The position numbers and the translations under genes were made by a program. A DNA stretch of 64,000 nt. It comes from Bryobacterales bacterium (lineage in GTDB: Bacteria; Acidobacteriota; Terriglobia; Bryobacterales; UBA6623). The DNA lies in NCBI GenBank assembly GCA_963422375.2, contig OY729428.2, positions 1,120,001 through 1,184,000 of the forward strand, read 5' to 3'. The notes beneath the pieces are model-generated. The model saw only the letters and a program-made list of their open reading frames with translations. It was not told the origin of the DNA and ran no database searches. This document shows positions 1 to 64,000 of this stretch, in pieces. Position 1 is the first letter of the stretch. Each line of letters opens with the position of its first letter.

Positions 1-258
1 CAGGGCGACTTCGACTCTCTCGCCTTCCACGCGGACCTCGCCGGAGGCCGGGAGGTAGTCCAGTCCCTTCGCCGCGTCGACACGCACCCTGGCGGCGCCG
101 GCATCGAGCGGGATCCAGACGGGCCCGGTCCCGCGGGCGTAGGCGACGATCTCGCTCTGGCGCTTGCTCACGTGGACCGAAGCGAAGCGCAGGCCGTGCG
201 GCCCGACTGCATCCCCACGATCCCGACCGACCCGGCGTAATATCGGCGCAGCCTCCAT
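1..258 (-). CDS. Partial ORF running off the window edge, weakly resembling CehA/McbA-family metallohydrolase segment
   Basis: Manual translation from ATG 258: MEAAPILRR...VRVDAAKGLDYLPASGEVRVEGERVEVAL, open to position 1; KGLDYLP resembles the RGFEY.P motif of that family. Confidence 0.3.
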   Translation of the reverse strand, partial: MEAAPILRRVGRDRGDAVGPHGLRFASVHVSKRQSEIVAYARGTGPVWIPLDAGAARVRVDAAKGLDYLPASGEVRVEGERVEVAL

Positions 259-411
259 GCCTCGCGCCGGCACGCAACCCTTCGATCCGACGACACGCAT
301 GCCTCGAGCGCCCCGCGCCGCGGGCCGTACAATACGGGCAGATGAAGAGTCAGCCTAAGGGCCGGGGGCGAGGCGCGGGTCACGGCCGAGAAGGAGGCCG
401 CACCCCGGCGC

Positions 412-1353
412 GTGGACTACGACGGGGCCTACAAGGTCCTCTTCTCCACGGCGCGGATGGTGGTCGACCTGGTGCGCGGCTACGCCAGGGAACTCGATCT
501 CGACGAGATCGACTACACGACCTTGGAGCCCGCGAGCCCCTCCTACCTCGGCGCGGAGGCCGTCAAGCGCTACGGGGACCTGCTGTGGAAGGTGCAAACG
601 AAGGGCGGGCGGCCGGTGTACGTCCTCGTGCTGCTGGAGTTCCAGTCGAGCGTGCAGGACTACATGGCGGTGCGCCTGATGACCTACGTGGGCCTGCTGT
701 ACGAGTCGCTGTGCCAGCGGCAGGGGTTCCCCCCGCTGCCCATCCTGGTGCCGGTGGTGCTGTACTGCGGCCGGGACAGGTGGACGGCCGCGGACAGCGT
801 GCGCCCGCTGGTGCTAGCCGAGCCGGCGGCCCTGGCGGGCTTCGTGCCGGGGTTCCGCTACATTCTGATCGACGAGCGACGCTGCGAGCTACTGGGCCTG
901 GAGCAGCGCAACTTGGTGGACGCGATGATTCGCTGCGGGCGGGCGGCGTCGGCGCCGGCGGCGTCGGAAGAGGTGCTGCGGCTGCAGGAGTGGCTGCGGG
1001 GGGACGCGAACGCCGCGCTGCGGCGGGCCTTCGTGACCTGGCTCGACATCGTGCTGATTCGGCCGCAGTTCCCCGAAGTGAAGCTGAAGGCCGGAGACGG
1101 CCTAGTGGAGGTGGCGAAGGTGCTGGGAAACTCTATGACTTGGATCGAGCAGGCGGAGACGGAGGGCCGCGAGGAGGCGCTGAGGGACACGTTCCAGCGC
1201 GTGGTCCGAAACCGGTTCGGGGAACCCGTCGCCGAGGCCGTGGCTTCCCTGAGCCGGCCGTTCGAGTCGGGCGAGACCTTCGCCCGAGCCCTGGACCGGG
1301 CCTACGTCTGCCGAAGCGAAGACGAGCTCCTCTCCAAGCTGGCCACGCTCTGA
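412..1353 (+). CDS. Rpn family recombination-promoting nuclease / YhgA-like PD-(D/E)XK protein
   Basis: 313 aa; motifs YDGAYKVLFS, RYGDLLWKV, YVLVLLEFQS, MAVRLMTY, PVVLYCG..RWTA, C-terminal EGREE helical tail. Confidence 0.88.
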   Translation: MDYDGAYKVLFSTARMVVDLVRGYARELDLDEIDYTTLEPASPSYLGAEAVKRYGDLLWKVQTKGGRPVYVLVLLEFQSSVQDYMAVRLMTYVGLLYESLCQRQGFPPLPILVPVVLYCGRDRWTAADSVRPLVLAEPAALAGFVPGFRYILIDERRCELLGLEQRNLVDAMIRCGRAASAPAASEEVLRLQEWLRGDANAALRRAFVTWLDIVLIRPQFPEVKLKAGDGLVEVAKVLGNSMTWIEQAETEGREEALRDTFQRVVRNRFGEPVAEAVASLSRPFESGETFARALDRAYVCRSEDELLSKLATL

Positions 1354-1440
1354 GGCGGCGCAGGCGAGTGCGCCTTGGCGGGCGGATCCGCTGCCGACTT
1401 GGCTGGGTCGCGCGCTCCCGGCAGCGTCAGCCTCGCCTAG

Positions 1441-3350
1441 CCCGCATTATTCATGGATGCGGCGCAGGCTCATGGATCCGGTTTCCGGGCCCTCGATGGC
1501 CGCCGAATCTGCTTCCGAATCGCCTGCGGGCGGGGCTTGCGGGACGTCTCGCGAGCGGCGTGCGGGCCTCGGGCACCTCGGCGGCGGCGTCCGCCCGGGA
1601 GACAGGCACGGTTTCCCCCGGCGGCGCCCCGCGCCTGCCGACGCACTCTCCCGAGTGACCCGGCCCGGGGTCATATCGGCGCGGCCCCAAGCCCCGCGCC
1701 ACCACCACCCAGGCGTCCCGGAACGGTGCCGTCCGCGGCACTCGCAGCACGATCCGCTTCGCCGTGACCGCGACCCGCGCCCCCGGCTTCGGCAGGCCGA
1801 GGCGCAACCCGTCCACCCGGCGCTTCCGCAGCGGCGTGTCCCGTGCCTGCCAGCGCAGTTCCTGCATGATCACGCAGGCCGCCGCCGCGAGCGGCACGCG
1901 GAACCGGTTCGCCGCGAAGCTCGTGCAGCTGGCGCGGTCCATCCGCATCCCTTGCTTGAGCTCCTTGATGCGGTTCTCCACGTCTCCCCGCAGGCAGTGG
2001 ATCCGCTCGTAGAGGCGCTGCGGGCTGCCGCCCGCGTTGGTCACCGCGTAGCGCGGGTGCCACTGCGGGGCGCGCCCGGGAAACTCGCTCACGTCCGCCT
2101 TGACGATCACCCGCCGCGCCCGCGACCGGCGGCCCGCCCGGTAGACGAACTGCCCGTACAGCGGGCCCGGCCGGCCCCCCTGCGTGCCGGCTCCCAGCCG
2201 CGCGTACTTCGCCCGCAACTGCTCCAGGCGGGTCCCCCGGGGCCGCCCCTTCCCCGCCGGGGTCCGTGCCCGGGATGCCGCCGGGCGCGCGCCGGGCCTC
2301 GACGGCCGCCCGCAACGGGGCCGCGCGCCGCTCCGGCACCGCGTTCTTCTGCAGGCACGCCACGTACTCCAGGCCCTCGCGCTCGCCATAGGCCAGCAGC
2401 TCGTCCCCTTGGAAGCCCGCGTCCAGGCGCAGGCGCAGCGTCGCCCGCGGGAAGAATTCCCGCAGCAGCGGCAGCAAGCGGTCCAGCAGCGGCAGCAAGC
2501 CCTCCGCGGCCGCCGCCGTGCCCGAGCGCAGCAGCGCCGCCACGAGATGCCGCTCGCGCTCGTCGTCGAAGCGCACCGCGCCCACCAGCGGCAAGTAGCA
2601 AGGCAAGTAGCAATGCGTGTCGTAGAAGCCGTTGCACAGCGCCAGCTGCCGGCCCCCGTGCGTCGGCTCGCAGGTCGGGTCGAAGTCCAGCTCGACGATC
2701 CTCGTCTCGGGGCGCCGCTCGTGCCGGCGCCGCACGACGCAGCGGGCCGGTACCGCGGACAGCGCGCTCGGCGCGTCCGCGGTGCCGGCGTTCTCGAAGC
2801 GCGACAGGGTGGGCCGGGACGGCAGGTCGCGACCCTGCCAGGGGTCGCGCCCGAGCGGCAGCTTGAACACGGGGTCGCCGCCGAGGCGCCCGGCGTCGTT
2901 GCAGTCCTCGCAGCCGCAGGCGAGGCCGTAGATGCGCTGGCCGAGCATGTCGGCGAGGGAGTGGAGCACCTCGGAGGGCTGGCGCCGGTCGCGCAGGCAG
3001 TCGGCGAACGCCGCGGTGAGGCCGAGAGCGCGGTCGGCGATCACGACCGGGACAGCGCCGCCGTCGGAGCTGCTGCGCTCGTGATCGAAGCGGACGGCGA
3101 CGGGGCGACGGCGCGGATTGCGGGACGGAAGGCCTTGGGAGCCTGCGGCTGCGACCATGGATTCAATAGCACCTACCGGCTGAAAACAGTTGCAGTCAAT
3201 TGACTTGGATCTCACCCGAACCGGGCCGGGGTTGCCGCCGGGGATCGCAGGGCACTCGTGGGAGCGAGGATCGCGCTGGACCGGAGGCCCTCACGGCCCG
3301 GGCGGAGGGACCGGACTATGGCCCTCCGGGCTACTCATGAATTATCCGGG
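1441..3350 (-). mobile_element. IS1380-family insertion sequence (1910 bp) with TIRs and CTAG target duplication
   Basis: Left end CCCGCATTATTCATG; right end reverse complement CCCGGATAATTCATG; CTAG at 1437-1440 and 3351-3354. Confidence 0.88.
1671..3215 (-). pseudogene. IS1380-family transposase, frameshifted near 2260
   Basis: N-part SSDGG, GQRIYGLACG.EDCND, LSRFEN, DFDPT, RLDAGF in ORF 1671..3215; C-part RGDVENRIKELK, SFAANRFR in a different frame (ORF 1451..2389); 12-bp duplication gives CYLPCYLP. Confidence 0.85.
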
Positions 3351-3411
3351 CTAGGACGCATCCCTCAACGGCTCGATGTCGATGCGTCGCAGGCGAAAAG
3401 CGACGCGACAC

Positions 3412-3753
3412 TCAGTCGAAGTGCTCGTCCAGAGGATCGAACGCCGGAATCGGGATGTTGAGAATCCGCAGGTTCCCGCTAGCGCGGTGCCTGCAGCCGG
3501 GCCGGATCATCACCGACGTCAGCGGCCGCAGAGGGTAGGTGCGTCCGTCGAGCTCGATGCTGCCCTCGCCCTCCAGCACGACGTAAATCTCCGTCATGCC
3601 CTTGTGGTAGTGCGTCTGCGAGTCGGCGCTGATATCGGTCAGATGCACTGTCGCGACATCGTTGCCCGGCCCCGCGAATGCTCGCCGCGCCTGCCCGCAA
3701 GGGCAGGCGACGGGCGGGACCTCGTCCAGCTGGGCGATGCGAAATCTTGCCAT
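3412..3753 (-). CDS. Cupin domain protein (113 aa)
   Basis: ATG at 3753; CPCG motif, THYHKGMTEIYVVLEGEG and IRPGCRHRA cupin motifs. Confidence 0.85.
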   Translation of the reverse strand: MARFRIAQLDEVPPVACPCGQARRAFAGPGNDVATVHLTDISADSQTHYHKGMTEIYVVLEGEGSIELDGRTYPLRPLTSVMIRPGCRHRASGNLRILNIPIPAFDPLDEHFD

Positions 3754-3886
3754 GGAGGTCCCTTCTGCAACCTGCCGGCCTATCATACCTATCGCTGTCC
3801 CGCCCGCGGCCCGACCGAGGCACGCACCGCGCGTTCCGGCGTCGCCGCAGTCAGAACCCGAGAGAAGCGAGCCGAGGGGGCGACTC

Positions 3887-4741
3887 TCACCGGAAGCTGC
3901 GCCAAGCGTCGTCGCATTCCAAGCATCCCGAACCGCGCTCGTGCAGGAAGACGGTCGCATCCCGCTCCAGCTCCCGCCGGACCGCGTCGACGATGTCCCG
4001 AGAAGCTGCGAGTCACGCGGGCGCGTATCCGACCCTCCCCTCGGCCTGCCGACCATCCGTCCGCAACCAGTCGCCCGCGAGACTGAACCGGCTGCAGCAG
4101 TGGTCGTTCTCCTCGTAGTCGACACGAAGCGCGACGCCTCTCGAGATCACGGTGCAGTGCCTTGCCATGCGGTACGGCACGCCGGCCAGGATCTCGGCCA
4201 GGTGGATCGTGGTGTTCGATTCGTGCCCGACGCCCGCGAGCAGCAGCTTGCCTTGCAACTCCAGGACCCGACCGACGGGGCTCTTCATGCCGTGAGGGGG
4301 AAAGCAGATCGGATCCGCCGTGACGGCCGCTGCCTTCGGCCCCGCCGCGGCGAAGGCAAAGGGGTGGTCGCTGCGCTCAACGCACGGCAAGCGCCAGAAC
4401 GTGTCGGCGACAGCTCCTAGATCCGGGTTGGCCGGGGTGACGCCGGTATAAAACGGGGCGTCGTCGTTGCCGGTGTACGACGGCATCACCAGCGTGCCGT
4501 CCGGACCAAGCGCCTGGAGCAGGCCGGCGATCAGGCCGGCAGGCCCTCCCGCGGCCGGCCGGATCGCGCGGTACGAGGCGTGAAACAGGAGCGTCTCCCC
4601 GTCCCGGACACCCAACGCGCGAAGTTGCGCGGCCACCTCCGACGGGGGAAGCGACCGCTTGGCCTGCCAGTCCCGATCCGCAGGCGTGCGTCTTGGGGCG
4701 TGGGCGGTCCGCCTCACGGCGTCGCGTAGCGAAGTTCCCAT
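3887..4741 (-). pseudogene. AAC(3)-IV-like aminoglycoside 3-N-acetyltransferase with in-frame TGA at 4013-4015
   Basis: HASYRA, GPDGTLVMPS, DLGAVADTFWRLP, HPFAFAAAGP, NTTIHLAE, RVDYEENDHCC; read-through after TGA gives LAASRDIV...FLHERGSGCLECDDA, matching the AAC(3)-IV C-terminus; true start uncertain. Confidence 0.85.
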
Positions 4742-6819
4742 CGGTCCGGGTCCCCGGTGCAGGCCGCCGCCAGCGACCTCAGCGGGGCTCTGGCCTTGAG
4801 GACCATCTCGTCAAACTCGGCGCGCGGGTCCGACAGAGCTACGATTCCGCCACCAGCGCCGATGGTCGCGCGCGAGCGGTCCGTGACAATAGCCCGGATC
4901 ACGATGCTCAGGTCCATCCGGTCGCCGTACGACAGGAAGCCGAGGGCTCCGGAATACGGTCCCCGGGCGCGGCGCTCCAAGCGGTCGATGATCGCCAGCG
5001 TGCGCTGCTTCGGTGCGCCCGTCATCGATCCGCCCGGAAACGCGGACTCCAGCAGGTCGAGGCAGTCCCGATCCGGCCGGAGCCTGCCCGTCACGGTGCT
5101 CACGAGGTGGTGGACAGTGCTGTACGACTCGACATCGATCAGCTTCGGGACCCGGACCGACCCGACCGCTGCGACACGCCCGATGTCGTTCCTCAGGAGG
5201 TCCGCGATCATCAGGTTCTCCGAGCGCGACTTCTCGTCGGACCGGAGCCATGCGGCCAAGCTCGCGTCACTGGCGCTGTCCGCGCCGCGGGCGCAGGTGC
5301 CCTTGATCGGCTTCGCGGACACGATCCGGTCGCGCGACACCCGCAGGAAGCGCTCCGGCGAGGAGCTGAGCACCGCGAAATCGCCGAATCGCAGATAGGC
5401 GGCGTGCGGAGCCGGGTTGAGATCACGCAGTCGGAGGTAGGCATCGTACGGCGCGAGCTCGAAGTCGGCCGAGAATTCGCTGGTCAGGCAGATTTGATAC
5501 GAGTCGCCTGCCGCCAGGTGGTCTAGACAATCGCGGATCTTGCACCGGTACGCGCTCGGACCGTCGGCCAGCCGCACTATCAATCGTTCTGCGCCGGGCC
5601 GGGCCCGGCATGGGGCCTCGACCGGGTCGCTCAGCCGTTGCGCGATCCAGTCGAACCACGGCGCAACCTCCTCCTCGGGCCTCTCGGCGCTGGCGACAAG
5701 CAGCACCTGGCGCTCTTCGTGGTCGAAGACCACGCAGCGGTCGGCGTCTATGAAGGCGGCGTCCGGCAGGCGCGATGCCCTGCTCGCGGGCGAGCCGAGC
5801 TCGTTGCGCATTTCGTAGCCGAAAAACCCCACTAGGCCGGTCTGGCAGTCGAACGGCAGCGCCTCGTCAAGACGCATCGGCCGCGCGAGGCGCGCACGGA
5901 GCTCCGAGACCAGCGATTCGACCGGTCGCGTCCGAAAGAGCGAGCCTCGACCGACCGCTAGCGTGCGGTCTGAGCACCTGTAGCGGAGCACTTCGCTCCT
6001 CGGGCCGGAGTCGTCGCCCATCACGCTGAACCTCGAGACACCCGGCACGAAGGCGGAGCTGTCGAGCCAAAAACTGTTCGCCGACTGGCGATACAAGAGC
6101 TCGAAGGCTCGCTGCGGGGGAATCCAGCGCTCCAAGAGGCGCGAGGCGATTCGGCACTTCCGGCCCTTGCGAAAGGCAGGCCTTGCTACAGCAGCAGGCC
6201 CGGCCGCGGCCCGATCACGGGGACGGGGCGCCAGCCCGCCGGATGCAAGGCGAAGGAAGTTGCGGATCAGCCGCTCGCCGTACTCCGCCGACACGGACTC
6301 CGGGTGGAACTGGACCCCAAACTGCGGCCGATGCCTGTGACTCACCGCCATCGGGATTCCGTCCGCAGTCGAGGCCGTCACTTCGAGACAGCCCGGAATC
6401 GAGTCGCTGTCCAAGCAGAGCGAGTGGTACCTCACCGCGTCAAACGACTGCGGGATTCCGTCGAACAAGGCACCCCCGTAGTGAGTGACCCGCGAGCTGC
6501 GCCCGTGCATCGGCACCGGCGCTCGCTGCACTCTCGCCCCGTAAGCATGGCCGAGCCCTTGGTGGCCCAGGCATACACCGAGCAGCGGAACGTCCGATTC
6601 GAGGATCAAATCCAAGCAGGTGCCGAAATCGGACCGCCTTGCCGGAGTTCCCGGGCCCGGCGAGATCAGAACCGCTTGGACCTTGTGCCGACCGACTATG
6701 TCCCTCCATCCCGTGCAGTTGTTCGGCACGACGATCGGCTGGGAAGTGGTGACCGAGGCAACGACCTGGCTCAGATTGAACGTGAAAGAGCCCCGGTTAT
6801 CAACGATCAGGACGTTCAT
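4714..6819 (-). CDS. pabB: Aminodeoxychorismate synthase, fused glutamine amidotransferase + chorismate-binding domains (PabA-PabB)
   Basis: Start MNVLIVDN at 6819; ISPGPG, LGVCLGHQ, QFHPES (GATase); SPERF, KPIKGT, SENLMIADLLRND, FPGGSMTGAPK. Confidence 0.9.
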   Translation of the reverse strand: MNVLIVDNRGSFTFNLSQVVASVTTSQPIVVPNNCTGWRDIVGRHKVQAVLISPGPGTPARRSDFGTCLDLILESDVPLLGVCLGHQGLGHAYGARVQRAPVPMHGRSSRVTHYGGALFDGIPQSFDAVRYHSLCLDSDSIPGCLEVTASTADGIPMAVSHRHRPQFGVQFHPESVSAEYGERLIRNFLRLASGGLAPRPRDRAAAGPAAVARPAFRKGRKCRIASRLLERWIPPQRAFELLYRQSANSFWLDSSAFVPGVSRFSVMGDDSGPRSEVLRYRCSDRTLAVGRGSLFRTRPVESLVSELRARLARPMRLDEALPFDCQTGLVGFFGYEMRNELGSPASRASRLPDAAFIDADRCVVFDHEERQVLLVASAERPEEEVAPWFDWIAQRLSDPVEAPCRARPGAERLIVRLADGPSAYRCKIRDCLDHLAAGDSYQICLTSEFSADFELAPYDAYLRLRDLNPAPHAAYLRFGDFAVLSSSPERFLRVSRDRIVSAKPIKGTCARGADSASDASLAAWLRSDEKSRSENLMIADLLRNDIGRVAAVGSVRVPKLIDVESYSTVHHLVSTVTGRLRPDRDCLDLLESAFPGGSMTGAPKQRTLAIIDRLERRARGPYSGALGFLSYGDRMDLSIVIRAIVTDRSRATIGAGGGIVALSDPRAEFDEMVLKARAPLRSLAAACTGDPDRWELRYATP

Positions 6820-7068
6820 GGAGTCCGGGCGTTCGCTCGCATATGCACGGGACGCGTTGGCTTGCAGTCCAGAGGATCGCCGAACGGCAGCAACACGGAA
6901 GGCGGTAAGTGCACTGACCTGTCTGCAGGCGGGCATCAAGCGGCTCCGCAAGGCCGCTAGGCGCGAGGTCAGGAACGCCCGCGCGAAGACAGGTTACGGA
7001 GCGGAGCCCTCGAGGACGGAAGCGGCCCATGCCCGGAACTCCCTCTGCGTCACCCGCTAAGTGTTCCA

Positions 7069-8277
7069 TCATTCCAACGATTGCCGGTGCGGCGGACGAC
7101 TCGTGCAGGCACCGTTTCTCGCGACCCGAGTGCCGGTTGCAGGGCTTTGCATCGGGGAGTCAGCAGCTCCCTCAGTCCCTACCAGGCGGGAAGGCGAGGT
7201 GTCCCTCCATTTATTATTCTGCACGGAAGCGGCTCGCCGGTTCTCGGCGGGAACCGGAGCGGACGGTGAGGCAGCGCGGTCATCCGCCCGATCCGCATTC
7301 CAGTCCGGAGCCGGTACCCGCTCCCGCCACTGCTGCAAGCGCTCGGCGACGATGGACCGTATGTCGCCGTCCGGGAGGCGCAGCACGTACTGCCGATGCA
7401 CTTAGAGACCGAAGTGCTCCAAGTCGGAATAGCTCACGCCGTGTAGACGCTCGGCCAGCGCCGTCAGCGAGTGGCCCAGTCTTGACTCGAGTCGCTGTTC
7501 CAAGAGTCGAAACCTCTCAGCTGCAAGCGCCACCGTCGGAGGTGGCAGCGTCCACCGCACCTGGAACCGACGCCAGACCGCTCGATCGAGCAGCTCCGGT
7601 TGGTTCGTCGCCGCAACCGCGACGACATGACTCGGCACGGCATCGATCTGCAGGAGGAGAGATCCGACAACCCTTTTTATCTCGCCCGTTTCGCGGAGGT
7701 CACCGCGCTCCTTGCCGACTAGGTCGAACTCGTCGAACAACAACACGCATTGACGGGTGCGGACCTGATCGAACAGTTGCGAGCAACGCACTGCGGTCTC
7801 TCCGGGATGACTGGCGAGCACGGATTCATTGCGGACGGTCAGCAGCGGGACAGCCAGCTCCGTCGCGAGCGCTTCCGCCAGCGCAGTCTTGCCGTTGCCG
7901 GGAGGGCCGGTGAGCAGGACGCGGTGCCTCGGCTCCAGACCGTGTGCCCGCAGCAGGTCAGCGCGCCGATACTCCTCAATCAGTTCCCTGGCGGCCCGCG
8001 CCACCGCGTCAGGGAGCACGAGTTCGTGCAGCCGCCGTTCCGGCGACGTCTCGCTGTACAGGTCGACGTCCGGTACGTCGCGCCGATTGGCTGGCGCCGC
8101 ACGGTCCGCCTGGCGAGCGCTGGTCGGTTGACGATGCGCCGCGAGTCGGTCCGCCAGCACATGGTGCTGCTTGGCGCGTTCGTCGGCGACAAGGGCTTCC
8201 AATGACTTGCGAAACCCCGCTCGGTCACCGCGCGCACCTGCGCGAACGAGATCCAGCAGTTGACCCGAACGTGCCAT
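7069..8277 (-). pseudogene. AAA+ ATPase of IetA-like type (usually partnered with an S8 protease), premature TAA at 7402-7404
   Basis: ERAKQHHVLADRL N-terminus, GPPGNGKT Walker A, LLFDEFD Walker B, GEIKRVV, AATN..ELLDRAVWRRF; in-frame continuation VHRQYVLRLP...RLQQWRER after the stop. Confidence 0.75.
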
Positions 8278-8669
8278 GCCAGGAGATCTCCGCCGGGAGG
8301 GCTCGAACGCGTTCGGAGACTATCCCGGCCATCATTGATCAGCCGAATCCCTCAAGCAGATCCGGCCTGCCTACATCCAGTCTCGCATCCTCCGATCCGG
8401 CTCCCGAAGCCGGCGTCGCACCGACCGAAATCCCGCCGACAACGCGAGAGAGACCGGCGAGGGCGTTCGCAATGGAGCATGAATCATTCAAAGCGACGTA
8501 ATGGCAGACCATATCCTCAGTTATCCTCAGTTGAATCTAGATTGCATGGCGTAACAGCGAGGCTCCTATTCAAGCTAAACTTGCATTTGGTCGGAAGCGG
8601 GCAGGCGGGCACGCGATGGAATCCAGTTCCGAACGGCTGTGATAGCCTACTGGGAAAGTCACGCGCCCG

Positions 8670-10175
8670 ATGGCTATCCCCGCTCGATTGCCCAAGATTT
8701 GCACCTGCGTCGGCCACGCCGACGCCTCCGTCGCGGCCGAAATCGCCATCGCGACGTGCGAACAAGGCGGTGCGCTGCTCGAGCTGCGGACCGACCTGCT
8801 GGCCGATCCCTGCTCCGGCTCGGGAGTCATTCGCGAGGTCCTGGGCAGACATCCCGGCACCGCGTTTCTCGCAACCTGTCGCAGGCGGGGCAACGGAGGG
8901 CGCTTCGCCGGGACCGTCGAGCAACAGGTGGAGGTGCTGCAGGCGGCGGTCCGGGCGGGAGCCGCCATAGTCGACCTGGAGATCGAGAGCCTCGAGGCAG
9001 CGCCCCGCGCCTTGGAAGAGTTTCCGAAGCAGGTCACGACTCTCGCCTCGTACCACGACTTCAAGCGGACTCCGGACTTGCTCCCCGTGGTGCGCCGGCT
9101 GCGGTCCACCGACGCAGACATCCTCAAGGTCGCCACGAGAGTCGTCCGGCCGAGCGACAACCTGAGACTCCTCGGCCTGTGTCGCGACCTGCCCAACGTC
9201 GTCGTGGCGGGCATGGGCGAGACCGGAGCTCCCGCGCGCCTGCTCGCGCCGCAGCACGGCGGGCTCTTCACCTACGCCGCGCCGGATGCCGATGGCGGTC
9301 GGGTCGAGCCGACAGCGCCCGGCCAGATCGCGACGTCAGCGGCTCGGGACCTCTACCGGATGCAGGACCGCACGACCGCGACCAAGGTGTACGCGGTCGT
9401 CGCCAAGCCCGTCGGCCACTCGAAGTCCCCGCTAATCCACAACCGGGCGTTCCAGGCCGCGGGCTTCGACGGGATTTACCTCCCGCTGCTCGTCGAGCCC
9501 GGGCACGTGGAGGACTTCTTCCGGACGTTGCGCGAACTGCCCCTGTCCGGAGCCAGCGTCACGATCCCCCACAAGCAGGCCGTGATGCCGCACCTCGACA
9601 AGGTGGACGCCGAATCCAGGGGCATCGGCGCCGTCAACACGATCTACTGGGACGAGGGTCGGGTCTGCGGGACCAACACGGACGCGGCCGGCGTCGCGGC
9701 TCCCCTGAGCAAGCGAGTCCGGCTCGACCGCTCCCGAGTGCTGGTAGTCGGCAACGGGGGCGCGGCCAGGGCCGCGCTCGTAGCGCTCCACCGGCGCGGT
9801 TCGCGGATCGCGGTAACCGGCCGGAATCCCGAGCGAGTCTCGCGCCTGGCGCTGCGGCACGGCGTGGAGGCGGTCCGCCTCGAGGATCTGGACGGGCGCT
9901 ATTTCGACGCGCTCGTCCAAGCCACCTCGGTCGGCATGCTGCCCAACTCCGACGACTGCCTCTTTCCCGGCCGCATCCCCGCCGACGTGGTCTTCGACTT
10001 GGTGTACAACCCGCTGGAGACCGCCCTGCTCCGGCACGCGGCGGACGAAGGCAAGACCGTAATCAGCGGCATCGAGATGTTCGTGGAGCAGGCCGCCGCC
10101 CAGTTCCGGATCTGGACGGGCCTGGACGCTCCACGCGGGGTCATGCGCGAGGCTGTCCTCGCCCGCGGAGATTAG
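8670..10175 (+). CDS. aroE: Bifunctional type I 3-dehydroquinate dehydratase / shikimate dehydrogenase
   Basis: ELRTD, SYHDFKRTP, DILKVA (AroD); HSKSPLIHN, SVTIPHK, GAVNT, NTD, GNGGAARA, DLVYNP (AroE). Confidence 0.92.
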   Translation: MAIPARLPKICTCVGHADASVAAEIAIATCEQGGALLELRTDLLADPCSGSGVIREVLGRHPGTAFLATCRRRGNGGRFAGTVEQQVEVLQAAVRAGAAIVDLEIESLEAAPRALEEFPKQVTTLASYHDFKRTPDLLPVVRRLRSTDADILKVATRVVRPSDNLRLLGLCRDLPNVVVAGMGETGAPARLLAPQHGGLFTYAAPDADGGRVEPTAPGQIATSAARDLYRMQDRTTATKVYAVVAKPVGHSKSPLIHNRAFQAAGFDGIYLPLLVEPGHVEDFFRTLRELPLSGASVTIPHKQAVMPHLDKVDAESRGIGAVNTIYWDEGRVCGTNTDAAGVAAPLSKRVRLDRSRVLVVGNGGAARAALVALHRRGSRIAVTGRNPERVSRLALRHGVEAVRLEDLDGRYFDALVQATSVGMLPNSDDCLFPGRIPADVVFDLVYNPLETALLRHAADEGKTVISGIEMFVEQAAAQFRIWTGLDAPRGVMREAVLARGD

Positions 10176-10299
10176 TCGCGGGCGGGCGGCGCCGGGAATC
10201 GCAGGGTCGCGGCCAGCCCCTCGATCCCCCCAATCGCGCCGCCCCGAGGACCCGGGAACGGTTGCCGTACAGTGAAGGAGGCGGGCGCAGGCTCCCGGC

Positions 10300-11772
10300 A
10301 TGGCGAATCCCGATCTCCAAGCGTTTCGGGCACTGGTCGGCGGCGGGAATCTGGTGCCGGTGTGGAAGGTCCTCGCGGCGGACCTCGAGACACCCGTCTC
10401 CGCCTATCTGAAGCTCGCCGAGGGTCGCGACTACGCGTTCCTGCTGGAGAGCGTGGAGGGTGGCGAGCGCATCGGGCGCTACACCTACGTCGGCGCGGCG
10501 CCCTACATGACCGTCACGGCCTGGGGGGACGACGTAGAGGTCCGCCAAGGGGATGCGGTCAGCCGTCGGCGCGGTGACTTCTTCGCCATCCTGAAGGAAC
10601 TGACGCAGAGGTTCCGGCCGGCGGGCACGGACGGGCTGCCCCCGTTCAGCGCCGGCGCAGTGGGTTATGCGGCCTACGACCTCGTCCGGCGGATCGAGCC
10701 CCGCGTGCCCCCGTTTCGCGAGGACGATGTGGGGGCCCCCGACGCGGTATTCATGTTCTTCACCTCGGTGCTCGTGTTTGATCACGTCAGGCACCAGGTC
10801 TACGCCATCGCGAACGCCCGCCTTGACGACGGACAGGATCCGGACGAGGCCTACCGGCGCGCCTGCGGCGAGGTCGAGGCATTGGAAGCCTGCCTGTCCA
10901 AGCCGGTCTCCCTGCCGCGGCGAGCGTCCTGCACCGGCCCCCTCGAACTGCGCTCGAACATCGGCCGGGAAGCGTACTGCGCCGCTGTCGAGAAGGCGCG
11001 CGAGTACATCCTGGCCGGCGACATTTTCCAAGTCGTGCTCTCGCAGCGCCTCGAGATGCGGGCGGGCGTGCATCCGTTCCAGATCTACAGGGCGCTGCGC
11101 ACAGTCAACCCCTCCCCGTATCTCTTCTACCTGCAAATGGGGGAGACCGCGGTGGTCGGGAGCTCCCCCGAGATGCTGGTCAAGGTTGACGGCCGGGACA
11201 TCGAGTACCGCCCGATCGCCGGCACGCGCCGACGCGGCTCCAGCCCTGAGGCGGACCGCGCTCTGGCGGAAGACCTCCTCTCGGACCAGAAGGAACTCGC
11301 CGAGCACGTCATGCTGGTCGACCTCGGCCGCAACGATGTGGGACGGGTGGCGGAATACGGCTCGATTCGAGTCCCGGAATTCAAGATCATCGAGAACTAC
11401 TCCCATGTGATGCATATCGCCTCGAGCGTGCTCGGCACGCTGCGGGACGGGCTGGATGCCTTCGACGCGCTCATGGCGTGCTTCCCGGCGGGGACGGTGT
11501 CCGGCGCGCCGAAGGTGCGCGCGATGGAAATCATCGCGGAGCTCGAGCCCACCAAGCGCGGCGTCTATTCGGGCAGCGTGATGTACCTGGACTTCTCGGG
11601 CGCGCTCACGTCCGCCATCGCGATCCGCACGATGTTCATCCGCGGCGAGCGCGCCTACCTGCAGGTCGGGGCCGGCATCGTAGCGGACTCCGTTCCCGAA
11701 CGGGAGTGGGACGAGACCATGAACAAGGCCGGCGCCCTGCTCAAGGCAGTCGAGACGGCGCGCGAGCTGTAG
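10300..11772 (+). CDS. trpE: Anthranilate synthase component I
   Basis: DLETPVSAY, FLLESVEGGE, GDIFQVVLSQR, NPSPY, SSPE, PIAGT, EHVMLVDLGRND, FPAGTVSGAPK. Confidence 0.95.
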   Translation: MANPDLQAFRALVGGGNLVPVWKVLAADLETPVSAYLKLAEGRDYAFLLESVEGGERIGRYTYVGAAPYMTVTAWGDDVEVRQGDAVSRRRGDFFAILKELTQRFRPAGTDGLPPFSAGAVGYAAYDLVRRIEPRVPPFREDDVGAPDAVFMFFTSVLVFDHVRHQVYAIANARLDDGQDPDEAYRRACGEVEALEACLSKPVSLPRRASCTGPLELRSNIGREAYCAAVEKAREYILAGDIFQVVLSQRLEMRAGVHPFQIYRALRTVNPSPYLFYLQMGETAVVGSSPEMLVKVDGRDIEYRPIAGTRRRGSSPEADRALAEDLLSDQKELAEHVMLVDLGRNDVGRVAEYGSIRVPEFKIIENYSHVMHIASSVLGTLRDGLDAFDALMACFPAGTVSGAPKVRAMEIIAELEPTKRGVYSGSVMYLDFSGALTSAIAIRTMFIRGERAYLQVGAGIVADSVPEREWDETMNKAGALLKAVETAREL

Positions 11773-11795
11773 GCGGGTCGGGCGAGCGCAGGATT

Positions 11796-14700
11796 TCAGT
11801 CCCGCCGGAGACCCGGCAGCAGCGGAGCCCGCAGCGAGAGCGCCGCGGCCGCGGCACCGGCGAGCAAGCCCGCACCCGTGATCGCGCCCAGCGTGAGCAC
11901 GAGAGGCAGCCAAGGCGGGTCCGCGGCGCCGCTCGCCAGGTGGGGCGCGACCGCGATGAGCGCTGCCAGCGCGCCCGCTCCCACGCCGAACAGGAGCAGG
12001 AACGCGTTCTCGGCGACAATCAGTCGCGCGATCGGTCCCTTGGCGAAGCCCAAGGCCTCGAGCAGCGCCAGCTCGCCGCGGCGCTCCAGCACGCTCCGCA
12101 CCATTGCCACGGCCAGGCCTAATGTGCCCAGCAGCAGGCCCAGCCCGCCGAGAGTACGGAAGGTGCTGAGATAGGTATTCTCCACGACTAGGAATCCCGC
12201 CAGCCGCTCCGACGTGCGGACGGCGTCAAGGCCCTCGTCGGCGAAGGCTTCCTCCAAGGAAACCGCCGTTTCGTTGGCGTCTGTATCGACCAGCAGGGCT
12301 TGGTACCCGCTGTGATCTGGGTAGAGTTCCAGAAACCTCCCCTCGGAGAGCAGGAGTTCGGACTGAAAGATGCTCCTCGAGAGAATGCCGGCGAGAACGA
12401 GGCGGCGGGCGCCGCCGTCGCCGCCCCGCACGGTCAGCTCGTCGCCGACGCCCAAGTGCAGGATCCACGTCGCCGAGTTGGCGTCCCCGAACACCGGGAT
12501 CGCGCCGGCGAAGTCCTTTTCGAGCAGAAGCCAGGGGTTGTTCCGCTCGGCGTCGGTCTCCGCGAGCGTCCGCTGGAAGGCGAAGCCGCCCCGCCGGATC
12601 ATGCCGGGCGGGACCCCCGCCAGGGTCGGTTCCTTGGGCTGGTAGAGGTTCAGGCAGCTGGCGTCCTCGCCCGCCCGGACCCGCAGCGGGACGATCCCCG
12701 CGATCGCGGGCAGCCCGCCCGCCACCTCGTCGATCCTGTCCCGGAAGAGCGGCGCCGTGGCCTCGGCAACCAGGCGGTAGCCCCCGTCGCCGGAGTCGAA
12801 CCGCGGTTCCTCCGCGCCGACGTCGTGCCGGTTCATGGCGACCGTCACGATCATGAAGGAGGCGCAAGCGACCAGCGCCGTCGACAGGACGCTGCGCGTG
12901 GGGTTGCGAGCGCCGTTGCGAATGCCCAGCTGCGCGATTCCCGCGACCGCGCCGCCGCCGCGCCGGGGGGCCAGCAGCGAGGCGCGGAACAGGACGAGCG
13001 ACGCGGCCAGCGCCAGGCTCCCTGCACCGAAGAACGCAGCGAGGCGGGCCGCCGGACCGCCTCCCAGAGAGCCCGCGAGAAGCGCGGCCGCCAGCGCGGC
13101 CCCCGCGGCCGAGAGGCGCCGCAAGCGACGGGCCCTGCGGAGCTGGCCGGGCGAGCCGGCCGCTTCCTCAACCTTCCCCGCCAGCAGCGCGCGCGGCGAC
13201 AGCGCCGCCAGGCGCCGGACGGACAGCCAGATGGAAGCCAGCATCAGGACCTGCGCGGCCGCGGCGCCGGCGACAGCGTCGAGCCAGCTGAAGTGGAGCT
13301 CCAGAAAGGAGCCTCCGACCGCCCCGCTCCACCACGTGTTGAGGCCGAGGATCATGAGCTTCGCGTAGAGGAAGCCTCCCGGGATCCCGACCAAGCAGCC
13401 GGCGGAAGCCAGCAGAACCCCCTCCGCCAGAAGCAGCCGTCGCACCGCCCCCGGCGCGAGCCCGGCGGCAAGAAGCGCGCCGATCTCGCGGGAGCGGCGC
13501 TCGACCCCCAAGCGGAAAAGCAGCGCGACCAGGATGGCCGCCGAGGCGATCAGGAACAGACTGAAACCGACGAAGAGCCCCGAGAAGTCCGTAGCGCCGG
13601 CCGCAGCGTCCAGCCCGGCCTGCTTGACGGGCTGGACAGCGAGTCCGAACGCCTGCGGATCCAAGAGCTCGTCCAAGGCCTTGCGGAACGCCGCGAGCGC
13701 CTGCTCGCCCGGATCGCCGGGCGGCGGCCCGAGCCGGATCGAGGTGAGCTGACCGAAGCGGCTGGTCCAAAGATCCTTCGCCTCGGGCAAGCCCACGAAG
13801 GCCTTGGGCGCGGCCCGGTAGCGATTCCAGTAGTCCTCGTCTCTCGGGCGGATGAGACGCAGGTCCATCGGGAACGGCGGATCCCAGTCCGAAATGCGCG
13901 TCCGGTCCGTCATGCCCTTGAAGGCCGGCGCATAGTCCCGGTCCGTCGCGGCACCCTCCATGCGCGCGATTCCCGCCAGCCGGAATGAGTGCTCGGCCGT
14001 CTCGAGCGTGGAACCAGGACCGACGACGTAGTAGGACAGCCTGACTTCCTGCCCGGCCCGAGCCCCGAGATCCCTCGCCGTCCATTCGTTCAGCACGATC
14101 TCGCCCCGCTCCGGGCCGGCGGCGGGCTGGCCGCGAGCCGGGCGCAGCCCGGACGGCCATGCCTCGAGCGCCGTAACGATGGAGTAAGGCACCGCGCGGC
14201 CATTCGCCTCGATCGAATTCGCCAGGTACGTCAGAATCTCGCTCGACGCCATTCCGGCCCGGGCAGCCGCCGCCCGAACGGCCTCGGCGGCCGGCACGTC
14301 GAGAACGACGCGCTCGGACTCGACGAGGAATCCCCGGCCTCCGGAAAGCGTCCGCAACGCGAGGGCGGCGTCCTCCGCCCCGAACGCGGATCGCCAGGCT
14401 GCCGACACCGACTCCAGCGTGCCTCCCGCGACGAACAGCGCGTTCGCCTTGCCCGCCTGCTCGAGGGCGCGCTGCAGCGCCTCCCGCTGCACGAAGGCGT
14501 TGAGCGGGCGCTGCTGCCGGGGAGAGAGGCCGAAGCGCGCGGCGCCCCGGTCGCCTAGAACGCTTGCGACCCGCAGCCGCAGCAGTCGCACGCTGTCGCT
14601 CTTGCGGCCCATGACCGACTCCGCCGGCACCAAGGCGTCCGTCCGGATCCGCAGGAGCACGCTGTCCCCCTCGACCGCCCCGATCTCGTCGGCCAGACGG

Positions 14701-15095
14701 CGGTTGATCGCGATCTCGCGGGGCCCGATGCCGGGAGGCTCGGCGTCATGGAAGCCCCAGAACGTCCGGTCGACTGCGTGAACGCCGACCTTGGACGAGC
14801 GCGCGCCCGAATCGGCGTGCTCGGCGCTGGCGAGTACAACGAGGCCCGCGGCGGCGCGCACGGGACCGTCGAAGCGCTCGACGGCAGACTCGCGGAAGTA
14901 GCGGTCGCCCGCTACGGCGAAATCGATCGCCCCGAGCCGGTCCAAGGTGAGACCGCGCAGGCTGCCGCGCACGGACGTGCCGACCATCAGGGCGCCGGTC
15001 AGAATGGCCGCGCCGATCGCGACGCCGAGCGCCACGGCCACATTGACCGAGCGATAGTGCAACAGGCTGCGCGAGAGCAGCCGGCGGGCCGTCAT
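11796..15095 (-). CDS. ABC transporter permease (FtsX/MacB-like, duplicated)
   Basis: 1099 aa; multiple hydrophobic segments, ERRSREIGALLAAG and ERRGELALLEALGF FtsX motifs. Confidence 0.88.
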   Translation of the reverse strand: MTARRLLSRSLLHYRSVNVAVALGVAIGAAILTGALMVGTSVRGSLRGLTLDRLGAIDFAVAGDRYFRESAVERFDGPVRAAAGLVVLASAEHADSGARSSKVGVHAVDRTFWGFHDAEPPGIGPREIAINRRLADEIGAVEGDSVLLRIRTDALVPAESVMGRKSDSVRLLRLRVASVLGDRGAARFGLSPRQQRPLNAFVQREALQRALEQAGKANALFVAGGTLESVSAAWRSAFGAEDAALALRTLSGGRGFLVESERVVLDVPAAEAVRAAAARAGMASSEILTYLANSIEANGRAVPYSIVTALEAWPSGLRPARGQPAAGPERGEIVLNEWTARDLGARAGQEVRLSYYVVGPGSTLETAEHSFRLAGIARMEGAATDRDYAPAFKGMTDRTRISDWDPPFPMDLRLIRPRDEDYWNRYRAAPKAFVGLPEAKDLWTSRFGQLTSIRLGPPPGDPGEQALAAFRKALDELLDPQAFGLAVQPVKQAGLDAAAGATDFSGLFVGFSLFLIASAAILVALLFRLGVERRSREIGALLAAGLAPGAVRRLLLAEGVLLASAGCLVGIPGGFLYAKLMILGLNTWWSGAVGGSFLELHFSWLDAVAGAAAAQVLMLASIWLSVRRLAALSPRALLAGKVEEAAGSPGQLRRARRLRRLSAAGAALAAALLAGSLGGGPAARLAAFFGAGSLALAASLVLFRASLLAPRRGGGAVAGIAQLGIRNGARNPTRSVLSTALVACASFMIVTVAMNRHDVGAEEPRFDSGDGGYRLVAEATAPLFRDRIDEVAGGLPAIAGIVPLRVRAGEDASCLNLYQPKEPTLAGVPPGMIRRGGFAFQRTLAETDAERNNPWLLLEKDFAGAIPVFGDANSATWILHLGVGDELTVRGGDGGARRLVLAGILSRSIFQSELLLSEGRFLELYPDHSGYQALLVDTDANETAVSLEEAFADEGLDAVRTSERLAGFLVVENTYLSTFRTLGGLGLLLGTLGLAVAMVRSVLERRGELALLEALGFAKGPIARLIVAENAFLLLFGVGAGALAALIAVAPHLASGAADPPWLPLVLTLGAITGAGLLAGAAAAALSLRAPLLPGLRRD

Positions 15096-15583
15096 CGATT
15101 CCTGATCTGGGGCTCCGTGCCCGAGGTCGCGAGCGGCAGCTGGCCCGCTGATACCTGCAGCCGCTCGAGCCGCTTGCGGACCGACCGCGCCCTCTTCCCG
15201 AGGGCCTCGATGCCTAGGTACCGCGAATAGGCGTCGATCGCCTCGCGAGGCTTGCCGAGCCTCTCCTGGGCCATGCCGAGCCGCCAGTAGGCCTCGGCGA
15301 AGTTAGAGTCCCAGCGCGTGGCCTCCTCGTAGCGCCCGGCGGCGGCGCGGTGGCTGCCCTTCTTCGCGTAGTAGTTGCCGACCTTGAGCTCGTTACGGGC
15401 CTGCACGGGGTTGAAGGCGTACTCCTGCCGTCGCGGAGCGAACTGCTCGTCCTCATCCACCAACTCGCCGTACTCGGCGGGCCGCTCGGCGAACGCGCCC
15501 CAGGACCCGTCCTCTTCCTGCGCGAGGGCCGGCGAGACCGGAAGCAACAGCGCGACTGCCGCGGCCAGCCTCACGGCCACCAT
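15092..15583 (-). CDS. Secreted tetratricopeptide repeat protein
   Basis: Signal peptide MVAVRLAAAVALLLPVSPALAQ; KVGNYYAKKG..AAAGRY, AEAYWRLG TPR motifs; stop overlaps permease ATG (ATGA). Confidence 0.8.
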   Translation of the reverse strand: MVAVRLAAAVALLLPVSPALAQEEDGSWGAFAERPAEYGELVDEDEQFAPRRQEYAFNPVQARNELKVGNYYAKKGSHRAAAGRYEEATRWDSNFAEAYWRLGMAQERLGKPREAIDAYSRYLGIEALGKRARSVRKRLERLQVSAGQLPLATSGTEPQIRNR

Positions 15584-15789
15584 TGTAGCGCCCGCGACGG
15601 ACCGGCGCTCATCCGCGGGGAGGGACGGGTTGCGGAGAACGGCGCGGGTATCGTAAAGTCCCAATTGGACCAAGGCTTAGCCACACGGCCGGTCGGGCGG
15701 CCGGAAAGATCCTAGCGCGGAGCCTAGCCGGTAACCGCAGCGTCAAGCTACGATGAGTGGATTGCACTTAGTCACGGGGTAGGTAGGAA

Positions 15790-17424
15790 GTGCCGGACAA
15801 GGACGCGGTAGTTTTAGGGCTCGACTTCGGGACGGAGTCCGTCCGGGCTCTCTTGGTCGGGCTGGACGGCAGCGAGCGCGCTTCCTCGAACGCGCGTTTC
15901 TCTCGCGGCCAGATTACCGCCAAGCTGCCGGGCACGGGCGAGAAGCTGCCCTCCGACTTCGCCCTGCAGCATCCGTCAGACTGGCTCGAGTCGGCCGCCC
16001 GGGCGACGCGCAGCGCCTGGCGGCGCGCCGCCGACGCGGACACGCGGCTCGTCGGAATCGGCGTCGACTTCACGAGCTGCACGGTGCTGCCGTCGCTGGC
16101 GGACGGCACCCCCCTGTGCCTGCTGCCCGAGTACAAGGGCAACCCGCAGGCGTGGCCCAAGCTTTGGAAGCACCACGGCGCAAAGACCCAGACCGAGCGC
16201 ATCGACCGCCTGGCGCACGAGCGCCAGGAAGAGTTCCTCGAGCAGTACGGCGGGTCGATCGGGCTGGAGTGGTTCTTCCCGAAGGTGCTCGAGACGCTGG
16301 AGGAGGCGCCGGAGGTCTACCGCGCTGCCGAAGTGTGGGTCGAGGCTGGCGATTGGATCGTGTGGCGGCTGGTGGGCTGCCCCGCGGAAGAGATGGCTCG
16401 GTCGACCTGCCAAGCCGGCTACAAGGGGATGTGGACGTCGAATGACGGGTTTCCCTCGAAGACGTTCCTGCGCGCCCTGCACCCCGATCTGGTCGATATC
16501 GTCAAGACCAAGATGCCGGGCCGCATGATGGCACCCGGGCAGCAGGCCGGCCGCCTGTCCGCCAAGATGGCCCGGAAGCTGGGCTTCGAGGAAGGGATCC
16601 CGGTCAGCACGGCGATCATCGACGCCCACGCGGGCGTGCCCGGCGTGGGCGCGGCGGACGCGGGCACCTTGGTCATGGTTTGCGGCACCAGCTCCTGCCA
16701 CATGCTGAACTCGGCGGACTACCACCGGGTCCCGGGAGTGGCCGGCGTGGTCCGGGACGGCATCTTGCAGGGGATGTTCGGCTACGAGACCGGGCAGGCG
16801 GCCGTCGGGGACGCCTTCGACTGGCTGCGCCGGCTGACCGGGAACAAGCACTTCACCCCGCTGGCCAACAAGGCCGCCCCCTTGGCGCCCGGCGCGGACG
16901 GGGTGCTGTGCGTGGACTGGTTCAACGGCTGCAGGACGCCCCTAATGGACGGCAACCTCGCCGGGGCCTTCACCGGCCTGGCACTACGCCACGGCCCGCA
17001 CCATCTCTACCGGGCGATGCTCGAAGCGACCGCCTACGGCCTGCGCTGGATCGTCGAGATGCTCCGCGAGCACGACGTGCCGGTCAAGAAATTCATAGCC
17101 ACGGGAGGCCTGCCGCACCACAACCCGCTGTTCGTGCAGGTTGCGGCGGACGTGCTGGGCGAGAGCATCCTCGTGCATCCGTCCAAGCAGGGGCCCGCGC
17201 TAGGAGCGGCCATTCTCGGCGCGGTGGCGGCGGGCAAGCGGGCGAGCGGCTTCAGCACGGTGCGGTCTGCGGTGCGCACGATCGGGGGCGTGCGCAAGGA
17301 CATTGACGGCCGCCGGGGAGTGCTGGTCACCCCCGACAAGGCCAACACCAAGCGATACGACCCCTTGTACAAGCGCTACCGCGAGACGGCGCAGTTCCTG
17401 CAATCGAACGGCAAGGTGCTGTAA
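15790..17424 (+). CDS. araB: Ribulokinase (FGGY carbohydrate kinase)
   Basis: GLDFGTESVRA, IGVDFTSCT, KLWKHH, IIDAHAG, GTSSCH, ETGQAAVGD, DWFNGCRTP. Confidence 0.9.
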   Translation: MPDKDAVVLGLDFGTESVRALLVGLDGSERASSNARFSRGQITAKLPGTGEKLPSDFALQHPSDWLESAARATRSAWRRAADADTRLVGIGVDFTSCTVLPSLADGTPLCLLPEYKGNPQAWPKLWKHHGAKTQTERIDRLAHERQEEFLEQYGGSIGLEWFFPKVLETLEEAPEVYRAAEVWVEAGDWIVWRLVGCPAEEMARSTCQAGYKGMWTSNDGFPSKTFLRALHPDLVDIVKTKMPGRMMAPGQQAGRLSAKMARKLGFEEGIPVSTAIIDAHAGVPGVGAADAGTLVMVCGTSSCHMLNSADYHRVPGVAGVVRDGILQGMFGYETGQAAVGDAFDWLRRLTGNKHFTPLANKAAPLAPGADGVLCVDWFNGCRTPLMDGNLAGAFTGLALRHGPHHLYRAMLEATAYGLRWIVEMLREHDVPVKKFIATGGLPHHNPLFVQVAADVLGESILVHPSKQGPALGAAILGAVAAGKRASGFSTVRSAVRTIGGVRKDIDGRRGVLVTPDKANTKRYDPLYKRYRETAQFLQSNGKVL

Positions 17425-17462
17425 ACTGCAAAGGCGGCGAGGCGCCGTCGCGAGGATCGACC

Positions 17463-19388
17463 ATGCATTCATCCCGTCCCGGGCAAGCGGCTAGTCTCGC
17501 CACGGCGTGCCTGCTGGTCTCGGCCGGCACCCTCCTGGCGAAGTCCAACGGTGCGCCGAGCGGCCACACGGGCGGCCCGTTCCCTGGCGAGCAGAGCTGC
17601 ACCGTCTGCCACGGCGGCTCCGAGATCAACTCCGGGAGCGGCACGCTCGCGATTTTGGTCGACGGCGCGCCCGCTTCGGAGTACCGGTACACGCCTGGCG
17701 AGACCGTGTCGCTGATCATCAATTTCAGCGACCCGGACGCGCAGCGCAGCGGCTTTCAGGTCACCGCCCGCTTTGCCGACGAAGGCTGCGGCCAAGCCGG
17801 CAGCTTGGCCCCCGGCCCCTCCCCGAGCACCTCCCCCGTGAAGATGGTCAGCGGAAGCTGCGGCGCCGGCAACGTGCAGTGGGCGACGCAGCGCAGGGCC
17901 GCGAGCGGATCCTCGGCCACCTGGGACGTAGCGTGGACCGCACCGAGCGAGGACATCGGGCCGGTCACGTTCGCCGTCGCCGCGAACGGCGCGAACGGCA
18001 ACGCGTCGACCTCGGGCGACAGCATCTACCAGATCCGAGCAACGGTCGAACCGGAGGCGGCAGCCGCGCCGCCGGCGATTTCCGACGCGGGAGTCGTGCT
18101 CGCGGACCTGCGCAGCGCGACAGCGAAGGGCGCTCCGAACGCTTTGGCGACCGCCCGCGGGTCGGGTTTCGCGGCGGCGACGGTCGTGGGCTCAAGCGGC
18201 GTCTTGGAGGCGGCAGGAAGGGTCAGCACGGTTCTCGAGGGCTCGTGCGTCGAAGTCAACCAGCAGCGGGCCCCGCTCGTCCGTATCGCGCATGACGAGG
18301 CCACCTTCCAGATCCCGTCGGCGGCCGGCCTCGGGGCGGCCACGGTGCAGGTCATCCGGGGCTGCGACACGCCGGAGGGAGCGCGCAGCAACAGCATCGC
18401 GTTCCCGATCTCTGCCGCGCAGCCGGTCCTGTTCCAGTTCTCCGAAGAGGACGAGGGCACGTCGGCGCTACTGCCGGACCTGTCGCTGGCCGCGCCGGCC
18501 GCCGACACGGGCACGCTGCGGCGCCCGGCCCTGCCGGGCGAGGTAGTGACCTTCCTCGGCACGGGATTCGGATTGACGGCACCGCCGCTTGAGACTGGCG
18601 AGATATCGCCACTGCCGCGACGGCTCGCGACGGCCAGCATCCGCCCGATGATCGGCCAGTTCGAGGTGCAGGCCGACCACATCCTGTACGCCGGTGCGTC
18701 TCCGGGCTTCGCCGGCTTGTACGAGCTGAGCCTGCGCCTCCCGGACAACGTACCCGCCGGCTCCCATGCGTTCGGCGTGCTGGTCAACGGCGTGGCCTCC
18801 GCGACGGGTCCGAAGCTGGAAGTAGGCGCGCTCCCAGCGCCTCCGCCGGTCACCGGCCCGACTACCGAGGTCGAGTGCGCGGTCGGCTTGGTCGTCAAGC
18901 CCGGCGGGCGCTGCACGGCAACGGTCGCCGGGATCGAAGCCTCGTTCGAAGTGCACGCGACGACCGGCCAAGGCTGCATCGCGGCCGGAGCGGTGAGCAC
19001 TTGCGATGCCTCGAAGCTAGCGGCCAACGGAGCCGAGGCGTCGAAGAATGCCGACGGCAGCTGGACACTTCACAAGATGCCGACAGCCCCGCCTCCGGAT
19101 AAGCCGGCGACCGACGAACCCGTCACCTGCAACAAGGACATGGTGCTCGGGCCGGGCCAGAGCTGCAACGCAACGGTCGACACACCCACTTTCGGCGTGA
19201 TCACCGGCCGCTTGGACGTTGACGCGGGCGGCAACGCGTGCGTGGAGGCGCTGCAGGGCTTGATCAAGGCGTGCGGCATGAAGGACATCAACGCCAACCT
19301 AGGCATCATTGGGGGCGAGGTCAAGGACAACGGCGACGGCACGTGGACTATTACCAAGCTGCCTCCGCCGCCGGAACCCTCGCCGTAA
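17463..19388 (+). CDS. Secreted protein: Reeler/choice-of-anchor V-like N-domain with CxxCH, TIGR03437-like domain, two C-terminal Cys-rich repeats
   Basis: Signal peptide; GEQSCTVCH, GFQVTA, WTAP, AANGANGN..SGD.IY; PA.PGEVVTFLGTGFG, YAGASPGFAGLYEL. Confidence 0.75.
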   Translation: MHSSRPGQAASLATACLLVSAGTLLAKSNGAPSGHTGGPFPGEQSCTVCHGGSEINSGSGTLAILVDGAPASEYRYTPGETVSLIINFSDPDAQRSGFQVTARFADEGCGQAGSLAPGPSPSTSPVKMVSGSCGAGNVQWATQRRAASGSSATWDVAWTAPSEDIGPVTFAVAANGANGNASTSGDSIYQIRATVEPEAAAAPPAISDAGVVLADLRSATAKGAPNALATARGSGFAAATVVGSSGVLEAAGRVSTVLEGSCVEVNQQRAPLVRIAHDEATFQIPSAAGLGAATVQVIRGCDTPEGARSNSIAFPISAAQPVLFQFSEEDEGTSALLPDLSLAAPAADTGTLRRPALPGEVVTFLGTGFGLTAPPLETGEISPLPRRLATASIRPMIGQFEVQADHILYAGASPGFAGLYELSLRLPDNVPAGSHAFGVLVNGVASATGPKLEVGALPAPPPVTGPTTEVECAVGLVVKPGGRCTATVAGIEASFEVHATTGQGCIAAGAVSTCDASKLAANGAEASKNADGSWTLHKMPTAPPPDKPATDEPVTCNKDMVLGPGQSCNATVDTPTFGVITGRLDVDAGGNACVEALQGLIKACGMKDINANLGIIGGEVKDNGDGTWTITKLPPPPEPSP

Positions 19389-19807
19389 GCCCTTACGACT
19401 CATTGCCAGAGGCTCGATCCGGTTCCTGCACGACGAGTGGCAGGCGGTGACCGGGCCGAGGAGCGACTGGACATTGACGCGCGCATTGGACGACGAGCCA
19501 AGCGCACGTTGAGCGCTGGATGCCTCAGAGCGGCGTTTCTCGCCCACCGCTCCCCGTTCGAACCGATCGCGCGTCGGTCGCTCGGAGACAATCCTCGACC
19601 GTATCCTTTCCGCGCCTGACGGTCCAGCGTAAGTCTATCGGGTCAAGACCGTGGGCACGCGACGCGATTCTGGTATAGTCGACGCGGACGAGAATGGTAT
19701 TGGCTGGGCTGCGGTCATGGGTGAAACGTCTTTGGCCTTTCACAAGGAAACCCCCATCGCCTGCAAGCCCCGTCTCCTAGGATCCCGTTTCCGAACCTTC
19801 GCCGACC

Positions 19808-22006
19808 ATGGCGGGCTCGCACTCCGAGCAACCACAGGCAGGAGATACTCCCCGCGATGGACTTTCCGATAGTCAATCTGAGACCGGGCCACTGGTCAAT
19901 AAAACCAGGCCTGCCGAGTCGAGCCCCACTCCTGCCGAACCTCCATCCGATCACGCCGCTCCCGAAAACGAACATCCTTGCCCGACCGACGATGCCGACG
20001 ATCAAGTTCCGCTCGATTCGGAAGGAACCGAACCCCACGAGACGTCCACCGGCGCCCCACCAGCCGATGACGACGGGCAACACTCTCCACCGAAAACCGG
20101 CAACTTCCGGGAAAGCGGCAACCCGGACGGCAGTAGCGGGAGCAATGCGAGCGCAGGTAAATCACCGAATACGAATCGCACCGGGAGACGAGGCCGACAG
20201 TCCGGCAATCCGGGATCGGAGCGCCGAGAATCTCCATCATTCCGCCCTGGACTGATTTGCCGGTTAAGTTCCCGCATCCGCGATATGGGAGGTCTTCCTG
20301 TTCGAGGACGAGCGGTGGCCGGTGGCGGCGGTGCGTCTCGGAGACACTCCTCTGGAAGTCACAGGCCGACGCTGCCGTCTCCCTTCGCTCAGCGGCTGCC
20401 TGAGCGTTTTCTTCCGGGACGGACAGGAACGCGCCGTTCCGCTGTTCGAGGGCGAGCCCTTGATCTTCAAGCTGCGTAAGAACTGGACGGGCGAGGGGCG
20501 CAGAATCGCCCGGACTACGACCGGTCACTTCATCGTCATCGCGCCGCATACGTGGGAAGGGACGGGGCATGCACCGGTTGAAGCGCACGGTTGTGCGGAT
20601 CCGGCATTCCGGGCACACTATTTTCACCGGGACCCAACTGCGTCGGACGGGAACGGCGACGGATTCCGCGAGTGGAGTCCTTTCCTGTCTGCCGCAAGCA
20701 TCGAACTGACCGGGCACCGCATCTTCGACGATTCGAGCGACGAAGATCTCTTCTTTGGCGACCCGCCCGGTCTGGAATCCTCACCGGAATTTGAGTGGTC
20801 GCGGGTCAGAGAGGAGGCCGAACACGGATAGGGACAGAACTTCCGGCCCGACCGGGAGTCTCTTCCGGAAGTTCTGGCTGGCAGAGAAGGCCGCTCTTAT
20901 CTCCGCGGTTACGACCCGGAAGTCAGCCTGCTCGACAGTGTGGCGTTCCGGTATGTGCGCAATTTGAGCCGGATCGAAGTCGATGGGTCGGAATATGCTC
21001 AAGACACGGTGCTCGTGCCGACGAAGACGGGCTATCCGCGCACGCAGGTACGCTTCATCGGCACCGATGGCACATCACGTACTCCGGTACTACTGCCGGC
21101 CGAAGCACACCAAGCCATAGCGCCGTCGGGCGCGGTCATCGTTCCGTCGCACCCGGACGCGGACCCAATAAAGTGCAGTCTTGGATCGGGCGGCGATACC
21201 GTGAACATCGTCCTGAACCTTCCCCGAATCTGGTGGCGGCTGGAGGACGGACGGCCCCGTACGGACGAGTGGCGCGACACGCAGCTCGTCATGACACGTG
21301 AGGAGTTCAAGAACCACGCCTACGCGGGAGCGAGGCTCTCACTCTTGTCGAAACGGGAGGCATCGGTTCGCGCAGGGTTCGACGATGAACCGGGCCAAGA
21401 GTACAGCCGAACAATCGAGGAGAAGCGCATCGCGATTCCCCTAGCACACTTCGTCGACCACGCTCAGATCGACCGGAGACTGAGCGTCGATGCGCATTTC
21501 AACGTCGAATGGGCCGGAGAGATTGTCCCGCTCATGGTGATTCGCGCCGACCCCATACCCGAGATCGTGTCCTTCACCGCGGAACCGGAGGCGGTGTTCG
21601 GCGGTCAGGAGGCGATTCTGGAGAGTGGACGACCCGGAACGCCAGCGAAGCCCTCGTGGCCATAGATCCAGACATAGGCGTGGTCGGAAGCAATGGAACC
21701 TTTACCGTCCGCCCCACTGAAACGACCCGATACGCGCTCACCTTGGCCGTTTCCGACACCAACGATATCTGCAGGACCGTAACGGTTAGCGTCGATTCGC
21801 TGCCTGGGTCCGGAAAGCGACCAGCCGCTCGCGTTATGTCTACCGGAGGCGGATGGAGAGTCGGTAAGGGGTTCAGTCGCCTTGAACTCAAGAGCGTCGG
21901 CCTGACAGTGCCGGAGGCAGCGGATCGTTCGATCCCCGTTGACAGGCGCCGGCAAACCTCACACCGGGTCAACGTAGATGCAATCAGGAGCATGCTCGAT
22001 GCCTGA
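19808..22006 (+). pseudogene. Large hypothetical protein (about 730 aa reconstructed) with C-terminal ribosomal L13e-like domain; frameshifts near 20262 and 21620, TAG at 20829
   Basis: ORFs 19808..20479, 20322..20831, 20940..21665 and 21509..22006 join into one coherent product; the end is WRVGKGFSRLELKSVGLT...IPVDRRRQTSHRVNVDAI. Confidence 0.65.
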
Positions 22007-25000
22007 GATCGACATTCGGGATTGGCCGGAGAGAGTCCGGGAACGCTATGAGAACTACCTAGTGCCCGTGACAAAACTCGTATGCCCTTGACAACAAAGG
22101 CGTTAGGTCCAATCTCTCAAGGCGAAGATTTCGCTGGAATGCTACGACTAATCCGAAATCCTGGCGATTCTGGGTAGAGCGCGGAAATCTTCGCGATTGG
22201 CGGCTGAGCAACTTCCGACCTTGGGCCCTATATGTTGTGTTTGGAGATCCATCCGACATCAGGATGTAGTATGAAATGCTGATCAGGCCAGAATTCAGGG
22301 GTTTTGTCACAAGCACTACCTAAAGACCTCCTTCTACTTCAAGGAACGCCCCCTCCGGTCATCCTTCGAGAAAGCCCTGCGCAAAGAGGGAAGACTCCTG
22401 AAGGGGCCTTTTCCGGAACGCCACCGTGGGTTCGCGACAGGCATGGCCGCGCGGGCGCTGGCGGCCGAGTGTTTCCGCGGCGGGGCCGAGGGTCTCTTGC
22501 CAGCGCTGATCGACGGCCCGTTGTATACGCATCAAGAACGCGCCATCCGCACCACGCATGTCGAAGCACTGAACGTGGTGGTCGCCACCGGCAGCGGCAA
22601 AACGGAGAGCTTCATCTACCCCGTCTTGTTTGAACTCTACCGCCAGCATCTCGCCGGAGAGCTCGAAGAGCCGGGGGTGAGGGCCATGATTCTCTACCCG
22701 ATGAACGCGCTCGCGAACGATCAGCGCGAGCGTCTGGGCAAGATCTGCAGGGACTTGAAGGAGGCCGGATCCGAATTTGAACCGACATTCGGGCAATACA
22801 TCGGCCAGACGCCGGAGAATGCCGGGGACAGACGGCGCTATGCCGCCGCACGCTATGAAGCTTGCTTGCCGGGGGAGCTTGTCTTTCGCGAAGAGATGCG
22901 CCGGTTCCCGCCGCATGTCCTGCTGACCAACTACTCCATGCTGGAGTATCTTCTCATCCGTCCCGACGACAGCCTTCTGTTCGACGGCGGGCGAGGCACG
23001 CATTGGCAGTTCGTCGTGCTCGACGAGGCGCATCAGTATCGCGGCGCACGGGCATCGAAATGGGGATGCTGGTCCGGCGCCTCAAGCAGCGCCTGCGCGA
23101 CGGGGGACGGCAAGATCCGTTCCGATGCATCGCCACCAGCGCGACGATTACCACCAGCCAGGACGACGAAGACAGGCAGGCGGTTGCGGAATTCGCGAGA
23201 GAACTTTTCGGGGAGCCCTTCTCAGGACGCGCTATCGTCTTCGGCGAATCGCGTCCGTCCGGCGACGATGGAGCTCCCCGGCGCTTCCACGCGTTTCTCC
23301 GCGCACTTGAAGGCGCCTTCCTCGTTCACCAAGAAGACGCGGATACCGTGGTGCTCAATCGAAAGAGCGAGGGCGGACCTGGCGCGGCCGGGAAGCCCTT
23401 GGAAATCGCGCTCTGTCGAGAGTGCGGCCAGCATTACTATGTCGGCCGGGAACATGGGGGTCGGTTGCGAGAGGCCGTTCGCGATCCGAGCGATCCGGGT
23501 TTCGGTGTCGATTACTACCTTCCGACGGACGATGGAGACCATTCGCCATGCAGACACTGCGGCATCCTGTCAAGGTCCACGCCCGGCTGCGACTGCGGTG
23601 CAACGATTCCGGTGATGAAATGCGACTCCGACGCACAGAAGCCCGACCAACTAAAGCGGTGCGAGTTCTGTGGCTATCGGCGCGGCGGGGTCGGCGATCC
23701 CGTTCAGGAAATCGTGCATGGATCGGACGGGCCGAACTCCGTGATCGCGACCGCCCTTCACGAACTGCTTCCGGAAGGCCGGCGCAAGGTTCTCGCTTTC
23801 GCCGACAGCCGCCAGGAGGCGGCGTTCTTCGCTTGGTACGCCGAGGATTCCTACGAAAAGCTACGCGACCAAAACTTCATCCTGCGGGCCATTAAGTCCG
23901 AACCCGTAGCTGAGGAAGGGCTGTCCATCGACGACCTCCGGAACCGCCTGCTCCGGCAGTGGGACGAGGCCGGGCTCTTCAGCGAAGCGGATACACGGGA
24001 GCAGCGAACCCGCCGTGTTCTCACGTCCATCCTGCGAGAGGCGTTGACCGAGGAGAAGAGACTGTCCCTGGCCGGCGTCGGCTTGGTCAGATGGTTCATC
24101 GCACTGCCCCAAGACCTGCGTATGCCGGGCATTGTGGGGCGCTCGCCATGGAATTTCACCGAGATCGAGGCGCGCGCGCTGGTCGGCTACCTGCTGAACG
24201 AGATGCGTCAGCGCCGCGCGATGAGCCTGCCCGGGGGCGCCGATACGCCGCCATGGAACGACATCTCACCCTGGCCGCAAGAGGCATTCGGGAACGCGCC
24301 GCCGAAAAGTCGACGCCACATCGTGCAGTGGGACGGCCCCCAATCCGCGATCGTCAGTCACTTCCTTCGAAGGCTCCTCGCGCATAGCGGCCTGTCCAAG
24401 GACAGGAAGCGATGCGCGTCGACGGAACTGATGACGGCGTTATGGCGCGCATTGCGCGAATATACCGACGATCCCGTACTAAAGCCTGCGAAGGTAAACG
24501 GCACGTTCCATCTCGATTCGCGCTGGCTCCGGATCAAGCCCGCCCGCCTCGACGATGTCCGGGAGTGCGACACCTGCGCCACTCTTGCGAACCACGACGT
24601 TCGAGGCGTCTGCCCCCGAAACAAGTGCCCAGGCACGCTCTCGCCGGCCCGTCGCGACCACCCCGACGGGAACCACTATCGAATCCTCTATGAGAGTTCT
24701 GGATTGCCCCCGGCTCTGCGCGCGGAAGAACACACCGCTCAGATCGATGCCGACGAGGCGCGCAAGAGGCAGGAGCGCTTCAAGACCGGCGAAATCCACC
24801 TCCTAAGCTCCTCCACCACGTTCGAGGTCGGCGTCGACCTTGGCGACTTGGAGTCCGTGTTTTTCCGCAACGTCCCCCCGGAATCGTTCAACTACGCTCA
24901 GTGCGCCGGTCGGGCCGGTCAGCGGGACACACCCGGGCTGGTGCTGACCTACTGCCGCCGAAATCCCCACGACCTCTATCACTATGAGAGTCCCGTCGAC

Positions 25001-26059
25001 CGAGTGATCGAGGGTGCGATTCATCCGTCGCGCTTTCGCATGACGAACGAGAAAATCTTCCTGCGGCACATGGTCGCCGTCGCCTTGGCTGAATTCTTCA
25101 AGAAAGACACTGTCAGGTTCCAGAACATCGAGACCTTTGTCGGTGACCGGCATGCACCTCAGGCGAGAAGCGACCTTTTCACATTCTGCGAAGATAACGG
25201 TGCGTTGAAGGAGACCATGTTCCGCATCGTTCCGGAGAACATGCATGGGCACATCGGTCTCGAGGACGAAGCTTGGATTGTCAACATCGCCGGCAAGAAG
25301 AGCCGCCTTGCCTTGGCAGAGACGGACGTGTGCGCGGACTACACTGAAATGGAGGCCCGTCCCAGGCAATGCTTCGAGCAGGGCAGAGATAGCTGGGTCG
25401 GGCGCATCGGCAAGCGCATGAAGACCATCGCGGAGGAACGGACGCTCAATTTCCTTTCCCGAAAGGCCGTCATTCCAAAGTACGGATTTTCGGTGGATGT
25501 CGTGGAGCTCGATGTCCGTTCCACCGATGGACAAGCGACTGGCGTCGCGCTCCAGCGGGACCTGTCGCAGGCGATCGCCGAGTACGATCCCGGCGGCAAG
25601 GTGGTTGCCAACAAGCTCGAGTGGAAGTCATGGGCGTCAAGGCGGTTGCCGGCAAGGCATGCCCGGTGCGCCATTACCGTTACGACGACGCACGCAACTT
25701 CAAGCAATGGAACGAAGGCAATGCAGAGGCACGACCGCATGAACGGAAGTACCTCATTCCCGAGTTCGGCTTCGTGACAGACCTATTCTAGAAACCCTCC
25801 GAGCCGAAGGGACGGGCGCGCCGCTTGTACACAACGCGGCCATTCTTCAGGGGGTTCGAGGAGCAGCCTACAAGCAAGACCATGTTCGGCGGCGTGCAGA
25901 TGACGCAGGCCGTACCCGGTATGCTAGTCATCCTTTGCGAAGGCAGGAACCGGGAGGGCTTCTACATCTGCCGTTCCTGCGGCAGACACATGGCCAAGCC
26001 GCAGGTAGCCCACAAATCTCCGTCGGACTCCGACTGTACTGAGGGGCGCAAAAGTCTTT
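21999..26059 (+). pseudogene. DEAD/DEAH-box helicase of YprA/DUF1998 (DrmB/DruE-like) type, interrupted by MITE, frameshifts and IS1595
   Basis: AGGAG RBS + ATG 21999 overlapping upstream TGA; LYTHQE, ATGSGKT, YPMNALANDQ, LTNYSMLEY, DEAH, FADSRQEAA, EEHTAQ, STTFEVGVDLGDL, AGRAG; Zn-finger CxxC clusters; frameshifts near 23050 and 25630, TAG near 25788. Confidence 0.85.
22062..22316. mobile_element. MITE copy 1 (255 bp), TIR GTGCYYGTGACAAAAC, TSD TACCTA
   Basis: TACCTA at 22056-22061 and 22317-22322; removal restores helicase frame ...YENYL-KTSFYF... Confidence 0.9.
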
Positions 26060-26990
26060 CCTGATTACCCACAAGACTCAGCCAAGGTTAGGAGGCGGTA
26101 AGGCATGGGTGAGGTGCGCACGGAGGCGTGGAGCAGGCGGGGGACCAGCGCCTCCAGGTCGTAGCGGCGGTTGAAGCGGTAGCGGAACTCGGCGAGGTAC
26201 CGCGGCACGTGCTCGCAGCCGGCGCCGGCCACGCCCCGCAAGCAGGCCGGGCCGTCGGAATGCACCTCCGTGCCGGGCTGCAAGTGCCGCCCGGCCCACG
26301 CTGCCAGCGTCTTCTTGCGCAAGCCCGCCACGCTGCTCAGGCGCATCCTTGCCGGCTGGCCGGCGGCGGTGACCTGCACGGCGGCGACGAACGGCGTCTT
26401 GCCCGCCGCGCCGCGCCCGCGCTTGCCGCCGCTCCGCTCCCCGCCCCAGTAGGCCCCAGTAGGCGTCGTCCACTTGCACGATGCCGTGCAGCGGCACGCG
26501 CTCGTCGCGCTCCTTCAGCACTGGCAGGAGCTTGTGCTGCACCTTCCAGGCCGTGTCTTCCAGGCCGTGTTCCGGCTGACCTCCAGCTGCCGCGCCAGTT
26601 CCAGCGACGAAACGCCGTGCTGGCCCTGCGTCAGCGGGTGGATCGCCGGGAACCAGACGGTCAGCGGCAGCTTGGTGGCGGCCAAGATCGTGCCGGCGAC
26701 GAGGGAGGTCCGGCGGTGGCAGGCATTGCACTGCCGGAGCTTGCGGGAGCGGATGCGGCAGTGCCGGCGGGAGCCGCACTCCGGGTAGCGGAAGCCGTCC
26801 GGCCAGCGGGCGTTGAAGACGGCGTGCTCGCATGGCCCCTCGCTGCCGTAGCGCTGCAGGAACTTGCCCAGGCTGAGTCCCTTCTGGAATTGCACGCGAT
26901 TGCGTTTCATCTGCTATCTCCTTTCATATCATAGATTTCTAACCTCCTTCAGTATAGCATATCCTCGGCTGACGTTCGTTGGTAATCAGG
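26060..26990 (-). mobile_element. IS1595-family element copy A, defective (frameshifts, internal deletion)
   Basis: TIRs CCTGATTACC at both ends; MKRNRVQFQKGLSL, RWPDGF, ATKLPL, VQVDDAYWG, RYLAEFRYRFNRR. Confidence 0.9.
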
Positions 26991-27222
26991 AAATATTTTC
27001 GGATCGGCCAGGCCAGAATGTACTGGCAACTGGGTTCCCAAGAAGTCTGCTAAGAAGGAGATATTCCAAATTCAAGTACGCAATATACTGTGTAGATAGT
27101 TACGGTATATCACAATATAAAGGCCTAAGTTCGAGAATTCAAGACTCTATCTCTGCGCTGCTATGATGACAGCCTGAATCGGAAGTCGACTGAGTATGGC
27201 CCGTATCTTGGGAAAAGACTTT

Positions 27223-28265
27223 CCTGATTACCAACGAATGTCAGCCGAGGATATGCTATACTGAAGAAGGTAGGAAGTCTCTGATAAGAAAGGAGATAGC
27301 AGATGAAACGCAATCGCGTGCAATGCCAGCAGGGACTCAGCCTGGGCAAGTTCCTGCAGCGCTACGGCAGCGAGGGGCCATGCGAGCAGGCCGTCTTCAA
27401 CGCCCGCTGGCCGGACGGCTTCCGCTGCCCGGAGTGCGGCTCCCGCCGGCACTGCCGCATCCGCTCCCGCAAGCTCCGGCAGTGCAATGCCTGCCACCGC
27501 CGGACCTCCCTCGTCGCCGGCACGATCTTCGCCGCCACCAAGCTGCCGCTGACCGTCTGGTTCCTAGCGCTCCACCTGCTGACGCAGGGCCAGCACGGCG
27601 TTTCGTCGCTGGAACTGGCGCGGCAGCTGGGCGTAAGCCGGAATACGGCCTGGAAGACACGGCCTGGAAGGTGCAGCACAAGCTCCTGCAAGTGCTGAAG
27701 GAGCGCGACGAGCGCGTGCCGCTGCACGGCATCGTGCAAGTGGACGACGCCTACTGGGGCCTACGGGGGCGGGGAGCGGACCGGCGGGCAAGACGCCGTT
27801 CGTCGCCGCCGTGCAGGTCACCCAGGTCACCGCCGACGGCAAGCCGGCAAGGATGCGCCTGAGCAGCGTGGCGGGCTTGCGCAAGAAGACGCTGGCAGCG
27901 TGGGCCGGGCGGCACTTGCAGCCCGGCACGGAGGTGCATTCCGACGGCCCGGCCTGCTTGCGGGGCGTGGCCGGCGCCGGCTGCGAGCACGTGCCGACCG
28001 TCACCGGAGGCGGGCAGCGGAGCTGCGCGGATTCCCGCTTCGTCCGGGTCAGCAGGATGCTGGCGAACGTCAAGCAGTCCCTGGCGGGAACCTGCCATGC
28101 GCTCGACGGCAAGCACCTGCCGCGCTACCTCGCCGAGTTCCGCTACCGCTTCAACCGCCGCTACGATCTCGAGGCGCTGGTCCTCCGCCTGCTCCACGCC
28201 TCCGTGCGCACCCCGTCCATGCCTTACCGCCTCCTAACCTTGGCTGAGTCTTGTGGGTAATCAGG
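27223..28265 (+). mobile_element. IS1595-family element copy B, defective (frameshifts)
   Basis: Same TIRs (CCTGATTACC ... GGTAATCAGG); near-identical to copy A in inverted orientation; RWPDGFRCPECG, HSDG, YLAEFRYRFNRR. Confidence 0.9.
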
Positions 28266-28731
28266 ATTCGTTATCAAGGACGAAATCGAATGGGTCGGCG
28301 TGATCCGGACGAAAACAGGGCGGCATCGTTTCGAGCGTTGTCCGATAGTGAAGTTTCGTGGTCTTGAATGGCCCGTCCCTGTCAAGAGTCTGGGAGATGG
28401 CCCGAAGCGAGTATTCTCGTTAGGCATAGCTTTGGCGAATGCTTCGAATAGATTCCTGCTGATCGATGAAGTCGAGAATGGGATACACCATTCTTCGCAA
28501 CTCTCCTACTGGAATATGATTTTCTCGCTAGCGCGGCGCAACTCAATCCAGATTATTGTAACGACACACAGTTACGATGCCGTTGTCGGTTTCGCTCGGA
28601 CTGCGAGAGAGTATGAAAGCAAAGACAGTGCATTTATACGGCTCCAAAGGAAGAATGGTATTCTCAGTACAATAGAATACTTTCACGAGGAACTGATGAC
28701 GGCTACAAAGTACGAAGTTGAAGTCAGGTAG
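28266..28731 (+). pseudogene. C-terminal fragment of ABC-type (AAA_21/AbiEii-like) ATPase, 5' part removed at IS1595
   Basis: SLGDG signature, LLIDEVENGIH Walker B, TTHS H-loop, ends EVR*; lower GC than flanks. Confidence 0.8.
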
Positions 28732-30233
28732 TTTGTCGAAACCAGATGCGTAGCTGGTGATTCATGCCGACAATTCTCGGCGCAATTGCGGCAATACCCG
28801 CAATTCCGACCCGGTACTCTGCGATGCCGACTCCAAAGTGTAGATTTTTCTTGAAGTTCACCGCCATGGCTCGCTCGTGCACCCGCCTCATTCCGCTTCA
28901 AGCTCGCGAGTCTAGGGCTCGTGGGCCGTATCGACAGATCGCGACCCTTTCTTCAATCGGTGGCGACCATGCTGACTGGTGATCTCGCAGGAGTCGGCGA
29001 GGTGCGGTCGGCGTTCCCGACTTCGAGACATCTTGATGCTAGGCTTTGGCATGGTTTGACCCGTGCATCCGACCACAGTGCCGACCGACCAGTCCCCGCC
29101 GGACGCCAGTGGGTTGCCTGGAGCCCCGCCATGCCTGCGCCCGGGTATGAAGCTCAAGCCGGGGGCTTCGACGATGCACTTGGAAAGTTGATGCCTGGCT
29201 TGGACGGCAGTCCGCTTGGCTGACCGCAGCGAAGGAGAAGAAGGAAGCGGATGCGCTTCCACTTCCGAGTCGGCTGCGTGCGCCACCAGTACCGCCCCGT
29301 CCGCAAGGCAAAGCGCGATGAGTAGTGGTAGGAAGGACAGCAAGCACCCGTGGGGATTACCAAGGGCGATTCCCCACTAGGAAAGATGACATTCGGCTCC
29401 ACGGCGAATCGTGCCAAGGTGGCCGCACTCGCGGAGAAGGGGAATGCGGCGTCAAGTCCAGTGGCGACTGCTCGTACTCCTTGCTCTGACGGCGGCGGGC
29501 TTCGACTGTACGCACACGCGCGGCCCGTACACAGTTCGCAGACTGGATCCGGACTGGGTCGAGAACGCGCCGCGCCGCGGTATTCTCGCTGCACGACTGC
29601 TTGGGCGAGTCTCGGCCGTTCCATTGCGAATCGCGTATTGCGCAGCAGTATCAAGGCACGAGCGAAGTCGGCCCGCTGACAGTTTCCGGTCAAACTTTCC
29701 GCTGACGAGATCAGCGAGAGGCGGCGGGTGTCGAAGCAGCGACACTGCATGACCGAGCAGATGCAATGCGCGAGTGCCGTGCGCGCGGGCTTGGCCGCAG
29801 TCAACGCTGCGGTTCGGAGTTGCTCAATCCGGCAACTGCTCTCCAGATCGTTCCCGACCGGTCAAACTTACCCCGAGAATGCTGGATGCTCGACGTTCAG
29901 ACCGCCAATTGGGATGTCTGGACAGATGGAGCAGTCAGACTGCAAACAGGCTGCGGAACGCAGCAAGCGAATACTTCCCTTGCAGGAACTAGGCGACAGG
30001 CGGGAGCAAGGCCACTAGTAGCAGCAACTGAACCTTCCTGATCGTCATGCCGAGCTTCCGTTTCCGTATCAGTGGGTGGTGGCGTACACAATTGGCAGCG
30101 CGTTGGGCCCCGCGACGAGCTTCCCGCGCTCCAGCGAACGCTCCTTCGGGTGCCGCTTCGAAGTAGCTGTCGGATGCTGCCACACCCTCCCCCGCGCCGG
30201 ATGCGGCGCATTCTGGCGTGATAGGGTTGCGAA

Positions 30234-31523
30234 ATGGCCGATTCCACCCAGGCAGCGGTGCTCCTAGTCGCGACTGTCGGCGGTTCGCCGGAACCTCTCG
30301 TCGCGAGCATCCTGCATTGGAAGCCGCAACGGATCCTGTTCGTGCCCTCCGTGACGTCCGCCGATCAAGTCGACGGCATTCGCGTTGCGCTGCAAGAGCG
30401 CGGACACGAACTGCCGCCCGGCACCTACGAGGCGATTCCCGTGTCCGATCCTCAGGATCTCGCCAAGTGCGTGCGAGAGATGCGTCGCGGCTTGGAGGAA
30501 GACGCAGCGAAATGGTGCGGCCGCGGGGAGCACTTCCGCTGCGTGGTCGACTTCACCGGTGGCACCAAGTGCATGACGGCTGCGCTGTCGAATCTCGCCC
30601 GCTACTGGCCGCGTGTCGAATTCTCGTTCGTCGGGGGCTTCGTGCGCGACAAGGGCGGAGTCGGCATCGTCCAGTCCGGAACGGAGCAAGTGGTCTCGGC
30701 CGCCAATCCATGGGCCGTCTTCGGGCATCAGGCGGTCGAGGATGCGATCGTCGCGTTCGACCACCACGACTACCACGAGGCCACCGCCTGGCTACGAGCC
30801 GCGATTCCTAAGGTCCGTTCCGATCCGGCCCGAGCGAGCGAGCTGAGCGCGCTGGCGACATTCGTGGAGGGATACGACCTCTGGGACCGGACCGAGTACA
30901 GCGAGGCGTACGGGAAGTTCGGGCAGTGCTCGAAGAAGCTGAACGACCTCTCCGCGGCATTGCTGCACATGGGTCCCGAATGCCTCAGAAGGTATGTCGG
31001 CGCCGCGCGGGAAAAGTTGGAAGCGCTGAAGAGAGATACCGGGCGACCGACTCGGGCGCTGCTCGAGGACTTGCTCGCGAACGCCGCGCGGCGCAAGGAC
31101 GAAGGGCGTCACGTGGACGCCGTGGCCCGTCTGTACCGGGCGATCGAGCTCGCGGCGCAGCTGCGATTGCTCGAGGGGTTCGGGATCCGAACCGCCGCCG
31201 TTCCGGTTGCCGAACTGCCGGAAACGCTCGCCGATAGCGTCAAGCGGAGGGCGGCTGACGGCTCCGTGACACTGGGCCTGCAGGATGCCTACGCCTTGCT
31301 GCGCCACAGGGGCGACCCGCTGGGCGAGCGGTTCTTCGCCCTGAACTGGAACGGCCGCCGGTCGCCCCTGGCCGGGCGCAACGATTCCATCGCCGGGCAT
31401 GGGTTCGCGCCGGTCCCGAAGGAGACTTGCGCCCAACTCTGGGAAGGCGCCCTCGCCCTCGCCGGCCTGCGTGCCGACGAGGTGTTCCAATTCCCGACGC
31501 TCGGACTGGGCAGGCGCTCCTGA
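30234..31523 (+). CDS. TIGR02710-family CRISPR-associated CARF protein with C-terminal HEPN-like motif
   Basis: TVGGSPEP, DFTGGTK.M (CARF), NPW, DLLANAARR, DAVARLYRAIE, RNDSIAGHG. Confidence 0.85.
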   Translation: MADSTQAAVLLVATVGGSPEPLVASILHWKPQRILFVPSVTSADQVDGIRVALQERGHELPPGTYEAIPVSDPQDLAKCVREMRRGLEEDAAKWCGRGEHFRCVVDFTGGTKCMTAALSNLARYWPRVEFSFVGGFVRDKGGVGIVQSGTEQVVSAANPWAVFGHQAVEDAIVAFDHHDYHEATAWLRAAIPKVRSDPARASELSALATFVEGYDLWDRTEYSEAYGKFGQCSKKLNDLSAALLHMGPECLRRYVGAAREKLEALKRDTGRPTRALLEDLLANAARRKDEGRHVDAVARLYRAIELAAQLRLLEGFGIRTAAVPVAELPETLADSVKRRAADGSVTLGLQDAYALLRHRGDPLGERFFALNWNGRRSPLAGRNDSIAGHGFAPVPKETCAQLWEGALALAGLRADEVFQFPTLGLGRRS

Positions 31524-31642
31524 TCGCCGCCGATGGCACGGAAGCGAGGCGTAAAGGCCCGAATAGGCCCCGCTAGCGCCCGCGTCTCGGATAGAATGGC
31601 CGACAGACGGATCGAGACGCCCCCTGTCTCGCCCGCAGGTCA

Positions 31643-33991
31643 ATGAACCGCATTCACGGAGCGGCGTGGGCATTCGTCGGGGTCTTTGCGCTTGGCGCTT
31701 GGGCCGCCGCCATGGCCGCCCCGGCCCTACCCGACGAATTCACGCCCCAGCAACGCGCGTACTGGGCGTTCCAGCCGGTCTTGCACCCAGCTGCCCCCGT
31801 CCTGGCAGGCGCGGAGTGGGGGCGCAACGCGATCGACGGATTCGTGCTGCGCGCATTGAGGGAGAAGGGCCTGCAGCCATCCCCGCCCGCTGGCAGGATC
31901 ACGCTGATGCGGCGGGCCTACTTCGACCTGGTCGGCCTGCCTCCCGAGCCCGAGGACGCGCGCGAGTTCCTCGCCGACGACTCCCCCCGAGCCTACGAGC
32001 GGCTCGTCGAGCGCTTGCTCGCCTCGCCGCACTACGGCGAACGCTGGGGCCGGCACTGGCTGGATCTGGCTCGCTTCGCGGAGAGCGACGGATTCGAGCA
32101 GGACGGCGCGCGGCCCAACGCCTGGCGCTACCGCGACTACGTCATCGAGTCGTTCAACGCGGACAAGCCCTACGACCGCTTCGTCCGGGAGCAGGTTGCC
32201 GGCGACGAGCTGTGGCCGGACCGTTTCGACGCTCGCATCGCCACGGCCTTCAACCGCCACTACGCCGAGGAGGGCAACCAGAAGGACCTCCTGCTTGCCC
32301 GCCAGGAGACGCTCCACGATGTCACCGCCGTCGTCGGTTCGACGTTCCTCGGCCTGACCTTCTCCTGCGCGCAGTGCCACGACCACAAGTTCGATCCGAT
32401 CACGCAGAGGGACTACTACCGGCTCCAGGCGTTCTTCGCCAACGTCAAGCACGACGACCGGTTCCCGATCGCACCGCCGGACGAGCTCGCGGAGTACCGG
32501 CGCAGCCTATCGGAATGGGAGGCGAAGACCGCGTCGGTCTGGGCGGAGATGGCCGACCTGCTGATGCCGTACCGCACGTACACTCCCGAGCAATTGCTCG
32601 CGCGATACCCCGACTTTGTCATCGAGGCGATCGCGAAACGGCCCGGCGAGCGGACGGCAACGGAAGCATGGATGGCGAGCCTGCTTGCCACCAAGGACTG
32701 CGGCACCTGTCCGTTGCGCCCGGCGCCCTACAGGGATCCGGCATTTCGCAGTGTCGTCAGGAAGCTCGAGGGCAGGGACAAGGACCGTTTCGAGGAGTTG
32801 GAAGCACAGCTTGAAGAGTTCGCGCATCTCAAGCCTGCCGACATCAACCGCGGGTCCGGGATCGTCGATGTCAGCGCCCACGCCCCTCCCACCTACGTGC
32901 TGGCGAACGGTCTCTACACGAGTCCCCGAGAAGAGGTGCAGCCGGGCTTCCTTTCGATCCTTGACCCCCGGCCTGCGGCGATTTCGCCGCCTGCAGGCGG
33001 ACGTTCGACCGGACGGCGCACGGCGCTCTCGGAATGGCTCGTGGATCCCTCCAATCCGCTGACGGCGCGAGTGATGGCCAACCGGATCTGGCACCATCAC
33101 TTCGGCCGGGGCATCGTCGCGACGCCCGGCGACTTCGGCCTGATGGGCGAGCGCCCGTCCCATCCCGATCTATTGGACTGGCTGGCGGACGAGTTCGTGC
33201 GGGCCGGGTGGAGCCTCAAGCACGTCCACCGCCTGATCATGCTGTCGAGCACCTATCGACAAGGTGCGGGGCCGGCGGCCAGCACGCTGCTCGCCACCCA
33301 AGGCGCGTCGGATGCTGATGCTGGAGTCCGCGCGGCGTCGAAGGTCGATCCCTTCAACAAGCTCCTGTGGCGGTTCCCGCCCCGCAGGCACGACGGCGAG
33401 GTCGTCCGGGACGCCGGCCTAGCCGTGGCAGGCTTGCTCAACCGCAGGGTCGGTGGCCCCAGCGTGTTTCCGCCGCTCCCGGAGGGCATGCCGAAGCCGC
33501 GCGGCGACTGGGGCGCCGACACGGCGCCGTCGCGTCATCGGCGGCGCAGCGTGTACGTATTCGTGCAGCGGAACTCGCCCTATCCGATGCTGGATGCGTT
33601 CGACTTTCCGGATACCCACGAGTCGTGCGCGGCGCGCAATCGCACGGTCACGGCCCCGCAGGCGCTGGCCTTGCTGAACGGCGAGGAGCCTGCCGCGTGG
33701 GCGCGTTCCTTCGCGGGACGGGTGTTGGGCTTGGCGGGAGGCAACCCATCCGATCAGGTCGCCGCCGCATACCGCATCGCGTACTCGCGCAGCCCGGACC
33801 CGGCCGAGAAGGACATGGCGATGACGTTCTTGGAGAGCCACTCCAAACTGCTCGCTGAGGATCGCGATCAGGACGGGGAAGCGTCCGTGCCCGACTCACT
33901 GCCCCCGGGCGTGAGCCGCGAGCGGGCGGCGGCGCTGGTAGACTTCTGCCTGACGCTGCTGAACTCGAACGAGTTCGCGTACGCCTTCTAG
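31643..33991 (+). CDS. DUF1549/DUF1553 (PSD1/PSCyt2) secreted protein
   Basis: YWAFQP, DLVGLPP, YGERWGRHWLDLARFAES, CAQCHDHKFDPI, NPLTARVMANRIW, PSHPDLLDWLA, QALALLN. Confidence 0.92.
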   Translation: MNRIHGAAWAFVGVFALGAWAAAMAAPALPDEFTPQQRAYWAFQPVLHPAAPVLAGAEWGRNAIDGFVLRALREKGLQPSPPAGRITLMRRAYFDLVGLPPEPEDAREFLADDSPRAYERLVERLLASPHYGERWGRHWLDLARFAESDGFEQDGARPNAWRYRDYVIESFNADKPYDRFVREQVAGDELWPDRFDARIATAFNRHYAEEGNQKDLLLARQETLHDVTAVVGSTFLGLTFSCAQCHDHKFDPITQRDYYRLQAFFANVKHDDRFPIAPPDELAEYRRSLSEWEAKTASVWAEMADLLMPYRTYTPEQLLARYPDFVIEAIAKRPGERTATEAWMASLLATKDCGTCPLRPAPYRDPAFRSVVRKLEGRDKDRFEELEAQLEEFAHLKPADINRGSGIVDVSAHAPPTYVLANGLYTSPREEVQPGFLSILDPRPAAISPPAGGRSTGRRTALSEWLVDPSNPLTARVMANRIWHHHFGRGIVATPGDFGLMGERPSHPDLLDWLADEFVRAGWSLKHVHRLIMLSSTYRQGAGPAASTLLATQGASDADAGVRAASKVDPFNKLLWRFPPRRHDGEVVRDAGLAVAGLLNRRVGGPSVFPPLPEGMPKPRGDWGADTAPSRHRRRSVYVFVQRNSPYPMLDAFDFPDTHESCAARNRTVTAPQALALLNGEEPAAWARSFAGRVLGLAGGNPSDQVAAAYRIAYSRSPDPAEKDMAMTFLESHSKLLAEDRDQDGEASVPDSLPPGVSRERAAALVDFCLTLLNSNEFAYAF

Positions 33992-33996
33992 AGAGC

Positions 33997-35472
33997 ATGC
34001 CCGTGCCGATGCCGAACCGCGCGCCTCGCCGCCAGGGCGCTGTCTCGCGTCGGGAGTTGCTCTCGCGCACGGGAAGCGGGCTGGGGAGCCTGGCACTCGC
34101 CCACCTGCTGTCGTCCACCGGCGCGCTGCCCCCGGCGAATGCCGCCCGGCGCAGCGGGTTGGAGCCGCGCGAGCCCCATCACGAGCCTCGCGCCAAGTCC
34201 GTGATCTGGCTCTTTATGGAGGGCGGGCCCAGTCACATCGACCTTTTCGACCCCAAGCCCGAACTCGAGCGGCTCGCCGGCCAAGTGACGCCGCCGTCGT
34301 TCAATCTGCCGGTGACCAGCGCCACGGGCTCGCATCGCATGCCGCTCGTGCCGTCGCGGAGGCAGTGGCGGCGGCACGGACAGAGCGGACTGTGGGTGTC
34401 GGATTGGTATCCCCACTTAGCCGAGCATGTCGACGATCTCGCGGTTATCAGGTCCTGCTGGTCCAACGGCGTCAACCACGTGGGCGCCAATCGTCAGATG
34501 AACACCGGCTCGATTCTCGCCGGACGGCCTTCTTTGGGCGCATGGACGACCTACGGCCTAGGCACGGCGAACGAGGATCTGCCCGCTTTCGTCGTCCTGA
34601 CGGACAGCAAGGTGGTGCGCGGCGGCCCGACCAACTGGGGTGCCGGATTCCTCCCGGCGACATTCCAGGGGACGCACTTCCGCCAGCAGGGACCTCCGAT
34701 CCTCGACCTGCGGCCGCCCGCCAACGTGACGGATCGCCAGCAGCGGAGCAGGCTCGATCTCCTGCAGTCCCTGAACCGGCATCATGCCGGTCGCTGGCCG
34801 TCCGACGACGAGCTCGACGCGAGGATCGAATCGTACGAGCTCGCCTACCGCATGCAGCAGACGGCGCCCGAGGCGGTGGATCTTGACGAGGAGAGCGAAG
34901 CGACCAAGCGCCTGTACGGCATGGACGAGGAGGAGTCGCGGAAGTTCGGCGCGAACTGCCTGCTAGCCAGGCGCCTTGTGGAGCGCGGCGTGCGGTTCGT
35001 CGAGGCCTATTGCGGCAGCGGCAGCGGCTGGGACGGGCATGCCAAGCTGGAAGAGAACCACACTAAGTGGTGCAAGGTCTCCGACCGACCTGTCGCGGGC
35101 CTTCTGGCCGACTTGAAAGGCCGCGGCCTGCTGGACACCACCTTGGTGGTTTGGGGCGGCGAATTCGGCCGCACTCCATTCACCGACACGAACTCCCTCT
35201 CGGTTCCGGCCGACAAGTATGGTCGCGACCACAACCCGTGGGGATTCACGATCTGGATGGCGGGGGCCGGCATCCGGGGAGGCCGCGCCATCGGCTCGAC
35301 CGACGAGATCGGCTTCCGGGCCGTGGACAAGCCGTACCATGTCCATGACATCCACGCCACGATCCTGCACCTCCTGGGTCTCAACCACTTGGACGTGACG
35401 TACTTGCACAACGGTCGCTCCGAGAGGTCCACGATCAACGGAGGACACCTAATCGAGGAAGTGCTGGCGTGA
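33997..35472 (+). CDS. DUF1501 domain protein (Tat signal)
   Basis: SRRELL, WLFMEGGPSHIDLFDPKP, ARRLVERGVRFV, WGGEFGRTP, GRDHNP. Confidence 0.92.
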   Translation: MPVPMPNRAPRRQGAVSRRELLSRTGSGLGSLALAHLLSSTGALPPANAARRSGLEPREPHHEPRAKSVIWLFMEGGPSHIDLFDPKPELERLAGQVTPPSFNLPVTSATGSHRMPLVPSRRQWRRHGQSGLWVSDWYPHLAEHVDDLAVIRSCWSNGVNHVGANRQMNTGSILAGRPSLGAWTTYGLGTANEDLPAFVVLTDSKVVRGGPTNWGAGFLPATFQGTHFRQQGPPILDLRPPANVTDRQQRSRLDLLQSLNRHHAGRWPSDDELDARIESYELAYRMQQTAPEAVDLDEESEATKRLYGMDEEESRKFGANCLLARRLVERGVRFVEAYCGSGSGWDGHAKLEENHTKWCKVSDRPVAGLLADLKGRGLLDTTLVVWGGEFGRTPFTDTNSLSVPADKYGRDHNPWGFTIWMAGAGIRGGRAIGSTDEIGFRAVDKPYHVHDIHATILHLLGLNHLDVTYLHNGRSERSTINGGHLIEEVLA

Positions 35473-35548
35473 GCGCGGACGGAAAGACCGCGACCTCGCG
35501 GCGTCCGTCGACCGGCCCGCTTGGAATCGCAGCAGCGGAAGCGGCGGC

Positions 35549-35881
35549 ATGACCACCTTCGATTTCTTCGTCCAACACGGATGCGTTCCCGAAGACGCCA
35601 GGCAGGAGATCGAATCCGCGCTTGCATCCGTTTGCAGCGACATCCTCGGCCCGGGTGCGACACCGGTCTCCGCCTCGTGGACGGTGATCGGGAAGGGATT
35701 CGGTTTCCGCGGCGGGAAGCCGTCCACGACGTCCCTTGTTCGCGGCCGGATCCCGGACGGCTGCGGCTCGGAAACGAGAGCCCGGTTTCTCCGCACCGTC
35801 GCGGAGGAGTGGTGCCGCATCACCGGCGCGGCGCAAGACGAAGTGATCGTGTCGGCCCGCGACTGGAGCTGGGCCGGCTGA
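35549..35881 (+). CDS. Tautomerase-fold small protein lacking Pro-1
   Basis: 110 aa; two beta-alpha-beta-like units, F.GGKPS..SLV.G motif; directly upstream of tautomerase gene. Confidence 0.5.
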   Translation: MTTFDFFVQHGCVPEDARQEIESALASVCSDILGPGATPVSASWTVIGKGFGFRGGKPSTTSLVRGRIPDGCGSETRARFLRTVAEEWCRITGAAQDEVIVSARDWSWAG

Positions 35882-35909
35882 TCCGAGCCAATGCGAGAGG
35901 AGCCCACCC

Positions 35910-36335
35910 ATGCCGTTCTATCGCTGCTTGATTCCCGAGGACTCGCTGACCTACGACCAGCGGGAGCGTATCGCCGTGGCGTTCACGGACGTTCACTGCG
36001 GACTCTCGGGCGCGCCGCGGAGCTTCGTGCAGGTCGCGTTCCTGGAGACGGACGGCTCTCGCGAGGTGGCCGACGCCTACGGCCAGGGCACGATGAAATT
36101 CAGCACGCCGTACTTCATTGCCGGCGGCAACCGAGCGGGACGCTCCCCGGACATGAAGAGCAGGATCCTCGAGGGGTTGCTGGGCCGGTTCGCCGAGATC
36201 GCGGGCATTTCCGGGGAGATGGTGTCCGGGCGCATTAGCGAGGCCCCTGCCTCATGGACGATGGAGGAGGGGAAGATCCTGCCCGATCCAGGGCAGGAAT
36301 CCGAGTGGTTCGCGCAGCATGCGCGCTCGGGGTAG
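35910..36335 (+). CDS. Tautomerase superfamily protein, cis-CaaD-like
   Basis: GAGGAG RBS; N-terminal MP (Pro-1), AFTDVH, GGNRAGRS Arg pair. Confidence 0.75.
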   Translation: MPFYRCLIPEDSLTYDQRERIAVAFTDVHCGLSGAPRSFVQVAFLETDGSREVADAYGQGTMKFSTPYFIAGGNRAGRSPDMKSRILEGLLGRFAEIAGISGEMVSGRISEAPASWTMEEGKILPDPGQESEWFAQHARSG

Positions 36336-36585
36336 CTGGCTCCAAAGTCCCTCCAATCGAGATCGTCCGCCGAATGGTGGCGATTTCCTCACTTCTAGGC
36401 GAAGACTTGGGTTGGGAGGCGGCTTGGCGTGCCGGCCTTTCGAGCGCTCATTTCGAAGTCCACTTCGGCGCTACCCTTGAGACTGTCCCGCCGGGCGAGG
36501 GCAACCTCCTATTGAAGCTGTAGGTGTACACTATCAAGCGTGCCCCATTGTCGGCTGTGGCGCTGATCGAATCGACCAACAAAGG

Positions 36586-37262
36586 TCACCGCATGGGAGA
36601 AGGAGATGCCTTGATGACGAGGTTGAAATGTGCAAGAGCGCTCGCTTTGATCTGTTCGCCAATCACTTCGGCGAACAATGGAGGAACTGCATTTCCGATT
36701 TGCATGCATACTTTGTCCATTCGATCCGTAGCAAACACATAATCTTGCGGAAACGTCTGGAGCAGGGCTGCTTCCCGAACAGAGATAGTCGTCCGTCCGC
36801 CGTCGGGGTGGCCGAAACGCCCCTTTGCTGGTGTTGTACAGCCGGCTGTGATGGTCGGTGACGCTTGGTCCCAGGACATTCGACCGTAGATATTCGTGAA
36901 GCCCACATAGTTTCCTTGATGGCAGGTGGGCCGAAGACTCTCATCAATGTCGCGCCAAGACCCGCCAGGGACAGCCGCACGCAGCCTTGCCTCGGTCTGC
37001 GGTTGAAGATCCCTGACAACATGCCAGCCGAATCGCTGAGGGCCCCCGCACTCCATCGCGCGCTTCATTTGCAACGGCATGCCTAGTCGAGGCAGCGCTT
37101 CTCGAACCGTTACCCAAGGGCGGAGACGTCTATCAGGTTTCGGATGTCGTGCATGGGTGATCGGTGGAAACGGAATAGCGAAGCCACGCCCAGCCATGAT
37201 CACAAGTCGTCTCCTTGACTGAGGGACTCCATAATCCGCCATTTGCAGCACCCTGCTAGTTA
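36586..37262 (-). pseudogene. dcm: DNA (cytosine-5)-methyltransferase, C-terminal part only
   Basis: ADYGVPQSRRR (motif VIII), YGRMSWD, TISVREAALLQTFP (IX), QIGNAVPP (X); motifs I-VI absent, cut at MITE copy 2. Confidence 0.85.
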
Positions 37263-37517
37263 GTGCCCGTGACAAAACTCGTATCCCCTTGACAACAAAG
37301 GCGTTAGGCCCAATCTCTCAAGGCGAAGATTTCGCTGGAATGCTACGACTAATCCGAAATCCTGGCGATTCTGGGTAGAGCGCGGAAATCTTCGCGATTG
37401 GCGGCTGAGCAACTTCCGACCTTGGGCCCTATATGTTGTGTTTGGAGATCCATCCGACCTCAGGATGTAGTATGAAATGCTGATCAGGCCAGAATTCAGG
37501 GGTTTTGTCACAAGCAC
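37263..37517. mobile_element. MITE copy 2 (255 bp), 3 substitutions vs copy 1
   Basis: Direct copy of 22062..22316; flanks TAGTTA and TAATTA. Confidence 0.9.
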
Positions 37518-37709
37518 TAATTAGTGGGCTCGGTACTTGTGGGCAGCTCAGTCTCGGAGGATTCAGATAGGCGATGAAGATCGACGAGATTTCCCGCCCA
37601 CGCGACCAGAAACGGGATGCACGAGCCGGGAGAAAACTCTTGACGCTCTCTGTATCATACTAAGTGGCTGATAAGACTGCAGGAGGCTCGGGAGGCAGGC
37701 CTGCGAGCA

Positions 37710-40700
37710 ATGGGCCAATGGATGCGGATCTGGACGTCACTAGCGACGGCTGCGGCCATCGCCGGCCTGTGCCTGGCCGCCCAAGCGCAGGAGCCCCCAG
37801 TCGAACCAGCGAACCGCACCGAGCTTCTCGAGCGCTTCGCGCAGAGGTTCCGGGGCGAGATTTACCCGCTGCTGGCTCGAGACTCGAATGGCTGCAGGCT
37901 CTGCCACAACGCAGACACCGCCCGCGCGTTTCGAGTCCTCGCGTCCCCGGTGTCAACATTCAGCCTGCTGCTGGAACACGATCTCCTCGCGCCGGGCGAT
38001 CCGATGGCGATTCCGGGCCGGCTGGAGACGGAAGACAACGGGCTGCGAATGCCGCAGGCAGGCACCCTGGCCGCGACGGAAATCGATCTGATCCGGCGGT
38101 TCGCGTCCGAGCTCGACCAGTCACTGAGAGATCTCGATGCGACTGCCGGGCTGCGCCGAGACGAGCGTTTCCCGGACAGTCTCCTGCTCGGGTACGACGG
38201 AGAGGCCCGCGACGAGCAAGTGCGACGGCGGATGAGCTACTTCCAGTTGCAGCGGTCGTACGCAACTCTCTTCGGCGCGCAGTGGCTGGCCGGATCGGGC
38301 GCCGACCTGTTCCGTAACAAGGCGCATGCTTTGGGCGGGGCGGACTTCCGCAGCAGCTTCGACGTCGCGCGAACGGTGACCGCGAGCTACCTAGCAGCCG
38401 TCCAAGAGGTCGCTCGCAAGGCGGCTCGCCGGTTCGTGTCGGCGCCGCGAGAAGCACTCTTCGAGGGTTTCGACCCCGACACGGTCGTCGACACCAACCC
38501 GAGGGCCGCCAGACAGAACGTACGCACCCTGTACAGGCGCATCCTGTTCGCCGACCCGGATAGGGACGAGGTGGACAGGGCGTTGCGGCTGGTGCGGGAA
38601 CTGCAGGCCATGCGCGAGTCGGGGCGAACGGTTCGCTTCGCGATGAGCGTCACGGACACGGACGGACGCCGCGACCGCAAGGAGGTCGACGTCAGGCTGC
38701 GCGCGTCGAGGGCGTCCGTGTCGCGGCACCTGCTGGACCAGACCCGGGTCCCGCAGGGCGATCCGTGGGTGCGCGTCGGCAGCGCGCCGTTCCGGTTCGA
38801 AGCGGGGAATCCGGACCACTTCGTGCGGCTCGTGGCGCGGCCCGGCAACCACGTCACCGCGTTCGACGCGGTCAAGCTGGCGCGAGTCCGCGACGGCGCG
38901 GAGGCAGGCGAAGCGGTCGTGCTGGACAATCTCGACCCGGAATGCACGGTTTCCGGCAGCTGGGAGCCCGTGTCGCGGGACGGCGAGCGGAGCCGCGCCG
39001 GGGATCCCAAGAAGAAGTACGACCTGGACCTGCACGTCGTCGGGAGCAATCATCTCGAGCGGCGCAGCTTGGAGAACCGGCTGGGCTGGGTCACCGTCGC
39101 GCTGCGCATCCCGGAGGACGGCGACTACAACGTCTACCTGAGCTGGCCGGGAATCCCTCGAGCCGCCGAGGCCGCGCTCGTGGAAGTGCATGCCGCGACA
39201 GGCTCCGCCCGCCCCGTGATCGAACGCAGCGCGAGGGAGCCCGGATTCGCGACTGCCTACCTCGACCAGACCGAGAGCACCCTAGACGCCGCGGGCGAGA
39301 CGCAGTGGCAGCTCGTGCATCGCGAGGTGCTGCTCGGGGGCCCCGCCGACTTCGTTCAAGTCAGCAACCGAGGCGTGGACTCGGCCGAGAGAGTCATCGT
39401 GGCCGACGCCGTCAAGTTCGTGTCGCTCGAGGACGGCACCGAGGTGATCATTGACAACTCCTCGGAGGAGGGCTTCGAGGCGTCCCCGGGCTGGGCCCCC
39501 GACCAGTTGGTCCGCAACCTGCCGGGACGAGGCAAGATGTTCGGCGAAGATGTCCTGCACTACCCGCCGTCCGAGAGCGGCGAGCCGCGCGAGGACGTCG
39601 AAATCGACCCGGGCCTCGGCGTGTGGGCCAGGTACCGGCCCGTTGCGGACGGCAAGTACCGCCCAGGCTGGTACAGCGTCCATGCGTGGACGCCGGGCGG
39701 GCACACCCATGCCGACAGGGTTCCCATCGACATCAGGGGGAGCGCATTCGCGCCGGTAGGCTTCGTCGAGGCCCCGCCGAATTTCAATGTCGGCGAGACT
39801 GCCTTGCTGAACGCCAGCGAAACCTACCACCCGGCGGGCCAGCCGCTCGCGTACCGCTGGAGCCACAACGCAAGCGACCTCGGGCTTCGGATCGAAGGCG
39901 GCTCCACGCCGACCCCTCGATTCCATGTCCCTTCGCTCGACTCGCCGCGCCCGGGCTGGGCCGGCCTGATCGAAGCCCTGCTGCAGCGCCCGGAGTTCCT
40001 GATGCCCGGCGACGGCCGGGAGGAGCGCCCGTCCGCCAAGCTGGCCCGCGTCGCGCTCGACCTGGCGGGCCGGATCCCCACGCCGGCGGAAGCGCGCCGC
40101 TTCGAGCGCGACGGGCGCCTCGAGCCCATGATTGACGGCTACCTGGCCTCCGACGACTTCAGGGACTTCTTCTTCCACCGAGCCCGCGCGCACTTCCGTT
40201 CTCGCGGCACTGAGGAGAGCGACGAGCCGGCGCGCCTGTGGACCTATATCGCGACGAGCGACCTGTCGTACCGGGAGCTATTCACCGCCAACTACACGGT
40301 CGACTCGGACTGGCAAAGGGTCGACCGCCGACCCGTCCACGGGCCGACCGGATTCCTCACCATGAAAGGCTACATGGCCGGCAAGCCCGGCCTGCCGCGG
40401 TACACGTACCCCGCGCAAGTCCTCACGTTCGCTCTCGGGGTGCAGTTCGAAGTCTCCGACGCGGTCGAGGACGCCCGCGACCAAGTGGCGAGCACGACCG
40501 ACCCGGCCAGCGTGTGCTACTCGTGCCACCGCCTGCTGACCCCGCTCGCGTTCCAGAGGGAGCGCTGGGACGCGCACGGACACTACCGCGAAGTCGACGC
40601 CGAGCACCGGCCGATCGACGACAGCGACCGGGGCGTCGTGCCCGACTACCCGTTCAAGGGCACCGGGCTGGCCGCCTTCGCGTCGCAGGTGGTGCGCAAG

Positions 40701-40892
40701 GAGAGATTCGTGCGGGCGTTCGTCAACCTGCACCACGACATGCTGTTCCACCGCCCGCTGCGCCTCTACGAGGACCAGAGGGACGACTACCGGGAGCTGT
40801 TCGACTTCTCGATGGCGAGCGACCTGCGGATCCGCCCGTTGCTGAAGAAGCTGATTCTCATGCGTTACGGCGCGGCGTCCGGAGAGACCTAG
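37710..40892 (+). CDS. Large secreted cytochrome c protein with planctomycete-type (DUF1549/DUF1588-like) segments and golvesin-like/PKD-like inserts
   Basis: Signal peptide; CRLCH and CYSCH; RVALDLAGRIPT; two DAVK(L/F) beta-sandwich motifs; LLNASET...LAYRWS. Confidence 0.6.
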   Translation: MGQWMRIWTSLATAAAIAGLCLAAQAQEPPVEPANRTELLERFAQRFRGEIYPLLARDSNGCRLCHNADTARAFRVLASPVSTFSLLLEHDLLAPGDPMAIPGRLETEDNGLRMPQAGTLAATEIDLIRRFASELDQSLRDLDATAGLRRDERFPDSLLLGYDGEARDEQVRRRMSYFQLQRSYATLFGAQWLAGSGADLFRNKAHALGGADFRSSFDVARTVTASYLAAVQEVARKAARRFVSAPREALFEGFDPDTVVDTNPRAARQNVRTLYRRILFADPDRDEVDRALRLVRELQAMRESGRTVRFAMSVTDTDGRRDRKEVDVRLRASRASVSRHLLDQTRVPQGDPWVRVGSAPFRFEAGNPDHFVRLVARPGNHVTAFDAVKLARVRDGAEAGEAVVLDNLDPECTVSGSWEPVSRDGERSRAGDPKKKYDLDLHVVGSNHLERRSLENRLGWVTVALRIPEDGDYNVYLSWPGIPRAAEAALVEVHAATGSARPVIERSAREPGFATAYLDQTESTLDAAGETQWQLVHREVLLGGPADFVQVSNRGVDSAERVIVADAVKFVSLEDGTEVIIDNSSEEGFEASPGWAPDQLVRNLPGRGKMFGEDVLHYPPSESGEPREDVEIDPGLGVWARYRPVADGKYRPGWYSVHAWTPGGHTHADRVPIDIRGSAFAPVGFVEAPPNFNVGETALLNASETYHPAGQPLAYRWSHNASDLGLRIEGGSTPTPRFHVPSLDSPRPGWAGLIEALLQRPEFLMPGDGREERPSAKLARVALDLAGRIPTPAEARRFERDGRLEPMIDGYLASDDFRDFFFHRARAHFRSRGTEESDEPARLWTYIATSDLSYRELFTANYTVDSDWQRVDRRPVHGPTGFLTMKGYMAGKPGLPRYTYPAQVLTFALGVQFEVSDAVEDARDQVASTTDPASVCYSCHRLLTPLAFQRERWDAHGHYREVDAEHRPIDDSDRGVVPDYPFKGTGLAAFASQVVRKERFVRAFVNLHHDMLFHRPLRLYEDQRDDYRELFDFSMASDLRIRPLLKKLILMRYGAASGET

Positions 40893-41045
40893 CCCCGGAC
40901 CGGCAGCGCACCGAGCGCCGTCGACCGCTCGGTTGGCGATCCGACGCAACGATTCCGCCCGCTCCGAGCAGATTCCGAGCCGTGGCCGCCCCCGCCGGAC
41001 CTATAATCGGACGGACGGGACGGTGGGCCGCACGCCGAGACAGCT

Positions 41046-42710
41046 ATGGACCGCAGGAAATTCCTAGCAAGCACGGCCCGGGCCGCCGGGGCGCTGGCCG
41101 CCGCGGACTTCTTCAGCTATTGCGCCAGCGGCGGACTCGACTCGCTGAGCCCGGCTCTGATCGGCGCGGTCGAGGAGCACGCCCGGGAGGCTTCCGAGCC
41201 CGAGTTCCTCGTCTACTTCTTCATGGAAGGGGCGTGGATGAGCTACGACATGTTCGGCCCAGTCGTGCCGGCTCGCAACGACGCCGCCTTCTCCGAGCTC
41301 CCGCGGGATCCCGGCGACTGGGGCGTTATCTCCGACCACGCGTATCGCACGAAGGATCTGTCCCCGGAAGACTTCCGCCGGCACGGCGAGATCTTCCACG
41401 GACCGCTGGCCGAGGACGGCCGGGAGCTTTTCGGGGAGATGGCCATCCTGTCCAGCGCGCTGACCGGCAGCGGCCATACCCGGGACCGCTTCAAGGCGCA
41501 CTACGGCCACTACAGCGTCGACATGAAGGCACGGCGCGAGCCGGACGAGAGAACAGTCTTGCAGGCGTTCTGCGAGCGGGCCGGCCGCCCGTACCTGCTG
41601 CCGAATCTCAACTGGCATCGCTGGCTGTCCGACGGCGAGCTCGACATCGCCGCCTATCCCGAAGGGACCGGAATCTACCACGCGCTTGGGCCGAACTGGG
41701 CCCATATCGTCTATCCGCAAACACCGAAGTACACTCGCGGCCTAGTCGGCCAGACTCTCGCGATGCGCAACGACGACCGCAACCGGTCGGTCCAGCGGTT
41801 CTTGGAGCGACCGCGCCAGGCGGTCCTGTCCGACCGCAACAGCCCGGAGGTCCGGAGCTTCGCGTCGGCACTGGACGTCTACAAGCGCCTGCTGGAGAGC
41901 GGCGGCGAGCCGGTCGAGGCGGCGCGCCTGTTCCTGGACGCGGGCCTCCGCGAGGAATTCGGCGTGCGGCCCGCGGACGAGGAGATCCACTTCGAGCTGA
42001 TCAACCAGACCCTGCCGCGCAGCAAGTACACGCCGAACATCAACGTCCAGGCCATGATGATGTTCGAAATGATGACGAAGGGCCTGAGCTGCGCGGGCTG
42101 GCTCGAGAACCGGCTCGTCCGGGGATTCGACCACCACTGGAACCGCAAGCGGATCCTGTCCGGCTATCCCTTCGACCAGCGAGAGATGATGCGGACCCAG
42201 CTGTGGGACCCGCTCAAGGCGTTCGTGCGGAAGCTCCGGGAGACCGAGTACGGCAGCACGGGGAACTCGTTCTACGACTACACCACCATCGTCCTCGCCA
42301 GCGAGTTCGGTCGCACGGTCGGCGGGAGCGTGGCGAGCATCCTCGAGAACGCGGAGCTCGACGACGCCGAGAAGCGGGAGCAAATCCTGTCCCAGGACAT
42401 CAGCGCGCACAACCCGGTCAACTCGTGCGCCTTCATTGGGCCGCGGGTCCGCGGCGGCGCGCAGTTCGGATGGGTCGGGCAGAAGACGTTCCAGCCCGTT
42501 CCGATCCATCCCAAGACCGGCGACCTGGATCCCCGCTACGACCGCGACGGCAACGTGCGCCAAGGATTCAGCGGGCCCTCCGACGGGTTCATCGTTCCCA
42601 ATCACGGGCACATCTACGCCACAGCGTTGAAGCTGGCGGGCGTTGACCCTAAAGGGGCCGGGCGCAACGAGTCGCCGCACCTGCCGTTCATCCTCAAGGA
42701 CGAGGCATAG
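41046..42710 (+). CDS. DUF1501-like Tat-exported protein
   Basis: MDRRKFL Tat motif, YFFMEGAW..YDMF, GFDHH, TTIVLASEFGRT; TATAAT at 41002-41007 upstream. Confidence 0.75.
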   Translation: MDRRKFLASTARAAGALAAADFFSYCASGGLDSLSPALIGAVEEHAREASEPEFLVYFFMEGAWMSYDMFGPVVPARNDAAFSELPRDPGDWGVISDHAYRTKDLSPEDFRRHGEIFHGPLAEDGRELFGEMAILSSALTGSGHTRDRFKAHYGHYSVDMKARREPDERTVLQAFCERAGRPYLLPNLNWHRWLSDGELDIAAYPEGTGIYHALGPNWAHIVYPQTPKYTRGLVGQTLAMRNDDRNRSVQRFLERPRQAVLSDRNSPEVRSFASALDVYKRLLESGGEPVEAARLFLDAGLREEFGVRPADEEIHFELINQTLPRSKYTPNINVQAMMMFEMMTKGLSCAGWLENRLVRGFDHHWNRKRILSGYPFDQREMMRTQLWDPLKAFVRKLRETEYGSTGNSFYDYTTIVLASEFGRTVGGSVASILENAELDDAEKREQILSQDISAHNPVNSCAFIGPRVRGGAQFGWVGQKTFQPVPIHPKTGDLDPRYDRDGNVRQGFSGPSDGFIVPNHGHIYATALKLAGVDPKGAGRNESPHLPFILKDEA

Positions 42711-42732
42711 CGCAGCCGCCGGGAAGCTCGCC

Positions 42733-43872
42733 GTGCGCCGAGCTCGCGACGATTCCGATACCCTGACCGCGCCGGGCCGGGGCCTCGCGCGGGCGGCGGC
42801 CGCGACGAGCGTCCTGCTGTGGTGCGTTCCTGGCGGCCTCGGGCAGACCGCTCGCCTCGCGGATCCGACGCGCTTCTGGCTCCACGAATCGGAGTATGCC
42901 GGGGCACCGGCCTGCGAGGCCTGCCATGCGGAAATCTACGCCCGCCAGCAGGCCAGCAACCACGCCGCCTCGCTGCGGGTCGCAGGCGACGTGCCGGAAC
43001 TGCTGGCCGAGGTTCCGGCGGCCCGCCGCGACCGCGTGTCGGGGTTCGCCCTGACGCTCGATCGCGACCGCGCGGGCTCCCTGCGCATCCGGGCGCGGAG
43101 CGAGCGGGAGGAGAGCGCGGCGACGCTCGAATGGGCCTTCGGCAGCGGGATCAAGGGGGTGACCCCGATCGGAAGGACCGCGGCCGGCGAATGGGTGGAG
43201 AGCCGTCTGACGTGGTACGCGAGCCTGGGCACCGTCGACTTCACCACCGGCGCTTCGAAGCACGATCCGGAGGACGCCGTCGAGAGCCTCGGCCGCAGGC
43301 TGGACAGGCGGGAGGTCTCGGAATGCTTCGGCTGCCACACAACCGGCTACGACAGCCTGTCCGGCGCTCCGGCCGGGCCGTCCCTCGGCGTCCGCTGCGA
43401 GCGCTGCCACGGACCCGGCCGGGAGCACGCGCGGGCCGCGGCAAGCGGCCGGCCCGCGGCCGCGAAGATCTTCAACCCCGCGACGCTCGGCGGCTTCGCG
43501 CAAGCCCAGATGTGCGGCGCCTGCCACGGGCGGCCACCGCAGGACAACGACTTCGACGCCCTCGCCCTGCTGGAGCGAACGCCTCATAGCGTGCGGTTCC
43601 CCAGCCAAAGGATCGTTCTGAGCCGGTGCTTCAACGAGAGTTTCGGGGAGCTCGCCTGCACGGACTGCCACGACCCGCACGGCGATGTCGCCGACGAGGC
43701 CGGTTCCTTCGACGGCTCGTGCCGCTCGTGCCACGACCCGGCGGCGCGCCAGGGAGCGTCGGCCTGCCCGGTCGGCACGTCCGGCTGCTCGAGCTGCCAC
43801 ATGCCTAGGGAGAGAGTCATGCGCCATTCGACGTTCGCCGACCATTGGATCCGGGTTGTACACTCGAACTGA
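42733..43872 (+). CDS. Multiheme cytochrome c (7 CxxCH motifs)
   Basis: CEACH, CFGCH, CERCH, CGACH, CTDCH, CRSCH, CSSCH; start approximate. Confidence 0.88.
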   Translation: MRRARDDSDTLTAPGRGLARAAAATSVLLWCVPGGLGQTARLADPTRFWLHESEYAGAPACEACHAEIYARQQASNHAASLRVAGDVPELLAEVPAARRDRVSGFALTLDRDRAGSLRIRARSEREESAATLEWAFGSGIKGVTPIGRTAAGEWVESRLTWYASLGTVDFTTGASKHDPEDAVESLGRRLDRREVSECFGCHTTGYDSLSGAPAGPSLGVRCERCHGPGREHARAAASGRPAAAKIFNPATLGGFAQAQMCGACHGRPPQDNDFDALALLERTPHSVRFPSQRIVLSRCFNESFGELACTDCHDPHGDVADEAGSFDGSCRSCHDPAARQGASACPVGTSGCSSCHMPRERVMRHSTFADHWIRVVHSN

Positions 43873-43897
43873 CCCCGGGCGACGGCAGGCAGCGCGG

Positions 43898-45760
43898 ATG
43901 GATCGTCGAGTCAGCTCCGGGACGCTCGCGCGCGCCGCCTTGGCCGCCTTGGCCGCGACGGCGGCAGCGTTCCCGCAGCCGGCCGCTCTCGGCCCGGCCG
44001 ACTACCGGGAGATCGAGGGCCTCTTCCTAGCCGCCAAGCGGCACGAGGCCGCCGGCGAGCTGCACGAGGCCGCGAGCCGATACCGCCAGCTCCTCGGCAA
44101 GTACCCCTCCGCCGTGCCGAGGGCGTACCACAACCTCGGCCTCGTGCAGTACCGCCAACGCGATTACCCCGGAGCGATCCTGACGCTCGAGAAGGGGCTG
44201 GCGCTCGACGCGAATATGTGGCCCAGCCGCCTGTTCCTAGGCATGGCCTACCTGTACAAGGAGCGCCCGGAGTCCGCCCTGCCCCATCTCGAGGCGGCGC
44301 ACGCGAGGCAGCCGGGCTTCGAGAGCGGCCTGGCCCTCGGGCAGGCGTACCAGGCGCACAAGCTTCACGAGAAGGCGATCCAGCGCTTCGAGGAAGCGCT
44401 GCCGCTGGCCGCGCGCAGGGAGGACGAGGCCAGCGCCCTGTACTCGACCGGCCAAGCCTACCTGAAGCTCGCGGAGAGCATCGCCAACCGCCAGTCCGAG
44501 CGCTTTCCCGAATCCAAGGACACCTACGTAGTCGCCGCCAAGCTCTTCGAGAGCCAGCGCGGTTACCAGATCGCGGCCATCAAGTACCTCGAGGCTTCCG
44601 AGCTGGATCCGATGAACGCGTCGATCTTCTTCCCGCTGGCGCGGATGCTCGCGATCCTCGGGCTCGAGGCCGAGTCGCGCCTCGCCTTGGAGCGCTACTG
44701 GGACCTGCTTCCCTCCGTTCCGCGGACGCCGATCGACAGGCAGTTGCTGCCAAGGGAGCAAGTTGCCGAGATCGGCACGAAGGTCGACTTCGGGGGCATC
44801 CTGCGGTCCCTGCCGCCGGTCGCGCCTGACCGGCTCCCGCCCCTGCCGATCCTGCCGGGGGACATCAACAGCGAGATCAGCGCCCGCCTGAGCCGGGACG
44901 GCGACCGCGAGTGGGCCGCCGCCGTCGAAGCGGTATCCGCCGGCAGGTTCAGGGAGGCCCTCGGGCTGCTCGCCTCGCTCGGGGACCCCGGCGAGCGCTG
45001 GCTCCGCGACTACCTGCTGGCGAGCGTTCACGTGCTGCTGGACGACTACCGCCAAGCGGCCCGGGTGTCGGCCGGAAGGGCGCTGTCGGAATCCTCGTCG
45101 CAAGCCGCCCAGGTGCTGCGCGCCGAGGTGTTCCGGCAGACCTCGATCGAGTACTTCGACCGGCTGGTCCGCGAGCACCCCGACTCCTGCCGCACCAGGC
45201 TCGTCCGGGCCATGAACTTCGCTTCCCGGGAGATGGAGGAAGCGGAGGCCGAATTCCTCGCCGCCATCGAAGCGTGCCCCTTCGACACCGAGATCCGGAT
45301 CGAGCTCGCGGACTACTACCTCTCGAACTCTCGGTACGTCGAGGCACGCGACGCCTGCGCGGAGGAACTGGCCATCCATCCCCACTCCAGCGCGGCGAAG
45401 AAACGACTGGGGCGGATTCACGTGCAGCTGCGCGAAGCCGACAAGGCGCTGCCGTACCTGACCGCCGCGGCCGAGGCCGACTCGGAGGATCCGGACGTGC
45501 GGTCCGATATGGGCCGGGCCTACGAGCTGATCGGAAAAACCGAGGAGGCGGTGGCCCAGTACCGGCTCGCGCTGGAGCTGAATCCCGGCATGAACCGTGT
45601 GCATTACGTGCTGGCGAGGCTTTACCGGCAGCTCGGGCGGGACGACCAAGCTCGAGCGGAGTTCGAGCGCTTCAAGCAGAACGAGGAGGAGGAGCGGCAG
45701 GCGCGGGTCGCGCGGATCCAGCGCCTGCGGCAGAAGGATGCGCCCGAGACTTCGCCCTGA
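43898..45760 (+). CDS. Tetratricopeptide repeat protein
   Basis: Signal peptide then repeated TPR motifs (AYHNLGLV, LFLGMAYL, HYVLARLY). Confidence 0.85.
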   Translation: MDRRVSSGTLARAALAALAATAAAFPQPAALGPADYREIEGLFLAAKRHEAAGELHEAASRYRQLLGKYPSAVPRAYHNLGLVQYRQRDYPGAILTLEKGLALDANMWPSRLFLGMAYLYKERPESALPHLEAAHARQPGFESGLALGQAYQAHKLHEKAIQRFEEALPLAARREDEASALYSTGQAYLKLAESIANRQSERFPESKDTYVVAAKLFESQRGYQIAAIKYLEASELDPMNASIFFPLARMLAILGLEAESRLALERYWDLLPSVPRTPIDRQLLPREQVAEIGTKVDFGGILRSLPPVAPDRLPPLPILPGDINSEISARLSRDGDREWAAAVEAVSAGRFREALGLLASLGDPGERWLRDYLLASVHVLLDDYRQAARVSAGRALSESSSQAAQVLRAEVFRQTSIEYFDRLVREHPDSCRTRLVRAMNFASREMEEAEAEFLAAIEACPFDTEIRIELADYYLSNSRYVEARDACAEELAIHPHSSAAKKRLGRIHVQLREADKALPYLTAAAEADSEDPDVRSDMGRAYELIGKTEEAVAQYRLALELNPGMNRVHYVLARLYRQLGRDDQARAEFERFKQNEEEERQARVARIQRLRQKDAPETSP

Positions 45761-45862
45761 GCGGGGGAGCCGGGCCGCGGGGCCGGGACCTCGGTCCCTC
45801 CGGGGCGGCGGCTGCCGGAGTCGGGACCCGCGCGAGTCGCGCCGACGGGCGCGAGCGGAGGC

Positions 45863-47623
45863 TTGCCCGTGAACCGCCGCCAGTTCGCCAGACTGGGAGT
45901 CCCGGCCTGCCTAGCCGGGCCGCGGGCCTTCCTGGGCGGACGCCGGCTCGGAGCGCAGGCCGGCGGGCCGAGGAGGCCGTACGGCGTGCGGTTCGTCGAC
46001 ATCGCCCCCGAGGCCGGTCTGACCGAGACCGTCTACTACGGAGGCGCTGACCGCGTGCGCTACATCGTGGAGGCTAACGGCTGCGGCGTGGCGTTCTGCG
46101 ACTACGACAACGACGGCTGGCTCGACATCTTCGTCCTCAACGGAACGCGGCTCGACGGGCTCCCTGACGGCGCGCGACCGACGAACCGGCTGTACCACAA
46201 CAACCGCGACGGCACCTTCACCGACGTCACCGCCGAGAGCGGCCTGGCCCGGAGCGGCTGGGCGAACAGCGTCTGCATCGGGGACTTCGACAACGATGGC
46301 CACGACGACCTGTTCGTCACCTACTGGGGGCAGAACGTCCTCTATCGCAACAACGGCGACGGGACATTCAGCGACGTCACCCTCGACGCCGGCCTGGGCG
46401 GCTTCCCGGACCGCTGGAACGCCGGAGCGACCTTCGTGGACTACGACCGGGACGGCTACCTGGACCTGCTGGTCACCAACTACGTGGAAGTCGACCTCGA
46501 GAGGCTGCCGCTGCCCGGACAGGGCAGCAACTGCAGGTGGAAGGGCGTCCCCGTGTTCTGCGGGCCGCGCGGGATGAAAGGGACCCGCAACTACCTCTAC
46601 CGCAACAACCGCGACGGCACCTTCACCGACGTGAGCGCCGAGAGCGGCATTCACGACCCGCACGGGTATTACGGGATGACCGCCGTGGTCGCCGACATCG
46701 ACACCGACGGGTGGACCGACATCTACGTGGCCTGCGATTCGACGCCGAGCATCCTGTACCGCAACAACCGCGACGGCACCTTCACGGACATCGCCGTAGA
46801 GAGCGGAGTGGCCTACAGCGAGGACGGCCGGGAGCAGGCCGGCATGGGGCTCGCGCTGGGCGATTTCGACGGGGACGGCGGCCTCGACATCGTCAAGACC
46901 CTGTTCGCCGACGAGATGCCGGCCCTGTACCGGAATCGCGGCAACGGCACGTTCGCGGACATGTCGGTCGCGGCGGGCCTGCATGCCGTGACGCAGCACG
47001 TCCAGTGGGGCGTCGGCCTGGTCGACTTCGACAACGACGGCCGGCCCGACCTCTTCTACTCCGTAGGCAACCTGTACCCGCGCGTCGAACGTTTCAACAG
47101 CCGGTACCCCTACCGCGGCCCGCGCTTCCTGTTCCGCAACCGGGGCGACGGCACGTTCGACAACATCACCGCCGAATGCGGCCCGGGCCTCACCACTCCG
47201 CACTCGAGCCGCGGCTGCGCGTTCGGCGATTTCGACAATGACGGCGACATGGACATCGTCGTCATGAACATGAACGAGCCGCCGTCCCTGATCCGCGCGG
47301 ACGTGTCGAACGGCAACAACTGGCTCAAGGTCAAGCTCGCGGGAGTGGAGTCGAACCGGACGGCGATCGGGGCGCGGGTCGACGTCACGGCGGGAGGCCT
47401 GCGCCAGTCGCAGGTCGTCCAGAGCCAGTCGAGCTACTACTCGGTCAACGATCTCCGCCTGCACTTCGGCCTGGGACGCGCGGCAAGGGCGGACTCGGTG
47501 ACAATTCGCTGGCCCAGCGGCAGGCGAGAGGAGCTGGCGAACGTGCGAGCGAATCGCGTCGTCCTCGTCGAGGAGGGACGCGGCATCGTCCGCTCGCAGA
47601 AGCTACCCAACGCCCGGGAGTAG
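45863..47623 (+). CDS. CRTAC1 family protein (FG-GAP repeats + ASPIC/UnbV)
   Basis: DYDNDGWLD, GDFDNDG repeats, SRGCAFGD, AIGARV, LHFGLG, WPSG. Confidence 0.93.
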   Translation: MPVNRRQFARLGVPACLAGPRAFLGGRRLGAQAGGPRRPYGVRFVDIAPEAGLTETVYYGGADRVRYIVEANGCGVAFCDYDNDGWLDIFVLNGTRLDGLPDGARPTNRLYHNNRDGTFTDVTAESGLARSGWANSVCIGDFDNDGHDDLFVTYWGQNVLYRNNGDGTFSDVTLDAGLGGFPDRWNAGATFVDYDRDGYLDLLVTNYVEVDLERLPLPGQGSNCRWKGVPVFCGPRGMKGTRNYLYRNNRDGTFTDVSAESGIHDPHGYYGMTAVVADIDTDGWTDIYVACDSTPSILYRNNRDGTFTDIAVESGVAYSEDGREQAGMGLALGDFDGDGGLDIVKTLFADEMPALYRNRGNGTFADMSVAAGLHAVTQHVQWGVGLVDFDNDGRPDLFYSVGNLYPRVERFNSRYPYRGPRFLFRNRGDGTFDNITAECGPGLTTPHSSRGCAFGDFDNDGDMDIVVMNMNEPPSLIRADVSNGNNWLKVKLAGVESNRTAIGARVDVTAGGLRQSQVVQSQSSYYSVNDLRLHFGLGRAARADSVTIRWPSGRREELANVRANRVVLVEEGRGIVRSQKLPNARE

Positions 47624-47638
47624 CCGGGCAGCGCGCCC

Positions 47639-49522
47639 TCAGGAGCCGGCGGGCAGCAGCTCGGCGATACCCTCGTAGCCCCGCTCGGAAGCAAGCGAGC
47701 GGGCGGTCGCGCCGTCCGCCGTCCTAGCCGACGGGTCCGCGCCACGGCCCAGCAGCTCCCGCACGACGAGGGTGCGGCCGCGGGCGGCGGCGATGATCAG
47801 CGACGTGAAGCCTCGCTCGTCCCTTGCCTCGAGATCGGCGCCGCGATCCAGCAGGGACTGCACGCCAGCAAGCGTGCCGGCGGACGAGGCCAGCATCAGC
47901 GGCGTCACCCCGCCCGGACCGGCCCTGTTGGGATCGGCGGCGGCCAGCACATCGAGCACCCCGGAATGCCCTTCCGCCGCGGCGAACATAAGGGCCGTGC
48001 TGCCTTCGATGTCCGGGAGGTCGGGGTCGGCCCCTCCGGCCACCAGCGTCTCGACCGTGGCCGAGTGCCCCTCGTAAGACGCCATCATCAGCGCGGTGCG
48101 CCCTCCGGGCGTCCGGAGGTCCGGGTCGGCCCCTCCCGCGAGCAGGGCCGTCACGGCCGAGGCGTGGCCGTCGGCGGCGGCCAGCACGAGCGGGGTGCTG
48201 CCCTCGGCGTCGACGGAATCGACGCCGGCGCCGTCCGCGAGCAAGACCGCAATTCTGGCGGCGCGCCCGGTGGACGCGACGATGCGTAGCAGCTGGTCGA
48301 GGTCCTCGGTCACGCCGGCGCGCTCGAACAGCCAAGCAGCCTCGTCGCGGCCGGCCAAGGCGGCATGCGCCGGCGCATCGACGTCGGCACCAGCCGCCAG
48401 GAGGGCCTCCAAGACCAGCAGGTCGCCGCGGCTCGCCGCGACCATCAGCGCCGTCTGGCGGTCCGGGGACCAACGCCGGACGTCGGAACCGCTGCGGAGC
48501 AGGAAGTCGACCATCGAGCGGTCCGCATTCGCGACGGCGATCGTCTGGGGGGTCGCGCCGCCGCCGCTGAGGGCGTGGACGTCGGCGCCCGCGTCGACGA
48601 GGATGCGAGCCATCGTCGGCAGCCCCTTCGCCACGGCCAGCGCCAAGGCCGTGCGACCACCCTCGCCGCGGCCCTCCAGGTCGACGCCGGTCGCCAGGAG
48701 GGCCCTCACGACGGCTGTCTGGCCCTCCCACGCCGCCATCAGCAAGGGCGTTCAGCCGTCCGCGCTTGCCAAGGAGGGGTCGGCGCCAGCCCGCAGCAGG
48801 TCCTCGACCACCGGGAGATGCCCCTCCACCGAGGCCAGCATCAGCGCCGTGACCGCTCCGCCCGCGACCGTGCCGCCCTGCACAGCAATCGGGACACCCG
48901 GCGTGCTCCGGCGGTTGACGTCCGCGCCGCGCCTGGCCAGAAGGAGGGCCATCTCGCGGTGACCGTAGACGGAAGCGGTCATCAGCGCGGTCACTCCGCG
49001 GCTATCGCTCGCATGCACCTCGGCGTTGGCGGCGAGCGCGCGCCGCGCATCGCTGGCGCGCCCGACAAAGAGCAGCGCCTCACTCGGGGTCCAGCTCGCA
49101 CCGGCACCGCGCAGCACCTCGACAGCCTCGGTCCGCCCCATCAGCGCCGCTTGCACCAGGGCGGATTCCCCGAGCCCGTCAACGGCAGAGACGTCCGCCC
49201 CGTGACGCAGCAACGCACCCGCGATCCCCGCGTGGCCGTTGGCAGCGGCGTACATCAGAGCCGTGCGGCCGTCCACCGAGCGGGCATCGACTCTCGCACC
49301 GGCCTCGGCTAGCGCCTCGACCGCCGGTCCGGACCCCTTCGCCGAGGCCAGGATCAAGGCGGTCACGCCTCCCAGGGGAATCTCGATTCCGTCCGAAGCT
49401 ACGGTCGCGCCGGCGGAGCCGCGGGAGTCGGCCTCCGCCCCGTGCGCCAACAGCAGACCCACGACCACCGTGTGGCCGCGGAAGGCCGCGGCCATGAGAG
49501 GCGTCTGGCCCGCGTCGTCCGG
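47639..49522 (-). pseudogene. Ankyrin repeat protein, 5'-truncated and split by TGA at 48752-48754
   Basis: Many G.T(P/A)LM.AA..G ... LL..GAD repeats; ORFs 48752..49495 and 47639..48745 are in the same frame. Confidence 0.85.
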
Positions 49523-50796
49523 AAGTCGCCTTCTACGACCACGACGGCTGGCTCGACGTGTTCCTGCTCAATGGATCCCGCCGCGGCGGGTTCGAAGGCG
49601 GACTGGAACCCACGAACCGCCTGTACAGGAACAACCGCGACGGAACCTTCACCGACGTAACCGAGGAATCGGGCCTGGCCCGGTCCGGATGGGCGAGCGG
49701 CGTCTGCGTAGGGGACTACAACAACGACGGCTTCGACGACCTATTCGTCAGCTATCGGGGCCGCAACGTCCTCTACCGCAACAACGGCGACGGCACCTTC
49801 AGCGACGTCACGGAGCGGGCCCAGATCTCCGACGCCGCCGGCTACGGCCTGACCTCGATGGCGCTGGACTACGACGCGGACGGCTGGCAGGACATCTACG
49901 TCGCCTGCGACTCGAGTCCGAGCATCCTGTTCCGCAACAATCGCGACGGCACGTTCACCAACATCGCGACCTGGAAGGGCCTGGCCTACAGTCCCGACGG
50001 GGCGGCCCAAGCCGGCATGGGGCTGGCAATCGGCGACTACTCGGGCGACGGGCAGCTCGACATTCTCAAGACGCACTTCGCCGACGACATGCCGGGCCTC
50101 TACCGCAACGACGGGCAGGGCTTTTTCCGGGATGTATCCGCCGCGGCCGGCCTGCGCGCCAGCTTGAGGCACTTGGAATGGGGCGCCGGGATCGCGGACT
50201 TCGACAACGACGGGCGGCCCGACATCTTCTACGTCACAGGCAGCGTGTACCCCGAGGTCGAGGCGTTCAATCCCGACTACCCCTACAGGGGCCCGCGGTT
50301 CCTCTTCCGCAACCCGGGCGGCGGGAGGTTCGCCAACGTCAGCGACCGCTGCGGGCCAGGCTTGGTCGCGCGGCATTCTAGCCGGGGCTGCGCGTTCGGC
50401 GACTTCGACAACGACGGTGACCTGGACGTCCTCGTGATGAACATGAACGAGCCCCCATCGCTACTACGGGCGGACGTGCAGTCGGGTCACCACTGGCTCA
50501 AGGTCAAGCTGGTCGGCGTGGAGTCCAATCGGACCACGATCGGGGCTCGGGTGACCGTGCGGTCCGGCAGGTGGGTGCAAGCCCAGGAACTGCACAGCCA
50601 GACGAGCTACCTGTCCGTGAACGACCTGCGGTTGCATTTCGGCTTGGGTCCAGCCAGCCAGGCAGACTCGATCCACGTCGCATGGCCGAACGGCCGCCAA
50701 GAGACCGTCAGGGACGTCGGCACCAACCTGCTGGTGTATCTCAAGGAAGGCAGCGGAATCGTACGCACGGAGCGCTTCGAGCCGCGGACGGACTGA
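49523..50796 (+). pseudogene. CRTAC1 family paralogue, 5'-truncated with internal deletion
   Basis: Begins abruptly at VAF-YDHDGWLDVF; lacks signal peptide and the roughly 80-aa segment between two DGTF.DV repeats present in 45863..47623. Confidence 0.8.
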
Positions 50797-51763
50797 TGCC
50801 GCAATGTTTGCACTGCCGCGGGGTAGCCAGCTTCGCTTCCGTCTCGGTGGACGGCCCAATTTGCCATGAGTCAGGGGTCTGGGCCGGGGCGATCGGAAGT
50901 TGGCCCGAAGGCGTATGATCGCCGAGTCCTATACGGCCTGCTGGCTGATCGTATCGCTCGCGACCCGGGTTTCATTGGCGTTTCATTCCGCAACGTGCTC
51001 TATGATCAGTCTCATTGGCGGCGGACTTGCGATCATAGTCAGCCAAGATTCTTCAATATTCATGGCGAGACGATCCAGAGAATTTTCGATACGGTTATCA
51101 GAGAGAAATGAAGAATATTTTACTCAGTTCGTGAACCTATCTACGAATCTAAAAACCGTCAATATTCAAGATTCTCCATTCTTACATCGACACGAGAACC
51201 GCATATCGCCGTATCATGGAACAACGATTCTCGTTGCTGAAGAAGAGTACGGAAAAATAGCCAAGGGGTTGACTCGACGTCAGTTCCTTAACTGTGCGGC
51301 AATTGCCGTTACGGGTCCGTCTACGACGAACGGGCTGGGACGCTAACCCGACGAGGCTGAACTGAGTGCAAGGCGACTGTCGGACGACTAACGAGCATTC
51401 GGGAGTCACCGCTGCATCGGGAGTTCGCAGCGCCTCTGCTCAGACGCGATACTTGCGCTGGTCGCCTGTAGCGAGGAGTCGCATTCGATGCCCGCCTGCG
51501 ACTTGGAGTCGGTCCCGTCCGGACGCGCACACATGACTGCATTCAGCACTGCACGACCTGTCTGTTCGCTACGCCGAACTGCTGTGAAACAAGACTCAGC
51601 CACCTAGGCACGGGGTGCACACTTCTACCGGTCGGACGAACAGCGATCTCCGCTGTGGCGTCTTCCTTGCTGCTCCGCCGTGCGTTCGCGACGGGTGCGG
51701 GCAGCCCCGATTGTGGCCCGGGCTCGCACGCTGGGCCAGGGGGGAGTGAGGGCGCGGGCCGCG

Positions 51764-52247
51764 CTAGGGGCGAGCACGGAGTCGCCGCCGGGCCGTCATC
51801 GCCCGGTGGAAGCCGTGAAACTGGCAGTCCTTGGCGCGGGCGGCCCCGCGGGGGTACTCGATCAGCAGCACCCGCAGGTGCGGGCTGCCGCTGCGGGCGA
51901 CGCCGGAGCGGCGCTTGCCGGCGCACTCGTTGCTGCCCGGGGGCAAGCCCGCCCAAGCCGCGAAATGCTCCGCGCCGGGGAAGGCGGCAGGCGCCCAGGG
52001 CGTCGACCCCGGGCATGATCTGCAGCACAGACAGCAGGGGCTCGCGCTCCCGCAGGCTCTCCTCCAGGCGACCGTCCAGCGCGGCTAAGTTCGCGAACGA
52101 AGGGTCGAAGACCTGCAGCTGCCGGCGCAGAATCCAGAGCCCCTCGCCGTCGAGGCGGCCCTGCAGGACCTCCGCGCGACCGTCCAGCGAGGCGAGGATC
52201 TGCGCGCTCGGGAGGCCCTCGACCGGGCGGGCGAGCAGAGGCGGCAC
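51764..52247 (-). mobile_element. IS110-family transposase remnant
   Basis: MPGVD, AAWAGL.PG, NECAGKRRSG..RSGSPHLR in shifting frames. Confidence 0.7.
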
Positions 52248-52439
52248 CCGTTCAGGCCGAACTGGTGGCTATTTCGGTCGGGAGCGATGGCGCATTCGGA
52301 GAAGTCGCGATCAAGCGTTCCAATCCCAAGCGACTGCGCAGTCCGATTTGACGTGATCCTCCTTTCCGGTCAGTAGCGATCGCGTTTGCTGTTCCAAGGA
52401 CAGGGACCGGGGCGTCGCGGCAGCGAGCGCTGGGTCCCG

Positions 52440-52800
52440 GGAGGGGGCGCGATGCGGAGAGCGAGCATCGCGATGTTCGACATCGAACAGGTCCTACCAC
52501 TGCAACACGAAGGCGGGCCCAGCCAGAGTGAGATCGCCCGGACATGCGGCTTGGGCCAGTCGATTGTGAACGGCCTGCTGCAGCGGGCCGCCCGGGCAGC
52601 CTGGGATGGCCCTGGATGAGGCCGCCCTACGGGACAGGCTGTGCCGCCAACAGTGCGCGCGCCGGGACCTGACGATGATCCAGTAGCACCCGCCGGGACA
52701 TAAGGTCTTCGTGGACTACGCCGGCCAGACCGTGACGGTCTTGGACGTGCCCACGGGCCAGAAGCGCGAGGCGCAGGTGTTCGTGGCCGTGCCAAAGACT
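52440..52800 (+). mobile_element. IS21-family istA remnant
   Basis: HTH-like SQSEIARTCGLGQSIV and FVDYAGQTV..D..TG..REAQVFVAV. Confidence 0.65.
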
Positions 52801-52864
52801 CTTGGGCCAACCGACCGGCATGCACAAAGGGCACGGCACGTGCCGATGGCGTGCCCGCCAATGC

Positions 52865-55800
52865 TCAGGGAGTGTCGCCGAAGAGGCCCGCCTGCTTGGC
52901 AGGTGTTGTCCGCGCCAATCGCGTTATCTCCGACCAGCTCTGAACGAGGGTGTTGTATCGCAGCGCTTCAGCAGCGCGCTTCTTCCGGTCGCAGAGCGTG
53001 TAGAGTCGGTAGCAGAGTTCGCGAGCCGCCTCGGCCCTCCCGCCAAGGGCGGTGACGATTTTAGCCGCGCAGGTCTCCCCGCGCTTCTCGAGAACCCGAA
53101 TGAGATGGTGGACCGTCTCCCACGTGGTCAACCGTGCGTCGCCGGCCGGATCCCAAGCGTCGGACAACTCATCTGGAGTCAGCAGGCGTACCGTGCCGCC
53201 CTTCGACACCAGAATACCTGCTTCACGCATCCCGGTGACGGACGTGTTCTTCGCCTTGGAGAGTGTCTCGGCGATGCCATAGTCGCCTTCGCCGAAGCCG
53301 TGCTGCGCGAACCAATCGAGCGCCCAGCGGCTGTCCGAATCGAAGTCACCCTCTTGCTCGGCGAGAACCTCGTCGAGAATCTGGTTGATGAGCGCCAGTG
53401 CTTCTCGAACCGACATGTGCTTGCCGGCTGCATCGAGCACCCTCTCGTAGCGCGTGTACACGGCCATGCCGGGGCCGATGGCGGCCTGGGCCAGATCCAC
53501 GGGGGCCACGTTGCCGGACTGCAGCAGGCGCAGCGCCGGGGGCAGCTCCGCGCGCAGGGCGGCCAGGAACTCGCGGCGCGCGGCCGCCGGGGCGCCCGGC
53601 GGGCGCCGGCGGCACACGAGGACGATGCTGGAGGCGAGGGCGTTCGTGCCCATGCCGACCATGCGGTTGCTCAGCTCGGTCCGCATCGGCCACGTGCCGG
53701 TGATGGCGAACCCGGATCGGATCGCGGCGTCCAGGAACGTCTCCCAGCCCGTGCTCGCGACTCCCGTCCCCCCTTTCCGCTCCGACTGCTTGAAGGCGTA
53801 GTAGATGGTGACCGGGAAACCGGGATGCGACCGCCCCGCGAGCCGGCCGAGCGCCCGCGTCATGCCGTCTAGGAAGAAGCGCTCCGCGGCATCGCGGCTG
53901 CCGTGGCGGTACGGCGTGGCGACCAGCTCCTCGGCCTTCGGGACTGCCAGCGTGGCGAACAGGTCCGGGAACACCGGCTTCAGCGAGCGGCGGAGCCAGA
54001 CGTAGAAGAAGTCCGACAGGTCGGCGTAGCCGATGTTGTCGTAATACGGCGGATCGGTTGATAGGAGCTTCGCGCCTCCAATCGATTGTGAGGATGCGTC
54101 GATTTGTAAGCTGCTGCCATATACCGTGGCACGTGCGTTGAGAAGAAACTTCTCGATCCATTTCAAGAGCGAAGCGAAGCTGCCACTGGAACCCGAGAAT
54201 GGATTCCCTTCCGCGAAATCCCAGGTCATTGGAATCGCCTGGCGCGCGAAGGTGTTCCGAATCTTCGCATACCCAACATCCCAACTGGAGATCGTCGAGA
54301 GACGATCAGCGAGACGATCGACGCCCAAGCTCAGATACAGGGACACCGCCTCGGCGTACGCCGTCGCGCCCGCGCCGCCCTCGCGCAGGGGCCGCCCGTC
54401 GTCGATCAGCCCCGCCGCGACCGCGTCCCGCCGGACGCGCTCCGCCGCCGCGCCCACCAGGTCCGAGAAGGTCGTCAGGGCGACGAGCTGGCGGGAGGTG
54501 AAGAGGTCAGCCCAGCGGAGCATCCCGTACTCCTGCACACGAAAGCCAAGCGCCCGTTGGGGAAGATCGGTCTCGGGAGACCACGCCGGGCGGGTTTCCG
54601 TTGCCGCGACTTCCTGGTCAGGCGGGGGAGTCAAGTAGATCCGTTCGCGGTTGCCCTCCGCGACTACTGCGAGCAGACGTGAACCCATCCGTCCCGCCTT
54701 GCCCTCCGCCCGCAGGTAGTCGAACGGCATCGGCGTTCCCGACATCAGGCAGAGGAAAGGCTTGCCGCTGCCGCCAGCCTTCGTGCCCCGCTTGGCAGCT
54801 GCCGCATCCGGCGGCGCGCCGACCTTCACCTCGAACCGATACCCCCGCCCCTCGATCACCGGCTCGACATACGCCTCCTTGCCCTGCTTCGTCGACAGCA
54901 TCCACGTCGACGCCAGCGGCACCTCCACGTCCGCGAACGCCGGGTTCGGACTCCGCACCGTCCGCGCCCACAGCCACGCAATCACCGTCAGCTTGCGCCC
55001 CGCATACCGCTGCAGGTCCGGACGCTCTCGCACCAGCGCCGGCGTGACCTCCACCGCCGGGTACAGATGCCCGATCCGCTCCGCCGCCTCGTCCCGCATC
55101 CACCGCCCGTAGCGCCGCACGTCCTCGGCCAGCCCCCGCGCGCCGCGCCATGCCTTCTCGACGAGGTTCCGCTCGGCCCGGGCATCCGGATGCACCGGCG
55201 CCCGGCGCGCGAACCGCGGCGGGATCTCGATCATCGCCTTGTTGATCAGCACCGCCACCGGGTTCAGGTCGCTCGCGTGGGCCTCGAGGCCGAGGCGCTG
55301 CGCCTCCAGCGGCAGCGAGCCGCCGCCCGCGAACGGATCGTGGAACGCCGGCAGGCGACCCGGGTCGAACAGTTCGGGCGCACGCGGATGGCCGGCGTGC
55401 TCGGCGCAGGCCCGGCGCCAGCTCCGCCGGATCTCGGCCCGCGCGCGCTCGAGCACCGTCTCGTTGGCCGTGTTCTCCCACAAGACCAGCTCCCGCACGA
55501 TGCCGAACAGGCGCTCGCGCTCCTGCTCGGCGGCGACCTCCCGCAGCGCCGCCCGCTCGTCCTCGCGGTTCGTCGCCGCTGGTACATCGCTAGCCGGCCG
55601 GCGCCGCCTGAGCACCCGCAGAGCGGCGCTCCTCCTCTCCGGGTCCTTCAGCAGCGCGTCGACGTACTCCGAGGGATCATCGACCATCTGCGCGAAGATC
55701 ACGGCGCGCGCCGCCGCCAGCGGTCGCCGCGCCCACCACAGATGCAGCGTCGACGGATGGCCATGGCGGATCGACTTTTCCCGCGCCGACGCCGCGTTGA

Positions 55801-55867
55801 TGGCGTCCAGCGGCAGCGCGACCTCGATCAGTTTCCTGCGGTCCGGGCTCACAACAGACTCCACCAA
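52865..55867 (-). CDS. DUF1156-domain adenine-specific DNA methyltransferase (copy 1, intact)
   Basis: [55 protein letters not shown]; start may be GTG near 55852. Confidence 0.92.
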   Translation of the reverse strand: MVESVVSPDRRKLIEVALPLDAINAASAREKSIRHGHPSTLHLWWARRPLAAARAVIFAQMVDDPSEYVDALLKDPERRSAALRVLRRRRPASDVPAATNREDERAALREVAAEQERERLFGIVRELVLWENTANETVLERARAEIRRSWRRACAEHAGHPRAPELFDPGRLPAFHDPFAGGGSLPLEAQRLGLEAHASDLNPVAVLINKAMIEIPPRFARRAPVHPDARAERNLVEKAWRGARGLAEDVRRYGRWMRDEAAERIGHLYPAVEVTPALVRERPDLQRYAGRKLTVIAWLWARTVRSPNPAFADVEVPLASTWMLSTKQGKEAYVEPVIEGRGYRFEVKVGAPPDAAAAKRGTKAGGSGKPFLCLMSGTPMPFDYLRAEGKAGRMGSRLLAVVAEGNRERIYLTPPPDQEVAATETRPAWSPETDLPQRALGFRVQEYGMLRWADLFTSRQLVALTTFSDLVGAAAERVRRDAVAAGLIDDGRPLREGGAGATAYAEAVSLYLSLGVDRLADRLSTISSWDVGYAKIRNTFARQAIPMTWDFAEGNPFSGSSGSFASLLKWIEKFLLNARATVYGSSLQIDASSQSIGGAKLLSTDPPYYDNIGYADLSDFFYVWLRRSLKPVFPDLFATLAVPKAEELVATPYRHGSRDAAERFFLDGMTRALGRLAGRSHPGFPVTIYYAFKQSERKGGTGVASTGWETFLDAAIRSGFAITGTWPMRTELSNRMVGMGTNALASSIVLVCRRRPPGAPAAARREFLAALRAELPPALRLLQSGNVAPVDLAQAAIGPGMAVYTRYERVLDAAGKHMSVREALALINQILDEVLAEQEGDFDSDSRWALDWFAQHGFGEGDYGIAETLSKAKNTSVTGMREAGILVSKGGTVRLLTPDELSDAWDPAGDARLTTWETVHHLIRVLEKRGETCAAKIVTALGGRAEAARELCYRLYTLCDRKKRAAEALRYNTLVQSWSEITRLARTTPAKQAGLFGDTP
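53446..53646. repeat. 201-bp inverted repeat pairing with 60046..60246
   Basis: Sequence encoding [14 protein letters not shown]...AVYTRY appears identical by eye in both copies while flanks diverge. Confidence 0.85.
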
Positions 55868-55871
55868 GGAT

Positions 55872-56240
55872 CTACGGCCCGAGCACCTGCACGAGGCTGG
55901 GCCTGCGGATGCGGCCCGCGGCGCGGACCACGTACACCGCGTCGTAGCCCGGCACCTTCCACTGCCCCGCGAAGTCGGCGGCGAACCCGAGCAGTTCGTG
56001 CCCGTTTCCGACTAGGGCCATGCCCAACGCTTCGACGAGCGACAGGGCTTCCTGCACCTTGGACGCCTGACTTCCGGGCAGGAGGCACAGCACCGCTAGC
56101 AACTCGTTCATGAAGAGATCCGGAGTCGCGTACGGTGAAGGTTCGCGCCCGATCTTGGCAAGCACCAGCGCGGCTTCCTCGACAAGTGGGTCGTCCGTCA
56201 CGAACCACTTGATCGTGACCGAGGAATCGACCACGATCAC
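55872..56240 (-). CDS. vapC: PIN-domain VapC toxin (possibly C-terminally altered)
   Basis: IVVDSSVTIKWF, PDLF..E, YDAVYV; start overlaps antitoxin stop. Confidence 0.8.
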   Translation of the reverse strand: MIVVDSSVTIKWFVTDDPLVEEAALVLAKIGREPSPYATPDLFMNELLAVLCLLPGSQASKVQEALSLVEALGMALVGNGHELLGFAADFAGQWKVPGYDAVYVVRAAGRIRRPSLVQVLGP

Positions 56241-56500
56241 GACCGCAAATCGCGCAGCACGTCGAGGGTCGTTCCAGCCGCGGGCGACCCGAACTTGAGT
56301 TGCTTCAACCGGGCGATCACTTCTCGGCGCTGATCGTCGGCATACCGGTCAACGCACCGTTCGCGGTAGTCCTTGATGCTCACGAGTGCGGCCGCAGGGG
56401 TGTGCCGGCGACACACCGGAATGGGATTGCCGCCACGTTCGAGCTGGTCGACCACCTTGCCGAAGGAGTGGCGGAGATCCAAAGCGTTCACAGTCTCCAT
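56237..56500 (-). CDS. Phd/YefM-family antitoxin
   Basis: METVNALDLRHSFGKVVDQLE.GG.PI.V; TTGACA upstream at 56534-56539 (minus strand). Confidence 0.78.
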   Translation of the reverse strand: METVNALDLRHSFGKVVDQLERGGNPIPVCRRHTPAAALVSIKDYRERCVDRYADDQRREVIARLKQLKFGSPAAGTTLDVLRDLRS

Positions 56501-56649
56501 GGCTTGCCCCAGCATCCTACTTGCACAGTTTGGTGTCAAGAGCGTGCCCGCTGTCTCCTCGGCCGACACCGCGGCCACTCCGCTGGCGACGGAACGGCCG
56601 TTCGAGTTCCGGGTCGTCGTGGGTTCCTGTGCGTCGGGAGCCGGTGCCG

Positions 56650-56926
56650 ACGGGAGCTTCGCGATAGCACCTCCGATTTGCTCGGCCGCTGCCTCGGGCG
56701 CTCGGTTGCTGAAATGCGCCTAACGCAGCGTTATCCGGCTTTGCGCATGACCGAGCAGGCGCGAGACCACCGGCAGCGGTACGGACCGTATCACGGCGTG
56801 GCTCGCGCACGCGTACCACAGATCGTGCAAGCGCACGACCGCGATCCCGGCCTGTTGGCTCACCTTCCGCCACAAGGACAGCCCGCCTGAGTGGCTCTGC
56901 GACGAATCGGTCAGCGAGGAAAACAC
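56650..56926 (-). pseudogene. Tyrosine recombinase/integrase C-terminal remnant
   Basis: VRLHDLW (HxLR degenerate), LPVVSRLLGH, ITLR*AH where the catalytic Tyr codon is replaced by TAG. Confidence 0.75.
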
Positions 56927-57128
56927 CTACGCGCCCCCCGCCCCGTCTTTCTTGGGGTATAGGCCCCAGCGCAGCGGAACCAATCACTAGACTCCCGCTA
57001 GGGCAGGATCTGATTGCGCAAGTACGCCCGATTGACTTTGGCGGTCCGCGGCTTTCACGAGCGCCCGTGGCGGTGGAAGACTTCCTCGGAGACCGTCTCG
57101 AAACGGGCGCCACTGGCTGTCGTCCATG

Positions 57129-57145
57129 TGGTATGGTTTGCCATA
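57129..57145 (+). promoter_or_regulatory. Putative extended -10 with overlapping inverted repeat (antitoxin operator), probably leaderless
   Basis: TGGTATGGT; palindrome TATGG-tttg-CCATA ending at the ATG (57145). Confidence 0.5.
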
Positions 57146-57381
57146 TGAAGACGACCCTCAACATCGACGATTCGGTCATGCAGCGCCTGCGGGAAGAGGC
57201 GGTACGACGCGGAACCACTATGTCCATGCTCGTCGAAGCAGGTCTCCGGCGCGTGCTCGCCGCTCCCAAGGTCATGGGTTCGTCGGAGACCCTGCCTCCG
57301 CTGCCGTCGTGGAACGGAGGAGAGGAACTGGTCAACATTTCGGACCGGGAAGCGCTCTACCGGTCCATGGAAGAGGAATGA
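57145..57381 (+). CDS. vapB: RHH-type VapB antitoxin
   Basis: MKTTLNIDDSVMQRLREEAVRRGTTMS.LVEAGLR. Confidence 0.85.
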   Translation: MKTTLNIDDSVMQRLREEAVRRGTTMSMLVEAGLRRVLAAPKVMGSSETLPPLPSWNGGEELVNISDREALYRSMEEE

Positions 57382-57382
57382 C

Positions 57383-57823
57383 GTGCTCCTGTTCGACACC
57401 AACGTGCTGGTGTACGCGGCCAACAGGGACTCCGCGTTTCACCTTCCGTGTCGCGAGCGGCTCGGAGAAGCGCGTTGCGATCCTTCTCCAGCATTTCTTA
57501 CGTGGAGCGTCTGCTACGAGTTTCTGCGGGTGACCACCCATCCGCGTGCTCTCCGGTCACCGTGGCGAGCGGAGGATGCGTATCGCTTCGTTGCAGACCT
57601 GCTTGCGTCGCCGGGGTTCGATCTGCTGATCGCGACTCCACGTCACGCGGCTGTGCTGGCGCATACGCTGTCGGAACTGCCCGACCTTCGCGGCAACGTG
57701 CTGCACGACGTGCATACGGCGGTGCTCATGCGCGAGCACGGCGTCAGCCGCATCTGTACTCGCGATGCCGACTTCGGCCGGTTTCCGTTCCTGACAGTCG
57801 TCGACCCGCTCGACCAAGCCTGA
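57383..57823 (+). CDS. vapC: PIN-domain VapC toxin
   Basis: [37 protein letters not shown]. Confidence 0.9.
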
Positions 57824-57834
57824 CGGAGCTGCTG

Positions 57835-60246
57835 GTGACTAGGTCGCACGTGCGCAGGAAACTGATCGAGGTCGCGCTGCCGCTGGACGCCATCAACGCG
57901 GCGTCGGCGCGGGAAAAGTCGATCCGCCATGGCCATCCGTCGACGCTGCATCTGTGGTGGGCGCGGCGACCGCTGGCGGCGGCGCGCGCCGTGATCTTCG
58001 CGCAGATGGTCGATGATCCCTCGGAGTACGTCGACGCGCTGCTGAAGGACCCGGAGAGGAGGAGCGCCGCTCTGCGGGTGCTCAGGCGGCGCCGGCCGGC
58101 TAGCGATGTACCAGCGGCGACGAACCGCGAGGACGAGCGGGCGGCGCTGCGGGAGGTCGCCGCCGAGCAGGAGCGCGAGCGCCTGTTCGGCATCGTGCGG
58201 GAGCTGGTCTTGTGGGAGAACACGGCCAACGAGAGGGTGCTCGAGCGGGCCCGGGCCGAGATCCGGCGGAGCTGGCGCCGGGCGTGCGCCGAGCACGCCG
58301 GCCATCCGCGTGCGCCCGAACTGTTCGACCCGGGTCGCCTGCCGGCGTTCCACGATCCGTTCGCGGGCGGCGGCTCGCTGCCGCTGGAGGCGCAGCGCCT
58401 CGGCCTCGAGGCCCACGCGAGCGACCTGAACCCGGTGGCGGTGCTGATCAACAAGGCGATGATCGAGATCCCGCCGCGGTTCGCGCGCCGGGCGCCGGTG
58501 CATCCGGATGCCCGGGCCGAGCGGAACCTCGTCGAGAAGGCATGGCGCGGCGCGCGGGGGCTGGCCGAGGACGTGCGGCGCTACGGGCGGTGGATGCGGG
58601 ACGAGGCGGCGGAGCGGATCGGGCATCTGTACCCGGCGGTGGAGGTCACGCCGGCGCTGGTGCGGGAGCGTCCGGACCTGCAGCGGTATGCGGGGCGCAA
58701 GCTGACGGTGATTGCGTGGCTGTGGGCGCGGACGGTGCGGAGTCCGAACCCGGCGTTCGCGGACGTGGAGGTGCCGCTGGCGTCGACGTGGATGCTGTCG
58801 ACGAAGAAGGGCCGGGAGGCGCATGTCGAGCCGGTGATCGAGGGGCGGGAGTATCGGTTCGTAGTACGTGCCGGAGCGCCGCCGGATGCGAAGGCGGCCA
58901 AGCGGGGGACGAAGGCTGGCGGCAGCGGCAAGCCTTTCCTCTGCCTGCTGTCGGGAACGCCGATGCCGTTCGACTACCTGCGGGTGGAGGGCAAGGCGGG
59001 ACGGATGAGTTCACGTCTGCTCGCAGTGGTCGCGGAGGGCAACCGCGAACGGATCTACTTGAGTCCCCCGCCTGACCAGGAAGTCGCGGCAACAGAAGCC
59101 CACCCGGCGTGGTCTCCCGAGACCGATCTTCCCCAACGGGCGCTTGGCTTTCGTGTGCAGGAGTACGGGATGCTCCGCTGGGCTGACCTCTTCACATCCC
59201 GCCAGCTCGTCGCCCTGACGACCTTCTCGGACCTGGTGGGCGCGGCGGCGGAGCGCGTCCGGCGGGACGCCGCGGCCGCCGGCCTGCCCGAGGACGGCAA
59301 GCCGCTGCGCGACGGCGGGACGGGCGCGACCGCGTACGCCGAGGCGGTGTCCCTGTATCTGGCGTTCGCATTGTCGAAAATCGCGAATGTCGGTTCATCC
59401 ATTACGTCGTGGATGAGCGACCGCGGTGCGTTTCGTGAGACCTTCGCTCGACAAGCCATTCCAATGATGTGGGACTTCGCCGAAGCGAATCCATTCGCCG
59501 GCGCTGGAGGCAGTCTGACAGCGGCTCTGAGCAAGGGGGCATGGTGATCGACGCCCTTCCCGCAACGCTGCGCGGCTTGAGCAACCAACGGGATGCCGCA
59601 AGCCAAGCGATTCATGCCAGTGTGCTGATATCGACAGATCCACCCTACTATGACAACATCGGCTACGCCGACCTCTCGGATTTCTTCTACGTCTGGCTTC
59701 GTCGCTCGTTGCGATCGGTGTTCCCGGAGTTGTTCGCAACCGTCGCCGTACCGAAGGCCGAGGAATTGGTGGCCACGCCATACCGCCACGGCGGCAAGGC
59801 GGCGGCGAAGAGGTTCTTTCTTAGCGGCATGACCAAGGCTCTCAGCAACCTTGCCGACCACGCGCATCCCGGATTTCCGGCGACGATCTACTATGCGTTC
59901 AAGCAGTCTGAGACGACTGGAGACAGCGGGACCGCGAGTACGGGCTGGGAGACCTTCCTTGGTGCGGTTATCCGGGCCGGTTTCGCGATCTCAGGCACTT
60001 GGCCGGTGCGAACCGAAGGAGCAGGACGTATCCTTGCGAGAGACGCGAACGCCCTCGCCTCCAGCATCGTCCTCGTGTGCCGCCGGCGCCCGCCGGGCGC
60101 CCCGGCGGCCGCGCGCCGCGAGTTCCTGGCCGCCCTGCGCGCGGAGCTGCCCCCGGCGCTGCGCCTGCTGCAGTCCGGCAACGTGGCCCCCGTGGATCTG
60201 GCCCAGGCCGCCATCGGCCCCGGCATGGCCGTGTACACGCGCTACG
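57835..60246 (+). pseudogene. DUF1156 methyltransferase copy 2, frameshift in G5 tract near 59535-59539, 3'-truncated
   Basis: GGAG + GTG 57835; near-identical to copy 1 over about the first 1.4 kb; homology ends abruptly at 60246. Confidence 0.88.
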
Positions 60247-60629
60247 CACCGTCGCACGTCGCGTGTCACTTCCACAGCCATCGTCCCGTGCCCTCGACCT
60301 AATGCGCTTCCCCATTGCGCAAGAGGTGCTCAATATCTCTCCTGATCCCTATTCCACTCGCTTTATGGGACGGCGCAAGCATGACTTCCTCAGGCGATTG
60401 GCTCGCTAGAGGAGTATGGAGACCTCGGCAGATCGGCAGGTTGGTCCATCGCTCTGCACGGTCGCCCCTCTGCGGAACGCCGGCGCGTGCGTCGAGACTC
60501 TGAAGCGCGCGCCGGGGGCGCGGTTGGATCGCTGTCGGTGGATGGCCGTTCACCGCGTGCCGACCAAGTTGGGCACTCGCTCGCAGGCAGTCCTCAGACG
60601 GCGGCTGCGGTTCCTTCAGACAAGCTGCT

Positions 60630-60652
60630 AAGTCCTTTCGATGAAAGGACTT
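60630..60652. other. Perfect 10-bp inverted repeat (possible terminator or protein-binding site)
   Basis: AAGTCCTTTC-gat-GAAAGGACTT. Confidence 0.4.
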
Positions 60653-60699
60653 GACCGTTGTCCTCCCTGCGCTTCAGTCCGCTCGGGGGACGGTCTCGG

Positions 60700-60935
60700 C
60701 AGCTTGCGGACAGAGCGTGTATTTCTACTCAGGCAGGTCCTTCATCGCCCTGGCGCATATCTTGACGCCCTTGGGGTATTCCTCCGAAAACAGCACGGCT
60801 GCCGCACGCACCTGGTCCGAGTGACGGTGGCTCGGATGAACCGCGCCATTGTGTCGAGGCTGTCCAGCGGATGCCCGGCCCAGTTGTGGCTGACGAAGCT
60901 GAACACCTTGTCTTCTACGGGGTGCCAATTGTTCT
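60700..60935 (-). mobile_element. ISAzo13-family transposase C-terminal remnant
   Basis: WHPVEDKVFSFVSHNWAGHPL (cf. WNKIEHRLFSFISxNWRGxPL) and EYPKGVKI in the next frame. Confidence 0.65.
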
Positions 60936-62771
60936 GTGCCGCGACACATCGCAAGTGGAGCGCGATTCGGCATCCCGTTGTCGCGTCAGGGAGAACTCTG
61001 CGCCTTCTACGATCCGGATGAACTTGCCAGTCGGCACGTTGGTCAGCACGTCGCGCGAGGACGCATAGGGCCAGTCGATCTCGATCGAGTCGGCATGCTC
61101 GTGCGAACCCATGCCGAAGTGCAGCCGGAAGTCGCTGCTCGACATGAAGCTCGAACCGGATCGAACCTCTTGGACCATGTGTCGCTCGCCCACCCTGACG
61201 GTCACGCGGGCACCGATCGCGCTGCAGTTCGACTTCGTTCCCACCAAGTCGACCGACAAGAAACCACCCGCGCCCTCTGTGTCGTTGCGCAGCAGGCTCG
61301 GACGCTCGTTCATGTTGTTGACGAACACGTCGACGTCGCCGTCGTTGTCGTAGTCGCCAACGGCCAGGCCGCGGCTCGAATGCGCCGCGGCCAGGCCGGG
61401 CCCGCCCGAGACGCCGACCTCCTCGAGCGCCCGGCCTTCAACGTTGCGATATAGCAACCGTCGCTGTCTGTACGGGTTGTTCGGCAGGCGGGACTCGATC
61501 TCCGGATACACGTGGCCGTTGGCGACGACGATGTCGGGCCAGGTGTCGAGGTCGACGTCGAGCGCCGCGACTCCCCAGCCCATGTAGCCCGAGCTCACCC
61601 CGCCACCCATCGCGTGGACGCGGTCATCAAAGGAGGCGGTCCCGCTGGCGAGGTAGAAGTTCGAGGTCTCCTGGATGAAGTTGGTCTTGACGAGATCGAG
61701 ATGCCCGTCGCCGTCGAGGTCTGTCGCGGCCGACCCCATGCCCGCTTGGACCCTGCCGTGCTCGTCGAGCGCGGCCCCGCTCGCAATGCCGACCTCCTTG
61801 AACGAGCCGTCGCCGAGGTTCCGGAAGAGCGCGCTCGCCTGCGAGTCCACGGCGACGTAGATATCGGTCCAGCCGTCGGCGTCCATGTCCAGCGTCGTGA
61901 CCGACAGCGAATAGCGCGCCCCCGCCGCCGCGACCCCGGCCGCGCGCGAGACGTCTTCGAAGCGGCCGTCACCGAGGTTCCGGTACAGCTCGTCGGTCTC
62001 GGCCGGCAGGCCCCGGGGGCCGCACAGCACGGCCTGCCCCTTCCACCTGCAGCTGGGAGCGCTGCCCCGGACCGGCACCCTGTCCCTGTCGAAGACCAAG
62101 TAGTTGGCAACGAAGAGGTCGAGAAGGCCGTCACGATCGAAGTCGAGGAAGGCGCAGCCGGTCGACCAGCGCCTGCCAGCCGCGATGCCGGACGGCGCCG
62201 TGACGTCGGCGAACGAGCCGGAGCCGTCGTTGCGCATGAGGAGGTTCGGCCCGAAGAACGTTACGAACAGGTCCTCGAATCCGTCGTTGTCGATGTCGCC
62301 GACGCAGGCACCCTGGCCCCATCCGTCGCTGGCCAGTCCGGCCTTCTCGGTTACGTTCTCGAATGTGCCGTCGCGCCTGTTGCGATAGAGATGGTTGCTG
62401 GGTCTCGATTCCGGCCGAAGGGGCTCGAGGGTGCTGCCGGAAACGAAGAAGGCGTCGAGGAAGCCGTCGTGGTCGTAGTCCAGCAGGGCCACGCCGCCGC
62501 CGAGCGTCTCGAGGATGTAGTCCTTCCGATCATCGCGCCCGCAGTAGAAGACGTCCGTGAGGCCCGATTCGGCCGCGACGTCAACGAATCCGGGCGCTGC
62601 AAGGGCTGCGGCGGCACCTATGAAGGTCGAGCCCATCGCGAGCGGGGTGGCGGGAAGCCGCGTTAGCAGGGCAGCTAGGCTGGCTAGCAGGCCCGTCCGA
62701 GTCGACGGTGTCCTAGCGGACGCACCCGGTCCAACTGTGGAGAAAACGACATCGCTCGCCTTCATTCGCAC
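60915..62771 (-). CDS. CRTAC1 family protein (FG-GAP + ASPIC/UnbV)
   Basis: DYDHDGFLD, GDIDNDG, SRGLAVGDYDNDG, AIGARV, LHFGMG; start approximate. Confidence 0.92.
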   Translation of the reverse strand: MRMKASDVVFSTVGPGASARTPSTRTGLLASLAALLTRLPATPLAMGSTFIGAAAALAAPGFVDVAAESGLTDVFYCGRDDRKDYILETLGGGVALLDYDHDGFLDAFFVSGSTLEPLRPESRPSNHLYRNRRDGTFENVTEKAGLASDGWGQGACVGDIDNDGFEDLFVTFFGPNLLMRNDGSGSFADVTAPSGIAAGRRWSTGCAFLDFDRDGLLDLFVANYLVFDRDRVPVRGSAPSCRWKGQAVLCGPRGLPAETDELYRNLGDGRFEDVSRAAGVAAAGARYSLSVTTLDMDADGWTDIYVAVDSQASALFRNLGDGSFKEVGIASGAALDEHGRVQAGMGSAATDLDGDGHLDLVKTNFIQETSNFYLASGTASFDDRVHAMGGGVSSGYMGWGVAALDVDLDTWPDIVVANGHVYPEIESRLPNNPYRQRRLLYRNVEGRALEEVGVSGGPGLAAAHSSRGLAVGDYDNDGDVDVFVNNMNERPSLLRNDTEGAGGFLSVDLVGTKSNCSAIGARVTVRVGERHMVQEVRSGSSFMSSSDFRLHFGMGSHEHADSIEIDWPYASSRDVLTNVPTGKFIRIVEGAEFSLTRQRDAESRSTCDVSRHRTIGTP

Positions 62772-62862
62772 GCCCCCGGCACCCGATTGGTACCTGCAAC
62801 TGCGCGATCCGGGGACGGCATAGTCCCGGCCGTGCCCGGTGTCCGAGAGTGCCCGGGAATGG

Positions 62863-62897
62863 GTGGTCCGTCCCGCCCGCTAGGCGGGACGGACCAC
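62863..62897 (-). terminator. Perfect 15-bp stem-loop downstream of TonB-dependent receptor
   Basis: GTGGTCCGTCCCGCC-cgcta-GGCGGGACGGACCAC; no U-tract, so it may instead be an mRNA-stabilising hairpin. Confidence 0.55.
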
Positions 62898-62920
62898 GTC
62901 GGACGCCCACGGGCTGCCGA

Positions 62921-64000
62921 CTACCATTGCACCCGCATGCGGAACTGGATCGTCCGCGGGCCCTTCGGCTGCTCCGGCACGATCCTCCCGAAGCTCGAGC
63001 TGTTGATGTTGTTGCCGAACCTGCCCGCGATCCAGCGGTGCCGGTTCAAGCAGTTGAAGCAGTCCGCCCCGATCTGGAGCCGCACGTTCTCCGTCACTGG
63101 AATCTTCTTGAGCAGCGAGAAGTTCTCGTTGAAGTTGGGGCACTGCCGGGTTTCCTGATCGACCTCGGGGGCGTTGCCGAGCACGTAGTCGCCGGGCGGA
63201 AGCCAAGCCTGGGGCCTGTTCGGCGTGACCTGGCTCGGATTGCCGGCATTCAGGATGTAGTTTCGCTGGGGATCCCCGAAGACCATGTCGCCGCAGCCGA
63301 TATTGCTGCGCCACGGCACCTCCAAGGCGCGGTCGGCCAAGTTGCGCACGCCGCCTGGAATCCCGACCGAGAGCCCGCCCGAGGTCGAAATCGGAAAGCC
63401 GTTGACGTACTCCTGCACGCCGGCCACGGTCCAGCCGCCCAGCGCGTACTTGCTGAACAGGCTGCTGCTCCCCCAGCGCTGGCCCGGCCCGAACGGGAGA
63501 TCGTAGGAGTAGTTGAAGACCACTCGGTGGGTGGTGTCGTAGCGATTGATCCGCTTGTCTGTCCTGCGATTGTACGAGTTGCGGGTGTTGCTGCCGAAGG
63601 CCCCTGGAGCCCAGTCCACGTCGCCCAGCTGCTTGGCGAGCGTCCAGTGACCGAGGAAGGAGAGGCCGTTGGAATAGCGCTTCGTCGCCTTGAGCATGAA
63701 GGCGTTGTAATTCATGCCCGTGTTGATGCCGGCATCGTTGGAGATGTTGCCGTACTGCGGGAATCGCCGCAGGGCCCGCTGCAGCGGCAGCCCGTCCGGG
63801 AATTCCGGAAACGGCTTGCCGAAACCGGCATCCGCCACAGCCGGATCGTTGATCGGCAGGTTCAGCAGGGGCCCGAGGCTCCAGTAGTCGGGATGCAGGT
63901 CGTTGATCCGCTCGTGATCGGCGTTGTTCCGGCCCATGTTGGAGTAGAAGCTCGTCTCGAGCACCCAGCTGCGGAAAAACTCCCGCTGGAAGCCTGCGGT
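62921..64000 (-). CDS. TonB-dependent receptor (acidobacterial type), C-terminal part
   Basis: RRFPQY, KRYSNGLSF, YDLPFG.G, GGWTVAG, FN.LN, PRTIQF.MRVQW terminal beta-strand; runs off window. Confidence 0.9.
   Translation of the reverse strand, partial: TAGFQREFFRSWVLETSFYSNMGRNNADHERINDLHPDYWSLGPLLNLPINDPAVADAGFGKPFPEFPDGLPLQRALRRFPQYGNISNDAGINTGMNYNAFMLKATKRYSNGLSFLGHWTLAKQLGDVDWAPGAFGSNTRNSYNRRTDKRINRYDTTHRVVFNYSYDLPFGPGQRWGSSSLFSKYALGGWTVAGVQEYVNGFPISTSGGLSVGIPGGVRNLADRALEVPWRSNIGCGDMVFGDPQRNYILNAGNPSQVTPNRPQAWLPPGDYVLGNAPEVDQETRQCPNFNENFSLLKKIPVTENVRLQIGADCFNCLNRHRWIAGRFGNNINSSSFGRIVPEQPKGPRTIQFRMRVQW

What the first reader, a model, noticed from the sequence alone, without database searches (positions are those of the whole stretch)
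19808..26059. Ribosomal-L13e-like domain fused to an unknown protein and coupled to a YprA/DUF1998 helicase: candidate undescribed defence module
Seen: four ORF fragments join into a roughly 730-aa protein with an acidic disordered N-terminus, beta-rich middle and Ig-like segment. It ends (about 21824-22006) in ARVMSTGGGWRVGKGFSRLELKSVGLTVPEAADRSIPVDRRRQTSHRVNVDAI. Its stop overlaps the helicase start (ATGCCTGA, AGGAG RBS). Established: GRGFS..EL..AG...I.VD.RR....NV is the signature of eL13 (L13e), a eukaryote/archaea-specific ribosomal protein absent from bacterial ribosomes; YprA/DUF1998 helicases are core parts of DISARM and Druantia. Inference: an L13e-type nucleic-acid-binding module has been recruited as a sensor or recognition domain in a two-gene helicase defence system, here decayed.
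Basis: partly seen in the sequence, partly recalled or inferred. Interest (0 to 1): 0.8.

Follow-up and report, generated by a model that had tools for sequence, protein, structure and literature searches.

The report
Decayed Druantia-like pair, eL13-tailed partner
This is a broken copy of a two-gene, probably anti-virus, module in which the helper protein ends in a real piece of ribosomal protein eL13, which bacteria otherwise lack; intact copies exist in many uncultured bacteria.

Summary
Window 19694-22006 (not 19808) encodes a roughly 770-codon protein, "X". It is broken by two in-frame TAGs and two frameshifts. Its last 60 residues are intact and are a true eL13 core by sequence and predicted fold. 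Its stop overlaps the start of a DruE-family helicase.

That helicase is also dead. It carries a MITE insertion, two frameshifts and one TAG. An IS1595 element cuts it at about residue 1262 of 1400, so this copy has no DUF1998/MZB domain.

- **Pairing:** intact X genes lie directly upstream of a compact helicase (about 1400 aa, no nuclease domain) in 45 of 48 loci. All 48 are MAGs, from many phyla.
- **Helicase lineage:** one such helicase is listed in print as "Druantia Type III-B-like".
- **Partner:** X matches no PADLOC model, DruH included. I found no paper linking eL13 to Druantia.
- **Tail:** 38 of 44 X proteins carry the eL13 tail. Relatives carry ribosomal S17 or S6 there, or NusB inserted before it, so the position takes up small RNA-binding proteins.

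Best reading: a pseudogenised Druantia-III-B-like module whose partner uses a captured nucleic-acid-binding tail. Function is inferred, not shown. The scan has noted this family before on other DNA.

The parts
19694..22006 (+). Partner gene X, a pseudogene of about 770 codons. It has an N-terminal helix, an acidic disordered linker, a run of beta-sandwich (Ig-like) domains and an eL13-like tail.
   Evidence: The family profile matches in three frame pieces of the own genome. tblastn with intact homologues gives 19685-20263 in frame 2, 20268-21623 in frame 3 and 21623-22003 in frame 2. AF2 model of homologue P0004: mean pLDDT 80.6. Foldseek returns multi-Ig proteins.
19778..19780 (+). In-frame TAG number 1 in X
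20263..20268 (+). Frameshift number 1 in X, just after the conserved motif ending in ICR
20829..20831 (+). In-frame TAG number 2 in X, at a position that is Trp in every aligned homologue
21620..21626 (+). Frameshift number 2 in X, at the start of the last Ig-like domain
21812..22003 (+). Intact eL13-core tail (64 aa) with the motif GKGFS..E...G...IPVD.RR..H..N
   Evidence: Pfam and NCBIfam hits. AF2 model pLDDT 89.9. Foldseek best hit 9e6q_AH: E 8.3e-5, TM 0.79, 38% identity.
21986..21990 (+). AGGAG ribosome-binding site for the helicase, inside the end of X
21999..26064 (+). DruE-family (Druantia III-B-like) helicase, a pseudogene. It covers residues 1 to about 1262 of a roughly 1400-aa protein and lacks the MZB/DUF1998 domain.
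   Evidence: PADLOC DruE hits. Pfam DEAD and Helicase_C only. tblastn pieces at 21999-22061, 22308-23066, 23051-25666 and 25624-26037.
22060..22320 (.). MITE of about 255 bp inserted after helicase codon 21. It is flanked by the direct repeat ACTACCTA. At least 40 copies at 95-99% identity occur in the genome.
23051..23066 (+). Helicase frameshift number 1
25624..25666 (+). Helicase frameshift number 2
25789..25791 (+). In-frame TAG in the helicase
26059..26993 (-). IS1595-family copy that truncates the helicase. Its transposase is itself split into separate Zn-ribbon and DDE ORFs.
27220..28266 (+). Second IS1595-family copy, inverted relative to the first

Best explanation
The locus is a dead, horizontally acquired copy of a two-gene module of the Druantia type III-B-like class.

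In intact relatives the first gene (X, about 580-990 aa) encodes:
- a short N-terminal helix
- a fast-evolving acidic disordered linker
- a run of beta-sandwich (Ig-like) domains
- a 60-residue C-terminal domain that is the conserved core of archaeal/eukaryotic ribosomal protein eL13

The second gene is translationally coupled to X by an overlapping stop and start. It encodes a compact DruE helicase with DEAD, Helicase_C and MZB/DUF1998 domains and no nuclease domain.

Published work on DruH-DruE describes DruE as a 3'-to-5' ssDNA translocase acting on phage replication intermediates, and DruH as a multi-Ig protein that binds or processes ssDNA and docks on DruE. By analogy, I propose that X is the infection-sensing adaptor. 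Its Ig string would be the scaffold. Its tail would supply nucleic-acid binding (structured RNA, ssDNA or junctions) that tells the helicase where or when to load. The tail position takes up small RNA-binding proteins (eL13 core, uS17, bS6, NusB).

Shown here: the homologies, the gene pairing, the variety of domains at the tail position, and the decay of this copy.

Inferred: anti-phage function, nucleic-acid binding by the tail, and X-helicase contact.

In this genome the module cannot work. Both genes are broken, and the helicase has lost its Zn-binding MZB domain.
For: Tail is an eL13 core:
- Pfam hit above the gathering score and NCBIfam E 2.5e-12.
- A family profile searched against the PDB hits eL13 chains and nothing informative besides; the best is the archaeal 9e6q_AH at 1.1e-6.
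- The tail model (pLDDT 89.9) has 50 of its 50 listed Foldseek hits in archaeal or eukaryotic large-subunit or pre-60S entries; the best has TM 0.79 and 38% identity.
- The tail profile finds free-standing proteins of 70-95 aa at about 1e-17. Of 10 such clusters, 3 are named L13e and 2 carry archaeal organism labels.

Pairing:
- The helicase lies immediately downstream on the same strand in 45 of 48 loci. The other 3 loci are cut by contig ends.
- The helicase ORF is intact at 1396-1436 aa in 38 of 45.

Helicase class:
- PADLOC DruE1 at 1.3e-148; Pfam DEAD, Helicase_C and MZB, with no nuclease domain.

Partner behaves as the variable component:
- Mean pairwise identity over 28 loci is 67.9% for the helicase, 44.3% for the X core and 20.8% for the X N-terminal part.

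Varied tail:
- 38 of 44 X proteins carry the eL13 tail.
- 4 carry an unrelated tail of about 95 aa, and 1 carries a basic coiled coil.
- In 2 the eL13 motif is split by an insert of about 70 aa.
- Other members carry a full Ribosomal_S17 (104.9 bits), Ribosomal_S6 (30.1 bits), or NusB (96.6 bits) inserted before the eL13 tail.

Acquired DNA:
- The region 19-30.5 kb is about 60% GC against about 70% in the flanks.

Published mechanism of DruH and DruE:
- Passages read.
Against: - No experiment exists on this family.
- X shows no detectable sequence relation to DruH. There is no PADLOC hit even at E 10. The DruH3 model finds nothing in the own genome. hhalign against one DruH3-like protein gives probability 0.4%. 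The analogy therefore rests on gene order, the Ig-like architecture and the helicase alone.
- Foldseek matches for the X body are generic multi-Ig proteins with low TM scores.
- eL13 has no partner in a bacterial cell, so what the tail binds is open.
- The published papers disagree on what DruH does: ssDNA binder inhibited by ATP, 3'-5' exonuclease, or scaffold.
- I did not show that the S17-, S6- or NusB-bearing members sit next to a helicase (one search returned only true S17 genes).
- AlphaFold may reproduce the eL13 fold from training data.
Confidence: 0.6

Rival explanations
1. The tail is a protein-docking module. It holds X on the helicase, in the way the C-terminal helical domain of DruH contacts the DruE stalk. 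Any nucleic-acid affinity would be incidental.
For: [quoted passage not shown] The tail is the C-terminal, partly helical domain of X.
Against: Unrelated folds can stand in its place (a full S17, S6, an unassigned 95-aa tail, a coiled coil) while the helicase stays highly conserved at 54-93% pairwise identity. That is hard to square with one fixed docking surface.
Confidence: 0.15
2. The tail is a bait. It copies translation or transcription factors (S17, S6, NusB) that phage proteins bind or modify, so the module fires when a phage effector grabs the copy.
For: The non-eL13 modules found are complete or near-complete host proteins. S17 covers profile positions 1-67 of 68, and NusB covers 2-133 of 133. 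The S17 tail is up to 72% identical to ordinary metagenomic S17 genes. From memory, not from a call: lambdoid N antitermination uses NusB, and the T7 kinase phosphorylates S6.
Against: The commonest tail (38 of 44) is eL13, which is not a bacterial host protein and so cannot be a copy of a host target. Only the RNA-binding core of eL13 is kept.
Confidence: 0.15
3. The pair is not a defence system but a DNA-repair or housekeeping helicase module, like MrfA/YprA with MrfB.
For: The helicase matches YprA (6znp_A) at 1.2e-20.
Against: - The best matches are DruE: 9tu7_Y at 4.1e-69 and PADLOC DruE1 at 1.3e-148.
- Occurrence is patchy: one broken copy in this genome, and only a handful of close relatives among 401 genomes of the phylum.
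- The flanks vary and the GC content is foreign.
- Decay is frequent: 6 of 45 helicase ORFs are broken.
- The partner evolves fast.
Confidence: 0.05
4. The L13e resemblance is chance or convergence on a short basic motif.
For: The Pfam score on the window copy is only 0.2 bits above the threshold. The tail profile also picks up low-complexity repeat proteins of the AGFS..EL type, such as P0139.
Against: - NCBIfam E 2.5e-12 for the window copy, and down to 4.7e-16 in L035.
- Reciprocal hits to free-standing archaeal L13e at about 1e-17 across the whole 60-residue core.
- Fold match with TM 0.79 and 38% identity.
- The same invariant columns in 36 tails.
Confidence: 0.02

Closest known systems
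Druantia type III-B / 'type III-B-like' systems: a compact DruE without PLD nuclease plus one upstream partner (Bell et al. 2025, PMC12458937; Himpich et al. 2026 preprint; probably the M. smegmatis DruH-DruE of PMC13316683)
   Same: - Two co-directional, overlapping genes with the partner first.
- The helicase has DEAD, Helicase_C and MZB/DUF1998, Cys-rich Zn modules and no nuclease domain.
- The helicase on contig JAPOVX010000017.1, next to family member P0103, is listed under this name.
   Different: - The partner is shorter (about 580-990 aa, against 1132 aa for the M. smegmatis DruH).
- It matches no DruH model.
- It ends in an eL13 core or another small RNA-binding protein.
- The papers I searched for those words do not mention such tails.
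- I could not compare X directly with a III-B DruH sequence.
Druantia type III-A DruH-DruE (E. coli, P. aeruginosa)
   Same: - DruE homology: 9tu7_Y at 4.1e-69.
- The partner is a multi-Ig-like protein with a distinct C-terminal domain.
- One X homologue (L018) has an N-terminal PIN nuclease domain. This recalls the exonuclease reported for the N-terminal domain of DruH.
   Different: - DruE here is about 1400 aa, against about 2100 aa, and lacks the two PLD domains.
- X has no sequence similarity to DruH.
- X has a long acidic disordered N-terminal region.
Ribosomal protein eL13 (Pfam PF01294, NCBIfam NF008914), archaeal short form, for example P. calidifontis 9e6q_AH
   Same: The 60-residue core is shared in sequence and predicted fold.
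   Different: It is not a free-standing ribosomal protein. It is the C-terminal domain of a roughly 770-aa bacterial protein, and the NCBIfam score (46 bits) is far below the equivalog cut-off of 96. One member is nonetheless named 'ribosomal protein L13e [Chloroflexi bacterium]' by its source (P0266), which is a misannotation.
MrfA/YprA-MrfB repair helicase
   Same: Same helicase superfamily and the same MZB domain.
   Different: The relationship is much more distant (1.2e-20 against 4.1e-69 for DruE). The partner is different, and the distribution is patchy and looks mobile.

Membership tests
Ribosomal protein eL13 (domain-level homology) | Significant match to the PF01294 / NF008914 profiles | tested here: met
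   Window tail: Pfam 25.1 bits against a gathering score of 24.9; NCBIfam E 2.5e-12. Of 44 homologues, 33 have Pfam E<=0.01 (10 of them above the gathering score), and NCBIfam adds 5 more.
Ribosomal protein eL13 (domain-level homology) | eL13 core fold | tested here: met
   AF2 tail model pLDDT 89.9. Best Foldseek hit 9e6q_AH with TM 0.79, rmsd 2.8 and 38% identity. All 50 listed hits are chains of large-subunit or pre-60S entries. This is a prediction, not a solved structure.
Ribosomal protein eL13 (as a ribosomal protein) | Free-standing protein of the archaeal/eukaryotic large subunit, scoring at equivalog level | tested here: not met
   It is the C-terminal domain of a bacterial multidomain protein. 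NCBIfam gives 46.2 bits against a cut-off of 96.
Druantia (any type) | DruE signature helicase | tested here: met
   PADLOC DruE1 at 1.3e-148 and DruE3 at 3.3e-139 on intact L001; fragments of the window copy at 8.8e-55 and 3.2e-42.
Druantia type III | DruH partner | tested here: not met
   - No PADLOC hit for the 4 X fragments (E<=0.01), for 9 intact homologues (E<=0.1), or for 4 more at E<=10, apart from one chance PD-T4-6 hit at 0.2.
- The PDLC00038 DruH3 model finds nothing in the own genome.
- hhalign against one DruH3-like protein gives probability 0.4%.
- No solved DruH chain appeared in the PDB searches.
Druantia type III-A | Two C-terminal PLD-like domains in a DruE of about 2000 aa | tested here: not met
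   The intact helicase is about 1400 aa with DEAD, Helicase_C and MZB only.
Druantia type III-B-like (Bell et al. 2025) | Compact DruE-branch helicase, mostly without a nuclease domain, in a two-gene operon | tested here: met
   Architecture. The helicase of L021 (OXF56_01360) is listed under this type in Table S1. Five other accessions were not found in that file, which was cut when stored.
Druantia (function) | Protects against phage | not testable with these tools
   There is no experiment on this family. The window copy is a pseudogene.
YprA/MrfA-type helicase | MZB (DUF1998) Zn-binding domain after the helicase core | tested here: not met
   For the window copy, the helicase is truncated at about residue 1262, and the domain is absent from the window and the genome. 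The feature is met in intact homologues (PF09369 at 1.1e-11).

The most novel reading that the evidence does not exclude
The core of an archaeal ribosomal protein was captured by bacteria and became the standard nucleic-acid-sensing head of a nuclease-less Druantia-like helicase system. That head is an exchangeable cassette that repeatedly takes up other small rRNA- or RNA-binding proteins (uS17, bS6, NusB). This would imply that the branch of Druantia reads an RNA-containing or ribosome- or transcription-linked signal of infection, rather than bare ssDNA. The module moves by horizontal transfer among uncultured bacteria of about ten phyla.
Probability: 0.3. Interest if true: 0.8.

Novelty: new variant of a known kind. 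Interest (0 to 1): 0.6.

Why it matters
Druantia is one of the most widespread helicase-based defences. How its accessory protein recognises infection is still disputed in the 2026 preprints.

This branch offers a natural experiment. The helicase is nearly constant, while the C-terminal position of its partner carries small, well-understood RNA-binding proteins. That points to which part does the recognising and makes it directly testable by tail swaps and binding assays.

It is also a rare case of an archaeal/eukaryotic-only ribosomal protein domain living on in bacteria in a non-ribosomal job. It is a source of misannotation too: one member is named 'ribosomal protein L13e' by its source.

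For this particular genome the finding is ordinary. It is a dead defence island riddled with MITE and IS insertions.

Tried and rejected
- **Complex prediction.** I folded the X last-Ig-plus-tail region (residues 640-787) with helicase residues 320-1130. The result was no verdict (score 0.00 against a mark of 0.32), which is neither for nor against binding.
- **Alternative tail and split-motif insert.** The 95-aa alternative tail (L008) and the insert that splits the eL13 motif (L024) gave no informative hit in a PDB sequence search. The ESM Atlas gave no usable hit for the alternative tail. NCBIfam and Pfam gave nothing either. They remain unidentified.
- **Remote homology of X to DruH.** hhalign probability 0.4%.
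- **Partners of mid-distance helicases in the same phylum.**
  - G149: hhalign E 0.012, probability 3.5%. The aligned blocks are suggestive but the result is not significant.
  - G050: nothing.
- **X on plasmids or phages.** No match in either collection.
- **Context of the S17-tailed member.** The metagenome scan kept 80 loci, all matching only residues 620-752, that is, ordinary S17 genes. Its adjacency to a helicase is untested.
- **Missing 3' end of the helicase.** Not found in the own genome; there were only two weak, unrelated hits at E 0.002-0.004.
- **TAG recoding.** All three premature stops are TAG, so I considered recoding and rejected it. The gene also carries frameshifts and insertions. 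TAG is also the stop most easily reached from the CAG, TGG and AAG codons of a 60-70% GC gene; at 20829 the homologues have Trp.
- **Profile search A5.** It returned only close relatives with PF01294 or no domain. The other tails appeared only with the divergent profile A6.
Full report
**What is in the window**

The region lies in a stretch of about 60% GC (roughly 19-30.5 kb) inside a roughly 70% GC genome.

Searching the own genome with a family profile, and running tblastn with intact homologues, shows that the first gene starts at 19694. A conserved N-terminal helix motif is encoded upstream of it and is cut off by an in-frame TAG at 19778.

The gene then runs to the TGA at 22004-22006 in three frame pieces. 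These are 19685-20263, 20268-21623 and 21623-22003, with a second in-frame TAG at 20829. The last piece is intact.

The helicase ATG (21999-22001) overlaps the X stop as ATGCCTGA. AGGAG lies 8 nt upstream.

The helicase carries these lesions:
- After codon 21 it is interrupted by a MITE of about 255 bp. At least 40 near-identical copies (95-99%) occur in the genome, from 111 first-look candidates.
- It has two frameshifts, at about 23051-23066 and 25624-25666, and a TAG at 25789.
- It ends at about residue 1262 of 1400, where an IS1595-family element begins at 26059. A second, inverted copy of that element follows.
- The missing end, which holds the MZB/DUF1998 domain, is nowhere in the 96%-complete genome.

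Both genes are therefore pseudogenes. The genome holds no second copy of X.

**Is the L13e likeness real?**

Yes, on several independent lines:
- On the window's own tail, Pfam Ribosomal_L13e scores 25.1 bits against a gathering score of 24.9. The NCBIfam archaeal L13e model gives E 2.5e-12 over profile positions 25-75 of 83.
- A profile of 37 full-length homologues searched against all PDB sequences finds eL13 chains. The best is the P. calidifontis chain 9e6q_AH at 1.1e-6.
- An alignment of 36 tails has invariant F, S, E, D and R columns.
- The AlphaFold model of the window's tail (pLDDT 89.9) matches 9e6q_AH best, with TM 0.79, rmsd 2.8 and 38% identity. All 50 listed hits are chains of archaeal or eukaryotic large-subunit or pre-60S entries.
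- A profile search of 1.84 billion representatives finds 1,432 proteins at E<=0.001, of which 531 are at <=1e-10. They include free-standing proteins of 70-95 aa at about 1e-17. Of ten such clusters looked up, three are named L13e by their sources (one of them from Thermoproteota/Korarchaeota MAGs), one is a hypothetical protein of a Thermococci MAG, and six carry no name.

A few multi-repeat proteins with AGFS..EL repeats also score. These are low-complexity noise.

**The family and its partner gene**

The middle fragment of X finds 130 protein clusters. All are unnamed or 'hypothetical', and roughly half of the 120 listed carry a precomputed PF01294 hit.

A genome scan gave 48 loci, every one of them a MAG. 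Their labels span Alpha- and Gammaproteobacteria, Acidobacteriota (Bryobacterales, Terriglobia, Vicinamibacteraceae, Thermoanaerobaculia), Rhodothermales, Binatia, Gemmatimonadota/Longimicrobiales, Verrucomicrobiota, Chloroflexota (SAR202), Nitrospinales, Thermodesulfobacteriota and Spirochaetota.

In 45 of the 48 loci a close homologue of the window's helicase follows X directly on the same strand. The other three loci end at a contig edge.

The unit consists of two genes with unrelated flanks. The helicase ORF is 1396-1436 aa in 38 of the 45 loci, broken in 6, and cut by a contig end in 1.

Across 28 loci, mean pairwise identity is:

| Part | Mean identity |
|---|---|
| Helicase | 67.9% (minimum 53.6%) |
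| X core | 44.3% |
| X tail | 47.3% |
| X N-terminal part | 20.8% |

No homologue of X was found on plasmids or phages.

**What the proteins are**

The intact helicase has DEAD, Helicase_C and MZB domains and nothing else. It matches PADLOC DruE1 at 1.3e-148 and a solved 2108-aa DEAD/DEAH helicase (9tu7_Y) at 4.1e-69.

Table S1 of Bell et al. [quoted passage not shown] The X homologue P0103 is OXF56_01355 on the same contig. Five other accessions were not found in that file, which was cut when stored.

That paper says this branch most often has no nuclease domain (passage). Himpich et al. describe III-B as DruH plus a compact DruE lacking the PLD domains (passage).

X matches no PADLOC model. 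The DruH3 model (PDLC00038) finds nothing in this genome and matches only 3 of 401 genomes of the phylum. hhalign of the X profile against one of those DruH3-like proteins gives probability 0.4%.

The AlphaFold model of homologue P0004 (pLDDT 80.6) shows:
- a helix at residues 5-35
- disorder over roughly residues 34-151
- beta-rich domains at 159-672
- the tail at 684-740

Foldseek finds generic multi-Ig proteins (contactin, titin, complement C3/C5) at low TM scores. That is the same kind of answer the DruH papers report for DruH (passages). X is thus DruH-like in position and general build. It is not a detectable DruH homologue.

**The tail position varies**

Of 44 X proteins from the loci:
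- 33 have a Pfam L13e hit at E<=0.01, and NCBIfam adds 5 more, making 38 of 44.
- In two of those (L024, L026) the eL13 motif is split by an insert of about 70 aa.
- L042 has only a degenerate look-alike.
- Four (L008, L017, L020, L021) carry an unrelated tail of about 95 aa with no family hit.
- L028 ends in a basic coiled coil.
- L018 has an N-terminal PIN domain at 24.6 bits against a gathering score of 23.6.

A search with a profile of divergent members found 290 proteins. A Pfam scan of 30 of them gave:
- a complete Ribosomal_S17 at the C-terminus of P0353 (104.9 bits)
- Ribosomal_S6 in P0363 (30.1 bits) and weakly in P0352
- a complete NusB inserted before a weak eL13 tail in P0368 (96.6 bits)
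- an N-terminal DUF4389 in P0355
- L13e in 20 others
- nothing in 5

The S17 tail is up to 72% identical to ordinary metagenomic S17 genes. This confirms by my own tests what earlier notes of this scan reported for other genomes, and it adds S6 and NusB. I did not see the S5 or RNA-polymerase-omega tails they mention. I also could not test whether the S17, S6 and NusB members sit beside a helicase.

**How it most likely works**

Published work (passages only) describes DruE as a 3'-to-5' translocase and helicase acting on ssDNA-containing phage replication intermediates. DruH is described variously:
- an ssDNA binder whose site near the C-terminus is blocked by ATP
- a 3'-5' exonuclease that docks on the DruE stalk through its C-terminal helical domain
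- a scaffold

The M. smegmatis pair protects against phage and needs a DruH-DruE contact.

By analogy, X is the sensing adaptor of a nuclease-less DruE, and its tail is the nucleic-acid-binding part. The common property of the eL13 core, uS17, bS6 and NusB is binding to structured RNA. That statement is established knowledge recalled from memory, not tested here. All of the mechanism is inference; only homology, linkage, tail variation and decay are shown.

**Novelty**

Full-text searches gave these results:

| Search terms | Papers found |
|---|---|
| L13e + defense system + helicase + phage | 0 |
| eL13 + Druantia | 0 |
| PF01294 | 1, unrelated |

The words 'ribosomal' and 'L13' do not occur in the main text of four Druantia papers and the YprA paper. 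'L13e' and 'ribosomal' are also absent from the YprA paper's stored supplements. Supplements of the bioRxiv-only preprints were not visible and could bear on this.

The system class is known. The partner family and its ribosomal-protein tails are, as far as I could see, undescribed in print. The scan itself has noted them on other genomes before.

Noticed in passing
window 22060-22320 and 37261-37519: A MITE of about 255 bp with inverted ends (GTGCCCGTGACAAAAC on the left, a near-complement on the right). At least 40 copies at 95-99% identity occur across all three contigs, from 111 first-look candidates. The copy in the helicase is flanked by the direct repeat ACTACCTA, so the true target duplication (2-8 bp) is not resolved.
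   Followed up: partly
window 26059-26993 (-) and 27220-28266 (+): Two IS1595-family copies lie head to head, with arms 93-99% complementary. In both, the transposase is split into a Zn-ribbon ORF and a DDE ORF, so they may themselves be inactive.
   Followed up: partly
window 28300-28731 (+): The C-terminal fragment only of an AAA_21/AAA_15 ATPase (AbiEii/OLD-like family) lies directly after the second IS. It is probably a second truncated defence gene in the same low-GC island.
   Followed up: partly
window 17463-19388 (+): A 641-aa protein with an N-terminal signal-like segment and a CxxCH haem-binding motif has no Pfam family at E<=0.001. It lies just upstream of the island.
   Followed up: no
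L101 (G069:C8:455000-459600), L068: Another genome of the same phylum carries the same module. X is split by a frameshift (ORFs 2243-3025 and 2979-4463, with the eL13 tail intact), and the helicase matches fall on two contigs, one of them with a stop. In the 48 loci, 6 of 45 helicase ORFs are broken and several X genes are split (L031, L043, L048). Either decay of this module is common, or long-read MAGs carry indel errors.
   Followed up: partly
L018:9482-11818: An X homologue from a Binatia MAG has a PIN nuclease domain at its N-terminus (Pfam 4.1e-5, above the gathering score), in place of the usual helix and acidic linker.
   Followed up: no
L024:9203-11725 and L026:9350-11848: The eL13 motif is split between its GKGFS half and its DRRRR half by an insert of about 70 aa that is rich in beta-strand-like sequence. 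No family or PDB sequence match was found.
   Followed up: partly
P0256 (1173 aa): A family member contains two tandem copies of the whole X core followed by a single eL13 tail, that is, an internal duplication of about 540 aa.
   Followed up: no
P0266 (759 aa): A Chloroflexota member of the X family is named 'ribosomal protein L13e' by its source. This misannotation could make bacterial genomes appear to encode eL13.
   Followed up: no
L042:7637-11686: The ORF upstream of the helicase in a Thermoanaerobaculia MAG reads through a full RpoD-like sigma-70 (NCBIfam 1.3e-106; it also hits the MZA-system sigma factor MzaA at 6e-91) into the X core. This could be a fusion or two adjacent genes in one frame; it was not resolved.
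   Followed up: no
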